Below are positions 1 to 57,742 of a DNA stretch of 57,742 bases, in pieces. Positions within the stretch are counted from its first letter, which is position 1, and each line of letters begins with the position of its first letter. Under the pieces are notes generated by a model, which was given only the letters and a program-made list of their open reading frames with translations, had not been told where the DNA came from and searched no databases. The DNA is from an uncultured Flavobacteriales bacterium (GTDB taxonomy: Bacteria > Bacteroidota > Bacteroidia > Flavobacteriales > BACL11): positions 1 to 57,742 of the forward strand of contig CAJWRW010000004.1 in NCBI GenBank assembly GCA_913046315.1, in the 5' to 3' direction. The position numbers were made by a program, and so were the translations under genes.

Positions 1-483
1 TATAATTACTGCAAATATTACAGAAATTGCTAACATCCATAAAGGCAAGTCAACTGGCATAATTAAAGGTATTAGCATTCCAGTAACTAAATAACCCTCA
101 TTAACAGAGTGTCCTCTATATACGGCAAAAGCAAATTCAACAGTTAAACCAACAGCATAAGAAACTATAAGTAATGGTAAAAATTTCCAAAAACCAAAAA
201 TTATATTATCTGTAAATGAAGGTTGTATACCTTTAGCTAAGTGATATTGGTCTCCAATATTCCAAATTCCAAAAAGCAGACAAGGTAATAAAGCAATTAT
301 TACAAATGCCATTGTTCTTTTGAGATCAATAGAATCTCTAATATGAGACCCCTTCTTAGTAGTATGATCTGGCACAAATAGAAAAGTTTCAAAAGCATCA
401 TAAGCAGGATATAACTTTTCTAGTTTCCCTCCTTTTTCAAAGTGAGGTTTAATAGTGTTTAATATATTCTTAAATAGTTTCAT
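1..483 (-). CDS. nqrB: Na+-translocating NADH:quinone reductase subunit B (5' part, runs off window)
   Basis: Manual translation from ATG at 483: MKLFKNILNTIKPHFEKGGKLEKLYPAYDAFETFLF...HIRDSIDLKRTM...VNEGYLVTGMLIPL; 1-bp overlap with the nqrA stop. Confidence 0.93.
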   Translation of the reverse strand, partial: MKLFKNILNTIKPHFEKGGKLEKLYPAYDAFETFLFVPDHTTKKGSHIRDSIDLKRTMAFVIIALLPCLLFGIWNIGDQYHLAKGIQPSFTDNIIFGFWKFLPLLIVSYAVGLTVEFAFAVYRGHSVNEGYLVTGMLIPLIMPVDLPLWMLAISVIFAVII

Positions 484-1835
484 CAACTGTTTTCTTTCCT
501 TACTAAATCTAATCCATAATTGACAATTGATTGAACTTCTGTTTTAGATGTACAAACAAATTCGCACAAAGCAAAATCTTCAGCAGACACCTCATATATA
601 CCCAAATTCTCCATAAGATCAATATCTTCCATCATAATAGCTTTAACTAATTGATGTGGATAAATATTCATAGGAAATACTTTCTCATATTGACCTGTAA
701 CAACATATGCTCTTTCTTCACCATGCATATTCGCATTTAAAGAATATTTTCTAGAAGGAAAAAGCCAAGAAGAAAATGCCCTGGAGGCGGAAAATTTCTT
801 CAAGCCAGGAAGAATCCAGCCAAAAAACTCTGAATTCTTACCCTCTTCAATAATAGTAATCATCGTATCATAAAAACCCATAGAATCATTACTCTCAATT
901 CTTGTTCCTGTTAAAACATCACCAGAAATAATCCTATTTTCTCCTTCTTTAACATTATTATCAAGTAAATTATTTACTCTAGAGCCTAAAACAACTCTAT
1001 AATATCTTGGTTTAATTACTTGTGGTCCAGCAACAGCAATAATTCTAGACACATCATATTTTCCTTCAACAAATAATCGAGCAATAGTAATAACATCCTG
1101 AGGCTCTAAGTACCAGATAACATCACCTTTATTAATAGGATCTATATGATGTATTTGCACACCAACATTTCCTGCAGGATGAGGTCCGGATATTTTATTT
1201 ATTTGCACATTCTTAGCTTGACTAAACACATTAGAAGAATTGGTATTTCCATCAATATTGAGGTGTGTTTTCCCTTCCGTTAGTTTTATAATAAAGTCTA
1301 ATCCTTTTTGAAATAACTCTTCCATGCCGTATAAAGCAAAGTCATTATCAATAGCTAGTGGAGCTGAGTTGAATGCAGAGATAAAAATGGCTTTTGGAGT
1401 AACTGTTGGGTTAGCTACAATATCATAAGGTTTCTGGCGTACAAAAGGCCAAACACCCGCCTTTAGCATAGCATCAATTATTTGTTCACGAGATAAATTA
1501 GCAGCATCTGCTTTAGCAAACTGCTCGTATTGCTGCTCAGCATCTGCTTTTACTACTACTTCAAGAATTCTTCTTTTAGCTCCTCTTTCAATAGCTACCA
1601 CTTCACCGCTTACTGGAGAGCAATATTTAACTTGCAGCATGTATTTATCAGAAAATAAAACAGAGCCTGCTTTTACCTTATCGCCAACCCTTACAAGCAT
1701 TTTTGGCGTCATACCATGAAAATCAGTGGGCTTAACAACATATTTTTCAGAGGGCTTTATAGTAGCATAAACTTTGTTAGCTTCCCCAACTAAATTGATG
1801 TTTAAACCTTTTTTTAATCTGATCTCTCTCGACAT
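483..1835 (-). CDS. nqrA: Na+-translocating NADH:quinone reductase subunit A
   Basis: IRLKKGLNI N-terminus, GPHPAGNVG, EDFALCEFVCTSK; start moved to ATG 1835. Confidence 0.96.
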   Translation of the reverse strand: MSREIRLKKGLNINLVGEANKVYATIKPSEKYVVKPTDFHGMTPKMLVRVGDKVKAGSVLFSDKYMLQVKYCSPVSGEVVAIERGAKRRILEVVVKADAEQQYEQFAKADAANLSREQIIDAMLKAGVWPFVRQKPYDIVANPTVTPKAIFISAFNSAPLAIDNDFALYGMEELFQKGLDFIIKLTEGKTHLNIDGNTNSSNVFSQAKNVQINKISGPHPAGNVGVQIHHIDPINKGDVIWYLEPQDVITIARLFVEGKYDVSRIIAVAGPQVIKPRYYRVVLGSRVNNLLDNNVKEGENRIISGDVLTGTRIESNDSMGFYDTMITIIEEGKNSEFFGWILPGLKKFSASRAFSSWLFPSRKYSLNANMHGEERAYVVTGQYEKVFPMNIYPHQLVKAIMMEDIDLMENLGIYEVSAEDFALCEFVCTSKTEVQSIVNYGLDLVRKENS

Positions 1836-1861
1836 TAAAAATAAATTAGATTTTTCGGCTG

Positions 1862-1869
1862 CAAACTTA
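1862..1869 (-). promoter_or_regulatory. Bacteroidota sigma-A -7 element for the nqr operon
   Basis: TAAGTTTG on the minus strand, 26 nt upstream of the nqrA ATG; matches TAnnTTTG. Confidence 0.6.
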
Positions 1870-1912
1870 TAAATTTGTGCCAATTATTTATAACTTTATA
1901 ATAAAAATTGTA

Positions 1913-3253
1913 ATGCTATTTTTAAACTTTTTATTTTTCATTTTTTTTAACTCAATCTTACTTACCTCCTGCTTTAGTCAAAAAAAAATTTTAGATAATG
2001 AATTCATTCAGAATGAGACAACATTTGTGCAGCCAAAACTAGAAGAAAAAGAAGTGATAGTTTTGCAAAATAAAGTAAGTGATGTAAATATAAAAACAGT
2101 GCTTTGTCATCAATTGCATGATGCGCTTTCTCTACCTATTATCAATTTAAACTCTGATGAAAAACTATTAATTAGTTTTGATGATCTGAATGCTGATGTT
2201 AAAGATTATTATTATACCATCATTCATTGTAATTCTGATTGGACTGCAAGTGATTTGATGCAGCCTGAATACATTAATGGATTCACTGAAGAACGAATTA
2301 TTGATTATTCTTTTTCTTTTAATACCATTCAAAAATATACTCACTATCAGTTTAAGTTCCCCACTATTAATATACGACCATTATTATCAGGGAATTATGT
2401 GTTTAAGATCTATAATAAAAAAGAAGAAGTAATTATACAAAAGCGTTTTATGGTAATTGATACTCAACTTAGCATTGAAGCAAATGTAAAAAGGGCAACC
2501 ATAATTGAAGATAGGAACACAAAACACGAGATTGACTTTACAATAAAACACGCTAATCTAGTTGTAGCTAATCCCTTCTCAGATATCAAAGTGCATCTTA
2601 AACAAAATAATAAAGATGATAATACCATTACTGATTTGTCTCCTTTATTTGTGAAAAATGATGAATTGGTTTACGAATATGATAAAGGAAATACTTTTTG
2701 GGGAAATAATGAGTTTCGGCATTTTGACATTAAAAGTTTGCGTTATCAGTCTGAACGAATAAAAGATATTGCATTTGATAGCACCAATTATCATGTTTAC
2801 TTATTTAATGATTACAAGCGCCCATTTGACCGTTACTCCATTGAGCCAGATATTAACGGAAAATTCCTCATTAAGTCACAAGAGGGATGGAAATCTTCAA
2901 TTGAGGCCGATTATGCTTTTGTACATTTCACTCTTCCTGTTGAATACATTAGTTATGGGAATTTATATGTGCTTGGCGCATTAACTGATTGGCAACTGAA
3001 AGAGGAGTTTAAGCTAAAATATAATACAGTTAAAAAACAATACGAAAAAGCGGTATTGTTAAAGCAAGGGTATTATAATTATCATTATGCTTTAAATGAT
3101 ACTGCTACTAAAAGAGTTGATGTTTCTTTTATTGAGGGCACACATTATCAAACAAAAAACGATTACTATATTTATGTTTATTATCGAGCTGTTGGTGATA
3201 GATACGATCGCTTAGTTGGTTTTTTAAAAACCTCTTCTAAGGAGTTGTTTTAA
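1913..3253 (+). CDS. DUF5103 / type IX secretion system plug-domain protein
   Basis: LSFDDL...YYYTIIHCNSDW...SFNT...YTHY...SGNY, GNNEFRHFD, LLKQGYYNY, EG.HYQT.N.Y; signal peptide with possible lipobox LTSC; divergent from nqrA. Confidence 0.8.
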   Translation: MLFLNFLFFIFFNSILLTSCFSQKKILDNEFIQNETTFVQPKLEEKEVIVLQNKVSDVNIKTVLCHQLHDALSLPIINLNSDEKLLISFDDLNADVKDYYYTIIHCNSDWTASDLMQPEYINGFTEERIIDYSFSFNTIQKYTHYQFKFPTINIRPLLSGNYVFKIYNKKEEVIIQKRFMVIDTQLSIEANVKRATIIEDRNTKHEIDFTIKHANLVVANPFSDIKVHLKQNNKDDNTITDLSPLFVKNDELVYEYDKGNTFWGNNEFRHFDIKSLRYQSERIKDIAFDSTNYHVYLFNDYKRPFDRYSIEPDINGKFLIKSQEGWKSSIEADYAFVHFTLPVEYISYGNLYVLGALTDWQLKEEFKLKYNTVKKQYEKAVLLKQGYYNYHYALNDTATKRVDVSFIEGTHYQTKNDYYIYVYYRAVGDRYDRLVGFLKTSSKELF

Positions 3254-3353
3254 CTTCAAAGGACGCAAACAAAATAATGATTCACCTCAAAAAATGCCTT
3301 TATAAATTGAATTAAGCAAGCTAAAATTATTTTTTTGTTTAATTTTAAGGATC

Positions 3354-4796
3354 TTAGACCGTTTTTTTTCGTTTAGGAATACTAAGCAAACACAATCCTA
3401 GAAAAGTGATTGCCCCATTAATGATTAACAGCTCAAAACCAATAGCTGGTATTTGTTTTTTTATAATATAGCAAATAATAGGAGATGATACGGCTACTAA
3501 AGGTACAAGCCTGTCCTTTACTTTCCATTGGGTGAAAAGCCCAAAACTATACAGTCCTAAAAGCGGCCCATAGGTGTATCCTGCTACAGTAAACAAAGAT
3601 TTTATTACGCTCTGATCATTTATCGCATTAAAAAGTAAAATAACCCCTAATAATACTACCGATAGAAATAAATGCGCATACTTACGGGTTTTAATTTGTT
3701 GGTTAGGCTCTTGGTGTTGAAATTCCAAAATATCTACACAAAAAGAAGTAGTTAAAGAAGTAAGAGCAGAATCAGCAGAAGAATAAGCAGCAGCAATAAT
3801 GCCTATAATAAACAAAATACCAACATATAGAGGTAAGCCAGAGTTTAATGCAATGTTTGGAAACAGCATGTCTGCATTTGCAGGTATTACAATACCAAAC
3901 TGATTTGAATATATATAAAGCAGTGCTCCTAAAGATAAAAATAACAAATCAACTATGATGAGAATACTACTGAAAACAAGCATATTTTTTTGTGCATCTT
4001 TCAGGTTTCTACAACTCAAGTTTTTTTGCATCTGATCTTGGTCCAAACCTGTCATTACTATAGCCATAAACATACCGGAAAAGAATTGCTTGAAGAAGTA
4101 TTTACTATCTGTCCAGTCTTCAAAAAAGAAAGCTTTGGAATAGTCTGAATTTGCAATCGTTTGTGTTAAAGCAACAAAATTCAAATCCATACGACTAGCC
4201 AATGTATAAGCAATGATTATAACAGTTGCCAGCATGAATGTTGTTTGTAGAGTATCTGTCCAAATGATCGTTTTGATGCCGCTTCTGTAAGTATACAGCC
4301 AAATAAGCGCAATAGTAATAATAACCGTTACCGCAAAAGGAATGTCCCAAGCATCAAATACCGCAAACTGCAATACGGTAGCTATTAAATACAAACGAAA
4401 AGAAGCTCCAATAGTTCTAGAAAGTAAAAAGAAGGAAGAACCTGTTTTATATGCACTATTACCAAGTCGATCTTTCAGATAAGTGTATATGCTAGTGAGT
4501 TCTAAACGATAATAAAGTGGTAATAAAATTCTTGCAATAACAAAATACCCTACAAAAAAACCAAACACCATCTGCAAATAGCTGAATTGACTACTGGCTA
4601 CCCATCCTGGTACAGATATAAAGGTGATACCCGAAAGGGTTGTCCCTATCATACCATAAGCAACAATATACCAAGGAGAATTCCGATTTCCTAAAAAGAA
4701 AGTCTCATTACTATCATTCTTGCCTGTCAGGTAAGAGATTAAAAAAAGTAAACAAAAATAAAGAACAATACAGGTGATTATAATAATGGATGACAT
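3354..4796 (-). CDS. Sodium:solute symporter (SSS family)
   Basis: FFLGNRNSPW, SGITFISVPG, IWTDTLQT, GLDQDQMQK, multiple TM helices; start moved to ATG 4796. Confidence 0.92.
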   Translation of the reverse strand: MSSIIIITCIVLYFCLLFLISYLTGKNDSNETFFLGNRNSPWYIVAYGMIGTTLSGITFISVPGWVASSQFSYLQMVFGFFVGYFVIARILLPLYYRLELTSIYTYLKDRLGNSAYKTGSSFFLLSRTIGASFRLYLIATVLQFAVFDAWDIPFAVTVIITIALIWLYTYRSGIKTIIWTDTLQTTFMLATVIIIAYTLASRMDLNFVALTQTIANSDYSKAFFFEDWTDSKYFFKQFFSGMFMAIVMTGLDQDQMQKNLSCRNLKDAQKNMLVFSSILIIVDLLFLSLGALLYIYSNQFGIVIPANADMLFPNIALNSGLPLYVGILFIIGIIAAAYSSADSALTSLTTSFCVDILEFQHQEPNQQIKTRKYAHLFLSVVLLGVILLFNAINDQSVIKSLFTVAGYTYGPLLGLYSFGLFTQWKVKDRLVPLVAVSSPIICYIIKKQIPAIGFELLIINGAITFLGLCLLSIPKRKKTV

Positions 4797-4843
4797 AGTG
4801 AATTGATTTTTTACAAATCTATCAGAATATTTAAGAATAGACC

Positions 4844-4851
4844 TATATTTG
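4844..4851 (+). promoter_or_regulatory. -7 promoter element 5 nt before the recR ATG
   Basis: TATATTTG-CAATT-ATG. Confidence 0.6.
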
Positions 4852-4856
4852 CAATT

Positions 4857-5474
4857 ATGAATTTTCCATCCAGACTTGTTGAAAAAGCGGTTAATCAATT
4901 AGCCTCACTTCCAGGAATTGGAAAAAAAACTGCTTTACGGCTTGTACTCCATTTACTAAAAAAAGAAAAGGTGCAAGTAGAACAATTTGGAGCATCATTT
5001 ATCAATCTTATACAGAATATTAATTATTGTAAAGATTGTTTTTCTATTTCTGATTTGGCACTTTGTGAAGTTTGTTCTGATGAGAAAAGAGACAAAAGTT
5101 TAGTATGTGTTGTACAAGACATCCGAGTAATGATGGCAATTGAAAACACTATGCAATTCAAAGGAGTTTATCATGTTTTGGGAGGTCTCATCTCCCCTAT
5201 TGATGGCATTGGACCTTCTGAGCTTAGAATTGAAGAATTGGTAGAAAAAGTAAAATCAGGAAAAATAAAAGAAGTAATTTTTGCGTTAAGTACTACCATG
5301 CAAGGTGACACCACTAACTACTATCTGTTTAAAAGGCTTAAGGAGTTTAATATTGCTGTTTCTGTTATTGCAAGAGGTATTGCAATTGGAGATGAATTGG
5401 AATACACAGATGAAATCACGCTTGCATCAGCTATTTCAAGCCGATTGCCTTATGAAAATTCCTTTGTGAATTAA
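4857..5474 (+). CDS. recR: Recombination mediator RecR
   Basis: LPGIGKKTALR HhH, C4 zinc finger CKDC...CEVC, YHVLGGLISP, Toprim domain; start ATG 4857. Confidence 0.97.
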   Translation: MNFPSRLVEKAVNQLASLPGIGKKTALRLVLHLLKKEKVQVEQFGASFINLIQNINYCKDCFSISDLALCEVCSDEKRDKSLVCVVQDIRVMMAIENTMQFKGVYHVLGGLISPIDGIGPSELRIEELVEKVKSGKIKEVIFALSTTMQGDTTNYYLFKRLKEFNIAVSVIARGIAIGDELEYTDEITLASAISSRLPYENSFVN

Positions 5475-7396
5475 TGCAAATATCCATTGTAATAGTTTCT
5501 TATAATGTCAAGTATTTCTTGGAACAATGCTTACGATCTGTTGAAAAAGCCACAAAAAATTTAGAAGCAGAAATTATAGTAGTAGATAATAACTCTGTGG
5601 ATGAATCTCCAGAAATGGTTAAAAATAAATTTCCAAATGTTTCTTTGATACACAACAATGAAAATGTTGGATTTTCAAGAGCAAATAACCAGGCTATTGC
5701 AAAGGCAAAAGGAGAATTTGTGCTGCTACTAAACCCAGATACTTTAGTTGAAGAAGATGCTTTAGAAAAAACGATTGCATTTATGCAATCTACAGCAGAT
5801 GCTGGAGCAGTTGGGGTACATATGGTTGATGGGAAAGGTATGTTTTTAGATGAAAGTAAAAGAGGTGTTCCAGGATTTAGCACTTCTCTTTTTAAGTTCT
5901 TAGGACTACATAAATTACTTCCGAAATCATCCACTTTTAACCATTATTATTTGGGGAGCTGTGATAAAGACAAACTGCATGAAGTAGAGGTCTTAGTAGG
6001 TGCATTTATGCTAATTAGAAAATCTATTTTCGAGAAGATCGGACTTTTAGATGAGCGCTTTTTTATGTATTGGGAAGACACTGATTTTTGCATACGTATA
6101 AGAGACAATGGTTTTAAGAACTATTATCTGGGTGATGTTAAAATCATTCATTATAAGGGGGAAAGTAACAAAAGGCATACTTTGAGTTTTACCATTGGAT
6201 TCAACAAGTCCATGATTGCATTTGTAAAAAAACATTTTAACAAACATTTGCTTTTTTTACCCTTAATAAGGATTGCTACTCTATTAAAATCCTTAACTGT
6301 TATTATTAGAGATTTTTTCAAAACCTTTACAAAACCAATTGTGGATTTTGCAATGATGTATCTTGGAATTCTGACTTTTACTAATTTTTGGGGTGCTAAT
6401 TTTGCTGCTTATCCCTTTAGATCAAATTTTACACAAATTTTTATACCGTCATATTTACTTATTTGGATCACTTCATTGTTTTTCTCTGGAGCTTACGACA
6501 AGCCTTTTCGGATTAACCGTGTTGCAAGAGGCGTAATTTTTGGCTTGCTCCTTATTGCAACTTTTTCTAACTTTTTTAATGAGATTCGTTTTTCAAGAAT
6601 GATCATTTTATTAGGTAGTCTTATTGTTTTTTCTACTTTTATTTTTCTCCGATTTATTTATCGATTTACTGGATATAAAGATTTTGACATTGCAGAAAAA
6701 AGATCTTCTAACCTATTGCTTTTTTCTGAGAATAATGAACACAAAAGAGCAACAGATATCATTTCAAACTCAAAACACAATACTCAACTGATTGGTTATT
6801 TAAACAAAAATGGAGAAGATGGCGCATTAGGATCAATTAGAGATGTTAAAACTATCATCAAAAAACATAGGGTTGATGAAATAGTGTTTGCAAGTGCAGA
6901 TATTAGTTTTAAAGAAATTATCTCTTGGCTCATATCACTCTCCGACACTTCATTAAAATTCAAAATTCTGCCAGAAAACAGCCATTTCCTTATCGGAAGT
7001 AATTCTAGAGAGAAATTAGGTGATTACTATTGTCCTGATTCTAATTGGGAGTTGAGTAAAAATGCAAATAAAAGAAATAAAAGAGTGATTGATATTTGTG
7101 TTGCAATTGGTTTTTTAATCTGTTCTCCAATCTTGATGTGGCTTTGCAAATCCCCATCAAGATTTATAAAAAATATGTTTGGAATACTAAAGGGTAATTT
7201 AACTTTTATTGGATTTAATAAAAAGTATGAATCGCATTTTCCAAATATCAGAAAAGGTGTCCTTTCTCCTATTACTTCAATCAAGCAGCAATTGACTGAT
7301 AATGAAATCCGTAAATTCAATATGTTGTATGCGAAAAATTACAAAGCGAAAAATGACTTGTACATCATTTTTAAAAGCATAAATCAACTTGGATAA
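5474..7396 (+). CDS. GT2 glycosyltransferase with membrane segment, Rossmann-like domain and degenerate sugar-transferase C-terminus
   Basis: SIVIVSYN, VVDNNS, GFSRANN, LLNPD, DERFFMYWED; hydrophobic middle; C-terminal KRVIDI...KGNLTFIG...Y..NY...NDL. Confidence 0.85.
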   Translation: MQISIVIVSYNVKYFLEQCLRSVEKATKNLEAEIIVVDNNSVDESPEMVKNKFPNVSLIHNNENVGFSRANNQAIAKAKGEFVLLLNPDTLVEEDALEKTIAFMQSTADAGAVGVHMVDGKGMFLDESKRGVPGFSTSLFKFLGLHKLLPKSSTFNHYYLGSCDKDKLHEVEVLVGAFMLIRKSIFEKIGLLDERFFMYWEDTDFCIRIRDNGFKNYYLGDVKIIHYKGESNKRHTLSFTIGFNKSMIAFVKKHFNKHLLFLPLIRIATLLKSLTVIIRDFFKTFTKPIVDFAMMYLGILTFTNFWGANFAAYPFRSNFTQIFIPSYLLIWITSLFFSGAYDKPFRINRVARGVIFGLLLIATFSNFFNEIRFSRMIILLGSLIVFSTFIFLRFIYRFTGYKDFDIAEKRSSNLLLFSENNEHKRATDIISNSKHNTQLIGYLNKNGEDGALGSIRDVKTIIKKHRVDEIVFASADISFKEIISWLISLSDTSLKFKILPENSHFLIGSNSREKLGDYYCPDSNWELSKNANKRNKRVIDICVAIGFLICSPILMWLCKSPSRFIKNMFGILKGNLTFIGFNKKYESHFPNIRKGVLSPITSIKQQLTDNEIRKFNMLYAKNYKAKNDLYIIFKSINQLG

Positions 7397-7456
7397 ATCT
7401 GTTTCTGTACAATTCTTTTTTCGTATTTTTGCAGCCAATAAAACTAAAACAATAAA

Positions 7457-8782
7457 ATGGCAAGAGTAGAACTAATACTTCCTAAAATGGGAGAAAGTGT
7501 AACTGAAGCAACTCTTATTTCATGGGGTAAGAATGTGGGAGACACGGTAGAGATGGATGAGACTATTGTGGAAATTGCTACTGATAAGGTTGATTCTGAA
7601 GTACCTTCAACACATGATGGGAAATTGGTAGAGCAGCTTTTCTCTGCAGATGATGTAATTCAAGTAGGCCAAGCTTTTGCTATTTTAGAAACTGAAGGAG
7701 ATAAAGAAGTTTCAACTGCTAAAACTGAAACAACTAATACTGAACTAGAAGTTGTAAAAGAAGTAGAAGAAATAGTAGAGAAAGCTGTTGAAAGCACAAA
7801 ACATCAGATAACAAATAGTGAAGATAGGTTTTACTCTCCTTTAGTAAGAAATATGGCTACTGAAGAGGGAATTGATATGAAGGAGTTATCAAAAATCCCT
7901 GGTAGCGGAAAAGACGGAAGAGTAACCAAAACAGATATGTTATCTTACATTAAAAGTAGAGGTTCAACTTCTTCTGCTGAATCAGAAAAACCAACTCAAA
8001 CAGCTAAACCAGCTCCTGCTCCAAAAGCTGCAGAAAGCCCGAAACACAGTCCTACTCCTATTGCAGATACTGGTGATGTGGAGATTGTAGAAATGGATAG
8101 AATGAGAAAACTCATTTCAACTCATATGACAATGTCCAAAGCAACTTCTGCACATATCACCTCTTTTGTGGAGGCTGATATGACCAAGATTGTAAATTGG
8201 AGAAACTCGGTAAAAGCTGATTTCAAAAAAAGGGAAGGTCAAAACATCACATTCACACCTATCATCATAGAGGCAATGGCAAAGGCAGTAAAGGATTTTC
8301 CAATGATAAATGTTTCTGTTGATGGGACTAATATTCATATTCATAAAAATGTAAATATTGGTATGGCTGCAGCCTTACCAGATGGAAATCTTATTGTTCC
8401 CGTTATTAAAGAATGTCAGAATAAGAATCTTGTTGGGATTACAAAATCTGTAAATGATTTAGCAACAAGAGCTCGATCATCTGAATTAAATCCAGACGAT
8501 ATACAAGGAGGCACAATTACCATGACCAATGTGGGTACGTTTGGGAATTTAATGGGCACACCGATTATTAACCAGCCTCAAGTAGCGATAATGGCTTGTG
8601 GAGTTATCAAAAAGAAGCCTGTAGTATTAGAAACAGAACATGGTGATGTAATTGCTATCAGACATATGATGTTCTTGTCTTTATCCTATGATCACAGAGT
8701 TGTAGATGGTGCTTTAGGAGGGCAATTTGTAAGAAGAGTTGCTGATTATCTAGAACAATTCGACACAAACACAATTGTATAA
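7457..8782 (+). CDS. 2-oxoacid dehydrogenase E2 (dihydrolipoamide acyltransferase), probably branched-chain type
   Basis: Lipoyl domain TDKVDSE, E3-binding SPLVR...GSGKDGRVTK, catalytic YDHRVVDG. Confidence 0.92.
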   Translation: MARVELILPKMGESVTEATLISWGKNVGDTVEMDETIVEIATDKVDSEVPSTHDGKLVEQLFSADDVIQVGQAFAILETEGDKEVSTAKTETTNTELEVVKEVEEIVEKAVESTKHQITNSEDRFYSPLVRNMATEEGIDMKELSKIPGSGKDGRVTKTDMLSYIKSRGSTSSAESEKPTQTAKPAPAPKAAESPKHSPTPIADTGDVEIVEMDRMRKLISTHMTMSKATSAHITSFVEADMTKIVNWRNSVKADFKKREGQNITFTPIIIEAMAKAVKDFPMINVSVDGTNIHIHKNVNIGMAAALPDGNLIVPVIKECQNKNLVGITKSVNDLATRARSSELNPDDIQGGTITMTNVGTFGNLMGTPIINQPQVAIMACGVIKKKPVVLETEHGDVIAIRHMMFLSLSYDHRVVDGALGGQFVRRVADYLEQFDTNTIV

Positions 8783-8800
8783 TTTTTTATAAACAATATA

Positions 8801-8830
8801 AAAGCCTCAAGGAAGCTTGGGGCTTTTTTT
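8801..8830 (+). terminator. Intrinsic terminator after the E2 gene
   Basis: AAAGCCTCAAG-GAAG-CTTGGGGCTTT followed by a T run. Confidence 0.8.
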
Positions 8831-8843
8831 ATATTTTTACAAG

Positions 8844-9629
8844 ATGACTCTAAAACTAGAAAAGCCTATCGTATTTTTTGATTTGGAAACCACAGGCGTG
8901 CAAGTTGCAAAAGATAGGATTGTAGAGATTTCAATCTTAAAAGTTTTTCCAAACGGCAATAAAGAAAGTAAAACTTGGCTAGTAAATCCTACAATTCCAA
9001 TTCCAGAAGAAACAACTGCTATTCATGGTATTTCTGATGAGAAAGTAGCAAATGAACCAACATTTGCTGAATTAGGTCCTGAAATTGCTAAGCTCATTCA
9101 CAATTGTGATTTGGGTGGCTATAATTCAAACAAATTTGATATTCCTCTTTTAGCAGAAGAATTTTTAAGAGTAGGTGTTGATTTTGATATGGCAAATAGA
9201 AAAGCGATTGATGTTCAAAATATTTTTCATAAGATGGAGCAAAGAACATTAGTTGCTGCATATAAATTTTACTGTAATAAAGACTTAACTGATGCGCATT
9301 CGGCAGAAGCTGATACAACTGCAACTTTTGAGGTGCTTTTAGCTCAATTGGAAAAATATGATGAAATTGAGAATAATGTTGAATTTTTGGCTGACTTCTC
9401 TCAAAGGGGAGGAAAGTTTGCAGATATGGCTGGCTTTATTCGCTATAATGAAGAAGGGAAAGAAATCCTTAGTTTCGGAAAATATAAAGGCGTAAAACTA
9501 GAAGAAATTTGGAATGAGAATCCAGGCTATTTCTCTTGGGTTAACCAGGCTGATTTTCCGCTTTACACCAAAAATGTAATGCGCAATTTTGCCGATAAAA
9601 TGAAGCTTCAAAATAAGTTTAACTCATAA
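8844..9629 (+). CDS. DEDDh 3'-5' exonuclease (DnaQ-like)
   Basis: FFDLETTG, YNSNKFD, HSAEAD; C-terminal FGKYKG motif; start ATG 8844. Confidence 0.9.
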   Translation: MTLKLEKPIVFFDLETTGVQVAKDRIVEISILKVFPNGNKESKTWLVNPTIPIPEETTAIHGISDEKVANEPTFAELGPEIAKLIHNCDLGGYNSNKFDIPLLAEEFLRVGVDFDMANRKAIDVQNIFHKMEQRTLVAAYKFYCNKDLTDAHSAEADTTATFEVLLAQLEKYDEIENNVEFLADFSQRGGKFADMAGFIRYNEEGKEILSFGKYKGVKLEEIWNENPGYFSWVNQADFPLYTKNVMRNFADKMKLQNKFNS

Positions 9630-9632
9630 AGT

Positions 9633-10244
9633 ATGAAGATAATTTGTATTGGAAGAAATTATGCAAATCACGCGAAGGAACTAGGTAATACAATCCCTAG
9701 TGAGCCCTTGTTTTTCTTAAAACCAGAAACTGCTATTCAACCAAAAGGACATCCCTTTTTTATTCCAGACTTTTCTAATGAAATCCATTATGAGTTAGAA
9801 TTGGTGGTAAGAATTGATAGGATTGGTAAAAATATTGACGAAAAATTCGCACACAAATACTATTCGCAAATAGGATTAGGTATTGATTTTACCGCTCGTG
9901 ATATCCAAAAAAAATGTAAAGAAAAAGGATTGCCATGGGAAAAGGCAAAAGGCTTTGATGGATCGGCTCAAATCAGCAGAAGATTTATTGATAAATCGGA
10001 ATTGGATTTAAACAACATTACTTTTTCATTAGAGAGGAATGGAGAGCAAGTACAAAACGGAAACAGTAAAGATATGCTCTTTTCTATAGATAAACTTATC
10101 GCTTATCTTTCCCAGTTTTACACCTTAAAAATTGGCGATTTAATTTATACTGGAACTCCTGAAGGAGTTGGGAAAGTAGAGCAAGATGATATTTTGAAAG
10201 GATTTATTGGAAAAAGAGAGATGTTTATTGTTCCTATTAAATAA
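9633..10244 (+). CDS. Fumarylacetoacetate hydrolase family protein
   Basis: ICIGRNYANH, HYELEL, DFTARD, KAKGFD, GDLIYTGTPEGVG. Confidence 0.93.
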   Translation: MKIICIGRNYANHAKELGNTIPSEPLFFLKPETAIQPKGHPFFIPDFSNEIHYELELVVRIDRIGKNIDEKFAHKYYSQIGLGIDFTARDIQKKCKEKGLPWEKAKGFDGSAQISRRFIDKSELDLNNITFSLERNGEQVQNGNSKDMLFSIDKLIAYLSQFYTLKIGDLIYTGTPEGVGKVEQDDILKGFIGKREMFIVPIK

Positions 10245-10245
10245 T

Positions 10246-11874
10246 CTATTCTGCAACAATTACCTTTTCTACAAATTCTTGCCTTCCAATATTAACTTTC
10301 AACAAATAAGTTCCTTCCTCATATTTTCTTAAAAAGGAAAGAGATATTTGGTTATTTGTAAATAGCGATAGATTATGAAAAGAACTATTGATTTTACGAC
10401 CTCTAATATCATAAACTTCCATATGCATTGCATCTGAATTAGCAGCATAAACATACAGAAAAGATGTTGCAGAAATTGGATTTGGAACAATAGCAAATAC
10501 AGCTGATTCTTCTGCATTTCTTGGCTCAGTTAATAATAAATCTGCCAAAGCAAAATTAGGCAACCCAAAACCTAAAGAATCATTCGGATTATTATGTAAA
10601 TGCGCACTTTTTATAATTGCATCTATAATTTCCATATTGGTTCGATTAGGATGAGCTTCCCAGAGACAAGCACTTAATCCAGCAACTATTGGAGAAGAAA
10701 AGGAAGTACCATTGCCAGTTAATGTACCATTATCAGAAGTGGCAACTATGGTATTTCTTCCTTGCGCAACTACTGTTGGTTTTACTCTACCATCAAAAGA
10801 TGGGCCATAAGAAGAAAACCAAGCAAAATCAGCATTCTCATCAACTGCTCCTACTGATAAAATACTATCAGCATCAGCAGGTGCACCAATAAAATGCCAA
10901 CTTCCAGATCCAGAGTTTCCTGCAGAATTAACTACAATCATTCCTTTTTGTGCCGCAATGGTAGCAGCAATGCTTACTGGAGCTGTTCTCCCATCCATAT
11001 CAGTATAAGTATGGTTTTGGCATGCATCATCAAAAGTAGTATAGCCCAATGAGGAATTGATAATATCAGCTCCAACACTATCAGCAAACTCTGCTGCACA
11101 AAGCCAATTATACTCCTCAATCAAATTCTCAGAATCTACATCTTCTGTGCGTAATAGCCAAAATGAGGCTTCAGGAGAAGTGCCAATTATTTGTCCTTTA
11201 TTTTCAGATCCCATAGTAGAAAGCACCATCATCCCATGACTATGTTCATCAAAAACATTATTGTTTATTTGAACAAAATCCTTTGTCCCAAGAATTCTAT
11301 TTTCTGCAAACAACTCTTCAAATGCAATCATTTCATCTACTCTGCTAAATCCAGCATCTAAAATAGCGATTAGCTTTCCCGCTCCTTTCAAATCTCTATT
11401 GTGCAAAATATCCCCTTTAAGCATTGCTAATTGATTTAGAGCTGAGCCATAATCTGTTTTTGAGAACTCAAAGTTAAATTTGGAATTTTTCTTTTGACGA
11501 TTCTTATTATTAGTCCAACTTCCAAAATAAAAAACTGAATCAACAAAGGAGAAATTAGTTTCACCAACTAGAAAAGAATCAATTGAAGCAACTACAACTC
11601 CATTAAACCATTTGGAACGATTTAATATTTCAAAACCTAAATTCTGTATACTGTCTGCATACCAAGAATTAATAGGTAGATCCTGAATTTTAATAGGAAT
11701 ATTTTGCTTTTCCCTTCTAATAATTGCTCTATCAGAAAGAAAATCCTCAGGACTAGAAACAGTATAATTAGAGTTGTTTTTATCAGTAAAGGCTATCCAA
11801 TACTTGTATGAAATGGAGTCTTTCTGAGCAAAGGCAGAAACAGAAACAAATAGAATAAAAAAAAGTTTTTGCAT
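10246..11874 (-). CDS. S8 subtilisin-like serine peptidase with T9SS type-A C-terminal domain
   Basis: Signal peptide; AILDAGF (Asp), HGMMVLS (His), SAGNSG, GTSFSSP (Ser); VPNP...YDIRGR...GTYLLKV...KVIV. Confidence 0.92.
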   Translation of the reverse strand: MQKLFFILFVSVSAFAQKDSISYKYWIAFTDKNNSNYTVSSPEDFLSDRAIIRREKQNIPIKIQDLPINSWYADSIQNLGFEILNRSKWFNGVVVASIDSFLVGETNFSFVDSVFYFGSWTNNKNRQKKNSKFNFEFSKTDYGSALNQLAMLKGDILHNRDLKGAGKLIAILDAGFSRVDEMIAFEELFAENRILGTKDFVQINNNVFDEHSHGMMVLSTMGSENKGQIIGTSPEASFWLLRTEDVDSENLIEEYNWLCAAEFADSVGADIINSSLGYTTFDDACQNHTYTDMDGRTAPVSIAATIAAQKGMIVVNSAGNSGSGSWHFIGAPADADSILSVGAVDENADFAWFSSYGPSFDGRVKPTVVAQGRNTIVATSDNGTLTGNGTSFSSPIVAGLSACLWEAHPNRTNMEIIDAIIKSAHLHNNPNDSLGFGLPNFALADLLLTEPRNAEESAVFAIVPNPISATSFLYVYAANSDAMHMEVYDIRGRKINSSFHNLSLFTNNQISLSFLRKYEEGTYLLKVNIGRQEFVEKVIVAE

Positions 11875-11875
11875 A

Positions 11876-12964
11876 CTAGCGCTTCATAATAAAACCACCC
11901 GAAATTAAATCATCACCTTCATATATGGCTGCCGATTGTCCAGGAGCTATACCTTCAACTTTGTTATGAAAGAGTACTTTCAAATTTTTACCATCATTTG
12001 TTATTGTCGCCATTTCACCTCTATGCTTATAACGCACTTTAACCAGACACTCCATCCCATCCTCAATTTTAGCGTATTTTAAGTAATTAACATCCTTTAC
12101 GAACATTTCTTGTTTTTTCAGATCCTCTTTTGTGCCTACTGTCACTGTGTTTTCATCAGGATTAATTCCAACAACATAAGTAGGGGCTTGCCCCAATGAA
12201 ACGCCTAACTTTCTTTGTCCTATAGTATAAAAAGGATAGCCATCATGTGTGCCAATTACATCACCATCAACCGATATAAAATTGCCCCCTTTTACTTTTT
12301 CTTCTAATCCCTTTACTCTTCTTTTTAGAAAACCTCTATAATCATTATCAGGAATAAAGCAGATTTCATAACTTTCATTTTTTTCAGCAAGCGTCTTATA
12401 TCCTCTATCAATAGCCATCTGTTTGATGTCTTTTTTATGGTATTTTCCCATAGGAAAGATGGTTCTTTTCAAGCAATCTTGCCTAACACCCCAAAGCACA
12501 TAGGACTGGTCTTTATTGTCATCCAACCCTTTTGAAACCACATATCTACCATTTTCTTCTCTAACTTGCGCATAATGTCCTGTGGCAATATATTCACACC
12601 CTAGCATATCTGCTCTTTTTAACAGGGCTTCCCATTTGATATGGGTATTGCAAAGCACACAAGGATTTGGCGTTCTTCCAGCAATGTATTCATCAACAAA
12701 ATTATCAATGATATAGTCTCCAAATTCTTCCCTAATATCTAAAATGGTATGCGGAAAACCACAATCAACAGCCAATTTACGGGCATCATTAATAGAATCT
12801 AAACTGCAACAACCCGTCTCTTTCTTGTTCCCTCCAGAACTTGCATAATCCCATGTTTTCATGGTTAAGCCAATTACTTCATAGCCTTGCTCATGCAGAA
12901 TAAGAGAAGCCATGGTACTATCAATACCACCACTCATTGCCATTAAAACTCTTCCTTTACTCAT
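11876..12964 (-). CDS. mnmA: tRNA 2-thiouridine(34) synthase
   Basis: AMSGGIDS, TPNPCVLCN, ATGHYA, KDQSY, YTIGQR, APGQSA. Confidence 0.97.
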   Translation of the reverse strand: MSKGRVLMAMSGGIDSTMASLILHEQGYEVIGLTMKTWDYASSGGNKKETGCCSLDSINDARKLAVDCGFPHTILDIREEFGDYIIDNFVDEYIAGRTPNPCVLCNTHIKWEALLKRADMLGCEYIATGHYAQVREENGRYVVSKGLDDNKDQSYVLWGVRQDCLKRTIFPMGKYHKKDIKQMAIDRGYKTLAEKNESYEICFIPDNDYRGFLKRRVKGLEEKVKGGNFISVDGDVIGTHDGYPFYTIGQRKLGVSLGQAPTYVVGINPDENTVTVGTKEDLKKQEMFVKDVNYLKYAKIEDGMECLVKVRYKHRGEMATITNDGKNLKVLFHNKVEGIAPGQSAAIYEGDDLISGGFIMKR

Positions 12965-13616
12965 TGTAATTTATTATAGTGTCTTGCAATCCTTCTTCTG
13001 AAAAATACAACCACTCTCCTACTCTTAGATTTGCTTTATAAGTTCCCTCAAAATCAACTCTGCCATTTGGATGATAGTAGATATACTTGCCGCTTAAAAC
13101 ACCATCCTCAAAAGAAGTTGACATTAATTTTTGTCCAGAAAGATAAAATTGCTCCCACTTTCCATCTTCAACTCCATTTTCCCAATGTTTAATCTCATAC
13201 AAATTCCCTTCTTCATAAAATGTTTTGCTTGTACCATCTAATTTCCCTTCTTTGTATTGCTCACTTAAAATCAAAATTTCTTCCTCATTATAATAATTCC
13301 AAGTACTGTCTTTAAGCTGATTTACATACAAGCCTGCTATTTTTATTTTTCCTTTCTTATAAAAAATATGTGTTGATGCAGCCCTGCCATTATGAAAAAA
13401 CTCTTGAGTTGTTTTTAATTCCCCACTTTCATAATAGTATTTAAAAATACCATGCTGAATACCACCCTTAAAAGTGCCTTGATACTTTAGATTTCCATTG
13501 TCATGATATTTTTTCCACAAACCTTGCTTTAACCCCTTATCATCTGTTTGATTAATGTTTTGGGTAAAAGAGAAAAAAGGAATAAAAAATAAACAAAAAA
13601 GAATCTTTTTCATCAT
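12957..13616 (-). CDS. MORN-variant repeat (YwqK-like) exported protein
   Basis: Repeated G.W..YY..G.l...G.y..g units; signal peptide. Confidence 0.85.
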   Translation of the reverse strand: MMKKILFCLFFIPFFSFTQNINQTDDKGLKQGLWKKYHDNGNLKYQGTFKGGIQHGIFKYYYESGELKTTQEFFHNGRAASTHIFYKKGKIKIAGLYVNQLKDSTWNYYNEEEILILSEQYKEGKLDGTSKTFYEEGNLYEIKHWENGVEDGKWEQFYLSGQKLMSTSFEDGVLSGKYIYYHPNGRVDFEGTYKANLRVGEWLYFSEEGLQDTIINYNE

Positions 13617-13657
13617 CTAAATTTTTGGCAAATATAGAAAGAAAAGTAGAGAAATTA

Positions 13658-14791
13658 TCAGGACAAATCTATATGTAAAGATTTAATATTTGTAATCATC
13701 TTATCCCAAGAATATTTTGATTTTTCAGCTTTAACACCATTTATAAACTCTTTTTCTTTTTCATTGGAAAAGAAATCGAACAAGCAATCAGAAACGGCCT
13801 TAGTATTTGGCTCACATACATAACCAACTTTATTATGAGGAACAATTTCCTTCAATCCTCCTACATTAGTAACTAGCATGGGTTTTTCAAAGTGATAAGC
13901 AATTTGCGTAACACCACTTTGTGTAGCATTTTTATAGGGCTGGACAATAATATCTGAAGCGCAAAAGTAATTTACTACCTTATCATCAGGAATAAAGTGA
14001 GTATGTAGAATCACTGAATCTTGCAAATTATGTTTTTTAATAATGTCCTCATAAGGTTTGTAATCTTCATAAAACTCTCCTGCAACTATTAGTTTCAAGT
14101 TTTGGTGCTGCAATCTCTTATCCGCAAATGCTTCCAATAAAATATCCAAGCCTTTGTATTTACGAATAATGCCAAAAAAGAGCATGTATTTGTAATTATT
14201 ATCTAAACGTAAACAATTTATAGCTTTCGATTTTGAAATTGCCGTTCCAAAATTATCATATAAAGGGTGAACCCCTAATATTTTCTTTTTAGTCTTGTCG
14301 AATTTATCCAAGTCATTAAAAACACTTTCGGACATTGCTACAAAACCATCAACACTTTTTACAAAATAGGAATTCAACAATTGATCTCCGATCCTTTTCT
14401 CATGTGGAATTAAATTATCAATCACACAAATCACTTTAGTGTGCTTATTGCTTCTTACTATCCTTGCTATAGTGCCTAAACAGGGTGCCATGAAGGGAAT
14501 CCAATATTTTAAAATCAAAATTTCGGGCTTTTGTTTTTTTATTTTTCTGCCAATTTTTATCCAGTTGAAAGGATTAATTGAATTAACCTCTTGGGATATT
14601 TGCAGATCATCTGGCTTATCAGCAGTAGAGTATTGCGATTTTCCAGGAAATAAAAAATTTGGATACTGAAGTGAAAAAGTTCTGATATTCACATCATCAT
14701 TATCGTTTAGAAAAGCCCTAGCAAGACGCTCTGTAAATACAGCAATTCCTCCTCTATAAGGGAATGCTGTGCTTAAAATAGTGACCTTCAT
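13658..14791 (-). CDS. GT4 glycosyltransferase
   Basis: FPYRGGI, FFGIIRKYKG, PYKNATQSGV, VTNVGGLKE. Confidence 0.92.
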   Translation of the reverse strand: MKVTILSTAFPYRGGIAVFTERLARAFLNDNDDVNIRTFSLQYPNFLFPGKSQYSTADKPDDLQISQEVNSINPFNWIKIGRKIKKQKPEILILKYWIPFMAPCLGTIARIVRSNKHTKVICVIDNLIPHEKRIGDQLLNSYFVKSVDGFVAMSESVFNDLDKFDKTKKKILGVHPLYDNFGTAISKSKAINCLRLDNNYKYMLFFGIIRKYKGLDILLEAFADKRLQHQNLKLIVAGEFYEDYKPYEDIIKKHNLQDSVILHTHFIPDDKVVNYFCASDIIVQPYKNATQSGVTQIAYHFEKPMLVTNVGGLKEIVPHNKVGYVCEPNTKAVSDCLFDFFSNEKEKEFINGVKAEKSKYSWDKMITNIKSLHIDLS

Positions 14792-15753
14792 CAGATGCCT
14801 ACTTTTTGCTCTATTTGATAATTATTTCTATCGTTAGCATTTCTTGAAATCATTTCAGCAATAAAGCCTGAAAGAAACAATTGTGCGCCAATTATCATTG
14901 AAGTTAATGCAATGTAAAAACCGGACATGTCAGCAATATTTTTTGAAGAAAAACCCATTAGCATTGCATATAACTTTGCACCTCCAATGTAGGAAAACAA
15001 TCCAAAACCAAGCAAAAACATTAATGTACCAAATACACCAAAAAAATGCATTGGTTTTTTCCCAAAACGAGAGACAAAAGTAATTGTCATTAAATCTAAA
15101 AAACCATTGATAAAGCGCTCCATACCAAATTTAGTCACCCCATACTTTCTAGCCTGATGTTGAACTACTTTTTCTGTAATATTAGAAAAACCTGCCCATT
15201 TGGCAATTACTGGAATATAGCGGTGCATTTCACCCCTTATTTCAATGCGTTTTACCACTGCATTTTTATAGGATTTAAGCCCACAATTAAAGTCGTGCAA
15301 GTAAATTCCAGAGGCTTTTCTTGCTGCCCAATTAAAAAGTTTAGTAGGAATTGTTTTAGATAGTGGATCATATCTTTTTTTCTTCCAACCAGACACCAAA
15401 TCAAAACCGTCTTTTACTATCATATTGTAAAGAACTGGAATTTCATTCGGATTATCTTGCAAATCCGCATCCATAGTGATTACTACATCTCCTTTCGCTT
15501 TAGAAAACCCTACATTCAAACCTGCTGACTTACCATAATTTCTTCTAAATTTTATACCTTTTATATTTGAGTTTTCAGCAGAAAGTTCTGATATCACCTG
15601 CCATGATTTATCATTACTTCCATCGTCAATTAAAATCACTTCATAGGAGAAGTAATTTTCTTGCATCACTTTATCGATAAGTGTGCATAACTCCTGTAAT
15701 GATTCTTCTTCATTAAATAAAGGGATTACAACACTAATATTCATGTTATACAA
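14791..15753 (-). CDS. GT2 polyprenol-phosphate glycosyltransferase (ArnC/DPM-like)
   Basis: VIPLFNEE, IDDGS, RNYGKS, MDADLQD, HDFNCG; two C-terminal TM helices. Confidence 0.92.
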   Translation of the reverse strand: MYNMNISVVIPLFNEEESLQELCTLIDKVMQENYFSYEVILIDDGSNDKSWQVISELSAENSNIKGIKFRRNYGKSAGLNVGFSKAKGDVVITMDADLQDNPNEIPVLYNMIVKDGFDLVSGWKKKRYDPLSKTIPTKLFNWAARKASGIYLHDFNCGLKSYKNAVVKRIEIRGEMHRYIPVIAKWAGFSNITEKVVQHQARKYGVTKFGMERFINGFLDLMTITFVSRFGKKPMHFFGVFGTLMFLLGFGLFSYIGGAKLYAMLMGFSSKNIADMSGFYIALTSMIIGAQLFLSGFIAEMISRNANDRNNYQIEQKVGI

Positions 15754-15754
15754 T

Positions 15755-16267
15755 TTAGTTTGGATTATCTTTTTTAGTAAAAATGGAAATAATTAAAGAA
15801 TAAATAAAACCCATAAAAGTACCGCCCAGAATACCTAAAATCAACATCCAATGAGGTTGTACAAATCTTGCTGTCATTTCCAAACCTAACTCTAACTCCT
15901 CATCTGATATTTCAGGATTAGATTCTAACATGGCTTGTTCGGCTTGTTGAATAATCTCATTCAGTGTGTTAGGCTCAATATAATTGATAAGAATAAATGT
16001 GTAAAAAGCTAGAATCACAGAAGAGAAAAAGGCAATTGATGTGCCTAATTTTAATGAATCTCGATAAGAGATAAAACCATTATTTTCAATATCTCTAAAC
16101 TGTATAATTGAATAAGAAATACCAGCTATAATCAGTCCATTATTAAGTATTGAAGGAACTACTGAGCTATTTTCATCAATTCCAAAAGTCCGCATTACAG
16201 CTGCAACTGCCACCAAGCACAATCCTAAAAATGCTCCATAATTCATTGCAAATTTTCTTGAATTCAT
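15755..16267 (-). CDS. DUF4199 membrane protein
   Basis: Four TM helices, G.ISY...LKLG pattern, SLIISIF.KK end; start ATG 16267. Confidence 0.75.
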   Translation of the reverse strand: MNSRKFAMNYGAFLGLCLVAVAAVMRTFGIDENSSVVPSILNNGLIIAGISYSIIQFRDIENNGFISYRDSLKLGTSIAFFSSVILAFYTFILINYIEPNTLNEIIQQAEQAMLESNPEISDEELELGLEMTARFVQPHWMLILGILGGTFMGFIYSLIISIFTKKDNPN

Positions 16268-16349
16268 TCTTGAAATTTTTAAAATTAAATCAGGCAAAGA
16301 TAAACAAAATAGAATTACAAATTTCCTTATATCATTTTGAGAATAATCT

Positions 16350-16357
16350 TATTTTTG
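16350..16357 (+). promoter_or_regulatory. -7 promoter element of ffs
   Basis: TATTTTTG 7 nt upstream of the SRP RNA stem. Confidence 0.65.
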
Positions 16358-16364
16358 CGCCTCT

Positions 16365-16465
16365 AAGGGCAAGTCTTATACGGCCAGCTCCCTATTAACT
16401 CCCCCAGGACCGGAAGGTAGCAAGGGTATTAGGTTGTAGCGGTGCGATATAAGTAGCTTGCCCTT
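16365..16465 (+). ncRNA. ffs: Signal recognition particle RNA (small bacterial type, 4.5S)
   Basis: Helix-8 motif CAGGACC-GGAA-GGTAGCA; terminal pairing AAGGGCAAG/CTTGCCCTT; GC-rich island in AT-rich DNA. Confidence 0.95.
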
Positions 16466-16471
16466 TCTTTA

Positions 16472-18568
16472 TTAACTGATTCTACTCCAACCGATACGCT
16501 CCTTTGCATAAGGTTTATATGCTCTTGCAAAATTGATATTTTCTGCTTTTACTAATCCATCATCTTCTTCTAATAAATTTTCTGCTTCCTTTCTTGCATA
16601 GGCTAAAATTTTACCATCTTTTATCAAATCTGCAATTTTGAAATTGAGCATGCCGCTTTGTCTTGTGCCCATCATATCTCCTGGGCCTCTTAGTTTTAAA
16701 TCTACTTCCGATATTTTAAACCCATCATTTGTGCTTGCCATGGTTTCCAAACGGATTTTCCCTTCATTACTTATTTTATGTCCTGAAAGCAATATACAAT
16801 AAGATTGTTCTGCTCCTCTACCAACTCTCCCCCTTAACTGATGTAATTGAGAAAGCCCAAAGCGTTCTGCACTTTCTATAAGCATAACGGATGCGTTTGG
16901 TACATCTACTCCCACTTCAATAACGGTAGTGGCCACCATAATGTTTGTAATGCCATCTACAAAGCGTTTCATCTCATACTCTTTATCTTCAGCTTTCATC
17001 CTACCATGAACTACACTCACTTGAAAATCTGGCATTGGAAACTCTCCTAAAATAGCTTTATACCCATCCATCAAATCTTTATAATCTAATTTCTCACTTT
17101 CTTGAATAAGGGGATATACTACGTAAATTTGCCTCCCTATTTCTATTTGTTCTCGCATAAACTTATTAACCCTTAGCCGACTACTATCAGAACGCCAGAG
17201 GGTTTTGACCTCTTTTCTTCCAGGAGGAAGTTCGCCAATTACTGAAACATCTAAATCTCCATAGAGCGTCATGGATAAAGTTCTTGGAATTGGAGTTGCC
17301 GTCATTACCAAAATATGAGGAGGAATTGTATTTTTCTTCCAAAGTTTTGCTCTTTGCGCTACTCCAAATCTGTGCTGCTCATCTATAACGACAAATCCTA
17401 AATTTTTGAAAACTACACTATCTTCCAATAGTGCATGGGTGCCAATTAAAATATCAATAGCTCCATTTTCTAATTCCTCAAGCAAAATTTTTCTTTCTTT
17501 ATTTTTTATAGAGCCTGTGAGTAAAGCAATTTTAACATTCAATTTACTGAGATCAGCAGATAAGTTATTAAAATGTTGCTGAGCTAAAATTTCAGTAGGC
17601 GCCATCATGCACGCTTGATAATTATTATCTACTACCATTAAGATAGAAAGAAGGGCTACTAGTGTTTTTCCACTACCAACATCTCCTTGTAAAAGCCGAT
17701 TCATCTGGACCCTTTTTTTTACATCTGCCCTTATCTCTTTTAATACTTTTTTTTGGGCATTAGTAAGCTCAAATTGCAGAATTTCATCATAATAAGTATT
17801 AAAACTTTTACCTAAAGTTGAAATCTCAAACCCTTTAAGTTTTTTTGTTCTACTAAGTTTCATTTTCAAAAGATGAAATTGTAAAAAGAACAACTCTTCA
17901 AATTTTAATCTTTTTTGTGCCCTTTCTAAACTTTTTAAACCTTTTGGATTGTGAATATTCATTAAAGCTTCTTCCTTATTTGGAAGAACTAGCCTACTTA
18001 AAATATTATCTGATAATGTCTCATCTATCTTCCCAATAATTTGAGGTAGTAATTCTTTTAGCAGCTTATGTATCCCTTTACTGTTTAATCCTTTTGCACT
18101 TAGCTTTTCTGATGAATGATATACCGGTTGTAATGGCGATTTACCAACTTCTTTTGAATCTATTACATCTATCTCAGGATGAACAATATTGATACTGTTT
18201 TGAAATACAGATGGTTTTCCAAAAACCAAATAATCGGTATTGAGTTTTACTGCTTGTTTTATCCACCTAATTCCCTTAAACCAGATAAGCTCTGTTATCC
18301 CGCTTTCATCTTGGAAATGTGCAATTAATCTTTTTGATCTTTTTTGTCCTTTTTCCTCAAAACGAATAATTCTTCCTTTTAACTGAATGTATGGCATCTC
18401 AGTATTCAATGATGATATTTTGTGCAATTTGCTTCGATCTGTATAGCGAAAAGGGTAATAAGTAAGTAAATCTGAAAAAGTAAAAATATTTAACTCTTTA
18501 TTAAGCAAGTCGGCACGCATAGGCCCTACTCCTTTCAAATACGCTATAGGGGTATCTAGAAAATGCAT
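16472..18568 (-). CDS. recG: ATP-dependent DNA helicase RecG
   Basis: QGDVGSGKT, DEQHRFG, MTATPIPRT, QLRGRVGRG, DLKLRGPG. Confidence 0.98.
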   Translation of the reverse strand: MHFLDTPIAYLKGVGPMRADLLNKELNIFTFSDLLTYYPFRYTDRSKLHKISSLNTEMPYIQLKGRIIRFEEKGQKRSKRLIAHFQDESGITELIWFKGIRWIKQAVKLNTDYLVFGKPSVFQNSINIVHPEIDVIDSKEVGKSPLQPVYHSSEKLSAKGLNSKGIHKLLKELLPQIIGKIDETLSDNILSRLVLPNKEEALMNIHNPKGLKSLERAQKRLKFEELFFLQFHLLKMKLSRTKKLKGFEISTLGKSFNTYYDEILQFELTNAQKKVLKEIRADVKKRVQMNRLLQGDVGSGKTLVALLSILMVVDNNYQACMMAPTEILAQQHFNNLSADLSKLNVKIALLTGSIKNKERKILLEELENGAIDILIGTHALLEDSVVFKNLGFVVIDEQHRFGVAQRAKLWKKNTIPPHILVMTATPIPRTLSMTLYGDLDVSVIGELPPGRKEVKTLWRSDSSRLRVNKFMREQIEIGRQIYVVYPLIQESEKLDYKDLMDGYKAILGEFPMPDFQVSVVHGRMKAEDKEYEMKRFVDGITNIMVATTVIEVGVDVPNASVMLIESAERFGLSQLHQLRGRVGRGAEQSYCILLSGHKISNEGKIRLETMASTNDGFKISEVDLKLRGPGDMMGTRQSGMLNFKIADLIKDGKILAYARKEAENLLEEDDGLVKAENINFARAYKPYAKERIGWSRIS

Positions 18569-18607
18569 GGCGTAAAGATAGAAATAGTTGTCAGAAAATT
18601 ATACGCT

Positions 18608-19576
18608 TTACTGCTTAATCAGTAAAAATTCAACTCGACTTGGTTTTATTTTTACAAGCTCTGCAAAAGTGGCTTTTTGATTAACATACACCTCTAATTT
18701 GCTTTTTCCTGCTGTTTGACTTGCATCAACATTCGCAACAAAGAAAGAAGTATTCAACTTATCATAATCATCAAAAGCAACAGTTGTGACAAGAGAAACT
18801 TTTGGTGGGAAAAATTTTATTTTATATCCTTTTGGCACATTTATTGCCTGTAGTGGAAGTTCAACAATTTTTTCAGTAAATTTTTCTACCTCAAAAGAGA
18901 TTTGCAAATTTTGGTCAGCAAAAGACACATCATCTAATTTACTTAATCCAATTGCTGTAGTGATTGCTTTATCTAAATTTTCAAATTCCTTATATTGTGT
19001 TTGAACAGTTGAAATCTGAGCAAGTTTGACTTTTGTTCCGAATACAAAGATACTATCAGGGGAAATTAGAATCTTATCCTTTAAGCGGTATTGCTCAGCA
19101 AAATTGAGTCTACCATTAAACACTATTGGTACTTTTTTGCTATATTTTTGCTGAAAACGCAAAAATAAAGTGTCAGGAAAAACACTTATTATTTTAATAT
19201 CAGAAGAAAGTAATTTATTTAATTGCTGATGATTTTTGTTAGCCACCCAATATTGCTGACTATAACTATCTGCTTTATTTTCAGCAAGTGTATTTGCAGA
19301 AACACTCAATGATTTACTTTTGAACAGATTATTGCTAAGCAAGTAAAATCCAGGTGACTTAACGGTGACTTTTAGATTGTCTTGCGGAGTATTTATAAGC
19401 TGTTTGCTCTTGGGAAGATTAATATATTCTATTGGAATTGTAAGTGTTGTTTGGTATTGCTTACTCATAATGGTAAGAAACCAAAACATAAAAGCAACAA
19501 GCAAAAAAATAAGGTACTTACTCAGCCTTTTGTTCAAATGCAAGAATATTGTTATTCGCTTAAATAACGCTTGCAT
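18608..19576 (-). CDS. YbbR/CdaR-like membrane-anchored protein
   Basis: N-terminal TM FLLVAFMFWFL followed by beta-rich repeats (IPIEYINLP, KKVPI, P.SI.V.G, FFPPKV). Confidence 0.75.
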   Translation of the reverse strand: MQALFKRITIFLHLNKRLSKYLIFLLVAFMFWFLTIMSKQYQTTLTIPIEYINLPKSKQLINTPQDNLKVTVKSPGFYLLSNNLFKSKSLSVSANTLAENKADSYSQQYWVANKNHQQLNKLLSSDIKIISVFPDTLFLRFQQKYSKKVPIVFNGRLNFAEQYRLKDKILISPDSIFVFGTKVKLAQISTVQTQYKEFENLDKAITTAIGLSKLDDVSFADQNLQISFEVEKFTEKIVELPLQAINVPKGYKIKFFPPKVSLVTTVAFDDYDKLNTSFFVANVDASQTAGKSKLEVYVNQKATFAELVKIKPSRVEFLLIKQ

Positions 19577-19587
19577 AATTTACATAT

Positions 19588-19878
19588 TTAGTTTTGTATT
19601 TCAGTTGTGGAATGCATAGAAATAGCAGACCTTTCAACTTTTAGTTTTCCACCATTATGCACATCTAAAACTAGTGTAGCTTGGCTAAGTTCTGAAATTT
19701 TTCCATGTATTCCTCCTATTGTAACTACTTTATCACCAAACTTTAAGGCTTGCCTAAAAGCTGCTTCATTTTTTTGTTTCTTTATTTGAGGTCGAATCAT
19801 AAAGAAATACATTACTGCAAAAATAAGCATAAAGAAAATAAGTGTTGTACCGCCTGCAGCTGCTTCTAATAATATCAT
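19588..19878 (-). CDS. yajC: Preprotein translocase subunit YajC
   Basis: YFFMIRPQ.KKQK, GDKVVTIGGIHGKI. Confidence 0.96.
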   Translation of the reverse strand: MILLEAAAGGTTLIFFMLIFAVMYFFMIRPQIKKQKNEAAFRQALKFGDKVVTIGGIHGKISELSQATLVLDVHNGGKLKVERSAISMHSTTEIQN

Positions 19879-19884
19879 AATAAT

Positions 19885-20370
19885 TTATTGTTTTACTGGA
19901 ATAATTACATTTCCAGTTATAGTTAATACTGTGGTATTCGGAATCGCATTTGTTACCAAAGTTACTGTTTTTTGTTGCTTACCCTGCCTGTTATTACTAT
20001 TAAAGGTAACTTTTATTTCTCCTTTCTCACCAGCAGCAATTGGTTTTTTTGGCCATTTTGGCACAGTACAACCACAGCTACCCTTTGCATTACTAATAAG
20101 CAAATCGCCTTTACCTGTATTGGTAAAAGTAAAATTATAAGAAACGGATTCCCCTTGAGTAATCTCACCAAAATTATGTCTTATTTTTTCAAAGGTTAAC
20201 GTAGGAAGTAACCCTTCTTTAGCCTCAGCACTTGCTGTGTTTGGATTATTTACAATGCTTACTGGAATGCGTTCTGCTTTTTTCTTTTCAACTTCCACCT
20301 TTTTTGCAATATTATCACATCCAGAACTTACTAATATAAATAGGATTAAGAGTATGCTTATTTTTCTCAT
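19885..20370 (-). CDS. DUF1573 lipoprotein
   Basis: Lipobox SSGC; FTNTG..L.I...GSCGCT.P. Confidence 0.9.
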   Translation of the reverse strand: MRKISILLILFILVSSGCDNIAKKVEVEKKKAERIPVSIVNNPNTASAEAKEGLLPTLTFEKIRHNFGEITQGESVSYNFTFTNTGKGDLLISNAKGSCGCTVPKWPKKPIAAGEKGEIKVTFNSNNRQGKQQKTVTLVTNAIPNTTVLTITGNVIIPVKQ

Positions 20371-20394
20371 TTCAATTTTTTACAAATTTATAAA

Positions 20395-21339
20395 TTATTC
20401 TAAAAGACCTCTTCCAACCTTTTTGATTTTTCCAGATTTTTTATACTCACTAATTACTTTGTCTAAAATCCCATTAATGAAGTTTTTACTTTTATTTGTG
20501 CTATAATATTTTGAAACTTCAATATATTCATTCAAGGACACTTTCACAGGAATTTCATCAAAATACATTAGTTCGCACAAGGCCATCTTTATTAGTATCT
20601 GATCCATAATTGCGATTCGTTCCAAATCCCAATTTTTAGCTTTCTCAATAATAACGTTTTCAAATTCATGATGATTTAATATTGTTTTTGTAAACAGGTT
20701 TTTTGCAAATTCCTTATCATCTTTATTCTTAAATACATCTTTAATTTCAGCAAAACTACTTTTGCGATTAGCTGATTTTATTTTTCCAAAAAGAATTTGA
20801 GCCACAAAAGGTAAATCATCTAACCAATAGATACTTTGCTCTTCTAAAATATGATGAATAAGTTGGTCCTCAAACAAAAAATTATTTAATATAGAAAGAA
20901 TAAAAGTCTGATCTTGACTAAATGTAGTTTCAGATTGTGCAATATACTGAGTATACAATTCTGACTTCCAAATCTCAACAAACAATTTACGAATCAAATC
21001 ATGGTCGTTATTGTGCCAAATTCCTGAAACTTTTTCTAACTGCTTACTCACTTTCTCTTCAGCTTGAATCAATGCTATTAATTCATTATTAGCAAACTTT
21101 TGATTAGGATTTATATCAGAATCAGTAGGAAAATGTTTGTGCTTTTGCTCGTCTAAAAAAACCTTGGAGAAGTGAGCCAATGCTGGAAGTAATGACAAAA
21201 CAATGAAATAAAGCTGTGTGATGCTATCAATTTGTTTTAGCATCTGTTTATGTGCTTTTGCCAAATCCTTTTCTTTCGAAGTAAAGTACGCATACAAAGA
21301 TTGCATAACCTTCAAACGAATGTGTCTTCTATTTATCAT
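20395..21339 (-). CDS. nusB: Transcription antitermination factor NusB (long Bacteroidota form)
   Basis: NRRHIRLKVMQSLY, NWDLERIA, VSLNEYIE, FINGILD. Confidence 0.95.
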   Translation of the reverse strand: MINRRHIRLKVMQSLYAYFTSKEKDLAKAHKQMLKQIDSITQLYFIVLSLLPALAHFSKVFLDEQKHKHFPTDSDINPNQKFANNELIALIQAEEKVSKQLEKVSGIWHNNDHDLIRKLFVEIWKSELYTQYIAQSETTFSQDQTFILSILNNFLFEDQLIHHILEEQSIYWLDDLPFVAQILFGKIKSANRKSSFAEIKDVFKNKDDKEFAKNLFTKTILNHHEFENVIIEKAKNWDLERIAIMDQILIKMALCELMYFDEIPVKVSLNEYIEVSKYYSTNKSKNFINGILDKVISEYKKSGKIKKVGRGLLE

Positions 21340-21365
21340 TTTTAAGAACTTAAACCTATCAGATG

Positions 21366-22448
21366 CTATACATCTAATATTTCTTGAGCAATACTTATAG
21401 CTGCCTGATTTGTTGTAACACCATCTTTTTCGGCTTTATTTAAAATCTCCAAAGTGGTATTATAAATATTTTTAGTTTCTTCCAATGCTTGCTCTCTACT
21501 GAAACCTTTTATCTCCGAATAAACATTAATCAATCCTCCGGCATTTATTAAAAAATCTGGAGCATAAATAATTCCTCTATCTTTTAATTGATTAGCGTGA
21601 AGTTCCTCGTCTGCCAACTGATTGTTAGCCGCTCCAGCAACAATCTCACATTTTAATCTTATTATACTATCAGAATTAAGGGTTGCTCCTAAAGCACATG
21701 GCGCATAAATATCCATAGGCAAATCAAAAATACTATCACCACTTATAATTTCTGCGTCATATTTTTCTGACACTTCTTTTAAGCGTTCCTCATTAATATC
21801 ATTAATAAGTATATTGGCTTTTTCATTTGTTAAATGCTCAACCAAATACTCCCCAACATGCCCAATACCTTGGACTAAAATTGTTTTACCTTCCAAACTA
21901 TCACTGCCCCACCTATACATTGCCGAGGCCTTCATTCCCATATACACCCCATAAGCTGTAACGGGAGATGGATCTCCACTTCCTCCTAGTGCCACATCTG
22001 TACCAGTAACATGATTAGTTTCCATTTTAATATACTTCATATCTTTTGGGCTCATATTTACATCTTCAGCTGTAATATATTTACCATTTAAACTGTCAAC
22101 AAATTCCCCGAATTTTCTTAAAAGCGCTTCTGATTTTTCTGTTTTTGCATCACCAATAATAACCGCTTTTCCTCCTCCTAATTGCAGTCCTGAGATTGCA
22201 GCTTTATATGTCATTCCTCTTGAAAGCCTTAACACATCTTCAACTGCTTCCATTTCATTTTTATAGTTCCACATTCTTACTCCTCCAAGTGAAGGTCCCA
22301 TTTTGGTATCGTGTATAGCTATGATTGCTTTTAAGCCTGTCTTTTTATCTCTATAAAAAAGAACTTGTTCATGCCCCATTTTGTCCATCTTATCTAAAAT
22401 GATGTTTTTTTGTTGTGCGCCTACATCCAATCCGCTTTGTTGAAACAT
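21366..22448 (-). CDS. Glu/Leu/Phe/Val dehydrogenase (leucine dehydrogenase-like)
   Basis: IAIHDT, LRLSRGMTYK, GGGKAV, TAEDV, GDPS..TAYG, GAANNQL. Confidence 0.92.
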   Translation of the reverse strand: MFQQSGLDVGAQQKNIILDKMDKMGHEQVLFYRDKKTGLKAIIAIHDTKMGPSLGGVRMWNYKNEMEAVEDVLRLSRGMTYKAAISGLQLGGGKAVIIGDAKTEKSEALLRKFGEFVDSLNGKYITAEDVNMSPKDMKYIKMETNHVTGTDVALGGSGDPSPVTAYGVYMGMKASAMYRWGSDSLEGKTILVQGIGHVGEYLVEHLTNEKANILINDINEERLKEVSEKYDAEIISGDSIFDLPMDIYAPCALGATLNSDSIIRLKCEIVAGAANNQLADEELHANQLKDRGIIYAPDFLINAGGLINVYSEIKGFSREQALEETKNIYNTTLEILNKAEKDGVTTNQAAISIAQEILDV

Positions 22449-22576
22449 TTTATATGGCTTTTAAGTTTTTAATTCCCGCTTTATGTTACAGATAATTTCT
22501 ACTTTTGGGCAGAAATAAAACGGCCTGCAAAATTAGAGCTTTTATTCCATTTTGCAAAATTAAAACAACTAATTAA

Positions 22577-24328
22577 TTGAGACATCTAAGCTACTTAAAT
22601 AAATATTTATGGAAATATCGTGTTCGATTAACTCTTGGATTTATTTTTGTTTTTATCTCTAATGTATTTGCACTTTATCCTGCAGAGTTTGTTAGAAAAT
22701 CATTTGACAAAGTAAAAGCTCTACTTACTCATGCAGACATTCATTCAAATGACTATTCTTCTGTATTGCTTTACTATGGAGGCTTAATTATACTTTTTGC
22801 AGTATTGAAAGGAGTATTTATGTTCTTTATGCGACAAACCATTATTGTAATGTCCAGAAAAATAGAGTATGATTTTAAAAATGAAATCTATCAACATTAT
22901 CAAGATTTGAGCCTTGCTTTTTATAAAAAGCATGATACTGGCGATATGATGAATAGAATTACTGAAGATGTTAGTAGAGTAAGAATGTATTTAGGCCCAG
23001 CACTTATGTATACAATCAATATTGTGACTCTTTTTTGCTTGGTGATTAGCACCATGTTCAGCATTAGTCCCACTTTATCTGTTTACGTTTTACTTCCGCT
23101 CCCAATCTTAGCAATTTCGGTGTACTATGTAAGCAATACCATGAATAAAAGAAGTGAGCAAGTACAACAACAGTTGTCAGTACTTACTACTTTTTCTCAA
23201 GAAGCTTTTTCAGGAATAACCATCTTGAAATCTTTTAGAAATGAAGGGAATTCAGCAAATAAATTTAATGCCCATTGCAAAGATTATACTGCAAAGAACC
23301 TAAGATTAGTAAAAGTAGATGCTTTGTTTTTTCCACTAATTATTTTTATGATAGGGTTAAGCACAATACTGACCATTTATTTTGGAGGGCAACAAGCAAT
23401 AGCTGGCAATATCACAACAGGAAATATTGCAGAATTCATTATTTATGTAAACATGCTATCATGGCCAGTAGCATCTGTGGGGTGGGTTACTTCCCTAATT
23501 CAAAGAGCAGCAGCATCACAGCAAAGAATCAATGAATTTCTAAACACCAATTCAGAAATAGTCAATCACTCCAATGCGAAAACGCCAATTGAAGGAGATA
23601 TCGAATTCAATAATGTAAACTTCACTTATCCTGATACTGGCATAAAAGCTCTGAAAAACATCAATTTCAACATTAAAGAAGGATCAACACTGGGAATTTT
23701 TGGGAAAACAGGCTGTGGAAAATCTACCATTGCAAATCTAATTTGTAGAATTTATGATGTAGAAAGTGGAGCAATCTATTTAGGTGAGCATCAATTAGAA
23801 AAACTCAACTTACAACTACTAAGAAAAGAAATAGGTTATGTACCACAAGATGGCTATCTATTCTCAGGCACTGTTGAAGAAAATATTTCCTTTGGTAGTG
23901 ATCAAAAAAGTAGAGTAAAAATTGAGCAAGTAGCTGCAAAAGCAGAAATTACTACTGATATCATGAAATTTGCAAATCAGTATAAAACCATAGTTGGAGA
24001 AAGAGGTGTACAGCTTTCTGGAGGACAAAGGCAAAGAATCGCTATTGCAAGAGCCATTTACAAATCACCTTCAATATTTATTTTTGATGATTGTCTTTCG
24101 GCAGTAGATTCTAATAAAGAGCAAAAAATATTAGCCAACTTGCAAAAAGAAACGCAAAAAAGAACGACCATAATTATAAGTCATAGAATTTCAGCCATAC
24201 AAAATGCAGATTTAATTCTTGTATTAGAAGATGGTGAAATAATAGAAAAAGGGAAACATCAGGAACTTCTAGAAAGTAAAGGGTTCTATTACAGGATTTT
24301 TGAGAAGCAGAACAAAAAACGAACTTAA
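22577..24328 (+). CDS. ABC exporter, fused TMD-NBD (MdlA-like)
   Basis: Six-TM domain, GKTGCGKST, LSGGQRQR, FDDCLSAVD; TTG start. Confidence 0.93.
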   Translation: MRHLSYLNKYLWKYRVRLTLGFIFVFISNVFALYPAEFVRKSFDKVKALLTHADIHSNDYSSVLLYYGGLIILFAVLKGVFMFFMRQTIIVMSRKIEYDFKNEIYQHYQDLSLAFYKKHDTGDMMNRITEDVSRVRMYLGPALMYTINIVTLFCLVISTMFSISPTLSVYVLLPLPILAISVYYVSNTMNKRSEQVQQQLSVLTTFSQEAFSGITILKSFRNEGNSANKFNAHCKDYTAKNLRLVKVDALFFPLIIFMIGLSTILTIYFGGQQAIAGNITTGNIAEFIIYVNMLSWPVASVGWVTSLIQRAAASQQRINEFLNTNSEIVNHSNAKTPIEGDIEFNNVNFTYPDTGIKALKNINFNIKEGSTLGIFGKTGCGKSTIANLICRIYDVESGAIYLGEHQLEKLNLQLLRKEIGYVPQDGYLFSGTVEENISFGSDQKSRVKIEQVAAKAEITTDIMKFANQYKTIVGERGVQLSGGQRQRIAIARAIYKSPSIFIFDDCLSAVDSNKEQKILANLQKETQKRTTIIISHRISAIQNADLILVLEDGEIIEKGKHQELLESKGFYYRIFEKQNKKRT

Positions 24329-24384
24329 TTGCAATTAAAAATAATTTTATAAATTTGTAAGCTATTATTATAAAAAAAAAGCAA

Positions 24385-24828
24385 ATGGGAGAAAAAAGAG
24401 AAATAGAAGAGATATTTTCTAAAGCAGTGAGAGCTGGAAGAAGGACTTATTTTTTTGATGTAAGATCTACAAGAGCGGGAGATTATTATTTAACAATGAC
24501 TGAAAGTAAAAGGGATTTTAATGAAGATGGAACGCCTTTTTACAGAAAACATAAGATTTACCTTTACAAAGAAGATTTTATAAATTTCAAAGAAGCATTA
24601 AATGAAATGACCGATTACATCATTAAAGAGAAAGGAGAAGATATTATTTCTTTAGAAAAATCAGAAAACACAGAGGTAAAAAATGAAGTTACAGAAGAAA
24701 ATCTAGAGGAGGGAAAACAAGAAGCTACTAACAATTTTACTGAAGTAAATTTTGATGATTTAGGAGGACAGCAATCTGAAAGTACTGATGAAGAAACAAC
24801 TAAGAAAAAGGATGAAGATTTAGAGTAA
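24385..24828 (+). CDS. PUR-family DNA/RNA-binding protein (DUF3276)
   Basis: FSKAVRAGRRTYFFDV...YLTMTESK...HKIYLYKEDF; acidic tail. Confidence 0.9.
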   Translation: MGEKREIEEIFSKAVRAGRRTYFFDVRSTRAGDYYLTMTESKRDFNEDGTPFYRKHKIYLYKEDFINFKEALNEMTDYIIKEKGEDIISLEKSENTEVKNEVTEENLEEGKQEATNNFTEVNFDDLGGQQSESTDEETTKKKDEDLE

Positions 24829-24862
24829 GTAAAGACGAAACCCCAAAACAGACCTACGGAAC

Positions 24863-24892
24863 AAAAACAGCCTAAATAATTGGGCTGTTTTT
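24863..24892 (+). terminator. Intrinsic terminator
   Basis: AAAAACAGCCTA-AATAAT-TGGGCTGTTTTT. Confidence 0.8.
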
Positions 24893-25008
24893 ATTTAATA
24901 ACTTTCTTGTTTTTTGTTAATAATTCTATTTCTGCAATACTAAATTACAATTCGATAGGTTGTATTTTTATCCGAATTTAATTAGAACTAGAAAAACCCA
25001 ATAATTTC

Positions 25009-25812
25009 ATGGCAAAAATCATAGCAGTAGCGAATCAAAAAGGAGGTGTTGGTAAAACCACAACAGCTATGAATTTGGCTGCAGGATTAGGTGTTTTAGA
25101 AAAGAAAGTGCTGCTTATAGATGCGGATCCACAAGCCAATGCAACTTCAGGTGTTGGACATGACCCAAGAAGCATTAAAGAAGGGATTTACGAATGCTTG
25201 ATTGGGAAAGTAAAAGCAAAAGATATTATTTTAGAAACTAACACACCAAACCTTTTTCTTTTACCTGCCCACATTGATTTGGTGGGAGCGGAATTAGAAC
25301 TTGTAGGATTGAAAAATCGTGAAACTCGGATGAGAAAGATGGTAAATGAGGTAAAAGAAGATTATGATTATATATTGATTGATTGCGCTCCTTCACTTGG
25401 GTTAATTACGCTAAATTCTTTAACAGCAAGTGATTCTGTTATTATCCCAATACAATGTGAATATTTTGCTCTTGAAGGACTTGGAAAATTGCTAAATACC
25501 GTAAAAATCGTGCAACAAAGATTAAACGAAAACTTAGTTATTGAAGGATTGCTACTTACAATGTATGACACGCGTTTGCGCCTGTCTAATCAAGTAGTCG
25601 AGGAAGTAAAAACACATTTTCAAGATATGGTATTTGATACCATTATCCACAGAAATGTACGACTTGGAGAATCTCCATCTTATGGAGAAACTATCATCAT
25701 TCATGATGCAACAAGTAAAGGCGCAATTAATTATTTGAATTTGGCAAGTGAATTATTGAAAAAAGAAGAAAACAAAGCTCGATTAGAAGAGTTTATTGAA
25801 GATAATGAATAA
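25009..25812 (+). CDS. parA: Chromosome partitioning ATPase ParA/Soj
   Basis: NQKGGVGKTT, DADPQAN, IDCAPS, QCEYFALEG. Confidence 0.96.
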   Translation: MAKIIAVANQKGGVGKTTTAMNLAAGLGVLEKKVLLIDADPQANATSGVGHDPRSIKEGIYECLIGKVKAKDIILETNTPNLFLLPAHIDLVGAELELVGLKNRETRMRKMVNEVKEDYDYILIDCAPSLGLITLNSLTASDSVIIPIQCEYFALEGLGKLLNTVKIVQQRLNENLVIEGLLLTMYDTRLRLSNQVVEEVKTHFQDMVFDTIIHRNVRLGESPSYGETIIIHDATSKGAINYLNLASELLKKEENKARLEEFIEDNE

Positions 25813-26668
25813 GAAACAAAAAGGCTTAGGAAAAGGAATGGATGCTATCCTTCCATATGAGGCAAAATTCTCTGAGATTGCAATAGTTGATATAGAAACC
25901 AACCCCTTTCAACCAAGAATTAAATTTGATGGAGAGGCGATAAATGAACTGGCAGCATCAATTAGAGAATTGGGAATTATTCAACCTATCACGGTGAGAG
26001 AATTAGGTTATAACAAATACCAATTAATTTCTGGAGAAAGAAGATTCAGAGCATCTCAAGTAGCACATCTAACACAGATTCCTGCTTACATTCGAAAAGC
26101 AAATGATCAGGAAATGCTTGAAATAGCTCTCGTGGAGAACATCCAAAGAAAAGATTTAAACCCTATAGAAATTGCTTTAAGTTTTAGAAGACTGATAGAG
26201 GAATGTAATTTAACACATGAAGCTTGCAGTGAAAGAGTTGGTAAAAATAGAGCCACCATTTCAAACTTTTTACGGCTTTTGAATCTTCCGGAAGAAATTC
26301 AAATTGCATTACAAAAAAAACGAATTAGTGCAGGGCATGCAAGAGCACTTTTGTCCATTAAAAACAAACAATCACAATTGAATATTTTTCATGATACAGT
26401 TGCCTATGGGTACTCTGTAAGGGAGGTGGAGCAATTGGCAAAAGATTTTGCTGAAGAAAGCTATAAAAAAACCTCAAAAACCAGAAAACAGAAAGTTCAC
26501 ACTCCCATTTCTTTTGAAAAACAAAGAAAAATCCATGAGCTTTCTCAAAATCTAGGCAAGCAGATAGAATTAAAAACCAACAAAAAAGGAAAAGGAAAAA
26601 TCATTATTCCATTTTCCTCTGATGAAGATCTTAACAAAATCTTAGAACGCATTAACAATAACTCTTGA
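25805..26668 (+). CDS. parB: Chromosome partitioning protein ParB/Spo0J
   Basis: GLGKG, NPFQPR, GERRFRA, ENIQR.DL, HTH; start ATG 25805. Confidence 0.96.
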   Translation: MNKKQKGLGKGMDAILPYEAKFSEIAIVDIETNPFQPRIKFDGEAINELAASIRELGIIQPITVRELGYNKYQLISGERRFRASQVAHLTQIPAYIRKANDQEMLEIALVENIQRKDLNPIEIALSFRRLIEECNLTHEACSERVGKNRATISNFLRLLNLPEEIQIALQKKRISAGHARALLSIKNKQSQLNIFHDTVAYGYSVREVEQLAKDFAEESYKKTSKTRKQKVHTPISFEKQRKIHELSQNLGKQIELKTNKKGKGKIIIPFSSDEDLNKILERINNNS

Positions 26669-27180
26669 AGTTTTTTCTAAAAATATTTATTTTTCTTTTT
26701 TGTTTCTCTTTCATCCATAAGATAAAAGCACAGGATATCTCCAAGCCAATTCAATCTCCAAAAAAAGCTGCTTTACTATCTTTAATACCAGGTGCTGGTC
26801 AGGTTTACAATAAAAAATATTGGAAAGTTCCGATAATATATGCTGGCCTAATTACTTCTGCATATTATATTAATGACAATCATAATCAGTACAAAGCGTA
26901 TAAAAAAGCATACTTAATACGAATTGACAATGACCCACACACAAATGACGAATATGTTGGACAATATAGTAGCAATGATTTGATTATATTAAAAGATTTC
27001 TACAGAAGAAACAGAGAAATCTCTATCCTTTGCTTTGTGAGTGTTTATATTTTGAATATTTTAGATGCTTCAGTAGGGGCACACCTTTTTAACTATGATA
27101 TTTCTGAAAACATCTCTTTGAATGTAAGTCCACTATCAATAAAAGATTTTAGTGGAATTTCATTAACACTAAATTTATAA
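26665..27180 (+). CDS. DUF5683 protein
   Basis: PKKAALLS.IPGAGQVYNKKYWKVPI; conserved position between parB and dapB; TTG start overlapping parB stop. Confidence 0.8.
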   Translation: MKFFLKIFIFLFCFSFIHKIKAQDISKPIQSPKKAALLSLIPGAGQVYNKKYWKVPIIYAGLITSAYYINDNHNQYKAYKKAYLIRIDNDPHTNDEYVGQYSSNDLIILKDFYRRNREISILCFVSVYILNILDASVGAHLFNYDISENISLNVSPLSIKDFSGISLTLNL

Positions 27181-27190
27181 ATTTGTCCAA

Positions 27191-27862
27191 ATGAAAATTG
27201 CGATTCTAGGAAATGGAAAAATGGGTAAGAAAATTGCTGAATTAGCAGTAGAAAAAGGATATGAAATTGTTGCTGTTTCTAGTTCTAATAATCCTGCTAT
27301 TAATTTGGATTTAAGCACAACTGATATTGCTATTGATTTTAGTACACCCACAACTGCTTTTGAAAATATTACACATGCTATAAATAGTGGTATACCTGTA
27401 GTCTCTGGAACTACTGCCTGGCTTGATAAATTACAAGAAGTTGAAAAATTATGCAGAAATAAAAATGTTGCTTTTTTGTACGCATCCAACTTTAGCTTGG
27501 GAATGAATTTGTTTTTTGAGCTTAATAAAAAATTAGCAAAACTGATGAATTGTCAGCACTACAAGTGCAAAATTCATGAGTTTCATCATACCGAAAAATT
27601 AGATACTCCAAGTGGCACTGCAAAAACTTTAGCAGAAGATGTTGAAAAAATCCAACAAAAAAAGATAGATATTTCTGCTGATAGAATACAAAATGTTGCA
27701 GGAAAACATAGCGTAATATATAACTCTATTGTGGATGAAATTGAGATTAAACATACCGCAAAAAACCGAGAGGGTTTTGCAAGAGGCGCACTACTTGCAG
27801 CTGAATGGATTATTGGAAAAAAAGGTGTTTTCAGCATGAAAGATGTATTAAATATAGAATAA
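27191..27862 (+). CDS. dapB: 4-hydroxy-tetrahydrodipicolinate reductase
   Basis: G.GKMG, IDFS, SGTT, ASNFSLG, E.HHTEKLD.PSGTA. Confidence 0.95.
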   Translation: MKIAILGNGKMGKKIAELAVEKGYEIVAVSSSNNPAINLDLSTTDIAIDFSTPTTAFENITHAINSGIPVVSGTTAWLDKLQEVEKLCRNKNVAFLYASNFSLGMNLFFELNKKLAKLMNCQHYKCKIHEFHHTEKLDTPSGTAKTLAEDVEKIQQKKIDISADRIQNVAGKHSVIYNSIVDEIEIKHTAKNREGFARGALLAAEWIIGKKGVFSMKDVLNIE

Positions 27863-27887
27863 TTAATTATAAATTCGTTAGCGTAAA

Positions 27888-29153
27888 ATGATGAAAAAAT
27901 GGAAAGAAAGATTGGGTAAATTTTACAAGCTAGTATACTTTATTGTATTTACTTTATTTTGGACATTATTCGTTTATACAATTGGAGGCGAATGGCTTTA
28001 TTTTATTCCACTATTTGTAGGCGATCATTTGTTTTGGCACACCTTTAATTATACTTTCTGGAAAAAAATACCGAAAAGAAAAAAGAAGAAAAAAAGCGAG
28101 CTCAGAAGTTGGTTTGACGCCATACTTTTTGCTGTAATTGCAGCAACTATTTTACGAACATTTCTTATTGAAGCTTACACCATTCCAACTTCATCAATGG
28201 AGAAATCCTTATTAATTGGAGACTTTTTATTTGTAAGCAAAGTAGCTTACGGACCTAGAGTACCTATGACGCCACTTGCTTTTCCTCTTGTGCATCACAC
28301 CATGCCAGTTATTGGGGGAAAATCCTATTCTGAAAAAATAAAACTCCCCTATTATAGAATGAAGGGATTAGGTAAAATTGAAAGAAATGATTGTGTAGTA
28401 TTTAATTGGCCAGCAGAAACCTTAGGAAGACCAATCGATAAAAAAGAAAACTACATCAAAAGATGTGTAGGGCTTCCTGGAGATGAAATAGAAATCGTAA
28501 ATGGACAATTAATGGTGAATGGTGCACCTCAAGAGGAGTTTGATGGAATGAAAAAGCAATGGCATTACAATGTGCAAACCAAGGGAAGCGGACTTAATCC
28601 TAAAATACTATTAGAAAAATACGATATTACTGAGGGTGGCTATGGTAGAAATCAGAATGAATATATGCTTACTCTAACCAATGAAAGTAGAGATGCAATC
28701 TCGACTTTCCCAAATGTAAAATCAGTAAATAGACGCATTAAGCCAGCAGAGAAATATGAGGAATATATTTATCCGCACAGTAGATATTTTGCTTGGAATG
28801 AGGATAATTACGGCCCACTAACCATTCCAAAAGCTGGAGAAACAATCAATCTTACAAATGAAAATCTACCATTATATAAAGATATTATTGATCGTTATGA
28901 AGATAATGAATTGGAAGTAGTGGGAGGTGAAATTCATATCAATAAAAAAGTAGCCACTAATTACACTTTCAAAATGAATTATTATTGGCTTATGGGCGAT
29001 AATAGGCACAATTCTGCCGATAGTCGTTTTTGGGGATTTGTTCCTGAAAACCATGTAGTTGGAAAGGCGCTTTTTATATGGATGAGCTGGGATAAGAACG
29101 CAAAAGGACTGAAAAAAATAAGATGGAATCGTTTGTTTGATGGTATCAAATAA
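27888..29153 (+). CDS. lepB: Signal peptidase I
   Basis: IPTSSM (Ser), YIKRC (Lys), MGDNRHNSADSRFWG. Confidence 0.96.
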   Translation: MMKKWKERLGKFYKLVYFIVFTLFWTLFVYTIGGEWLYFIPLFVGDHLFWHTFNYTFWKKIPKRKKKKKSELRSWFDAILFAVIAATILRTFLIEAYTIPTSSMEKSLLIGDFLFVSKVAYGPRVPMTPLAFPLVHHTMPVIGGKSYSEKIKLPYYRMKGLGKIERNDCVVFNWPAETLGRPIDKKENYIKRCVGLPGDEIEIVNGQLMVNGAPQEEFDGMKKQWHYNVQTKGSGLNPKILLEKYDITEGGYGRNQNEYMLTLTNESRDAISTFPNVKSVNRRIKPAEKYEEYIYPHSRYFAWNEDNYGPLTIPKAGETINLTNENLPLYKDIIDRYEDNELEVVGGEIHINKKVATNYTFKMNYYWLMGDNRHNSADSRFWGFVPENHVVGKALFIWMSWDKNAKGLKKIRWNRLFDGIK

Positions 29154-29760
29154 ACAACATCTTCTACCTTGTTCTTATTTAGCACCAATAGGCTATTACG
29201 CCATTTTACTACAACATCCGAGCTGCATTATAGAGCAATACGATTTTTTTGTGAAACAAACCATTAGAAACAGATGCGCTATATTAGGAGCGAATGGAAA
29301 ACTCATTTTAAGTATTCCTAAAAAAAGAAAGTCAAGCTCAAAAACTATTTTGAAGGAGATACAAATCTCCTATGATGCGCCATGGCAAAAACTACATTGG
29401 AAATCCATTACTTCTGCCTATCGCTCCTCTGCTTATTTTGAATATTATGAAGACTTATTTTTCCCATTATATCAGAAAAAGGAGAAATTTTTAGTAGACT
29501 TTAACGTCAAACTGCAAAAAATTGTTTACAACTGCCTACAAACTGAAGATAACTCAATTCTAAGTACATCTTATCAAAATGAAACAGAAAAAATAGACTT
29601 AAGAAACGACTGTTTTGAATTACAACAATACGAAAAATACCAGCAAGTTTTTGAAGCAAGTTGCACCTTTATTCCTAACCTTTCCATTATCGATTTATTG
29701 TTTAACCTTGGTCCTGAATCTGCAGACTATCTACTTAATATAAATCTATCCACTAAATAA
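29140..29760 (+). CDS. WbqC family protein
   Basis: KQT.RNR, HW.SI..AY..S.YF, Y.QVF...FIPNLSIIDLLFN.GP. Confidence 0.9.
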   Translation: MVSNKQHLLPCSYLAPIGYYAILLQHPSCIIEQYDFFVKQTIRNRCAILGANGKLILSIPKKRKSSSKTILKEIQISYDAPWQKLHWKSITSAYRSSAYFEYYEDLFFPLYQKKEKFLVDFNVKLQKIVYNCLQTEDNSILSTSYQNETEKIDLRNDCFELQQYEKYQQVFEASCTFIPNLSIIDLLFNLGPESADYLLNINLSTK

Positions 29761-29796
29761 CTAACAACTATTCTTACTTTTGTAAAAAAATAGCAG

Positions 29797-31428
29797 ATGA
29801 GCAAACTAGAATTTAACAAGAATGATGATAAGATGAGACTACTCATCTCAGAAATGAGAAGAAGACATACGGAAGTTGCTCTTGGTGGCGGTAAAAAGAA
29901 GATAGAGAAGCAACATGCTAAAGGAAAACTTACTGCCAGAGAAAGAGTAGAGTACCTTAAGGATAAAGATGCTGAATTTTTAGAAATTGCTGCGTTTGCG
30001 GGTTATGATATGTATCCAGAATATGGAGGATGTCCTTCTGCTGGAGTGGTTGCAGGTATTACCTATATAAAGGAGAGACAATGCATTGTAGTAGCGAATG
30101 ATGCTACTGTAAAAGCGGGAGCTTGGTTTCCAATTACTGGAAAGAAAAATTTAAGATTGCAAGAAATTGCAATGGAAAACAGATTGCCAATTATTTATTT
30201 GGTGGACTCAGCTGGAGTATTTTTACCAATGCAAGATGAAATCTTTCCAGACAAAGAACATTTCGGAAGGATTTTTAGGAATAATGCTAAAATGAGTTCC
30301 ATGGGTATTACTCAGATTTCTGCCGTTATGGGATCATGTGTTGCTGGAGGCGCGTACCTTCCTATTATGTCGGATGAAGCACTTATTGTAGACAAAACTG
30401 CTTCTATCTTTCTGGCGGGGAGTTACTTGGTAAAAGCTGCTATTGGAGAGAGTATTGATAACGAAACTTTGGGTGGTGCTACTACCCATTGCGAAATTTC
30501 TGGTGTAACGGATTATAAAGCGAAAGACGATAAAGCTGCTTTGAATAAAATCCGATCGATAATGGATAAAATTGGAGAGTTTGAAAAAGCAGGATTCAAC
30601 AGAAAGGAATCTCATCCTCCTAGGCAAAAAGAAAGAGAAATTTATGGAATTATTCCTAGAGACAGAGCAAGGCCTTACCAAATGAGAGAAATCATCAAAA
30701 GGTTAGTGGACAATTCCGAATTTGAAGAATATAAAAAAGGATACGGACAATCTATTGTATGTGGGTATGCCAGAGTAGATGGTTGGGCGGTAGGTATTGT
30801 TGCCAATCAGAGAGAGATGATTAAATCTAAAAAAGGAGAGTTACAATTTGGTGGAGTTATTTATTCAGATTCTGCAGATAAGGCCGCTCGTTTTATTGCT
30901 AATTGTAACCAAAAGAAAATCCCATTGGTGTTTTTACAAGATGTTACTGGTTTTATGGTAGGTTCTAGATCCGAACATGGTGGTATTATTAAGGATGGCG
31001 CTAAAATGGTAAACGCTATGTCTAATTCTGTGGTTCCAAAGTTTACTATTATTATTGGTAATTCCTATGGTGCAGGTAATTATGCTATGTGTGGGAAGGC
31101 CTACGACCCAAGATTAATTGTTGCTTGGCCAACTGCTAAATTAGCAGTTATGGGTGGAGAACAAGCTGCAAAAGTTTTATTACAGATTGAAAAAGCATCC
31201 TTGAAAGCAAAAGGAGAAGAAATTGATGCAGATAAGGAAAAGAAATTATTAAAAAGCATTACAGATAAATACAGCAAGCAGACTTCTCCTTACTATGCAG
31301 CTTCTCGTATTTGGACAGATGCCATTATTGACCCATTAGACACGCGTAAAGTAATTTCTATGGGAATTGAAGCGGCAAATCACGCGCCTATTAACGAAAG
31401 TTATAATCCTGGAGTGATACAGAGTTAA
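29797..31428 (+). CDS. Acyl-CoA carboxylase carboxyltransferase subunit (methylcrotonyl-CoA carboxylase beta-like)
   Basis: GKLTARER, ANDATVKAG, MGSCVAGGAY, QDVTGFMVG, GNYAMCG. Confidence 0.92.
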   Translation: MSKLEFNKNDDKMRLLISEMRRRHTEVALGGGKKKIEKQHAKGKLTARERVEYLKDKDAEFLEIAAFAGYDMYPEYGGCPSAGVVAGITYIKERQCIVVANDATVKAGAWFPITGKKNLRLQEIAMENRLPIIYLVDSAGVFLPMQDEIFPDKEHFGRIFRNNAKMSSMGITQISAVMGSCVAGGAYLPIMSDEALIVDKTASIFLAGSYLVKAAIGESIDNETLGGATTHCEISGVTDYKAKDDKAALNKIRSIMDKIGEFEKAGFNRKESHPPRQKEREIYGIIPRDRARPYQMREIIKRLVDNSEFEEYKKGYGQSIVCGYARVDGWAVGIVANQREMIKSKKGELQFGGVIYSDSADKAARFIANCNQKKIPLVFLQDVTGFMVGSRSEHGGIIKDGAKMVNAMSNSVVPKFTIIIGNSYGAGNYAMCGKAYDPRLIVAWPTAKLAVMGGEQAAKVLLQIEKASLKAKGEEIDADKEKKLLKSITDKYSKQTSPYYAASRIWTDAIIDPLDTRKVISMGIEAANHAPINESYNPGVIQS

Positions 31429-31470
31429 AAATGAATCCATTTCCTATCTTTACAAACTTAATACAAAATT

Positions 31471-33414
31471 ATGATTAACATCACTCTTCCAGATGGAAGT
31501 ATAAAACAGGTAGAGAGTGGAACTTCAGCTATGGATATTGCTATGGGTATTTCTGAAGGTTTAGCACGAAATGTGTTATCTGCTAGTGTAAACGGAGAAG
31601 TTTGGGACGCTAATCGTCCTATCACAACCAATTCTATACTTACCCTACATACTTTTAACGATAAAGAGGGGAAAGCTACTTTCTGGCATTCTTCTGCACA
31701 CATTATGGCAGAAGCCCTAGAGGATTTATATCCTGGTGTAAAACTAGGTATTGGTCCTGCAGTAGACAATGGTTTTTATTATGATGTAGATTTAGGAGAT
31801 CGCCTGCTGTCTGCAGATGAATTACCTAGGATTGAAAAGAAAATGAAGGAGTTAGCAGCTCAAAAAGTTTCTTTTGAGCGTAAAGATATTGCTAAAGCAG
31901 ATGCCATTCAGTACTTCACCGATAAGGGAGATGAATATAAGTTAGAGATTCTGAAAGACTTAGAAGATGGGAACATCACTTTTTACACCCAAGGTAACTT
32001 TACTGATTTGTGTAGAGGTCCACATATTCCTTCTTCCGCAAAAATTAAAGCAATTAAATTACTAAATATTGCAGGTGCTTATTGGAGAGGAAATGAAAAT
32101 CGTAAGCAACTTACGCGTATTTATGGGGTATCGTTCCCAAAACAAAAAGAATTAACTGCTCACTTGGAGATGTTAGAGGAAGCCAAAAAACGCGACCACC
32201 GAAAACTAGGTAAGGAGATGGAATTATTTACCTTCTCTCAAAAGGTGGGGCAAGGATTACCTTTATGGTTACCTAAAGGAGCGCAACTCAGAGACAAATT
32301 GGAAAGTTTCCTTAAAAAAGCACAGACTCAAGCAGGTTATTTACCTGTAGTAACTCCACATATTGGCAACAAAGATTTGTATGTATGTTCAGGTCATTAC
32401 GATAAATATGGCGAGGATTCTTTCCAACCTATCAAAACTCCTAATAAGGGAGAGGAATTTTTCCTAAAACCTATGAACTGCCCGCACCATTGCGAGATTT
32501 ACAAGTCCAAGCAATATTCTTATCGTGACTTACCTATTCGTTTTGCAGAATTTGGTACAGTTTATAGATACGAGCAATCTGGAGAATTACACGGTCTTAC
32601 TCGTGTTAGAGGATTTACTCAGGATGATGCGCACCTTTTTGTGCGTCCTGATCAGGTGAAACAAGAATTCATCAATGTTATTGACTTGGTATTGTATGTA
32701 TTTAATGCACTTGGTTTTGAAGATTTTAAAGCGCAAGTTTCTTTACGAGATCCTGAAAATAAAGCCAAATACATAGGTTCGGATGAAAATTGGGACAAAG
32801 CAGAAGCTGCAATTATAGAAGCGGCAGATGAAAAAAGACTAGATACAGTAGTAGAATATGGTGAAGCGGCCTTCTATGGCCCTAAACTAGATTTTATGGT
32901 TAAGGACGCGCTGGGAAGAGAGTGGCAATTAGGAACAATTCAGGTAGATTATAGCCTTCCTGAGCGTTTTGAACTAGAGTACACTGGTGCAGATAATCAA
33001 AAATACAGGCCTGTAATGATTCACAGAGCGCCTTTCGGTTCTATGGAACGCTTTGTGGCTATTCTTATCGAGCATTGTGGCGGAAACTTCCCACTTTGGC
33101 TAGCACCTGATCAGTTTATCATTTTGCCTATTAGTGAGAAATATCACGAATATGCAGAAAAAGTATCTAAATTATTAAAAAATTACGATATTTGCGGCCC
33201 TATTGACAGCAGGGCTGAAACTACTGGTAGAAAGATTAGAGATGCCGAAGTTTCAAAAATTCCTTACATCATAATTGTAGGAGAAAAAGAAGAAAAACAA
33301 GAGCAAATTGCTGTTAGAAAACATGGAAGAGAAGATTTAGGAAGCATGTCAATTGAGAAGTTTAAAAATTTAATAAAAGCAGAAATAGATAATTTAATTA
33401 CTTTTAATAACTAA
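31471..33414 (+). CDS. thrS: Threonine--tRNA ligase
   Basis: TGS domain, [30 protein letters not shown]. Confidence 0.98.
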
Positions 33415-33426
33415 AAACAGTAAAAG

Positions 33427-33966
33427 ATCGCAAAAAGAAATTTTAGAAAAAGGGAAAGTAAACCACAACACAGAATAGGTAAGGAAATTACAGCAGCGTT
33501 TGTAAGAATGGTAGGAGATGAAGTTGAAGCAAAAATTGTCCCTTTAGATGAAGCTTTAAAATCAGCAAATCGTTTAGGATTGGATTTAGTTGAAATTTCA
33601 CCAAATGCTGAACCGCCAGTTTGTAAAGTAATTGATTATAAAAAGTTTATTTACGACCAAAAGAAGAAGCAAAAAGCGATAAAAAGTAAAGCACAAAAGG
33701 TTGTAATAAAAGAGTTAAGATTTGGACCGAATACAGGAGAGCACGATTTTAATTTTAAATTAAAACATGCCGAAAAGTTTTTACAAGATGGAGCAAAAGT
33801 AAAAGCATTTGTATTTTTTAGAGGAAGAACGATTATTTTTAAAGAGCAAGGGGAAATCTTACTATTAAAATTGGCTCAGGCATTAGAAAAATTTGGAGTT
33901 GTTGAAAGTATGCCAAAGCTTGAAGGAAAAAGAATGATAATGTTAATAGCACCAAAAAAGAAATAA
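33427..33966 (+). CDS. infC: Translation initiation factor IF-3 (probable non-canonical ATC start)
   Basis: [25 protein letters not shown]; frame stays open upstream of ATG 33508 to ATC 33427 (in-frame TAA at 33421), restoring the HRI..EI...VR N-domain. Confidence 0.93.
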
Positions 33967-33975
33967 AATAGAATT

Positions 33976-34170
33976 ATGCCAAAAATGAAAACAAAAGCTG
34001 GAGCAAAAAAAAGGTTTAAGGTAACTGGCTCTGGCAAATTGAAAAGAAAGCATGCTTTTAAATCTCACATCTTAACAAAGAAAGAGACAAAGCAAAAAAG
34101 AAACCTTACAAAGTCAGGCTTAGTACACAAATCAGACGAGAAGAGTGTGAAGCAGCAACTTTGTATGTAA
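33976..34170 (+). CDS. rpmI: 50S ribosomal protein L35
   Basis: MPKMKT..GAKKRFK.TGSGK. Confidence 0.98.
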
Positions 34171-34185
34171 TTAAATTAGGTAACT

Positions 34186-34237
34186 AACCAGGGATTTAGC
34201 CAAAAAAGGGCTTTAATAGTTAAAGCCGCTAACTACC
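34186..34237 (+). promoter_or_regulatory. Candidate structured RNA leader upstream of rplT
   Basis: Perfect hairpin GGCTTTAA-TAG-TTAAAGCC nested in a TTAGC/GCTAA helix, with no U tract. Confidence 0.5.
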
Positions 34238-34252
34238 AAAAACAAAAAGAAA

Positions 34253-34597
34253 ATGCCAAGATCAGTAAATTCAGTAGCTGCAAAAGCTAGAAGAAAAAAG
34301 GTCCTAAAAGCCGCCAAAGGTTACTTTGGAAGAAGAAAAAATGTACATACTGTTGCAAAAAATGCAGTTGAAAAAGCAATGCAGTATGCATACAGAGACA
34401 GAAAAAACAAAAAAAGAACTTTCCGCTCACTTTGGATTCAAAGAATTAATGCAGGAACAAGACAATATGGAATGTCTTATTCGCAATTTATGGGAAAAAT
34501 TCATGCAAATGGAATTGAGCTAAACAGAAAAGTGTTAGCTGATTTAGCTATGAATAATCAAGAAGCTTTTAAAGCAATAGTTGATAAAGTAAAATAA
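34253..34597 (+). CDS. rplT: 50S ribosomal protein L20
   Basis: [35 protein letters not shown]. Confidence 0.98.
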
Positions 34598-34619
34598 ATA
34601 TTTTTTGTTGCTAAATTAG

Positions 34620-34645
34620 AAGGAGAACAATTGTTCGCCTTTTTT
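34620..34645. terminator. Intrinsic terminator between convergent rplT and the TPR gene
   Basis: AAGGAGAAC-AATT-GTTCGCCTT followed by a T run. Confidence 0.65.
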
Positions 34646-35666
34646 ATTGCTTAATTTGTTGGTTTCTTAAAAGTAAGGCATTAAGCGCATCTTTTGCGTT
34701 TTGGTAGTTTGGATTGATTGATAATGCCTTTCTGTAATCCAATTCTGCACGATACACATCTCCAAGTGTCTCATAGCAATGTCCTCTTGAATAGTAGGCC
34801 TCATGAAAGTCCAGATTAAAAGAGATAGCATTTGCAAAATCATTCACAGCAACATCATACAACCCTAATTTGATATGAACAAATCCTAAATTGTAATAAC
34901 CATCTGAAAAAGTGGGGTAAATCTGTACGAGATTAGTATATGATTTTATTGCCTCATTCCAATTTTCTGTATCTTGATAAAACTTTCCTAAATTGTAAAG
35001 TGCCAATTTATTATTCGGATTAATCTTTAAAGTATTTTTATAGTAAAGTACAGCTGTAGTATCTTCTTTCTTCTGATAAATAAGTCCTAACTGCACATAA
35101 GCATCTTCTTGTAAAGGATCAATATCAACTGCATTATGAAAAAACTGAATAGCTTTATCTTCTTCCTGCAATGAAGCATAAATATATCCTTTCAGAAGAT
35201 GTGCTTTTGCCGTATTATACTCTAATTCAATGACTTTATTTAAAGAGGCAATAGCTTCTTTTACTTCTCCAAAAGCAAGATGCAACTCTCCTTTTAGCAC
35301 CAATGCTGGAATAAAATCAGTCTGAATATTTAATACTTCTTTTAAGTGGAATTTTGCCTGTTCTGGATAAGATTGTTTTGTTCTATCCATTTTTGCGATT
35401 TCATAATACAAAAAAGCCGTTTGATAATGATAATTGCTATTAGCAGAATTTAAATTAACACACTGCTTATAATCCATGAGTGCCGATTCTAAATTATCAT
35501 TATTTAGAAAATATATGGCTCTTTTCTCCAAATAATCAGTGTTTTGTGGGCTTTTTGAGATAGACTCCGACAAAAGAGCCAATTCTGATTTTGCCTTTTC
35601 AACATTTACTTGCTTAGGTTGAGTACATGAGAAAAGCAGGGCTGTAATTATGAAAAATAACCTCAT
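34644..35666 (-). CDS. Tetratricopeptide-repeat lipoprotein
   Basis: Lipobox LFSC; multiple A..Y..A....P...AY.NLG repeats. Confidence 0.9.
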   Translation of the reverse strand: MRLFFIITALLFSCTQPKQVNVEKAKSELALLSESISKSPQNTDYLEKRAIYFLNNDNLESALMDYKQCVNLNSANSNYHYQTAFLYYEIAKMDRTKQSYPEQAKFHLKEVLNIQTDFIPALVLKGELHLAFGEVKEAIASLNKVIELEYNTAKAHLLKGYIYASLQEEDKAIQFFHNAVDIDPLQEDAYVQLGLIYQKKEDTTAVLYYKNTLKINPNNKLALYNLGKFYQDTENWNEAIKSYTNLVQIYPTFSDGYYNLGFVHIKLGLYDVAVNDFANAISFNLDFHEAYYSRGHCYETLGDVYRAELDYRKALSINPNYQNAKDALNALLLRNQQIKQ

Positions 35667-35682
35667 TGCAGAAAAAGATGAG

Positions 35683-36678
35683 CTAAGCTAATTGATCAAA
35701 TATTTTTGTTTCAATTTCTTCAGAAAGTTCCGGATTATCTTCTAGCATTAGTTTTACAGCATCACGTCCTTGCCCTAATTTTGTATCATTATAAGAGAAC
35801 CAAGAGCCACTCTTGTTGATAATTTCATGATCTACTGCTAAATCTAAAATTTCCCCAGAACGGGAAACCCCTTTTCCAAACATAATATCAAACTCAGCCA
35901 TTCTGAAAGGTGGCGCTACTTTGTTCTTCACTACCTTGACTCTTGTTCTGTTTCCAATTACACCATCTGCATCCTTTATAGCACCAATTCTTCTAATATC
36001 CAATCGAACTGAGGCATAAAACTTGAGCGCATTTCCACCAGTAGTGGTTTCAGGATTTCCAAACATTACGCCTATTTTCATTCTCAGTTGATTGATAAAC
36101 ATACAAGTACATCCTGTTTTACTGATAGTAGCAGTAAGTTTCCGTAATGCTTGAGACATCAAACGAGCATGCAGCCCCATTTTAGAGTCTCCCATCTCCC
36201 CTTCAATCTCGGATTTTGGGGTAAGTGCTGCAACAGAATCAATCACGACCAAATCAACAGCGCCAGAGCTTATTAAATGATCAGCAACTTCCAATGCTTG
36301 TTCTCCATTATCAGGCTGAGAAATAAGTAGATTATCAACATCAACACCTAAACTAGCAGCATAAGAAGAGTCAAATGCATGTTCGGCATCAATGAATGCG
36401 GCTATTCCACCTTGTTTTTGTACTTGCGCAATGGCATGAATAGTCAATGTTGTTTTTCCAGAAGACTCTGGACCATAAATTTCAATTACTCTTCCTCTAG
36501 GGTAGCCCCCCACTCCTAATGCTAAATCAACGCCAATCGAGCCAGAAGGTATAGCATCTATTTTCTCATCTACTTTATCCCCTAACTTCATTACCACTCC
36601 TTTTCCGTACGACTTTTCTAATTTGCCTAACGTAATTTCAAGCGCTTTTAATTTTGCGTCTTTTTCTTTGTTTGCCAT
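35683..36678 (-). CDS. recA: Recombinase A
   Basis: [40 protein letters not shown]. Confidence 0.99.
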
Positions 36679-36759
36679 TGCTTTTTGATTTTATACAAAA
36701 AAGCGAAATATTACTACAATAAAAAAATAATCGTCTGGCTATTTTTCAACAGCTTATTT

Positions 36760-37389
36760 TTACTGAAAATATTTGCAAATATTGGTAATACCACAATCCT
36801 CACATGCTGGTCTTCTTGCCTTACACACATATCTTCCATGCAATATAAGCCAATGATGGGCTATGTTTAATTTTTCCTTTGGGAATAATTTGAGTAATTG
36901 TAATTCAGCTTGTAAAGGATTTTTTGCTTTTGTTGTTAGCCCAATGCGTTCCGAAACACGAAAAACATGTGTATCTACTGGCATAGCAGGAATATCAAAA
37001 AAAACAGAACCAATCACATTAGCAGTTTTTCTTCCAACTCCTGCTAAAGTTTGTAAATCATCTAAGTTATCTGGAATCTCCCCATTAAAATTAATCATAA
37101 GTTGCTTTGCCATTTTTGATAAATGCTTTGCTTTGTTTCTTGGATAAGAACAAGACCTTATCAACTCAAAGATAGCATCTACTGATGCTTCTGACATCAC
37201 CTCAGCATTGGGTATTTCTTCAAAAAGCTTTTTTGTAATGATATTGACTCTTTTATCGGTACATTGTGCGGAAAGGATAACTGCAACAGTAAGCTCAAAT
37301 GCATTCGAATAATGCAGCTCAGTTTTTGCCTCTGGCATATTTGTTGAGAAATGTGCTATAAACTGCTTTACCCTTTGCTGCTTTTTCAT
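36760..37389 (-). CDS. nth: Endonuclease III
   Basis: LSAQCTD, HhH GVGRKTA, VDTHV, 4Fe-4S motif CKARRPACEDC.....C. Confidence 0.97.
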   Translation of the reverse strand: MKKQQRVKQFIAHFSTNMPEAKTELHYSNAFELTVAVILSAQCTDKRVNIITKKLFEEIPNAEVMSEASVDAIFELIRSCSYPRNKAKHLSKMAKQLMINFNGEIPDNLDDLQTLAGVGRKTANVIGSVFFDIPAMPVDTHVFRVSERIGLTTKAKNPLQAELQLLKLFPKEKLNIAHHWLILHGRYVCKARRPACEDCGITNICKYFQ

Positions 37390-37407
37390 CTTGCTAAGCT
37401 ATAAAAT

Positions 37408-37440
37408 AAAAAGAGTCAAGCAAATTGCTCGACTCTTTTT
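37408..37440 (-). terminator. Intrinsic terminator after the sigma-factor operon
   Basis: Minus strand GAGTCGAGCA-ATT-TGCTTGACTC followed by TTTTT. Confidence 0.8.
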
Positions 37441-37455
37441 GCTAACCAAAACCAC

Positions 37456-37653
37456 TTAGTTTAGCACTAATAAAACCTTATTGATTGATTTGGTTTTATG
37501 GCATTTAACCGATTTAGCATACGCTATAATGTTTGCAATTGTTTCGTTTTTTGGTAACAGATTGCTTTCAGTATTTATAGATTTTTTTGTGTCAACCGAT
37601 TGATTTAAAGCTAATTGGTCTAAGGCTTTTAAAAGAGTAAAGTTGTTTTTCAT
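37456..37653 (-). CDS. Small hypothetical protein downstream of the sigma factor
   Basis: 65-aa ORF fills the gap between the sigma gene and the terminator; P..ETI.NI..YAKS...LN pattern resembles small Bacteroidota proteins at this position. Confidence 0.65.
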   Translation of the reverse strand: MKNNFTLLKALDQLALNQSVDTKKSINTESNLLPKNETIANIIAYAKSVKCHKTKSINKVLLVLN

Positions 37654-37724
37654 ATATATAAAGTATGGTTATCATACATTAATAAACGAAAAACAACTTT
37701 TATTATTATTTAGAAATGTGTTTT

Positions 37725-38312
37725 TTAACTGAGCTGCAAATCAATTTGATTTTTATCTATTAGTTTTCTTAAATTTATAAGCGCATAACGCATGCGCCCT
37801 AATGCAGTATTGATACTCACTCCTGTGCCTTGAGAAATTTCCTTAAAACTGAGTCCTGCATAATAACGCATTTTTAAAACTTCCTTTTGATCTTCTGGCA
37901 AACACTCAATCAATTTTCTTAAATCGGCATGAATTTGTCCATTTACCAAATCTTCTTCAACATTCTTTGATTCATCATAAATAATATCAAATATGTCAAA
38001 CTCATCTTTTGGTTCAATTTTGCGCATTTTATTGCTTTTTCTAAAATGGTCTATCACCAAATTATGAGCAATGCGCATTACCCAAGGAAGAAACTTTCCT
38101 TCTTCATTATACTTACCTTTTTGTAAGGAATTAATAACTTTAATAAAAGTATCTTGAAAAACATCTTCGGCAAGATCTCTATTTTTAATTTTTGACAAGA
38201 TAAACGCATAAATCTTCTGCTTATGCTTACTAATTATAATCTCAAAACTTTTATGATTTCCTTCTAAATAAAGGGAAACTAACTCCTGGTCTGACAGCTT
38301 ACTTAATAACAT
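37725..38312 (-). CDS. ECF-type RNA polymerase sigma-70 factor
   Basis: AEDVFQDTFIK, WVMRIAHN..ID.FR (region 2), LSFKEI...GVSINT (region 4). Confidence 0.93.
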   Translation of the reverse strand: MLLSKLSDQELVSLYLEGNHKSFEIIISKHKQKIYAFILSKIKNRDLAEDVFQDTFIKVINSLQKGKYNEEGKFLPWVMRIAHNLVIDHFRKSNKMRKIEPKDEFDIFDIIYDESKNVEEDLVNGQIHADLRKLIECLPEDQKEVLKMRYYAGLSFKEISQGTGVSINTALGRMRYALINLRKLIDKNQIDLQLS

Positions 38313-38468
38313 AAATACTTTTTTTGGTTAATAAATTTTATTAAAGTAATTATGTTGCTATATAGTCTTTTTTAGTTAGTTATTTCATGAATTAAAGTCC
38401 AAATATAGTACTTCTTATTGAAAAATACAAATCTATTTATATAAGTTTGCAGCTTGCTAAAATTTTTC

Positions 38469-41246
38469 ATGACTAAAAAAGCAGACAATACACACAAAAA
38501 CATCATAATAAAGAGCGCGAAATTACACAACTTAAAAAATATCTCTTTAAACATCCCAAAGAATAAGATGGTCGTAATTTCTGGTGTTTCGGGGAGTGGA
38601 AAATCGACACTAGCTTTTGATACACTTTTTGCAGAAGGACAAAGAAGATACATTGAAAGCCTATCATCTTACGCTAGGCAATTTTTAGGGAAACTACAAA
38701 AACCAGATGTAGATGAAATAAAAGGAATTTGTCCTGCAATTGCAATAGAGCAAAAAGTAATCTCTAAAAATCCGAGATCCACAGTTGGTACAACAACAGA
38801 AATAAATGATTATTTAAAATTATTATTTGCCAGAATTGGCAAAACCTACTCTCCTATTTCTGGAAAAGAGGTGAAAAAAGATAGCGTAAGTGATGTATGT
38901 GATTTTATTTTTAAACAAGCAAAAAATAGCAAATGCGTCATTTTAGCCAATTATAAGAGCAGTAATGAAAATGATATTCTTTCTGTTTTGCAGCAACAAG
39001 GTTTTTCAAGGGTGCGAATTGAAGGAAAAATCAGCAAAATTCAATCATTAATTAGAGAAGAAGTAAAAGTGAAAAAAGAGGATGTTTTGGTGGTAATAGA
39101 TAGGCTAGTAAATGAGAGTAATCAAGAGAATATAAATAGGATATCTGACTCAGTACAAACAGCATTTTATGAGGGAGATGGAAAATGTTTAATAGACATT
39201 GAGGGAAAAGATTACGCTTTCTCAAATAGGTTTGAACTTGATGGAATCGAATTTGAAAAACCTTCAACACATCTATTTTCCTTTAATAATCCTTATGGTG
39301 CTTGTAAAAAATGTGAAGGCTTTGGCAGTATATTAGGGATAGATAAAAACAAGGTAGTCCGTAATAAAACGCTTTCTGTTTTTCAAGGTGCAATAAGCTG
39401 CTGGAAAGGAGAAAAATTAGCAAAATGGAAAGATCGTTTTATACTGAGGGCCAGTCAATTTGACTTTCCAATTCATAGGCCATATAATGAGTTAAACAAG
39501 GATGAATTGGAGATTGTATGGAATGGAAAGGGGAAATGCAAAGGTGTAAATCAGTTTTTTAGCAAGTTAGAGAGTGATAAGTATAAAATTCAAAACAGGG
39601 TACTGATTGCCAGATACAGAGGTAAAGCAAAATGCACAGCATGTGGAGGCTCTAGATTAAGGGAAGATGCAGAATATGTAAAAATAAAGAATACCTCTTT
39701 CTCAGAAATAACAAATATGAGTATTGAAAATGCTCTACAATTCTTCAATAAGTTAAAGCTGAATGAAGTGGAAAAGAAGATTGCTGAAAGACTAACAATG
39801 GAAATAAGAAATAGGCTAACTTTTTTAGCCAATGTAGGGCTTTCGTATCTTACACTTGCAAGACCTTCAAATAGCCTATCAGGTGGGGAATCGCAAAGGA
39901 TTAATTTAGCCACTTCATTAGGCAGTAGTTTGATAGGATCTATGTATATACTAGATGAACCAAGTATTGGCTTGCACCCAAATGACACACAAAAGCTGAT
40001 AAAAGTATTGCATCAGTTAAGGGATATAAAAAATACGGTAATTGTGGTGGAGCATGATGAGGAAATTATGGAAAGTGCCGATCAGATTATTGACTTAGGA
40101 CCAGAGGCGGGCAGAAATGGAGGCGAATTGGTGTATCAAGGAGAGTTGAAAAATATAGGGGAAAGCTCAAGCAGCTTAACAGGAAAATATTTAGCTGGAA
40201 ATATGAAAATTCCATCTCCTGATGAAAGAAGAAATTGGAATGATAAAATCACTTTGAGTGGCATCAATCAGCATAATTTACAAAACATTGATGTTGAGTT
40301 TCCGCTTAATTGCTTAACTGTTATTTGTGGGGTGAGCGGATCGGGAAAAACCTCACTCATAAAGCAAGTGCTTTACCCTGCAATAGCAAATAAATTTGGC
40401 ATATATGGCAAAAAGTCTGGTGGTTTTGATCAATTGACAATAAGCACTGAAAAACTCAAATCAGTAGAATTTATTGACCAAAACCCTATTGGAAAATCTT
40501 CTCGTTCTAATCCTGTAACTTACATTAAAGCTTTTGATGATATAAGAAATTTGTTTGCTGGCCTTACACTTTCAAAAAACAGAAACTATAAGAGTGGCTT
40601 TTTCTCTTTTAATGTTGATGGTGGAAGATGCGAGCATTGCCATGGTGAAGGAGAAGTGACTGTTGAAATGCAATTTATGGCAGATGTGCATTTGCTTTGC
40701 GAACATTGCAAAGGGCAAAGGTATAAAGAGGAAATATTAGAAGTAAAGTTCCATGACAAAAATATTGCTGATATTTTAAGCTTAACAATAGATGAAGCAA
40801 TAGCCTTTTTTAGCGCACATGATGCTGAAAAAATTGCTGCAAAATTACTACCACTACAAAAAGTAGGATTGGGCTATGTGGCATTAGGGCAATCCTCCAA
40901 CACACTTAGTGGTGGAGAAGCACAAAGAATAAAGTTAGCCTACTTTTTAGGAAAAGGAGATAGTGCTGAAAAAGTACTATTTATATTTGATGAACCCACA
41001 ACTGGTTTACATTTTCATGATATTAATAAATTACTTAATTCCTTTTATGCCCTGCTTGAGAAAGGACATTCTATTATTTGTATTGAACATAATATGGATG
41101 TAATAAAATGTGCCGATTGGATTATTGACTTAGGACCAGAAGGTGGAGATAAAGGAGGAAAAGTAATGTTTGCTGGCAGCCCAGAGGATTTGGTAAAAAA
41201 CAAAAAATCTTTAACAGCTAAATATTTGAGAAAGAAACTCAATTAA
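38469..41246 (+). CDS. uvrA: Excinuclease ABC subunit A
   Basis: HNLKN, two GVSGSGK Walker A motifs, two LSGGE signatures, Zn fingers; start ATG 38469. Confidence 0.97.
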   Translation: MTKKADNTHKNIIIKSAKLHNLKNISLNIPKNKMVVISGVSGSGKSTLAFDTLFAEGQRRYIESLSSYARQFLGKLQKPDVDEIKGICPAIAIEQKVISKNPRSTVGTTTEINDYLKLLFARIGKTYSPISGKEVKKDSVSDVCDFIFKQAKNSKCVILANYKSSNENDILSVLQQQGFSRVRIEGKISKIQSLIREEVKVKKEDVLVVIDRLVNESNQENINRISDSVQTAFYEGDGKCLIDIEGKDYAFSNRFELDGIEFEKPSTHLFSFNNPYGACKKCEGFGSILGIDKNKVVRNKTLSVFQGAISCWKGEKLAKWKDRFILRASQFDFPIHRPYNELNKDELEIVWNGKGKCKGVNQFFSKLESDKYKIQNRVLIARYRGKAKCTACGGSRLREDAEYVKIKNTSFSEITNMSIENALQFFNKLKLNEVEKKIAERLTMEIRNRLTFLANVGLSYLTLARPSNSLSGGESQRINLATSLGSSLIGSMYILDEPSIGLHPNDTQKLIKVLHQLRDIKNTVIVVEHDEEIMESADQIIDLGPEAGRNGGELVYQGELKNIGESSSSLTGKYLAGNMKIPSPDERRNWNDKITLSGINQHNLQNIDVEFPLNCLTVICGVSGSGKTSLIKQVLYPAIANKFGIYGKKSGGFDQLTISTEKLKSVEFIDQNPIGKSSRSNPVTYIKAFDDIRNLFAGLTLSKNRNYKSGFFSFNVDGGRCEHCHGEGEVTVEMQFMADVHLLCEHCKGQRYKEEILEVKFHDKNIADILSLTIDEAIAFFSAHDAEKIAAKLLPLQKVGLGYVALGQSSNTLSGGEAQRIKLAYFLGKGDSAEKVLFIFDEPTTGLHFHDINKLLNSFYALLEKGHSIICIEHNMDVIKCADWIIDLGPEGGDKGGKVMFAGSPEDLVKNKKSLTAKYLRKKLN

Positions 41247-41349
41247 TATAATTATTGGTTTCTTTTATGGGATTATTGAGAAGTTGAATAGGCTTATCGG
41301 CTTGTTTAATAGGGTTATCAAGTTATTGAATTTTATTATAGTAAATAGC
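41245..41349. repeat. Degenerate 21-bp tandem array (5 units) between convergent genes
   Basis: TTAT recurs at 41252, 41273, 41294, 41315 and 41336; best units AATAGGCTTATCGGCTTGTTT and AATAGGGTTATCAAGTTATTG. Confidence 0.65.
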
Positions 41350-41358
41350 TAGCCTGAG

Positions 41359-41769
41359 CTATTTGGAATCTAAAAAAGATTGTAAAATAATTGCAGCACT
41401 TACTTTATCTACAACTCCCTTATCTCTTCTTTTCATCTTTTTTGTTCCAGCAGCCAAAATGCTTTGCTTAGCCATTTTGGAAGTAAAGCGTTCGTCAACG
41501 CTTTTGATACTTATATCAGGGTGATTTTTAGTAAATTTTGCTACAAAATCTGCTGTAATTTTTGTACTATCAGTTTGGCTGCCATCTAAATTTTTGGGCT
41601 CACCAACTACTATGCAATTAATTTCTTCCTTTACAAATAAATCTTTTAGAAATGTAAAAATCTCATGAGCATGTACAGTACAAAGTGGGGAAGCAATTAT
41701 TTGTGTAGTATCAGAAATGGCAATACCAATACGCTTTTTCCCATAATCAATACCAATGACTTTTGCCAC
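41359..41769 (-). CDS. ruvX: YqgF/RuvX RNase H-fold nuclease
   Basis: GIDYGKKRIGIA, VVGEP, DERFTS, D..SAAIILQ; GTG start. Confidence 0.96.
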   Translation of the reverse strand: MAKVIGIDYGKKRIGIAISDTTQIIASPLCTVHAHEIFTFLKDLFVKEEINCIVVGEPKNLDGSQTDSTKITADFVAKFTKNHPDISIKSVDERFTSKMAKQSILAAGTKKMKRRDKGVVDKVSAAIILQSFLDSK

Positions 41770-44700
41770 TATTGCTTTACTATTTGATAAGTTATATAAT
41801 CTGCCTCAATAAAATAAGTGCCAGCAGAAAAATCGGACAAATCAAATACCCAATCTTTTCCACTTATTGTTGCTGATTTTATCAACTTTCCATTGATATC
41901 ACTAATTTGTATCTGATGCTTTTTTTCATCAGCAAATGAAATGCTAAAGCTTCCCATAGTAGGATTTGGATACAACTTTATGCTTGCAGTAGTTTCATCA
42001 ATTGCAGAAGTATTAATTGCAATAGCAGGAAATACAATATAATCAATAAAGGCACAATCTTGCCCGCTTGACCAATTGCCATCTTTATCGTACTCCCATT
42101 TGAATGTATTTTGCCCCAACCCTACTGGATATGTAGCCAAAGCCCAAGGTATATTGCCAGACCATTCCGCAATTTTAGCGCCATTTATTTTGAATTTCAA
42201 ATAATCGTAATCTTGCTCAGAAGAAACAGAATAATAAAAAGAAATATCGCCAGCAGCAAGTACATTTACATCAATATAGAGTTCTGATTCCTCACCATCT
42301 GGCAAACCATCAAAAGAACTGCTACAATAAGTACCCTCATAAGGCAACACACTATCTATACTCCAAGGGAAATTATTGTGCGTCCAAGCATAATTGGTGA
42401 AATTACCTAGCTCATAATCTTCATCAATAATACCAACTACATCAGAAAAAGTAAACGAGTAGATATAATTACCATCTCCTATATCGAAAAGAAATTGCGC
42501 CAAAGTTCCCATAGGCGTTAGTGCATCAATACTAATAGTAAATACTGTATTTGCATATTGATTGGTATTCAAATTATTGATATTCACTGAAGAAGATGTT
42601 ACATTTATAAAAGGACTTGGGGTAGCAATGTTAGCAACTAAATTACTGATATCCGAATGCCCAGAATTTACAGCTTCCACCACCAAATCTACTGTTTCAC
42701 CAGCATCTAGCTTTCCATTTCCATTTCCAGATGTTGCATCATCAATAGTAAAACTGATGTGTCCTAATAAAGGTGCATTCAATACCATTTGGATATAAGA
42801 AGTCCAAATATTGCCGCTTGCATCAGAAATGTCTAACTGAAATTGTACTTGATGCTGATCTGGTACATTGTTATCAACTGTAAAAGTAAAAGCATTGCTA
42901 ATATTAGTAGTTTGGTTAGCCGTTACAATTGAAGTAAAATCAAGACTATCGGTAATGGCAATATACTGATTGTTGCTGCTTAATTTGGCGCTTACATTAT
43001 TGGCATCAACTGAGCCTAAATTTTGCAAATCGACATCTAAATGAATCAGTTCCGCATAATCTACCAATCCGTTATTATTGCCAAAACTATCATCAATAAA
43101 ATAGTTAGGGCAAATTACAAATGGCGCATTAGTAGTAATTACTGAAACTGTGCCTATATATGGCTGGCGGAACTGCTTAGTAACCACAACATCAGCAGTA
43201 CCCAAATTGGCAAAAGGCGGAAAGTTTAATGTAACCATACCGCTCGGCCCTACCAGCTGAGCATCAAGCAACACTCCATTCATACTTATTGCTGCATAAG
43301 CATGTTCTTCTGCAGTAATGCTTAAAGATGAAGTACCTATAGGAACAGCCGAAAAATGAGAAATGTTCATGGCTTGTGGCTGACCAAAATAAGGCATCAA
43401 AGATGGATCCCCCATAAGGTGATAAATTTCCCAATAATACTGCTCTGAACCTCCTGCTTGAGTTACAGCTAAGTTTCCTGAATGAATCATTTGCCCTTGG
43501 CTAATAAACCAATCTGCTTGCTGTTCTCCATTTACGTGCCAAATACAATCGAAAACCCCTAAACCAGTTTGCGCATAAGTAGGATTGCTAGGTGGAGGTA
43601 TAGTACCACTACCTACTCCCCACCAATAATCTTCATCCCAATAGGTGTTATTACTACCACCAATATAGCCTACAGCTCCTTTATTATCAGCTCTTAAAAG
43701 GGCTTCTCCAAAACACTCTGGTACATCAAATTTATTCGATTGGCAACAGTTTCCAATGAGTAAGCCGTATTCGTTATTATTCTGCAATGAAGGAATATCA
43801 GAAGTAGAAAAACTAGGATCGGACCAACCAGAAGAACCGCAATGAGCCGTATAATTTGCAAAGCCAACTCCCCCACTCACATCAGCAATAATGGCAGCAG
43901 AAGCCCCTGGCATATCAGATGTGATTGGGCTTCCTGAACCATACAAATAAGTATAAGAAGTTAAACCATGATTGCTATTGTAATAATTATCCGTGCCATA
44001 ATTGATATGCCCATTCCCATAGGTTGGCGCCATTGAAGCATCAACTCCTGCCACCATCAGAACCTCATCTAAATAGGCAGGATTTGGCATGGTATATTTT
44101 TCGTACTCTAATGTTTTTAGGATTTGAGAAGTTAACTGCTCGGGAACAGTAGCTGAAAATCTACCAAAATACATTTCAGGATAAAAATCACCCCCCCCAT
44201 CAAACTCACAATAGTACATATCTGAAATATGAGAACCTGTACTACCGTTAAATGAAGGTACTTGAGCCTGATCTCCGACAATAAGTAAATATGTAGGTGC
44301 TGGATCATTTGTAGTTGCATTATCGTACATATTTTTGATAAATGCTTTAATAGTAGATGTTGTATTACCAACAAGCGGATCGTTTGTATAGCCCTCAACA
44401 ACCAAAAATCCTTTTTTGGTTTTCCACTCTACAAATGGTTGCAAAATGCTTTGAAACATAGGATCGGAAATAATTACATATTTTACTGGATAAGTGGTAA
44501 TTACATCCTTTTCTGGAAGTGGTAAATAATTTACAAATTGTTTAAATTGATGCTCAAAATTTGGATTGAAATACCTTTTTCTGATGGATAAATCTGCTAC
44601 TAAATCAGCATCTTTAAATAGTACTTTCGCTTCAATTTTTGTGATAATCTTCAGCTGGTTTGTGACAGGGTTGTAACTAAATGGAGAGATGTTTAATCGA

Positions 44701-45209
44701 GCAATTTGCTGTCCTCTGATTTTTCCCAGCACATCAATCTTTACTTTAGGATTTTCATTAAACTGATTGTTATTGTAATAGCCCCTATCCCAAATAAAAG
44801 GAACTTTCTCAGCATCATCTGCTTTTGAAATGGATGGCTGATTAGGGAAAACTGCATGTGCAATGCCATAATCAGATAAAGAGATGCTTTCCTCATGCAG
44901 TTGTATGATTTTTACAATCGCCTCTGCTCCAAAAGGAATCCTAAAAAGTTTTTTTAAAACTGGTAACTCTGCCTTTCCATAATCTGCATTGGTTGCATAT
45001 CCGTTTACAATGAGTTTTTGAAAAACACCCTCTTTAGTTTTAATGTGCTTTATGCTTAGTTCTGAAACACTATTCAGAAATTCAAATTCAGTTGCAGATT
45101 TATTAATGATTTCAAAGTAATTATTTTCTTCATTCAGCCTTATTTGTTGAGCAAAAATGGAAAAGGAAAGAATAAATAATAGTGTAAAAAGCAGAAGATG
45201 TTTATTCAT
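41769..45209 (-). CDS. C25 (gingipain K-like) cysteine peptidase with propeptide, Ig-like modules and T9SS type-A CTD
   Basis: WKTKKG, LIVGD, SDMYY, YTAH (His), GNCC (Cys), YHLMGDPS; LYPNP...GTYFI...IVKQ. Confidence 0.92.
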   Translation of the reverse strand: MNKHLLLFTLLFILSFSIFAQQIRLNEENNYFEIINKSATEFEFLNSVSELSIKHIKTKEGVFQKLIVNGYATNADYGKAELPVLKKLFRIPFGAEAIVKIIQLHEESISLSDYGIAHAVFPNQPSISKADDAEKVPFIWDRGYYNNNQFNENPKVKIDVLGKIRGQQIARLNISPFSYNPVTNQLKIITKIEAKVLFKDADLVADLSIRKRYFNPNFEHQFKQFVNYLPLPEKDVITTYPVKYVIISDPMFQSILQPFVEWKTKKGFLVVEGYTNDPLVGNTTSTIKAFIKNMYDNATTNDPAPTYLLIVGDQAQVPSFNGSTGSHISDMYYCEFDGGGDFYPEMYFGRFSATVPEQLTSQILKTLEYEKYTMPNPAYLDEVLMVAGVDASMAPTYGNGHINYGTDNYYNSNHGLTSYTYLYGSGSPITSDMPGASAAIIADVSGGVGFANYTAHCGSSGWSDPSFSTSDIPSLQNNNEYGLLIGNCCQSNKFDVPECFGEALLRADNKGAVGYIGGSNNTYWDEDYWWGVGSGTIPPPSNPTYAQTGLGVFDCIWHVNGEQQADWFISQGQMIHSGNLAVTQAGGSEQYYWEIYHLMGDPSLMPYFGQPQAMNISHFSAVPIGTSSLSITAEEHAYAAISMNGVLLDAQLVGPSGMVTLNFPPFANLGTADVVVTKQFRQPYIGTVSVITTNAPFVICPNYFIDDSFGNNNGLVDYAELIHLDVDLQNLGSVDANNVSAKLSSNNQYIAITDSLDFTSIVTANQTTNISNAFTFTVDNNVPDQHQVQFQLDISDASGNIWTSYIQMVLNAPLLGHISFTIDDATSGNGNGKLDAGETVDLVVEAVNSGHSDISNLVANIATPSPFINVTSSSVNINNLNTNQYANTVFTISIDALTPMGTLAQFLFDIGDGNYIYSFTFSDVVGIIDEDYELGNFTNYAWTHNNFPWSIDSVLPYEGTYCSSSFDGLPDGEESELYIDVNVLAAGDISFYYSVSSEQDYDYLKFKINGAKIAEWSGNIPWALATYPVGLGQNTFKWEYDKDGNWSSGQDCAFIDYIVFPAIAINTSAIDETTASIKLYPNPTMGSFSISFADEKKHQIQISDINGKLIKSATISGKDWVFDLSDFSAGTYFIEADYITYQIVKQ

Positions 45210-45340
45210 ACCTATTGTTTTGCGACAAATTTACGAAAATAAACAGCAAATGCTTTCTTTTAATTTTAACATCTTACTTGTCCTAAAAACTACTACATTT
45301 TAATTTATATTTGCTATTTTAAAGATTATTACATTAATTA

Positions 45341-45348
45341 TATCTTTG
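45341..45348 (+). promoter_or_regulatory. -7 promoter element 4 nt before the dapD ATG
   Basis: TATCTTTG-TCGT-ATG. Confidence 0.6.
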
Positions 45349-45352
45349 TCGT

Positions 45353-46168
45353 ATGAATAATATGCAAGAAATAATTGAAGCAGCATGGAAAGACCGCTTA
45401 CTTCTAAAAGATAGTAAAGTCATTAATTGTATTAATGAAGTAATTGAAGCAATTGACAAAGGAGAATTGCGAACAGCAGAACCAACAGCTGATGGCTGGC
45501 AAGTAAATGATTGGGTAAAAAAAGCGGTAATTCTTTATTTTCCCATAAGAGAAATGGAAACTTATGAAGTTGGCCCTTTGGAATTTCATGACAAAATGAA
45601 ACTTAAAAGTGGTTATGCCGAATTAGGTGTTCGTGTTGTTCCACATGCTATTGCGCGTTATGGTTCTTACCTAGCTCCTGGCGTTATTATGATGCCATGT
45701 TATGTAAATATTGGTGCTTATGTAGATAGTGGAAGCATGGTGGATACTTGGGCAACTGTTGGAAGTTGTGCGCAAATAGGAAAAAATGTACACCTTTCTG
45801 GTGGTGTTGGTATTGGAGGTGTTTTAGAGCCAATTCAGGGCGCTCCTGTAATTATTGAAGATAATGCTTTTATTGGCTCTCGTTCTATAGTAGTTGAAGG
45901 AGTTAAAGTTGAGCAAGAAGCAGTGCTTGGCGCTAATGTGGTGCTTACTGCATCAACTAAAATAATTGATGTAAGTAAAAATGAGCCGAAAGAATACAAA
46001 CAAGTTGTTCCAGCGCGGTCGGTTGTAATTCCAGGTACATATAATAAAAAATTCCCGGCTGGCGATTATGGTGTTTCTTGCGCCTTAATTATAGGAAAAC
46101 GAAAAGAAAGCACGGATAAGAAAACATCATTGAACGAGGCGCTAAGAACATATAATGTTGCTTTTTAA
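45353..46168 (+). CDS. dapD: Tetrahydrodipicolinate N-succinyltransferase
   Basis: WVKKAV.LYF, RVVP, VDTWATVGSCAQIG, GGVLEP. Confidence 0.96.
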   Translation: MNNMQEIIEAAWKDRLLLKDSKVINCINEVIEAIDKGELRTAEPTADGWQVNDWVKKAVILYFPIREMETYEVGPLEFHDKMKLKSGYAELGVRVVPHAIARYGSYLAPGVIMMPCYVNIGAYVDSGSMVDTWATVGSCAQIGKNVHLSGGVGIGGVLEPIQGAPVIIEDNAFIGSRSIVVEGVKVEQEAVLGANVVLTASTKIIDVSKNEPKEYKQVVPARSVVIPGTYNKKFPAGDYGVSCALIIGKRKESTDKKTSLNEALRTYNVAF

Positions 46169-47137
46169 GTGAAATTTTTAATTATACAAACTGCATTTAT
46201 TGGAGATGTTATCCTGGCAACTCCTATTATTGAGAAACTCAATTCTTTTTTTTCAGCAGCTAAAATTGATTTTTTGCTAAGAAAAGGGAATGAAGGACTT
46301 TTAGAGAATCATCCAAAGATAAATAAGGTTTTAATTTGGGATAAGCAGAAAAATAAGCAGCAAAACTTATTTAGAATAATGCAAACTATAAGAAGTGAGC
46401 ATTATGATTATGTAATTAATCTGCAAAGATTTTTATCCACAGGACTACTTACAGCATTTTCTAAAGGAAAAACAATAATAGGGTTTAAAAAAAATCCTCT
46501 CTCAATGCTTTTTCATCAGAAAATAGAGCATAATATTAAGAAGGGAATACATGAAGTAAATAGAAATCTTAGCCTTATTGAAAATATTACGGATAATAAG
46601 ATCCAAAATCCAAAATTATATCCTACTGAAGCAGACTTCTCCTTTGTTGAGAAATATAAGAATGAACCTTATATCTGTATAGCGCCAACTTCTGTATGGT
46701 TTACGAAACAATTTCCAGCACAAAAATGGCTTGAACTTATCAATAAAGTAGACCAGAAAATTTATTTGATTGGCGGAAAAGAGGATTATAAAAAGTGTGC
46801 TGAGATTATAAGTAAATCAACAGCTCAAAAGATTGAAAGTTTGTGTGGAAAATTGACGCTACTAGAATCAGCTGCACTCATAAAAGATGCTGAAATGAAT
46901 TATGTGAATGATTCTGCACCCATGCATATTGCATCTGCTATGAATGCGTCAACTAGAGCTATTTATTGTTCTACAGTTCCTGACTTTGGGTTCGGGCCCC
47001 TATCAAGCCAATCAAAAGTTGTGCAGACAAAAGAACAATTAGATTGCAAGCCTTGTGGGCTTCATGGTTTAAAAGATTGCCCAAAAGGGCATTTTAAATG
47101 TGCTAGCACTATTGATGTTAATGAAATTATCGGATAA
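46169..47137 (+). CDS. GT9 glycosyltransferase (LPS heptosyltransferase family)
   Basis: QTAFIGDV.L.TP, L.G.LTL.ES, NDSAPMHIA, C.PC..HG...CP.GHF.C; GTG start. Confidence 0.92.
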   Translation: MKFLIIQTAFIGDVILATPIIEKLNSFFSAAKIDFLLRKGNEGLLENHPKINKVLIWDKQKNKQQNLFRIMQTIRSEHYDYVINLQRFLSTGLLTAFSKGKTIIGFKKNPLSMLFHQKIEHNIKKGIHEVNRNLSLIENITDNKIQNPKLYPTEADFSFVEKYKNEPYICIAPTSVWFTKQFPAQKWLELINKVDQKIYLIGGKEDYKKCAEIISKSTAQKIESLCGKLTLLESAALIKDAEMNYVNDSAPMHIASAMNASTRAIYCSTVPDFGFGPLSSQSKVVQTKEQLDCKPCGLHGLKDCPKGHFKCASTIDVNEIIG

Positions 47138-47138
47138 T

Positions 47139-47906
47139 ATGGAGAGGCTTACGGCAATCATACCTACTGGAAATGAAGAGCACAACATTGTAGATGCTAT
47201 AAAGTCGGTTGATTTTGCTGATGAGATTATGGTTGTAGATTCATTTAGCACCGACAATACCATCAAATTTGCCAAACCATTAGCTGACAAAATTTTACAA
47301 AGGGAATATGAGAATTCTGCATTACAAAAAAATTGGGCCATTCCTCAAGCGCAACATTCTTGGATTATATTAATTGATGCTGACGAAAGGATTACAAAAG
47401 AATTAAAAAACGAAATCATCAACATATTAAAAGAAGGGACAAAATACAGTGGGTTTTGGATAAAAAGAGAAAACTACTTTATGGAAAAAAGAGTTCGATT
47501 TAGCGGTTGGCAAGGAGATAGCGTAATTAGGCTATTCAAAAGGGATGAATGTAAATATGAGGACAAACATGTACATGCTGAGATTATTAGTAGTGGAAAA
47601 ATTGGAAATCTTAAACACAAATTAATTCACAATACATTTATAAGTAAGCAAGCTTATCTAAAAAAAATAGAACGCTATGCAAAATGGCAATCCAAAGATT
47701 ATGAGAAGAAAGTAACTTTAATAACTCCATATCACACCATTGCAAAACCAATTATAAGATTCATCAAGCACTATTTTTTTCAATTAGGCATATTAGATGG
47801 ATATGTCGGATTAATAATATCACTATATCAAGCAAAAGCTGTTAAATTACGCTACAAATACCTTAAAGAGCAGAGAAATGGAAAAGGAAATAAAAAAGGC
47901 TGTTGA
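47139..47906 (+). CDS. GT2 glycosyltransferase (WaaE/KdtX-like)
   Basis: NEE.NI, VVDSFSTD.T, QKNWA, IDADE, VHAE, GILDG..G; start ATG 47139. Confidence 0.9.
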   Translation: MERLTAIIPTGNEEHNIVDAIKSVDFADEIMVVDSFSTDNTIKFAKPLADKILQREYENSALQKNWAIPQAQHSWIILIDADERITKELKNEIINILKEGTKYSGFWIKRENYFMEKRVRFSGWQGDSVIRLFKRDECKYEDKHVHAEIISSGKIGNLKHKLIHNTFISKQAYLKKIERYAKWQSKDYEKKVTLITPYHTIAKPIIRFIKHYFFQLGILDGYVGLIISLYQAKAVKLRYKYLKEQRNGKGNKKGC

Positions 47907-48420
47907 GGTAGTTCAAAGTGGTGGTATTATTTTGTATCCTACTGATACAATTTGGGGTGTTGGCTGTGACGCAACAGATGAACAAGCAGTAGAAAAAGTT
48001 TATGAAATCAAAAAAAGAAATGAGAGTAAAGCACTAATTTCTTTGGTTTCTACAAAAGAAGATCTAACTAAAATTACTCAAAACATTCCTATTGAAGCGG
48101 AAAACAAAAATCCGACCACTATCATTTATAATGAAATTAATGGTCTAGCAAAAAACCTACTTGCTGAAAATGGCTCAGCAGCAATTCGCATTGTGCAAGA
48201 TGAATTTTGCAAAAGACTTATTGCTAAACTTAACAAACCAATAGTATCTACATCTGCCAATTTAAGTGGAACACCCTCTCCTACTCAATTTACAGAAATA
48301 GCAGATGAAATAAAAAATACTGTTGATTATATCGTAAATTTGCGACAAAATGAAATTATGACAACTCCTTCTGAAATTTTACTCATAAATACAGATGGAA
48401 GCCTTAAAAGAATTAGATAG
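47878..48420 (+). CDS. tsaC: L-threonylcarbamoyladenylate synthase (YrdC/TsaC, short form)
   Basis: YPTDTIWG, KKR, STSAN. Confidence 0.93.
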   Translation: MEKEIKKAVEVVQSGGIILYPTDTIWGVGCDATDEQAVEKVYEIKKRNESKALISLVSTKEDLTKITQNIPIEAENKNPTTIIYNEINGLAKNLLAENGSAAIRIVQDEFCKRLIAKLNKPIVSTSANLSGTPSPTQFTEIADEIKNTVDYIVNLRQNEIMTTPSEILLINTDGSLKRIR

Positions 48421-50759
48421 TGAATTATAGTTCAAGATTAGAAAATCCTATTTTCTTGAAAATACAAACTGTAGCTGATGAGCTAAACTACCCTGCTTTT
48501 GTAGTTGGTGGATGGGTTAGAGATATGCTGCTAAACAGAGAACAAAAAAAGACTGATATTGATTTCGTTTGTGTTGGAAGCGGTATTAAACTTGCAGAAA
48601 AGGTTGCGGAACAATTAGGCAAAAATACAACATTTAAGGTTTTTAAGAATTTCGGTACTGCAGTGATTAATTTCAATGGGGAAAATTACGAATTTGTTGG
48701 AGCTAGAAAAGAATCTTATCGGGACAACAGTAGAAAACCAATTGTTGAAGATGGTAGCTTAGAAGATGATCAGAACAGGAGAGATTTTACAATTAACGCC
48801 ATCTCTATTCAGCTCAATAAAGCAAATTTTGGCTTACTAATCGATCCTTTTAACGGTAAAAAGGATTTGGAAAAAAAAATTATCCGCACACCCTTAAATC
48901 CTAACATCACTTATTCTGACGATCCGCTTAGGATGATGCGTGCAATTCGTTTTGCCAATCAGTTAAGCTTTCAAATTGAAGAAGAATCGTTTGAAGCAAT
49001 TAAGCAAAATACGGAAAGATTAAAAATTATCTCAACTGAAAGAATTACTGATGAATTTAATAAAATTATGCTTTGTAACAAGCCTTCTTACGGCATCAAC
49101 TTGTTGTTTGAAACAGGCTTATTAAATCAATTTTTCCCTCAGCTTTTCAACCTTCAAGGTGTTGATATTAAAAATGGGAGAGCACACAAAGACAATTTTT
49201 ATCATACGTTAGAAGTATTGGATAATATTGCAAAAAATACAGATGATTTATGGCTTAGATGGGCAGCTCTTTTACATGATATAGCAAAGCCAAGAACAAA
49301 AAAATATTTTGAAAAGCAAGGTTGGACTTTTCATGGACATGAGTTTTTTGGATCGAAAATGGTACCTAAAATTTTTAAAAATCTGAAACTTCCATTAAAT
49401 GAAAAAATGAAATATGTACAAAAATTGGTTTTACTGCATTTACGCCCAATTGTACTTGCTCAAGATATTGTTACCGATTCTGCGATAAGACGATTACTTT
49501 TTGATGCTCGAGATGATATTGATGATTTGATGATGCTCTGTGATGCTGACATAACTTCTAAGAATCCGAATAAAGTAAAAAAGTATCTTAAAAATTTTCA
49601 ATTGGTGAGAAAAAAACTAAAAGAGGTTGAAGAAAAAGATCATATTCGGAATTTTCAACCACCAATTGATGGAGTTGAAATCATGCAATTTTTTGGCATA
49701 AGTGCGGGAAGAGAGATTGGGATCATTAAAAATGCCATTAAAGAGGCTATTTTAGATGGAGAGATTAAAAATAATAAAGAAGAAGCCAGAAAATTCATGA
49801 TTGCAAAAGGAGCTGAAATTAACCTTAGTCCAAAAAAAAGAAATAAAATATTGACAAAAAAAGCGAAAAGTAAAAAACGCTTGATTGTAATTTCCGGGGC
49901 AACTGCAATAGGAAAAACAGCTCTTAGTATAAAATTAGCACAACATTTTAATACCGAAATAGTTTCTGCAGACTCAAGACAATTTTACAAGGAATTAAAA
50001 ATTGGAGCAGCTCCTCCTTCAAAAAAGGAATTAGCAAAAGTAGGACATCATTTTATTCAACATTTATCGGTAAAAGAAGACTATAATGTAGGACGTTTTG
50101 AGAAAGAGGCTATTGAAAAAATAGAAGAACTATTCTTGAAAAATGAAGTTGTGATAATGGTTGGCGGTTCAGGCCTTTACATTGATGCTATTTGTAATGG
50201 GCTAGATGTTTTTCCAGATATTGATCAAAAGATAAAACAAGCGTATATAACAAAATATAAAAGTGAAGGAATCAAGTTTCTGCAAAACGAATTAAAACAA
50301 AAGGATCCACTTTATTATGAGATCACGGATATTAATAATCATCAAAGGTTAATACGCGCACTATCTGTAATAAAAGAAAGCGGAAAAACATTTTCCTCTT
50401 TCAGAAAGAATAAATCTATATTAAGGAATTTTGAAATTCAGCATTACTTTCTAGAAATGAATAGAGAAAATTTGTATGATAAAATCAACCTAAGGGCAGA
50501 TAAAATGATACAAGCAGGCTTGCTAAAAGAAGTAGAAAGCTTATTAAACTTCAGAAGTAAAAATGCGCTACAAACAGTCGGTTATAAAGAGTTATTTGAA
50601 TATTTTGATGGAAAAATAAGCCTTGATGAGGCCATAGAGAAAATCAAAAGAAATAGCAGAAGATTTGCAAAAAGGCAAATATCTTGGTTTAAAAGAGATG
50701 AGAATATTTGCAGGATTGAAGAAGAAAATGCTTTTGAAAAGATTATCGAATTATTGTAA
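48420..50759 (+). CDS. cca-miaA: In-frame fusion of an HD-domain CCA tRNA nucleotidyltransferase (about aa 1-472) and tRNA dimethylallyltransferase MiaA (about aa 478-779)
   Basis: GGWVRD, DIDF, RRDFTINA, DDPLRMMRA.RF, LLHDIAK; then GATAIGKT, SADSRQ, VGGSGLY, VGYKE, AKRQ.SWF; no stop between the halves. Confidence 0.9.
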   Translation: MNYSSRLENPIFLKIQTVADELNYPAFVVGGWVRDMLLNREQKKTDIDFVCVGSGIKLAEKVAEQLGKNTTFKVFKNFGTAVINFNGENYEFVGARKESYRDNSRKPIVEDGSLEDDQNRRDFTINAISIQLNKANFGLLIDPFNGKKDLEKKIIRTPLNPNITYSDDPLRMMRAIRFANQLSFQIEEESFEAIKQNTERLKIISTERITDEFNKIMLCNKPSYGINLLFETGLLNQFFPQLFNLQGVDIKNGRAHKDNFYHTLEVLDNIAKNTDDLWLRWAALLHDIAKPRTKKYFEKQGWTFHGHEFFGSKMVPKIFKNLKLPLNEKMKYVQKLVLLHLRPIVLAQDIVTDSAIRRLLFDARDDIDDLMMLCDADITSKNPNKVKKYLKNFQLVRKKLKEVEEKDHIRNFQPPIDGVEIMQFFGISAGREIGIIKNAIKEAILDGEIKNNKEEARKFMIAKGAEINLSPKKRNKILTKKAKSKKRLIVISGATAIGKTALSIKLAQHFNTEIVSADSRQFYKELKIGAAPPSKKELAKVGHHFIQHLSVKEDYNVGRFEKEAIEKIEELFLKNEVVIMVGGSGLYIDAICNGLDVFPDIDQKIKQAYITKYKSEGIKFLQNELKQKDPLYYEITDINNHQRLIRALSVIKESGKTFSSFRKNKSILRNFEIQHYFLEMNRENLYDKINLRADKMIQAGLLKEVESLLNFRSKNALQTVGYKELFEYFDGKISLDEAIEKIKRNSRRFAKRQISWFKRDENICRIEEENAFEKIIELL

Positions 50760-53700
50760 CCGTTCCTCTAATAGGATCTACACTTCCTTTTAGCGTTATC
50801 ACATAAAAATAGGCACCATCAGGAACTGCTTTTCCCTTTTTATTTGTGCCATCCCAAGGCGTTTCGTAACCCACAGATTCATACATCTTTTTTCCAAACC
50901 TACCATAAATAGTTATGGTTGATTCTTGATACAAGAAAGAATCCTCTAATTCCCAATTGTCATTTACATTATCGCCATTTGGAGAAAACACATTTGGAAT
51001 ACAATCTGGTCCAATTGCGGCAATTTGAACAGAAGTGTCTAACTGACATCCGTTCCTGTCATACAAACTTACCTGATAAGTACCAGGATTGAGATTATCC
51101 TCTAACCTATCTAAAGTGTCTCCTGTTGACCATAAAAATCTAAAATTAGGCGTTCCTCCGCTAGGATTAACAATAATACTACCATCAAAATCATCTTCAC
51201 AATCTACTATACTTACATCAGGGCTTAGTATTACTGATAGCGGATCAATGGTAAAACCTTCAGTGTATGGACAAGCAATAGGTCCTCCGTTTGCAGTTAC
51301 AGTTACTGAGTGATATCCTTCACAAAGACTATCAGCAGTTGGAGTAGTTTGTCCATTAGTCCATAAATAAGAAAATGGACCGATTCCCCAACTAGAATCA
51401 ATTACAGTGGATGTAGCGGCATCTACTAACTGATTTACATTATACAAAACATCAATGGAGAAGGTGTCTTCACAATTCTTACTATCTGTTACTGTAATGG
51501 GATAATTCCCTTGACACAAACCTTGAATAGAATCTCCTGTCATTGAGATAGAAGTCCAATCAATATTAAAAGGAGCATAGGCTCCACTTATAACAACAGT
51601 AGACCAAAGTGATAAATAATCATAAAAACCATTTGCTGATACCGTATTAGTCATTTGATTAAGCGTGTAGCTTGCAGTAGTTGTAAGCCCACAATCATCT
51701 GTAATGAGAATTGTATAATTACCATAACCAATTCCTGAAATATCTTCAGTTCCCTGTCCATTACTCCAACTATAAATGTAAGGTTTAAAACCGCCACTTA
51801 CAGTTATATCGATTGCACCATCATCATCAGAACAGGATGGCTGTACTAAATTAAAATTATCAATATTTAATGTAGATATAAAAGGTGCTAACTCAACCGA
51901 TAAAGAATCTTTTATACCACATGAATCTACAACAACAACCCAATATATACCTGCACTAAGTCCAGCAACAGAAGTCCCATTATCTCCCGTGCTCCATTGA
52001 ATCTGATAAGGTAGTGTTCCCCCATTAATTATTACATCAATAGTTCCATCATTTCCCAAACAAGATGGATTCACAGGATTAGTATCTACTGTTAATGGAT
52101 CAGGACTTGCAATAAAAACAGTTGCTGAATCTTCACAGCCAACATCATCACTTACTAAGATCTGGTGCATTCCCCTACCGACAATTGTTTGATTTGTCGT
52201 GTCACCATTATCCCATAAAATATCGTAATTACCACTTGCAGTTGTACCCGCTGAAATATTTGCAGTAATAGCTGTGAGCTCACCATAACAAGATAAAGAA
52301 GAAGTATAATTAGTAAATGAAATAATTAAGGAATCGGTACTTTGCAAAGGGATAGAATCACTCATCTCACAGCCTATTGAATCTGTAATTGTTAAAGCAT
52401 ACAATCCAACTTGTAAGTTTGTAAGACTATCAATTGTATCTCCACTACTCCATAAAAAAGAATATGGCCATATACCACCACTAATACTTGCATTAATAGT
52501 ACCATTTGCATGATTAAGACAGCTTGGATTTCTGCTATCAAAAATTATGTTAATTATTGGATTCTCAGTAATAGTGTAACTACTATTTGGATATGAACAA
52601 CCCAAAGAATCATTAATCAAAACAGCATAAGTACCAACATTTAGTGCCATTGGATTTATGCCTAATCCCCAATCAATAGTAATTTGTCCTGTTCCGCCAC
52701 TTATTTGCAAAAACACTTGCCCTGTACTATCTCCATTACAATCTACATTAATGATAGAATCTGTAACCGTAATTGCTGGAGGTGTAATTACATGAATGCC
52801 ATTGGTAGAATCTAAACAGCCATTAGCATCATATATAAATACCTTGTTAAACCCTCCTGCTACATAAATTGAATCTGAAGTTGATCCATCTGACCATTCG
52901 TAAATATAAGGTCCATTGCCTCCAAAAATAGAATCTAAATATATCCATGTACTATCATAAGAGCACAGTGGAAAAGTATTTGAAGAAATACTTGCAACAA
53001 TTGAGTCTGGTTGCGGGATAAAGATTGTTGTATCTAAAATACAGCCAAATGAATCAACTACTGAAATTAAATAACTTCCAGGAAAAAGATTTACAGCTGA
53101 TATACTATCTACAGAAGATGATATAGCTGAATTAGCAATTATATTACTAGCTCCATTTGTATCACTGAAAGCTATAGTATCATTACTCTTAATAATGTAA
53201 TATGAGTACTGCTTGTTAGTAGTAAACTTTCTTCCTCCCGTTACGTAAAAATGAACATCTGTAGAATAACCAAAACAATCAACACTATCAACAACAATAG
53301 TATCAAATACTAATGGATGTGGTGAATAAATAATTGACATACTAGTATCATAACATCCGACAGAATCACTAACTATTACTTTATATTGACCAACTGGAAG
53401 ATTGGCATGAATCGTATCGTCCTGACCATAAGAGAACGATACTCCATCTTTGTACCACTCATAATTGTACGGAGGCGAGCCTGAATGCCCTTTACTTTTT
53501 AACTCACCTGTAGAGTCTCCAACACATCTTACATTGATGTGATCTGAGGATATTCCAAGTGGACAACCTATAAATCGTACTGCCGTATCACAAAAAACAC
53601 CATTATGATCGTATACCTTTACATAAAAAGAACCACAAGTATCTGAAATCAAAGAATCATTAATAGAAACAAGCATGTTAGAACTATTATACCATTCATA

Positions 53701-54117
53701 TGTAAAAGGGGTGTTTGTGGCAATAATTACTGCTTTCATCCCAGAACTTATATGAGGTTGACAAACATAATAATAGGTACCAATACTGTTTATCAATATA
53801 CTGCCTCCACCTGATGCTACAGCAAAACCTCCATTTGAGGTTGTATCATTTGCTAACCAAGTTGATTGACTGACTTCCACAGCATTATGAAGTGCTCCAA
53901 GTTGAAACTTAACAGAATCTCCAACATTAACATATAATGTGTCAATCGAAAAAGATAACCCTTGATTTTTTATATTAGGGATTTTATATATAGGCATAAC
54001 AACTCCTAATGAATCATAACAATTAATTTTTGTTATATGAAAAGTGTCTTTAACACATTGCGCATTAGAAAAAAGACAATAGCAAACAAAAATTAATGAA
54101 AAAAGTAATCGAATCAT
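50743..54117 (-). CDS. T9SS type-B CTD (gliding motility-associated) protein with SprB repeats and an N-terminal cupredoxin domain
   Basis: Signal peptide; H77-C119-H122-M127; many C...G.I...GG..PY..W..G repeats; IPNVFSPNGD..ND...WDG...GAYFY...G.V.IIR. Confidence 0.9.
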   Translation of the reverse strand: MIRLLFSLIFVCYCLFSNAQCVKDTFHITKINCYDSLGVVMPIYKIPNIKNQGLSFSIDTLYVNVGDSVKFQLGALHNAVEVSQSTWLANDTTSNGGFAVASGGGSILINSIGTYYYVCQPHISSGMKAVIIATNTPFTYEWYNSSNMLVSINDSLISDTCGSFYVKVYDHNGVFCDTAVRFIGCPLGISSDHINVRCVGDSTGELKSKGHSGSPPYNYEWYKDGVSFSYGQDDTIHANLPVGQYKVIVSDSVGCYDTSMSIIYSPHPLVFDTIVVDSVDCFGYSTDVHFYVTGGRKFTTNKQYSYYIIKSNDTIAFSDTNGASNIIANSAISSSVDSISAVNLFPGSYLISVVDSFGCILDTTIFIPQPDSIVASISSNTFPLCSYDSTWIYLDSIFGGNGPYIYEWSDGSTSDSIYVAGGFNKVFIYDANGCLDSTNGIHVITPPAITVTDSIINVDCNGDSTGQVFLQISGGTGQITIDWGLGINPMALNVGTYAVLINDSLGCSYPNSSYTITENPIINIIFDSRNPSCLNHANGTINASISGGIWPYSFLWSSGDTIDSLTNLQVGLYALTITDSIGCEMSDSIPLQSTDSLIISFTNYTSSLSCYGELTAITANISAGTTASGNYDILWDNGDTTNQTIVGRGMHQILVSDDVGCEDSATVFIASPDPLTVDTNPVNPSCLGNDGTIDVIINGGTLPYQIQWSTGDNGTSVAGLSAGIYWVVVVDSCGIKDSLSVELAPFISTLNIDNFNLVQPSCSDDDGAIDITVSGGFKPYIYSWSNGQGTEDISGIGYGNYTILITDDCGLTTTASYTLNQMTNTVSANGFYDYLSLWSTVVISGAYAPFNIDWTSISMTGDSIQGLCQGNYPITVTDSKNCEDTFSIDVLYNVNQLVDAATSTVIDSSWGIGPFSYLWTNGQTTPTADSLCEGYHSVTVTANGGPIACPYTEGFTIDPLSVILSPDVSIVDCEDDFDGSIIVNPSGGTPNFRFLWSTGDTLDRLEDNLNPGTYQVSLYDRNGCQLDTSVQIAAIGPDCIPNVFSPNGDNVNDNWELEDSFLYQESTITIYGRFGKKMYESVGYETPWDGTNKKGKAVPDGAYFYVITLKGSVDPIRGTVTIIR

Positions 54118-54153
54118 GCTTCCTGCAAAATAAGTTATGCAAATATATCTTTT

Positions 54154-55074
54154 TTAGATTAAATCAAAATCGAAAGTAGCACCATCAATTGCTAATATTG
54201 TATTCTCAAAAATTGATTTTGCTTCATTTAAAACAATATTTAGATTATTATACCTAGAGGAAAAATGTCCAATTAACAATTGTTTTACATTGGCTTGTTT
54301 TGCTAAAGTTGCGGCATCAATTGTTGTGGAATGTCCTGTTTGAATAGCTTTATCTTTTAAATCTTGCATGAATGTTGTTTCATGATAAAGCAGTGTCACT
54401 CCTTTTATTTTTTCAGCATTTGTCGCAACATAAGTGGTGTCCGAACAGAAAGCATAAGAATGTGGGGTTTTTGCAACAACAGTTAATTCATCATTTGGAA
54501 TAATTCTACCGTCTTTTAATTTAAAATCTGCACCTTTTTTGATTTCTGGAATTTTTTCAACAGTAATACCGTAAGTCTCTATTTTTTCTTTTAGAATATT
54601 CTTAGTAGATTTTTTTTCCCTAAACAAAAATCCACTAGAATCAATGCTGTGCTTTAGCATGAGGCTACTAATTACAATCTGCTCATCTTCAAACAAAATC
54701 TTCTCTTTATCAGTAGGGATTGGATGAAAAAAAAGTGGGAACTTTAATTCTGTATTTGAAGCTTGAAATTGCAAATCAATTATTTCTTTTAAGGGTTGGT
54801 GTGCATATAAATTCAACTCTTTTGTTCTTCCTAATAGGTGCATGGTGTTTATAAGTCCAATCAAACCAAAATAATGATCTCCATGCAAATGAGAAATAAA
54901 TATATGATTGATTTTATGGACTTTTATTTTGTTTTTCAGCAATTGTATTTGTGTTCCCTCTCCGCAATCAATTAAAAAAAACCGCTCATCTGCATTGAGT
55001 AGTTGAGCGGTTGGGTGCTTTTTAACGGTTGGGATTGCTGAATTAGAACCTAAAATCGTTAATTTAAATGACAT
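54154..55074 (-). CDS. rnz: Ribonuclease Z
   Basis: ILGS.SA.P, DCGEG, HLHGDH, HET, GHS, HFSSRY. Confidence 0.96.
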   Translation of the reverse strand: MSFKLTILGSNSAIPTVKKHPTAQLLNADERFFLIDCGEGTQIQLLKNKIKVHKINHIFISHLHGDHYFGLIGLINTMHLLGRTKELNLYAHQPLKEIIDLQFQASNTELKFPLFFHPIPTDKEKILFEDEQIVISSLMLKHSIDSSGFLFREKKSTKNILKEKIETYGITVEKIPEIKKGADFKLKDGRIIPNDELTVVAKTPHSYAFCSDTTYVATNAEKIKGVTLLYHETTFMQDLKDKAIQTGHSTTIDAATLAKQANVKQLLIGHFSSRYNNLNIVLNEAKSIFENTILAIDGATFDFDLI

Positions 55075-55877
55075 TATTTTTCAGCAACTATCATGCGTTT
55101 AGAAATTATTTGGCTTCCGTTATTTATACTATACATATAAATTCCTGCTGCAAAATCATGATTCAATTGATAGTTGTTTATTCCTTTTGAAGCAATAATT
55201 TTTTCAGTGAAGACTTTTCTTCCAAACATATCAACAACCTCAAATACTATATCATCAGATTTTGGTGAATTAAATTTTATATTGCTAAAGCGAGTAAAAG
55301 GATTTGGTGAGTTTTGAAAAACCATAAAATTATCATCATGAACTAACTCATATTGATTTGTAGAATTATTAATTACTAACTTATACCCTGTTATTTGTTC
55401 TGTAACAACAGTATCAACTGGTACTGGGAAAATGATAGTAATAGTTCCATGCGTATAAAGCTTAATATCTATTGTTAAAGGGTATACCCCAGTAGGGTCA
55501 TTAGTAGTTCCAGTAATTGCCGCACATGATAATGCATCACCAGGTATAACACAATTATTTGCTAAGCACGCAAGATTTAAACCAGCTGGCATTCCATTAA
55601 CAGAAACTAAAGCCATACTATCAACAGGCCAATCACCAACATATTGCCCTAAAACAGTAGTCTGAGATGAATCGTAACCAGCAGCCTCTATGACAGTAGA
55701 AGGCGTTTTAATGGTAATTGTTGCAGAATAATTAATCCCTTGTTGAACATGAGGTAAATTAACTACAGTATCAGGCCATAAGTTAAATAAGGAATCCTGA
55801 TATGGCAATGGGGTACATTGTGCTGTTGCTAAAATATAGCTAAATGATAGTGTTAAAATAAGTACAAATCTCTTCAT
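55074..55877 (-). CDS. T9SS type-A CTD secreted protein of unknown function
   Basis: Signal peptide ending TAQ; QNSPNPF...DMFGR...GIYMY...KRMIV. Confidence 0.85.
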   Translation of the reverse strand: MKRFVLILTLSFSYILATAQCTPLPYQDSLFNLWPDTVVNLPHVQQGINYSATITIKTPSTVIEAAGYDSSQTTVLGQYVGDWPVDSMALVSVNGMPAGLNLACLANNCVIPGDALSCAAITGTTNDPTGVYPLTIDIKLYTHGTITIIFPVPVDTVVTEQITGYKLVINNSTNQYELVHDDNFMVFQNSPNPFTRFSNIKFNSPKSDDIVFEVVDMFGRKVFTEKIIASKGINNYQLNHDFAAGIYMYSINNGSQIISKRMIVAEK

Positions 55878-55906
55878 GATTTATTGTTTTTTGTTATTAT
55901 TTAATA

Positions 55907-56215
55907 TTAAAAGTTGAGCTGTCTTTCTATTTCTTCCATTTCTATAAAATCTTGTGCTTCTTGTAAAGTAGGTACAATATTTAGTGTTTCGTCAAATGAA
56001 TACTTGCTTACCACTACAAATGTACCTTTATTCTTAGAGATTGTATTGCTAAATTTAGTTAAATTATTATTAATGGTGTTTAATATCTCAATATCAACAT
56101 CTGTAAAATCAGCAATAAAATTGGATATTTCATGAGTAACTGTAATATTATCAAGAGAATTATTACCAGCTAAAGTAAAAACCAATGTATGCCCATTAAT
56201 AATCTTATTTTCCAT
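55907..56215 (-). CDS. Conserved hypothetical protein (degenerate STAS-like) of the pyrB-rnz region
   Basis: C-terminal VPTLQEA.D.IEMEEIER.L motif typical of the small Flavobacteria gene upstream of rnz. Confidence 0.7.
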   Translation of the reverse strand: MENKIINGHTLVFTLAGNNSLDNITVTHEISNFIADFTDVDIEILNTINNNLTKFSNTISKNKGTFVVVSKYSFDETLNIVPTLQEAQDFIEMEEIERQLNF

Positions 56216-57143
56216 TTTTCTTGATTTTTCCTGCTAAAAGATATAATGCCGCCATACGAATTGCTACACCATTTTCCACCTGATCGAGAATAATAGCTTG
56301 TCCTGAATCTGCTACATGAGAGGTTAATTCAACTCCTCTATTTATTGGTCCTGGATGCATAATGGTGATTTCTTTATCCAAGTTCATTAATATATCTTTA
56401 TTAATTCCATATACCATAGCATACTCTCTTAATGAAGAGAAGTATTTCACATCTTGCCGTTCCAATTGAATTCTTAGCACATTAGCAACATCACACCAAT
56501 TAAGTGCCTCTTGAAGATTACTAAAATGTTTGACAGCTAAACTGCTAATATACTTTGGAATTAAAGTTGAAGGGCCACAAACTCGAACTTCAGCACCTAA
56601 TTTTTGTAAACAATAAATATTGGAAAGAGCAACCCTTGAATGCAGAATATCACCAATAATTACAATTTTTTTTCCTTTAACTTTTCCGTATTTCTCTCTA
56701 ATAGAATAAGCATCCAGAAGTGCTTGAGTGGGGTGTTCGTGTGTTCCGTCTCCTGCATTGATAATTTTTGCGTCAATATTTCTAGAAAGAAAAACTGATG
56801 CACCAGGATTTGGGTGTCGCATGACAACCATATCCACTTTCATGGCTAAAATATTATTAACGGTATCTATTAAAGTCTCACCTTTTTTAACAGATGAAGC
56901 ACCAGATGAAAAATTAATAACATCTGCTGAAAGTCGTTTTTCAGCAAGTTCAAAAGAGAGTTTTGTTCTAGTTGAATCCTCAAAAAACAAATTGGCAACC
57001 GTTATATCTCTTAATGAAGGAACTTTCTTAATAGGTTGATTTATGATACGTTTGAAATTATCTGCAGTTTTGAAAATTAAGGAAATATCATCTTTGGATA
57101 AGTATTTAATGCCTAGTAAATGATCTACTGATAATGTTTTCAT
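56205..57143 (-). CDS. pyrB: Aspartate carbamoyltransferase catalytic subunit
   Basis: FFEDSTRT, INAGDG.HEHPTQ, GDILHSRV, HPGP. Confidence 0.97.
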   Translation of the reverse strand: MKTLSVDHLLGIKYLSKDDISLIFKTADNFKRIINQPIKKVPSLRDITVANLFFEDSTRTKLSFELAEKRLSADVINFSSGASSVKKGETLIDTVNNILAMKVDMVVMRHPNPGASVFLSRNIDAKIINAGDGTHEHPTQALLDAYSIREKYGKVKGKKIVIIGDILHSRVALSNIYCLQKLGAEVRVCGPSTLIPKYISSLAVKHFSNLQEALNWCDVANVLRIQLERQDVKYFSSLREYAMVYGINKDILMNLDKEITIMHPGPINRGVELTSHVADSGQAIILDQVENGVAIRMAALYLLAGKIKKNGK

Positions 57144-57688
57144 TGCCCTGAATGTATCAAAATAACCTGATCGTTTCCATTAGTCTCCTCCCACTCAACA
57201 ACAACTTTTTCTGATTTAATAGTATCTACCTTTTGTCCCACATAATTTGGTTGAATGGGTAAATGTCGGCTAAACCTTCTGTCAATAAAAACAGTTAATT
57301 CCACAGATTTTGGCCTACCAAATGCCAAAAGTGCATCCATTGCTGAACGTACTGAACGTCCAGTGTAAAGCACATCATCAATTAATACTACATGTTTATC
57401 TTCAATGGAAAAATCAATATCTAAAGCCTGTGGTTCAAGCGGATCTTTTCTTCTTCTAAAATCATCCCTATAAAAGGTAATGTCCAGATTCCCAACCTTA
57501 ATTTCTGTATTAGCGATTAAGCTTGAAAGTTTTTTGTGAATTCTGTTAGACAAATGAGTGCCTCTTGGTTGAATACCAATTAAAACAGTCTGCTTAAAGT
57601 CCCCATGATTTTCAATAAGCTGATGAGATAATCTTTCAACTATGATTTTGAATTTGCTTTTATTAATTATTATTTTATTATCTTTCAT
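57140..57688 (-). CDS. pyrR: Pyrimidine operon regulator / uracil phosphoribosyltransferase PyrR
   Basis: LDITFYRDD, LIDDVLYTGRSVR, DR...LPI. Confidence 0.96.
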   Translation of the reverse strand: MKDNKIIINKSKFKIIVERLSHQLIENHGDFKQTVLIGIQPRGTHLSNRIHKKLSSLIANTEIKVGNLDITFYRDDFRRRKDPLEPQALDIDFSIEDKHVVLIDDVLYTGRSVRSAMDALLAFGRPKSVELTVFIDRRFSRHLPIQPNYVGQKVDTIKSEKVVVEWEETNGNDQVILIHSGQ

Positions 57689-57742
57689 GAATGCATCTTC
57701 AAAAGATTGTGTTTTTGCATCAGTAATAGGGCCTCCAGCAGG
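57685..57742 (-). CDS. Probable 3' end of an upstream gene (unidentified, truncated by window edge)
   Basis: Open frame ...LLEALLLMQKHNLLKMHS* ending in an ATGA overlap with the pyrR start; too short to identify. Confidence 0.35.
   Translation of the reverse strand, partial: LLEALLLMQKHNLLKMHS

Follow-up and report, generated by a model that had tools for sequence, protein, structure and literature searches.

The tsaC-cca-miaA gene string and its fused reading frame

The window, that is, the whole 57,742-nucleotide stretch of contig CAJWRW010000004.1 (assembly GCA_913046315.1, an uncultured Flavobacteriales bacterium) analysed here, contains one GTG-started open reading frame (48420..50759, forward strand) that encodes a protein of 779 aa. 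As an earlier note on this DNA had described, this frame holds a complete class II nucleotidyltransferase with an HD domain followed by a complete MiaA, on which the ORF list, Pfam and NCBIfam agree, and it contains the quoted linker LSPKKRNKILTKKAKSKKR. The features of the locus are as follows:

47878..48420, forward strand: tsaC (Sua5/YciO/YrdC, TsaC family), 180 aa, upstream operon neighbour (Pfam PF01300, 6.6e-40)
48420..50759, forward strand: fused cca::miaA ORF, 779 aa, GTG start, sharing one base with the tsaC stop
48420..49826, forward strand: cca half, residues 1-469, with class II nucleotidyltransferase head, RNA-binding neck, HD domain and C-terminal tail (Pfam)
49827..49877, forward strand: lysine-rich linker S470-K486 (SPKKRNKILTKKAKSKK), 17 residues (ORF list, congener and strain comparison)
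49832..49839, forward strand: frame-setting A8 homopolymer, zero frame A_AAA_AAA; relatives have A5CA6 (12 nt) or A7
49844..49846, forward strand: former cca stop TAA, now in the -1 frame (AAG AAA TAA in G002, G003 and G007)
49851..49853, forward strand: TTG, codon 478 of the fusion, the stand-alone MiaA start in relatives (302-aa MiaA proteins)
49851..50759, forward strand: miaA half, 302 codons from the TTG, with P-loop G493-T500 and full IPPT domain (Pfam, NCBIfam, alignment)
49852..49854, forward strand: TGA, the cca stop of the A7 allele, overlapping the miaA TTG (P0274 ends …KKEIKY)

The tsaC gene belongs to the same tRNA-maturation gene string (tsaC-cca-miaA), which recurs in equal order in the family genomes G017 and G005, and in all 21 family genomes with matches cca and miaA share a strand and lie within about 600 nt of each other. 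G017 and G005 carry a gene for a PRiA4_ORF3-like protein (PF07929) between cca and miaA, and this three-gene arrangement is the ancestral state. Open frames of about 930 aa in these two genomes and in G011, G013, G015, G016, G021, G022, G032 and G038 first suggested larger cca…miaA fusions; these were ruled out, as the ORF lists of G017 and G005 contain separate, overlapping genes for cca, a PRiA4_ORF3 protein of 162-165 aa and miaA.

Both halves retain the features of complete enzymes

Pfam searches with the fused protein recovered the PolyA_pol (PF01743, residues 26-156, 7.5e-27), PolyA_pol_RNAbd (PF12627, residues 184-242, 3.1e-22) and HD (residues 260-379) domains. An alignment of 38 CCA sequences, the window's protein included, has all its invariant columns kept in this protein (G30, R34, D48, D122, N126, D168, R171, R177, R208, E212, H262 and H286), and D35, D46, R120 and R121 are nearly invariant. 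We take the class II head motifs to be the glycine-rich/DxD metal-binding motif, RRD and (E/D)DxxR; the PolyA_pol domain with its motif residues, as expected of the head of a class II tRNA nucleotidyltransferase, is thus present. With the NCBIfam models this half scored under every equivalog cut-off, the best being TIGR02692 (332.5 bits vs 438.8), followed by PRK13299 (179.4 vs 290) and PRK10885 (140.9 vs 451). The HMMs used here do not tell CCA-adding enzymes from CC-adding or A-adding enzymes or poly(A) polymerases, and the putative CCA-adding label rests on family membership together with an argument from the tRNA genes. An encoded CCA is absent from 18 of the 19 tRNA genes in the assembly, and the genome contains a single cca match and a single miaA match, a count that is provisional, with a second copy of either possible, because the genome is only 77% complete. 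The organism thus needs to have the whole CCA end made by an enzyme, and, provisionally, a single enzyme of this kind serves the purpose.

The closest stand-alone counterpart of this half is a Bacteroidota class II tRNA nucleotidyltransferase (P0002, 476 aa), which is 95% identical over residues 1-472. Relatives of the P0002 type, annotated as 'HD domain-containing protein' or 'tRNA nucleotidyltransferase/poly(A) polymerase', have the same PolyA_pol + PolyA_pol_RNAbd + HD architecture, and ESM Atlas structure clusters of the stand-alone CCA enzyme superimpose on residues 1-473 of the fused protein with a TM of 0.99.

The C-terminal half shows the full IPPT domain (PF01715, residues 521-760, profile 1-243 of 243, 2e-76) and exceeds the equivalog cut-off of the NCBIfam miaA model TIGR00174 (257.5 bits vs 148.65, residues 488-767, profile 1-284 of 288), which establishes it as a member of the MiaA family. 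All invariant columns of a 35-sequence MiaA alignment, again including the window's protein, are kept (G16, T18, G21, K22, D41, R43, G105, G106, R270, Q276 and W279; add 477 for fusion numbering). These residues and the P-loop fit what are presumably the MiaA motifs, namely the P-loop GxTxxGK(T/S), DSRQ, GGSG and RQxxW. Thus, the expected catalytic residues that the earlier note saw in both halves hold up against the alignments. Among solved structures the best match is 2qgn (E 4.9e-55), and the window's protein shares with the MiaA structures 2qgn, 3d3q and 2zm5/3foz (TIGR00174) the full IPPT domain, the P-loop and the other invariants. The downstream enzyme MiaB is also encoded in this genome (TIGR01574, 443 bits vs a cut-off of 355.3, G000:C5:26156-27505), in keeping with a MiaA pathway in use. 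Stand-alone MiaA proteins of sister strains (302 or 320 aa) are 92-97% identical to the miaA half; unlike in these, the window's miaA frame lacks an upstream stop, so that it would be made as the C-terminal portion of the cca product.

The Atlas model of the whole fused protein has summary figures of pLDDT 0.84 and pTM 0.62. A complex prediction for the two halves, CCA and MiaA, from separate alignments scored 0.00 against a mark of 0.32 in a run made without controls and is given no weight in either direction. When a combined alignment of the whole fusion was used, distant MiaA rows were placed against the CCA half, with identities of 12-20%.

An A-rich junction with three alleles

The linker is indeed short and basic, with 17 lysine-rich residues, and derives from the former end of cca, translated in the frame of miaA, followed by the opening codons of miaA. 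Its frame hinges on the A8 run at 49832-49839, within the sequence CC-A8-G at 49830-49840: when the run length was altered by script, the protein ended after 477 aa (…SPKKEIKY) with 7 A's and after 475 aa (…SPKKKK) with 9, so the frame depends on the A run, as had been claimed. Whereas stand-alone CCA relatives end in …SPKTKKK followed by a stop, the frame of the window continues into MiaA. Both old cca stops persist out of frame, and the miaA TTG is retained within the fusion; four 302-aa MiaA relatives, among them P0279 (MTKKAKSKKRLIV…), start at this same TTG.

Strains 97.7% identical to the window's protein have either A5CA6 with the stop TAA (P0273, …SPKTKKK) or A7 with the stop TGA (P0274, …SPKKEIKY). 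Upstream of miaA, P0272 read in the miaA frame matches the window's sequence with 4 nt added, and the alignment with G002 places A5CA6 opposite the A8 of the window. From these data (the protein sequences of P0272-P0274 and the DNA of G002, from which the 4-nt difference was derived), the A8 allele appears to be a net loss of 4 nt within a hypervariable A tract. A or T runs of this length are ordinary here, because the genome holds 366 of 8 nt or more. The junction is of low complexity and a hotspot for indels, and three alleles of it are seen.

The A8 allele is not readily explained as an assembly error

It had been suggested that the fusion might reflect either an assembly error or a strain-specific indel. 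An error, with the true run length differing and the genes being separate in this strain too, is conceivable on several grounds: the reading frame hangs on a homopolymer, a near-identical Logan contig yields the A7 reading (P0274), a contig of run X4 breaks 5 nt ahead of the A8 run, and the source assembly is a draft of 60 contigs. Against this, contigs of the runs X1 (49761-50025) and X2 (49748-50400), which come from different studies, bridge the A8 run with 0 gaps at a word depth of about 6; both differ from the window at 50340 (C>T) and hence were not copied from it. Furthermore, the exact 779-aa protein is recorded on 4 contigs from several archives, as well as in the ESM Atlas, with the proviso that some of the four may stem from a single data set deposited more than once. 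The gap to the ancestral form is 4 nt including a lost C rather than a one-base homopolymer miscount, and A/T runs of this size are, as noted above, common in the genome. Hence we consider an artefact very improbable, and of the two suggestions the strain-level indel (A5CA6 or A7 versus A8) is the one that stands.

The contig evidence consists of Logan contigs of four runs, a resource that drops rare variants, and one run bearing A8 may be the window's own source sample. X3 was not counted as bridging, as its contig has just 20 nt to the left of the A8 run, nor was X4, whose contig ends at 49827 with no cover over 49855-49928. X3 also shows a loose end at 49832, with 255 unlike letters before it and a bin depth of 18.7, and a joint that skips 128 was seen at 49342-49471 (side 20); both were taken to be short matches from other organisms. 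The RNA runs X17-X20 contain 0.05-0.13 of the words.

Distribution of the fusion and the case for selection

All eight congeners (the genus comprises nine genomes with that of the window) have a stop between cca and miaA, and none has the fusion. Likewise, none of the 67 other family genomes yielded a stop-free match across both halves, and in G003 and G061 the two genes are in frame, parted by one TAA. Seven metagenome loci with directly adjacent cca and miaA contain no fusion, and the other 14 members of the protein's own 90%-identity cluster are all stand-alone (five full and one partial CCA enzymes and eight MiaA proteins). No second fused form was present among the best 120 matches listed from a search of 5.8 billion clusters or the best 150 listed from a search of 1.84 billion representatives. 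The architecture was also absent from the literature searched, and in this respect the earlier note, which knew of no described fusion, is borne out. One match, P0125, aligned with query residues 7-525, that is, beyond the junction, and was set aside, its C-terminal partner being Ham1 and not MiaA.

As strains 94-98% identical in protein also keep cca and miaA separate, the fusion, judged from the genomes and proteins compared, seems confined to this strain-level lineage, and is neither shared among relatives nor recurrent elsewhere in these data. A conserved bifunctional enzyme is therefore contradicted, because the close relatives, from the eight congeners to these strains, keep separate genes with a stop. 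Instead, the fusion is one of the alleles present where two operon neighbours meet in a hypervariable, A-rich stretch.

A further question is whether the fusion was selected for holding the 3' end and the anticodon loop of a tRNA at once, or for handing the substrate from one active site to the other. Both domains are intact and both act on tRNA, their genes are neighbours across the family, and the A8 allele occurs in at least two runs from different studies. Moreover, C-terminal fusions of the CCA enzyme are established in Bacteroidota: CCA+Ogt (P0121, an Atlas cluster with 193 members) and CCA+Ham1/RdgB (P0125) likewise place a second enzyme after the C-terminal tail of the CCA/HD module. 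However, the partners in those proteins are DNA-repair or nucleotide-sanitising enzymes, whereas the partner here is a tRNA-modification enzyme, and those fusions form sizeable clusters while the cca::miaA fusion is a single sequence. The restriction to one lineage, the lack of a second fused form among the listed matches, the indel-prone junction, and a linker that is simply an old out-of-frame tail and no designed connector all speak against selection, and we regard an adaptive origin as distinctly unlikely. We found no sign of selection for the fusion or of substrate channelling; nothing speaks for the earlier proposal that one polypeptide engages both ends of a tRNA or channels substrates, and it remains speculation.

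Possible recoding at the A tract

Alternatively, the fusion might exist in the DNA only, with decoding restoring two proteins and the 779-aa chain being a minor by-product. Here a -1 slip of the ribosome or of RNA polymerase would give a CCA enzyme of 475 aa (…SPKKKK), and MiaA would be made from its own TTG. The zero frame indeed contains the slippery heptamer A_AAA_AAA, with the ancestral stop two codons downstream in the -1 frame (K K, then TAA), and the TTG start survives together with its A-rich surroundings. According to PMC1851650, C-AAA-AAA causes -1 frameshifting of 25-60% in E. coli expression constructs, and PMC1088944 raises mRNA-level restoration as a possibility for frameshifted genes with A/T runs. 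Yet the tract is not conserved, the junction sequence differing in every congener, and its 8 nt fall short of the roughly 9 nt stressed in PMC1088944 as the length at which bacterial genes begin to show selection against A/T runs. We consider this scheme, a -1 slip combined with separate initiation of MiaA that leaves the fused chain a minor by-product, improbable.

A probable origin of the fused gene

Based on these observations we propose that the gene of this marine bacterium is probably a genuine, young read-through fusion of translationally coupled neighbours, in which both reactions would proceed independently and which would be close to neutral. Its youth and probable near-neutrality follow from the fact that every relative examined keeps separate genes, and the polymorphism of the junction likewise suggests that the fusion is probably neutral or nearly so. 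In an ancestor of part of the genus, the small PRiA4_ORF3-like gene that as a rule lies between cca and miaA would have been lost, and as a consequence the lysine-rich, A-rich 3' end of cca would have come to abut the start of miaA. In the present strain, CC-A5CA6-G was then presumably shortened by a net 4 nt to CC-A8-G, whereby the cca frame would enter the miaA frame 7 codons ahead of the miaA TTG. The predicted product is a 779-aa chain with both enzymes intact and about 17 basic residues between them.

The fused protein is most likely bifunctional; it would independently add or repair CCA at the 3' end of tRNA and form i6A37. Both enzymes appear to be needed, given the tRNA genes without CCA, the single cca and miaA matches, the presence of MiaB and the intact residues. 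A stand-alone MiaA may still arise by initiation at the retained TTG, upstream of which A occupies positions -1, -3 to -6, -8 to -10 and -12 to -19; adenine at -3 is a positive determinant that promotes initiation in Flavobacterium johnsoniae, according to PMC6847099. Some 475-aa CCA enzyme may also arise if the ribosome or RNA polymerase slips by -1 on A_AAA_AAA and so reaches the old TAA. Prokaryotic reading-frame transitions and fusions of overlapping neighbours, as surveyed in PMC3711429, also involve junction indels that merge co-directional operon genes. Here, as a difference, three alleles occur side by side in near-identical strains, two of them of separate-gene kinds and the third the fusion.

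Implications

The value of this locus lies in its being a clean, datable example of the origin of a multidomain protein. CCA-adding enzymes and MiaA are textbook proteins, and hence nothing new on tRNA biology follows directly. An intervening gene is first lost, and an A-rich junction with overlapping stop and start then drifts by indels, with the in-frame-with-stop, out-of-frame and fused states all present in living populations at 94-98% protein identity. For annotation it is a caution that a seemingly unprecedented domain architecture can be a strain-level allele. Should the fused protein prove active, it would offer a natural scaffold with which to ask whether tRNA maturation changes when an enzyme of the 3' end is tethered to one of the anticodon loop. 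A bolder and improbable extension is that the A tract is a natural three-state switch, by which strains flip between separate genes, with A5CA6 or A7, and, with A8, a functional CCA-adding::MiaA fusion whose tethering alters in which order, or how efficiently, 3' ends are repaired and i6A37 is formed; were this true, the population would be a natural experiment on how a bifunctional RNA enzyme originates.

Two complete enzymes in one reading frame

The earlier note had described a 779-aa ORF joining a CCA-adding enzyme to MiaA, and both the ORF listing and the junction text bear it out: the frame opens with GTG and its junction reads CC-A8-G-AAATAAAATATTGAC, where the A8 run occupies 49832-49839.

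Genes of the region and Pfam domains of the 779-aa protein
46169-47137: GT9 heptosyltransferase-like gene
47100-47906: GT2 glycosyltransferase gene
47878-48420: TsaC/Sua5-family gene
48420-50759, + strand: fused ORF, 779 aa
Residues 26-156: PolyA_pol
Residues 184-242: PolyA_pol_RNAbd
Residues 260-379: HD
Residues 521-760: IPPT, full-length (profile 1-243 of 243)
50743-54117, minus strand: convergent 1124-aa ORF with SprB repeats and a CHU_C type IX secretion signal domain

Both halves are complete and carry the expected residues, as had been claimed, with every invariant column kept in alignments with 37 (CCA half) and 34 (MiaA half) relatives, down to 35-45% identity. The C-terminal half passes the NCBIfam MiaA equivalog cut-off (257.5 versus 148.65 bits). 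The best models for the N-terminal half are CCA-adding ones, headed by TIGR02692 (332.5 bits), and no curated NCBIfam cut-off is reached there by any model; at the domain and residue level the CCA half passes, at the equivalog level it does not. The nearest solved structures are 2qgn (4.9e-55) for the MiaA half and the class II nucleotidyltransferases 3wfo and 1miv for the CCA half. Neither half is unusual within its own family.

Successive genes overlap along the GT9-GT2-tsaC string upstream of cca, and at its end a single base is common to the TAG stop of tsaC and the GTG start of cca. TsaC is linked to t6A37 and MiaA to i6A37; the adjoining tsaC, cca and miaA thus form one tRNA-maturation cluster, whose gene order is repeated in the related genomes G017 and G005. 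The convergent ORF also encodes a plastocyanin/azurin-like copper-binding domain at its N-terminus, and the last 17 nt at its 3' end are shared with the end of the fused ORF.

Authenticity of the A8 frame

An assembly error or strain-specific indel at the junction had been raised as an alternative. We compared sequencing runs from four studies (X1-X4) over 49300-50400 as Logan contigs, which are blind to minority alleles, and none of the four had reported insertions or deletions there. The A8 run is bridged by a 265-nt contig of X1 (49761-50025; no other letters, no gaps) and a 658-nt contig of X2 (49748-50400; no gaps). Both runs have T at 50340 where the window has C, and are therefore not copies of its record. 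An X3 contig (49812-50012) also covers the run gap-free, with just 20 nt to its left, and the X4 contig stops at 49827. The exact 779-aa protein is recorded from 4 contigs, the longest of 130,557 nt, although these may include duplicate filings of one data set, and it is present letter for letter in the ESM Atlas. Moreover, the window differs from the ancestral form by 4 nt including a C, and not by a one-base miscount. With X1 and X2 bridging the run, we consider an artefact behind the fused frame very improbable.

A further X3 contig agrees with the window only from position 49832 on; the 255 letters before that point are different. The bin depth there is 18.7, compared with 2.4 for the X3 contig in agreement with the window, and the probable source is a different organism of higher abundance with a short A-rich stretch in common.

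Distribution of the fusion

The window's genus is represented by nine species genomes. In all eight congeners of the window's own assembly (G000) a stop codon keeps cca and miaA apart, so the fusion is not shared by its sister genomes.

Ends of cca in the congeners
G002, G003, G007: AAG AAA TAA
G001, G006, G008: AAA AAA TAA
G004: product ends …SPKRRKDNP*
G005: product ends …HPKKK*

Here miaA lies in a different frame from cca, except in G003, where it lies in the same frame two codons past the TAA. Across 68 family genomes only G000 gave a stop-free match over both halves at E ≤ 1e-255, a threshold that weak fused forms would escape; no fused form was found in 24 family genomes at E ≤ 0.001. 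In G003 (locus L002) and the family genome G061 (L096) the match spans both halves, with cca and miaA in the same frame, and is interrupted by one TAA. In G003 a GTG comes two codons after this stop; in G061 the ATG comes immediately after it. A single substitution would be enough to join the genes in either genome, so several frame relations have arisen at this junction in the family.

From 273 relatives, 80 metagenome loci were retained; in 7 of them the genes are directly adjacent, and none of these 7 has an open frame across the junction. The combined architecture was likewise not recovered from protein databases. With the junction region (residues 380-620) as query, a word-indexed search of 5.8 billion clusters gave 5726 matches; the best 120 include no protein with PolyA_pol and IPPT together, and query coverage among them never exceeded 57%. 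When 1.84 billion representatives were scanned in full with HMMER, none of the best 150 of 68,654 matches spanned both halves, a depth at which distant fusions scoring under about 265 bits in total would be missed. The sole match running past the junction, P0125, was rejected as a fused form, being CCA+Ham1; P0121 is CCA+Ogt. These Bacteroidota architectures (CCA+Ogt with 193 cluster members) are likewise C-terminal fusions onto the CCA enzyme but with different partners. Among the papers matched in the literature, no title or abstract beginning concerned a CCA-adding enzyme or tRNA nucleotidyltransferase fused to MiaA or dimethylallyltransferase.

History of the junction

In G017 and G005, and apparently in most genomes of the family, cca is followed by a 162-165-aa gene and then by miaA; the middle gene overlaps its two neighbours in other frames.

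Intervening gene (ORF lists)
G017: L010:2919-3407
G005: L005:1040-1537, minus strand

The G017 copy matches PF07929 (PRiA4_ORF3, 1.3e-17). The same arrangement is suggested, by distances of 310-620 nt between the matches to cca and to miaA, for 10 of the 21 family genomes with matches (G005, G011, G013, G015-G019, G021, G022) and, outside the family, for G032 and G038. That the position of this gene within a tRNA-maturation gene string is conserved could point to a role connected with tRNA. In part of the window's genus the gene has been lost, so that the A-rich cca tail now lies against the miaA start.

Aligned to the congener G002, the window has CC-A8-G for GC-A5CA6-G, with AAATAA and TATTGACA downstream in both. 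The window protein's 90%-identity cluster has 15 members: the fusion, five full CCA enzymes (476-477 aa), one partial CCA enzyme and eight MiaA proteins, half of them 302 aa long and half 320 aa. Its protein sequences reveal three tract alleles in near-identical backgrounds, and we therefore regard the fusion as one state of a hypervariable tract. P0273 (97.7% identical) ends …SPKTKKK*; P0272, from a contig of equal length and the same source, reads …VQKQKRNKILTKKAKSKKRLIV in the miaA frame, the window text plus 4 nt. P0274 (97.7%, 477 aa) ends …SPKKEIKY*, exactly the outcome of scripted translation with A7. In the window the old cca stop TAA (49844-49846) falls in the -1 frame and the TGA of the A7 allele (49852-49854) in the +1 frame; TTG 49851-49853 is codon 478, in frame, and the four 302-aa MiaA proteins start there (P0279: MTKKAKSKKRLIV…). 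The linker of about 17 basic residues is simply the former cca tail, translated in the frame of miaA.

Predicted products and evolutionary status

The G000 draft comprises 1.23 Mb in 60 contigs (33.5% G+C), with 366 A or T runs of at least 8 nt and 19 tRNA genes found.

One match per half was found in this genome, which is 77% complete; 18 of the 19 tRNA genes lack an encoded CCA, and MiaB, for which i6A37 is the substrate, scores above its cut-off. From gene content we infer that the strain's CCA-adding activity must come from the fused ORF, and its MiaA activity probably too; a strain needing both from one ORF very likely has a bifunctional 779-aa protein, predicted as two independent enzymes on one chain. 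The ESM Atlas model (pLDDT 0.84, pTM 0.62) fits two well-folded parts of undefined mutual orientation.

Some separate CCA and MiaA products may persist. The TTG is preceded by A at -1, -3 to -6, -8 to -10 and -12 to -19, and A_AAA_AAA, a classic slippery heptamer, stands in the zero frame at the junction. Bacteroidia are not known to use Shine-Dalgarno pairing. Initiation is favoured by adenine at -3 (PMC6847099) and likewise by upstream adenines (PMC13000457). On C-AAA-AAA, -1 shifting reached 25-60% in E. coli constructs (PMC1851650). A -1 shift on A_AAA_AAA would yield a 475-aa protein ending …SPKKKK*, close to the ancestral tails. Slippage during transcription has been documented chiefly at runs of 9 (PMC1088944); the run here is of 8. 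Each of the three tract states would give a workable product set, which would account for the free drift of the tract.

An adaptive enzyme with substrate channelling would accord with the substrate shared by both enzymes and the long-standing cca/miaA neighbourhood, but the fusion is confined to a single strain-level lineage, which speaks against selection, and we consider this reading unlikely. We rate the CCA-MiaA architecture as undescribed and existing as a single allele. The fused ORF is real, and probably functional as well; the fusion is young and local, and most likely neutral.
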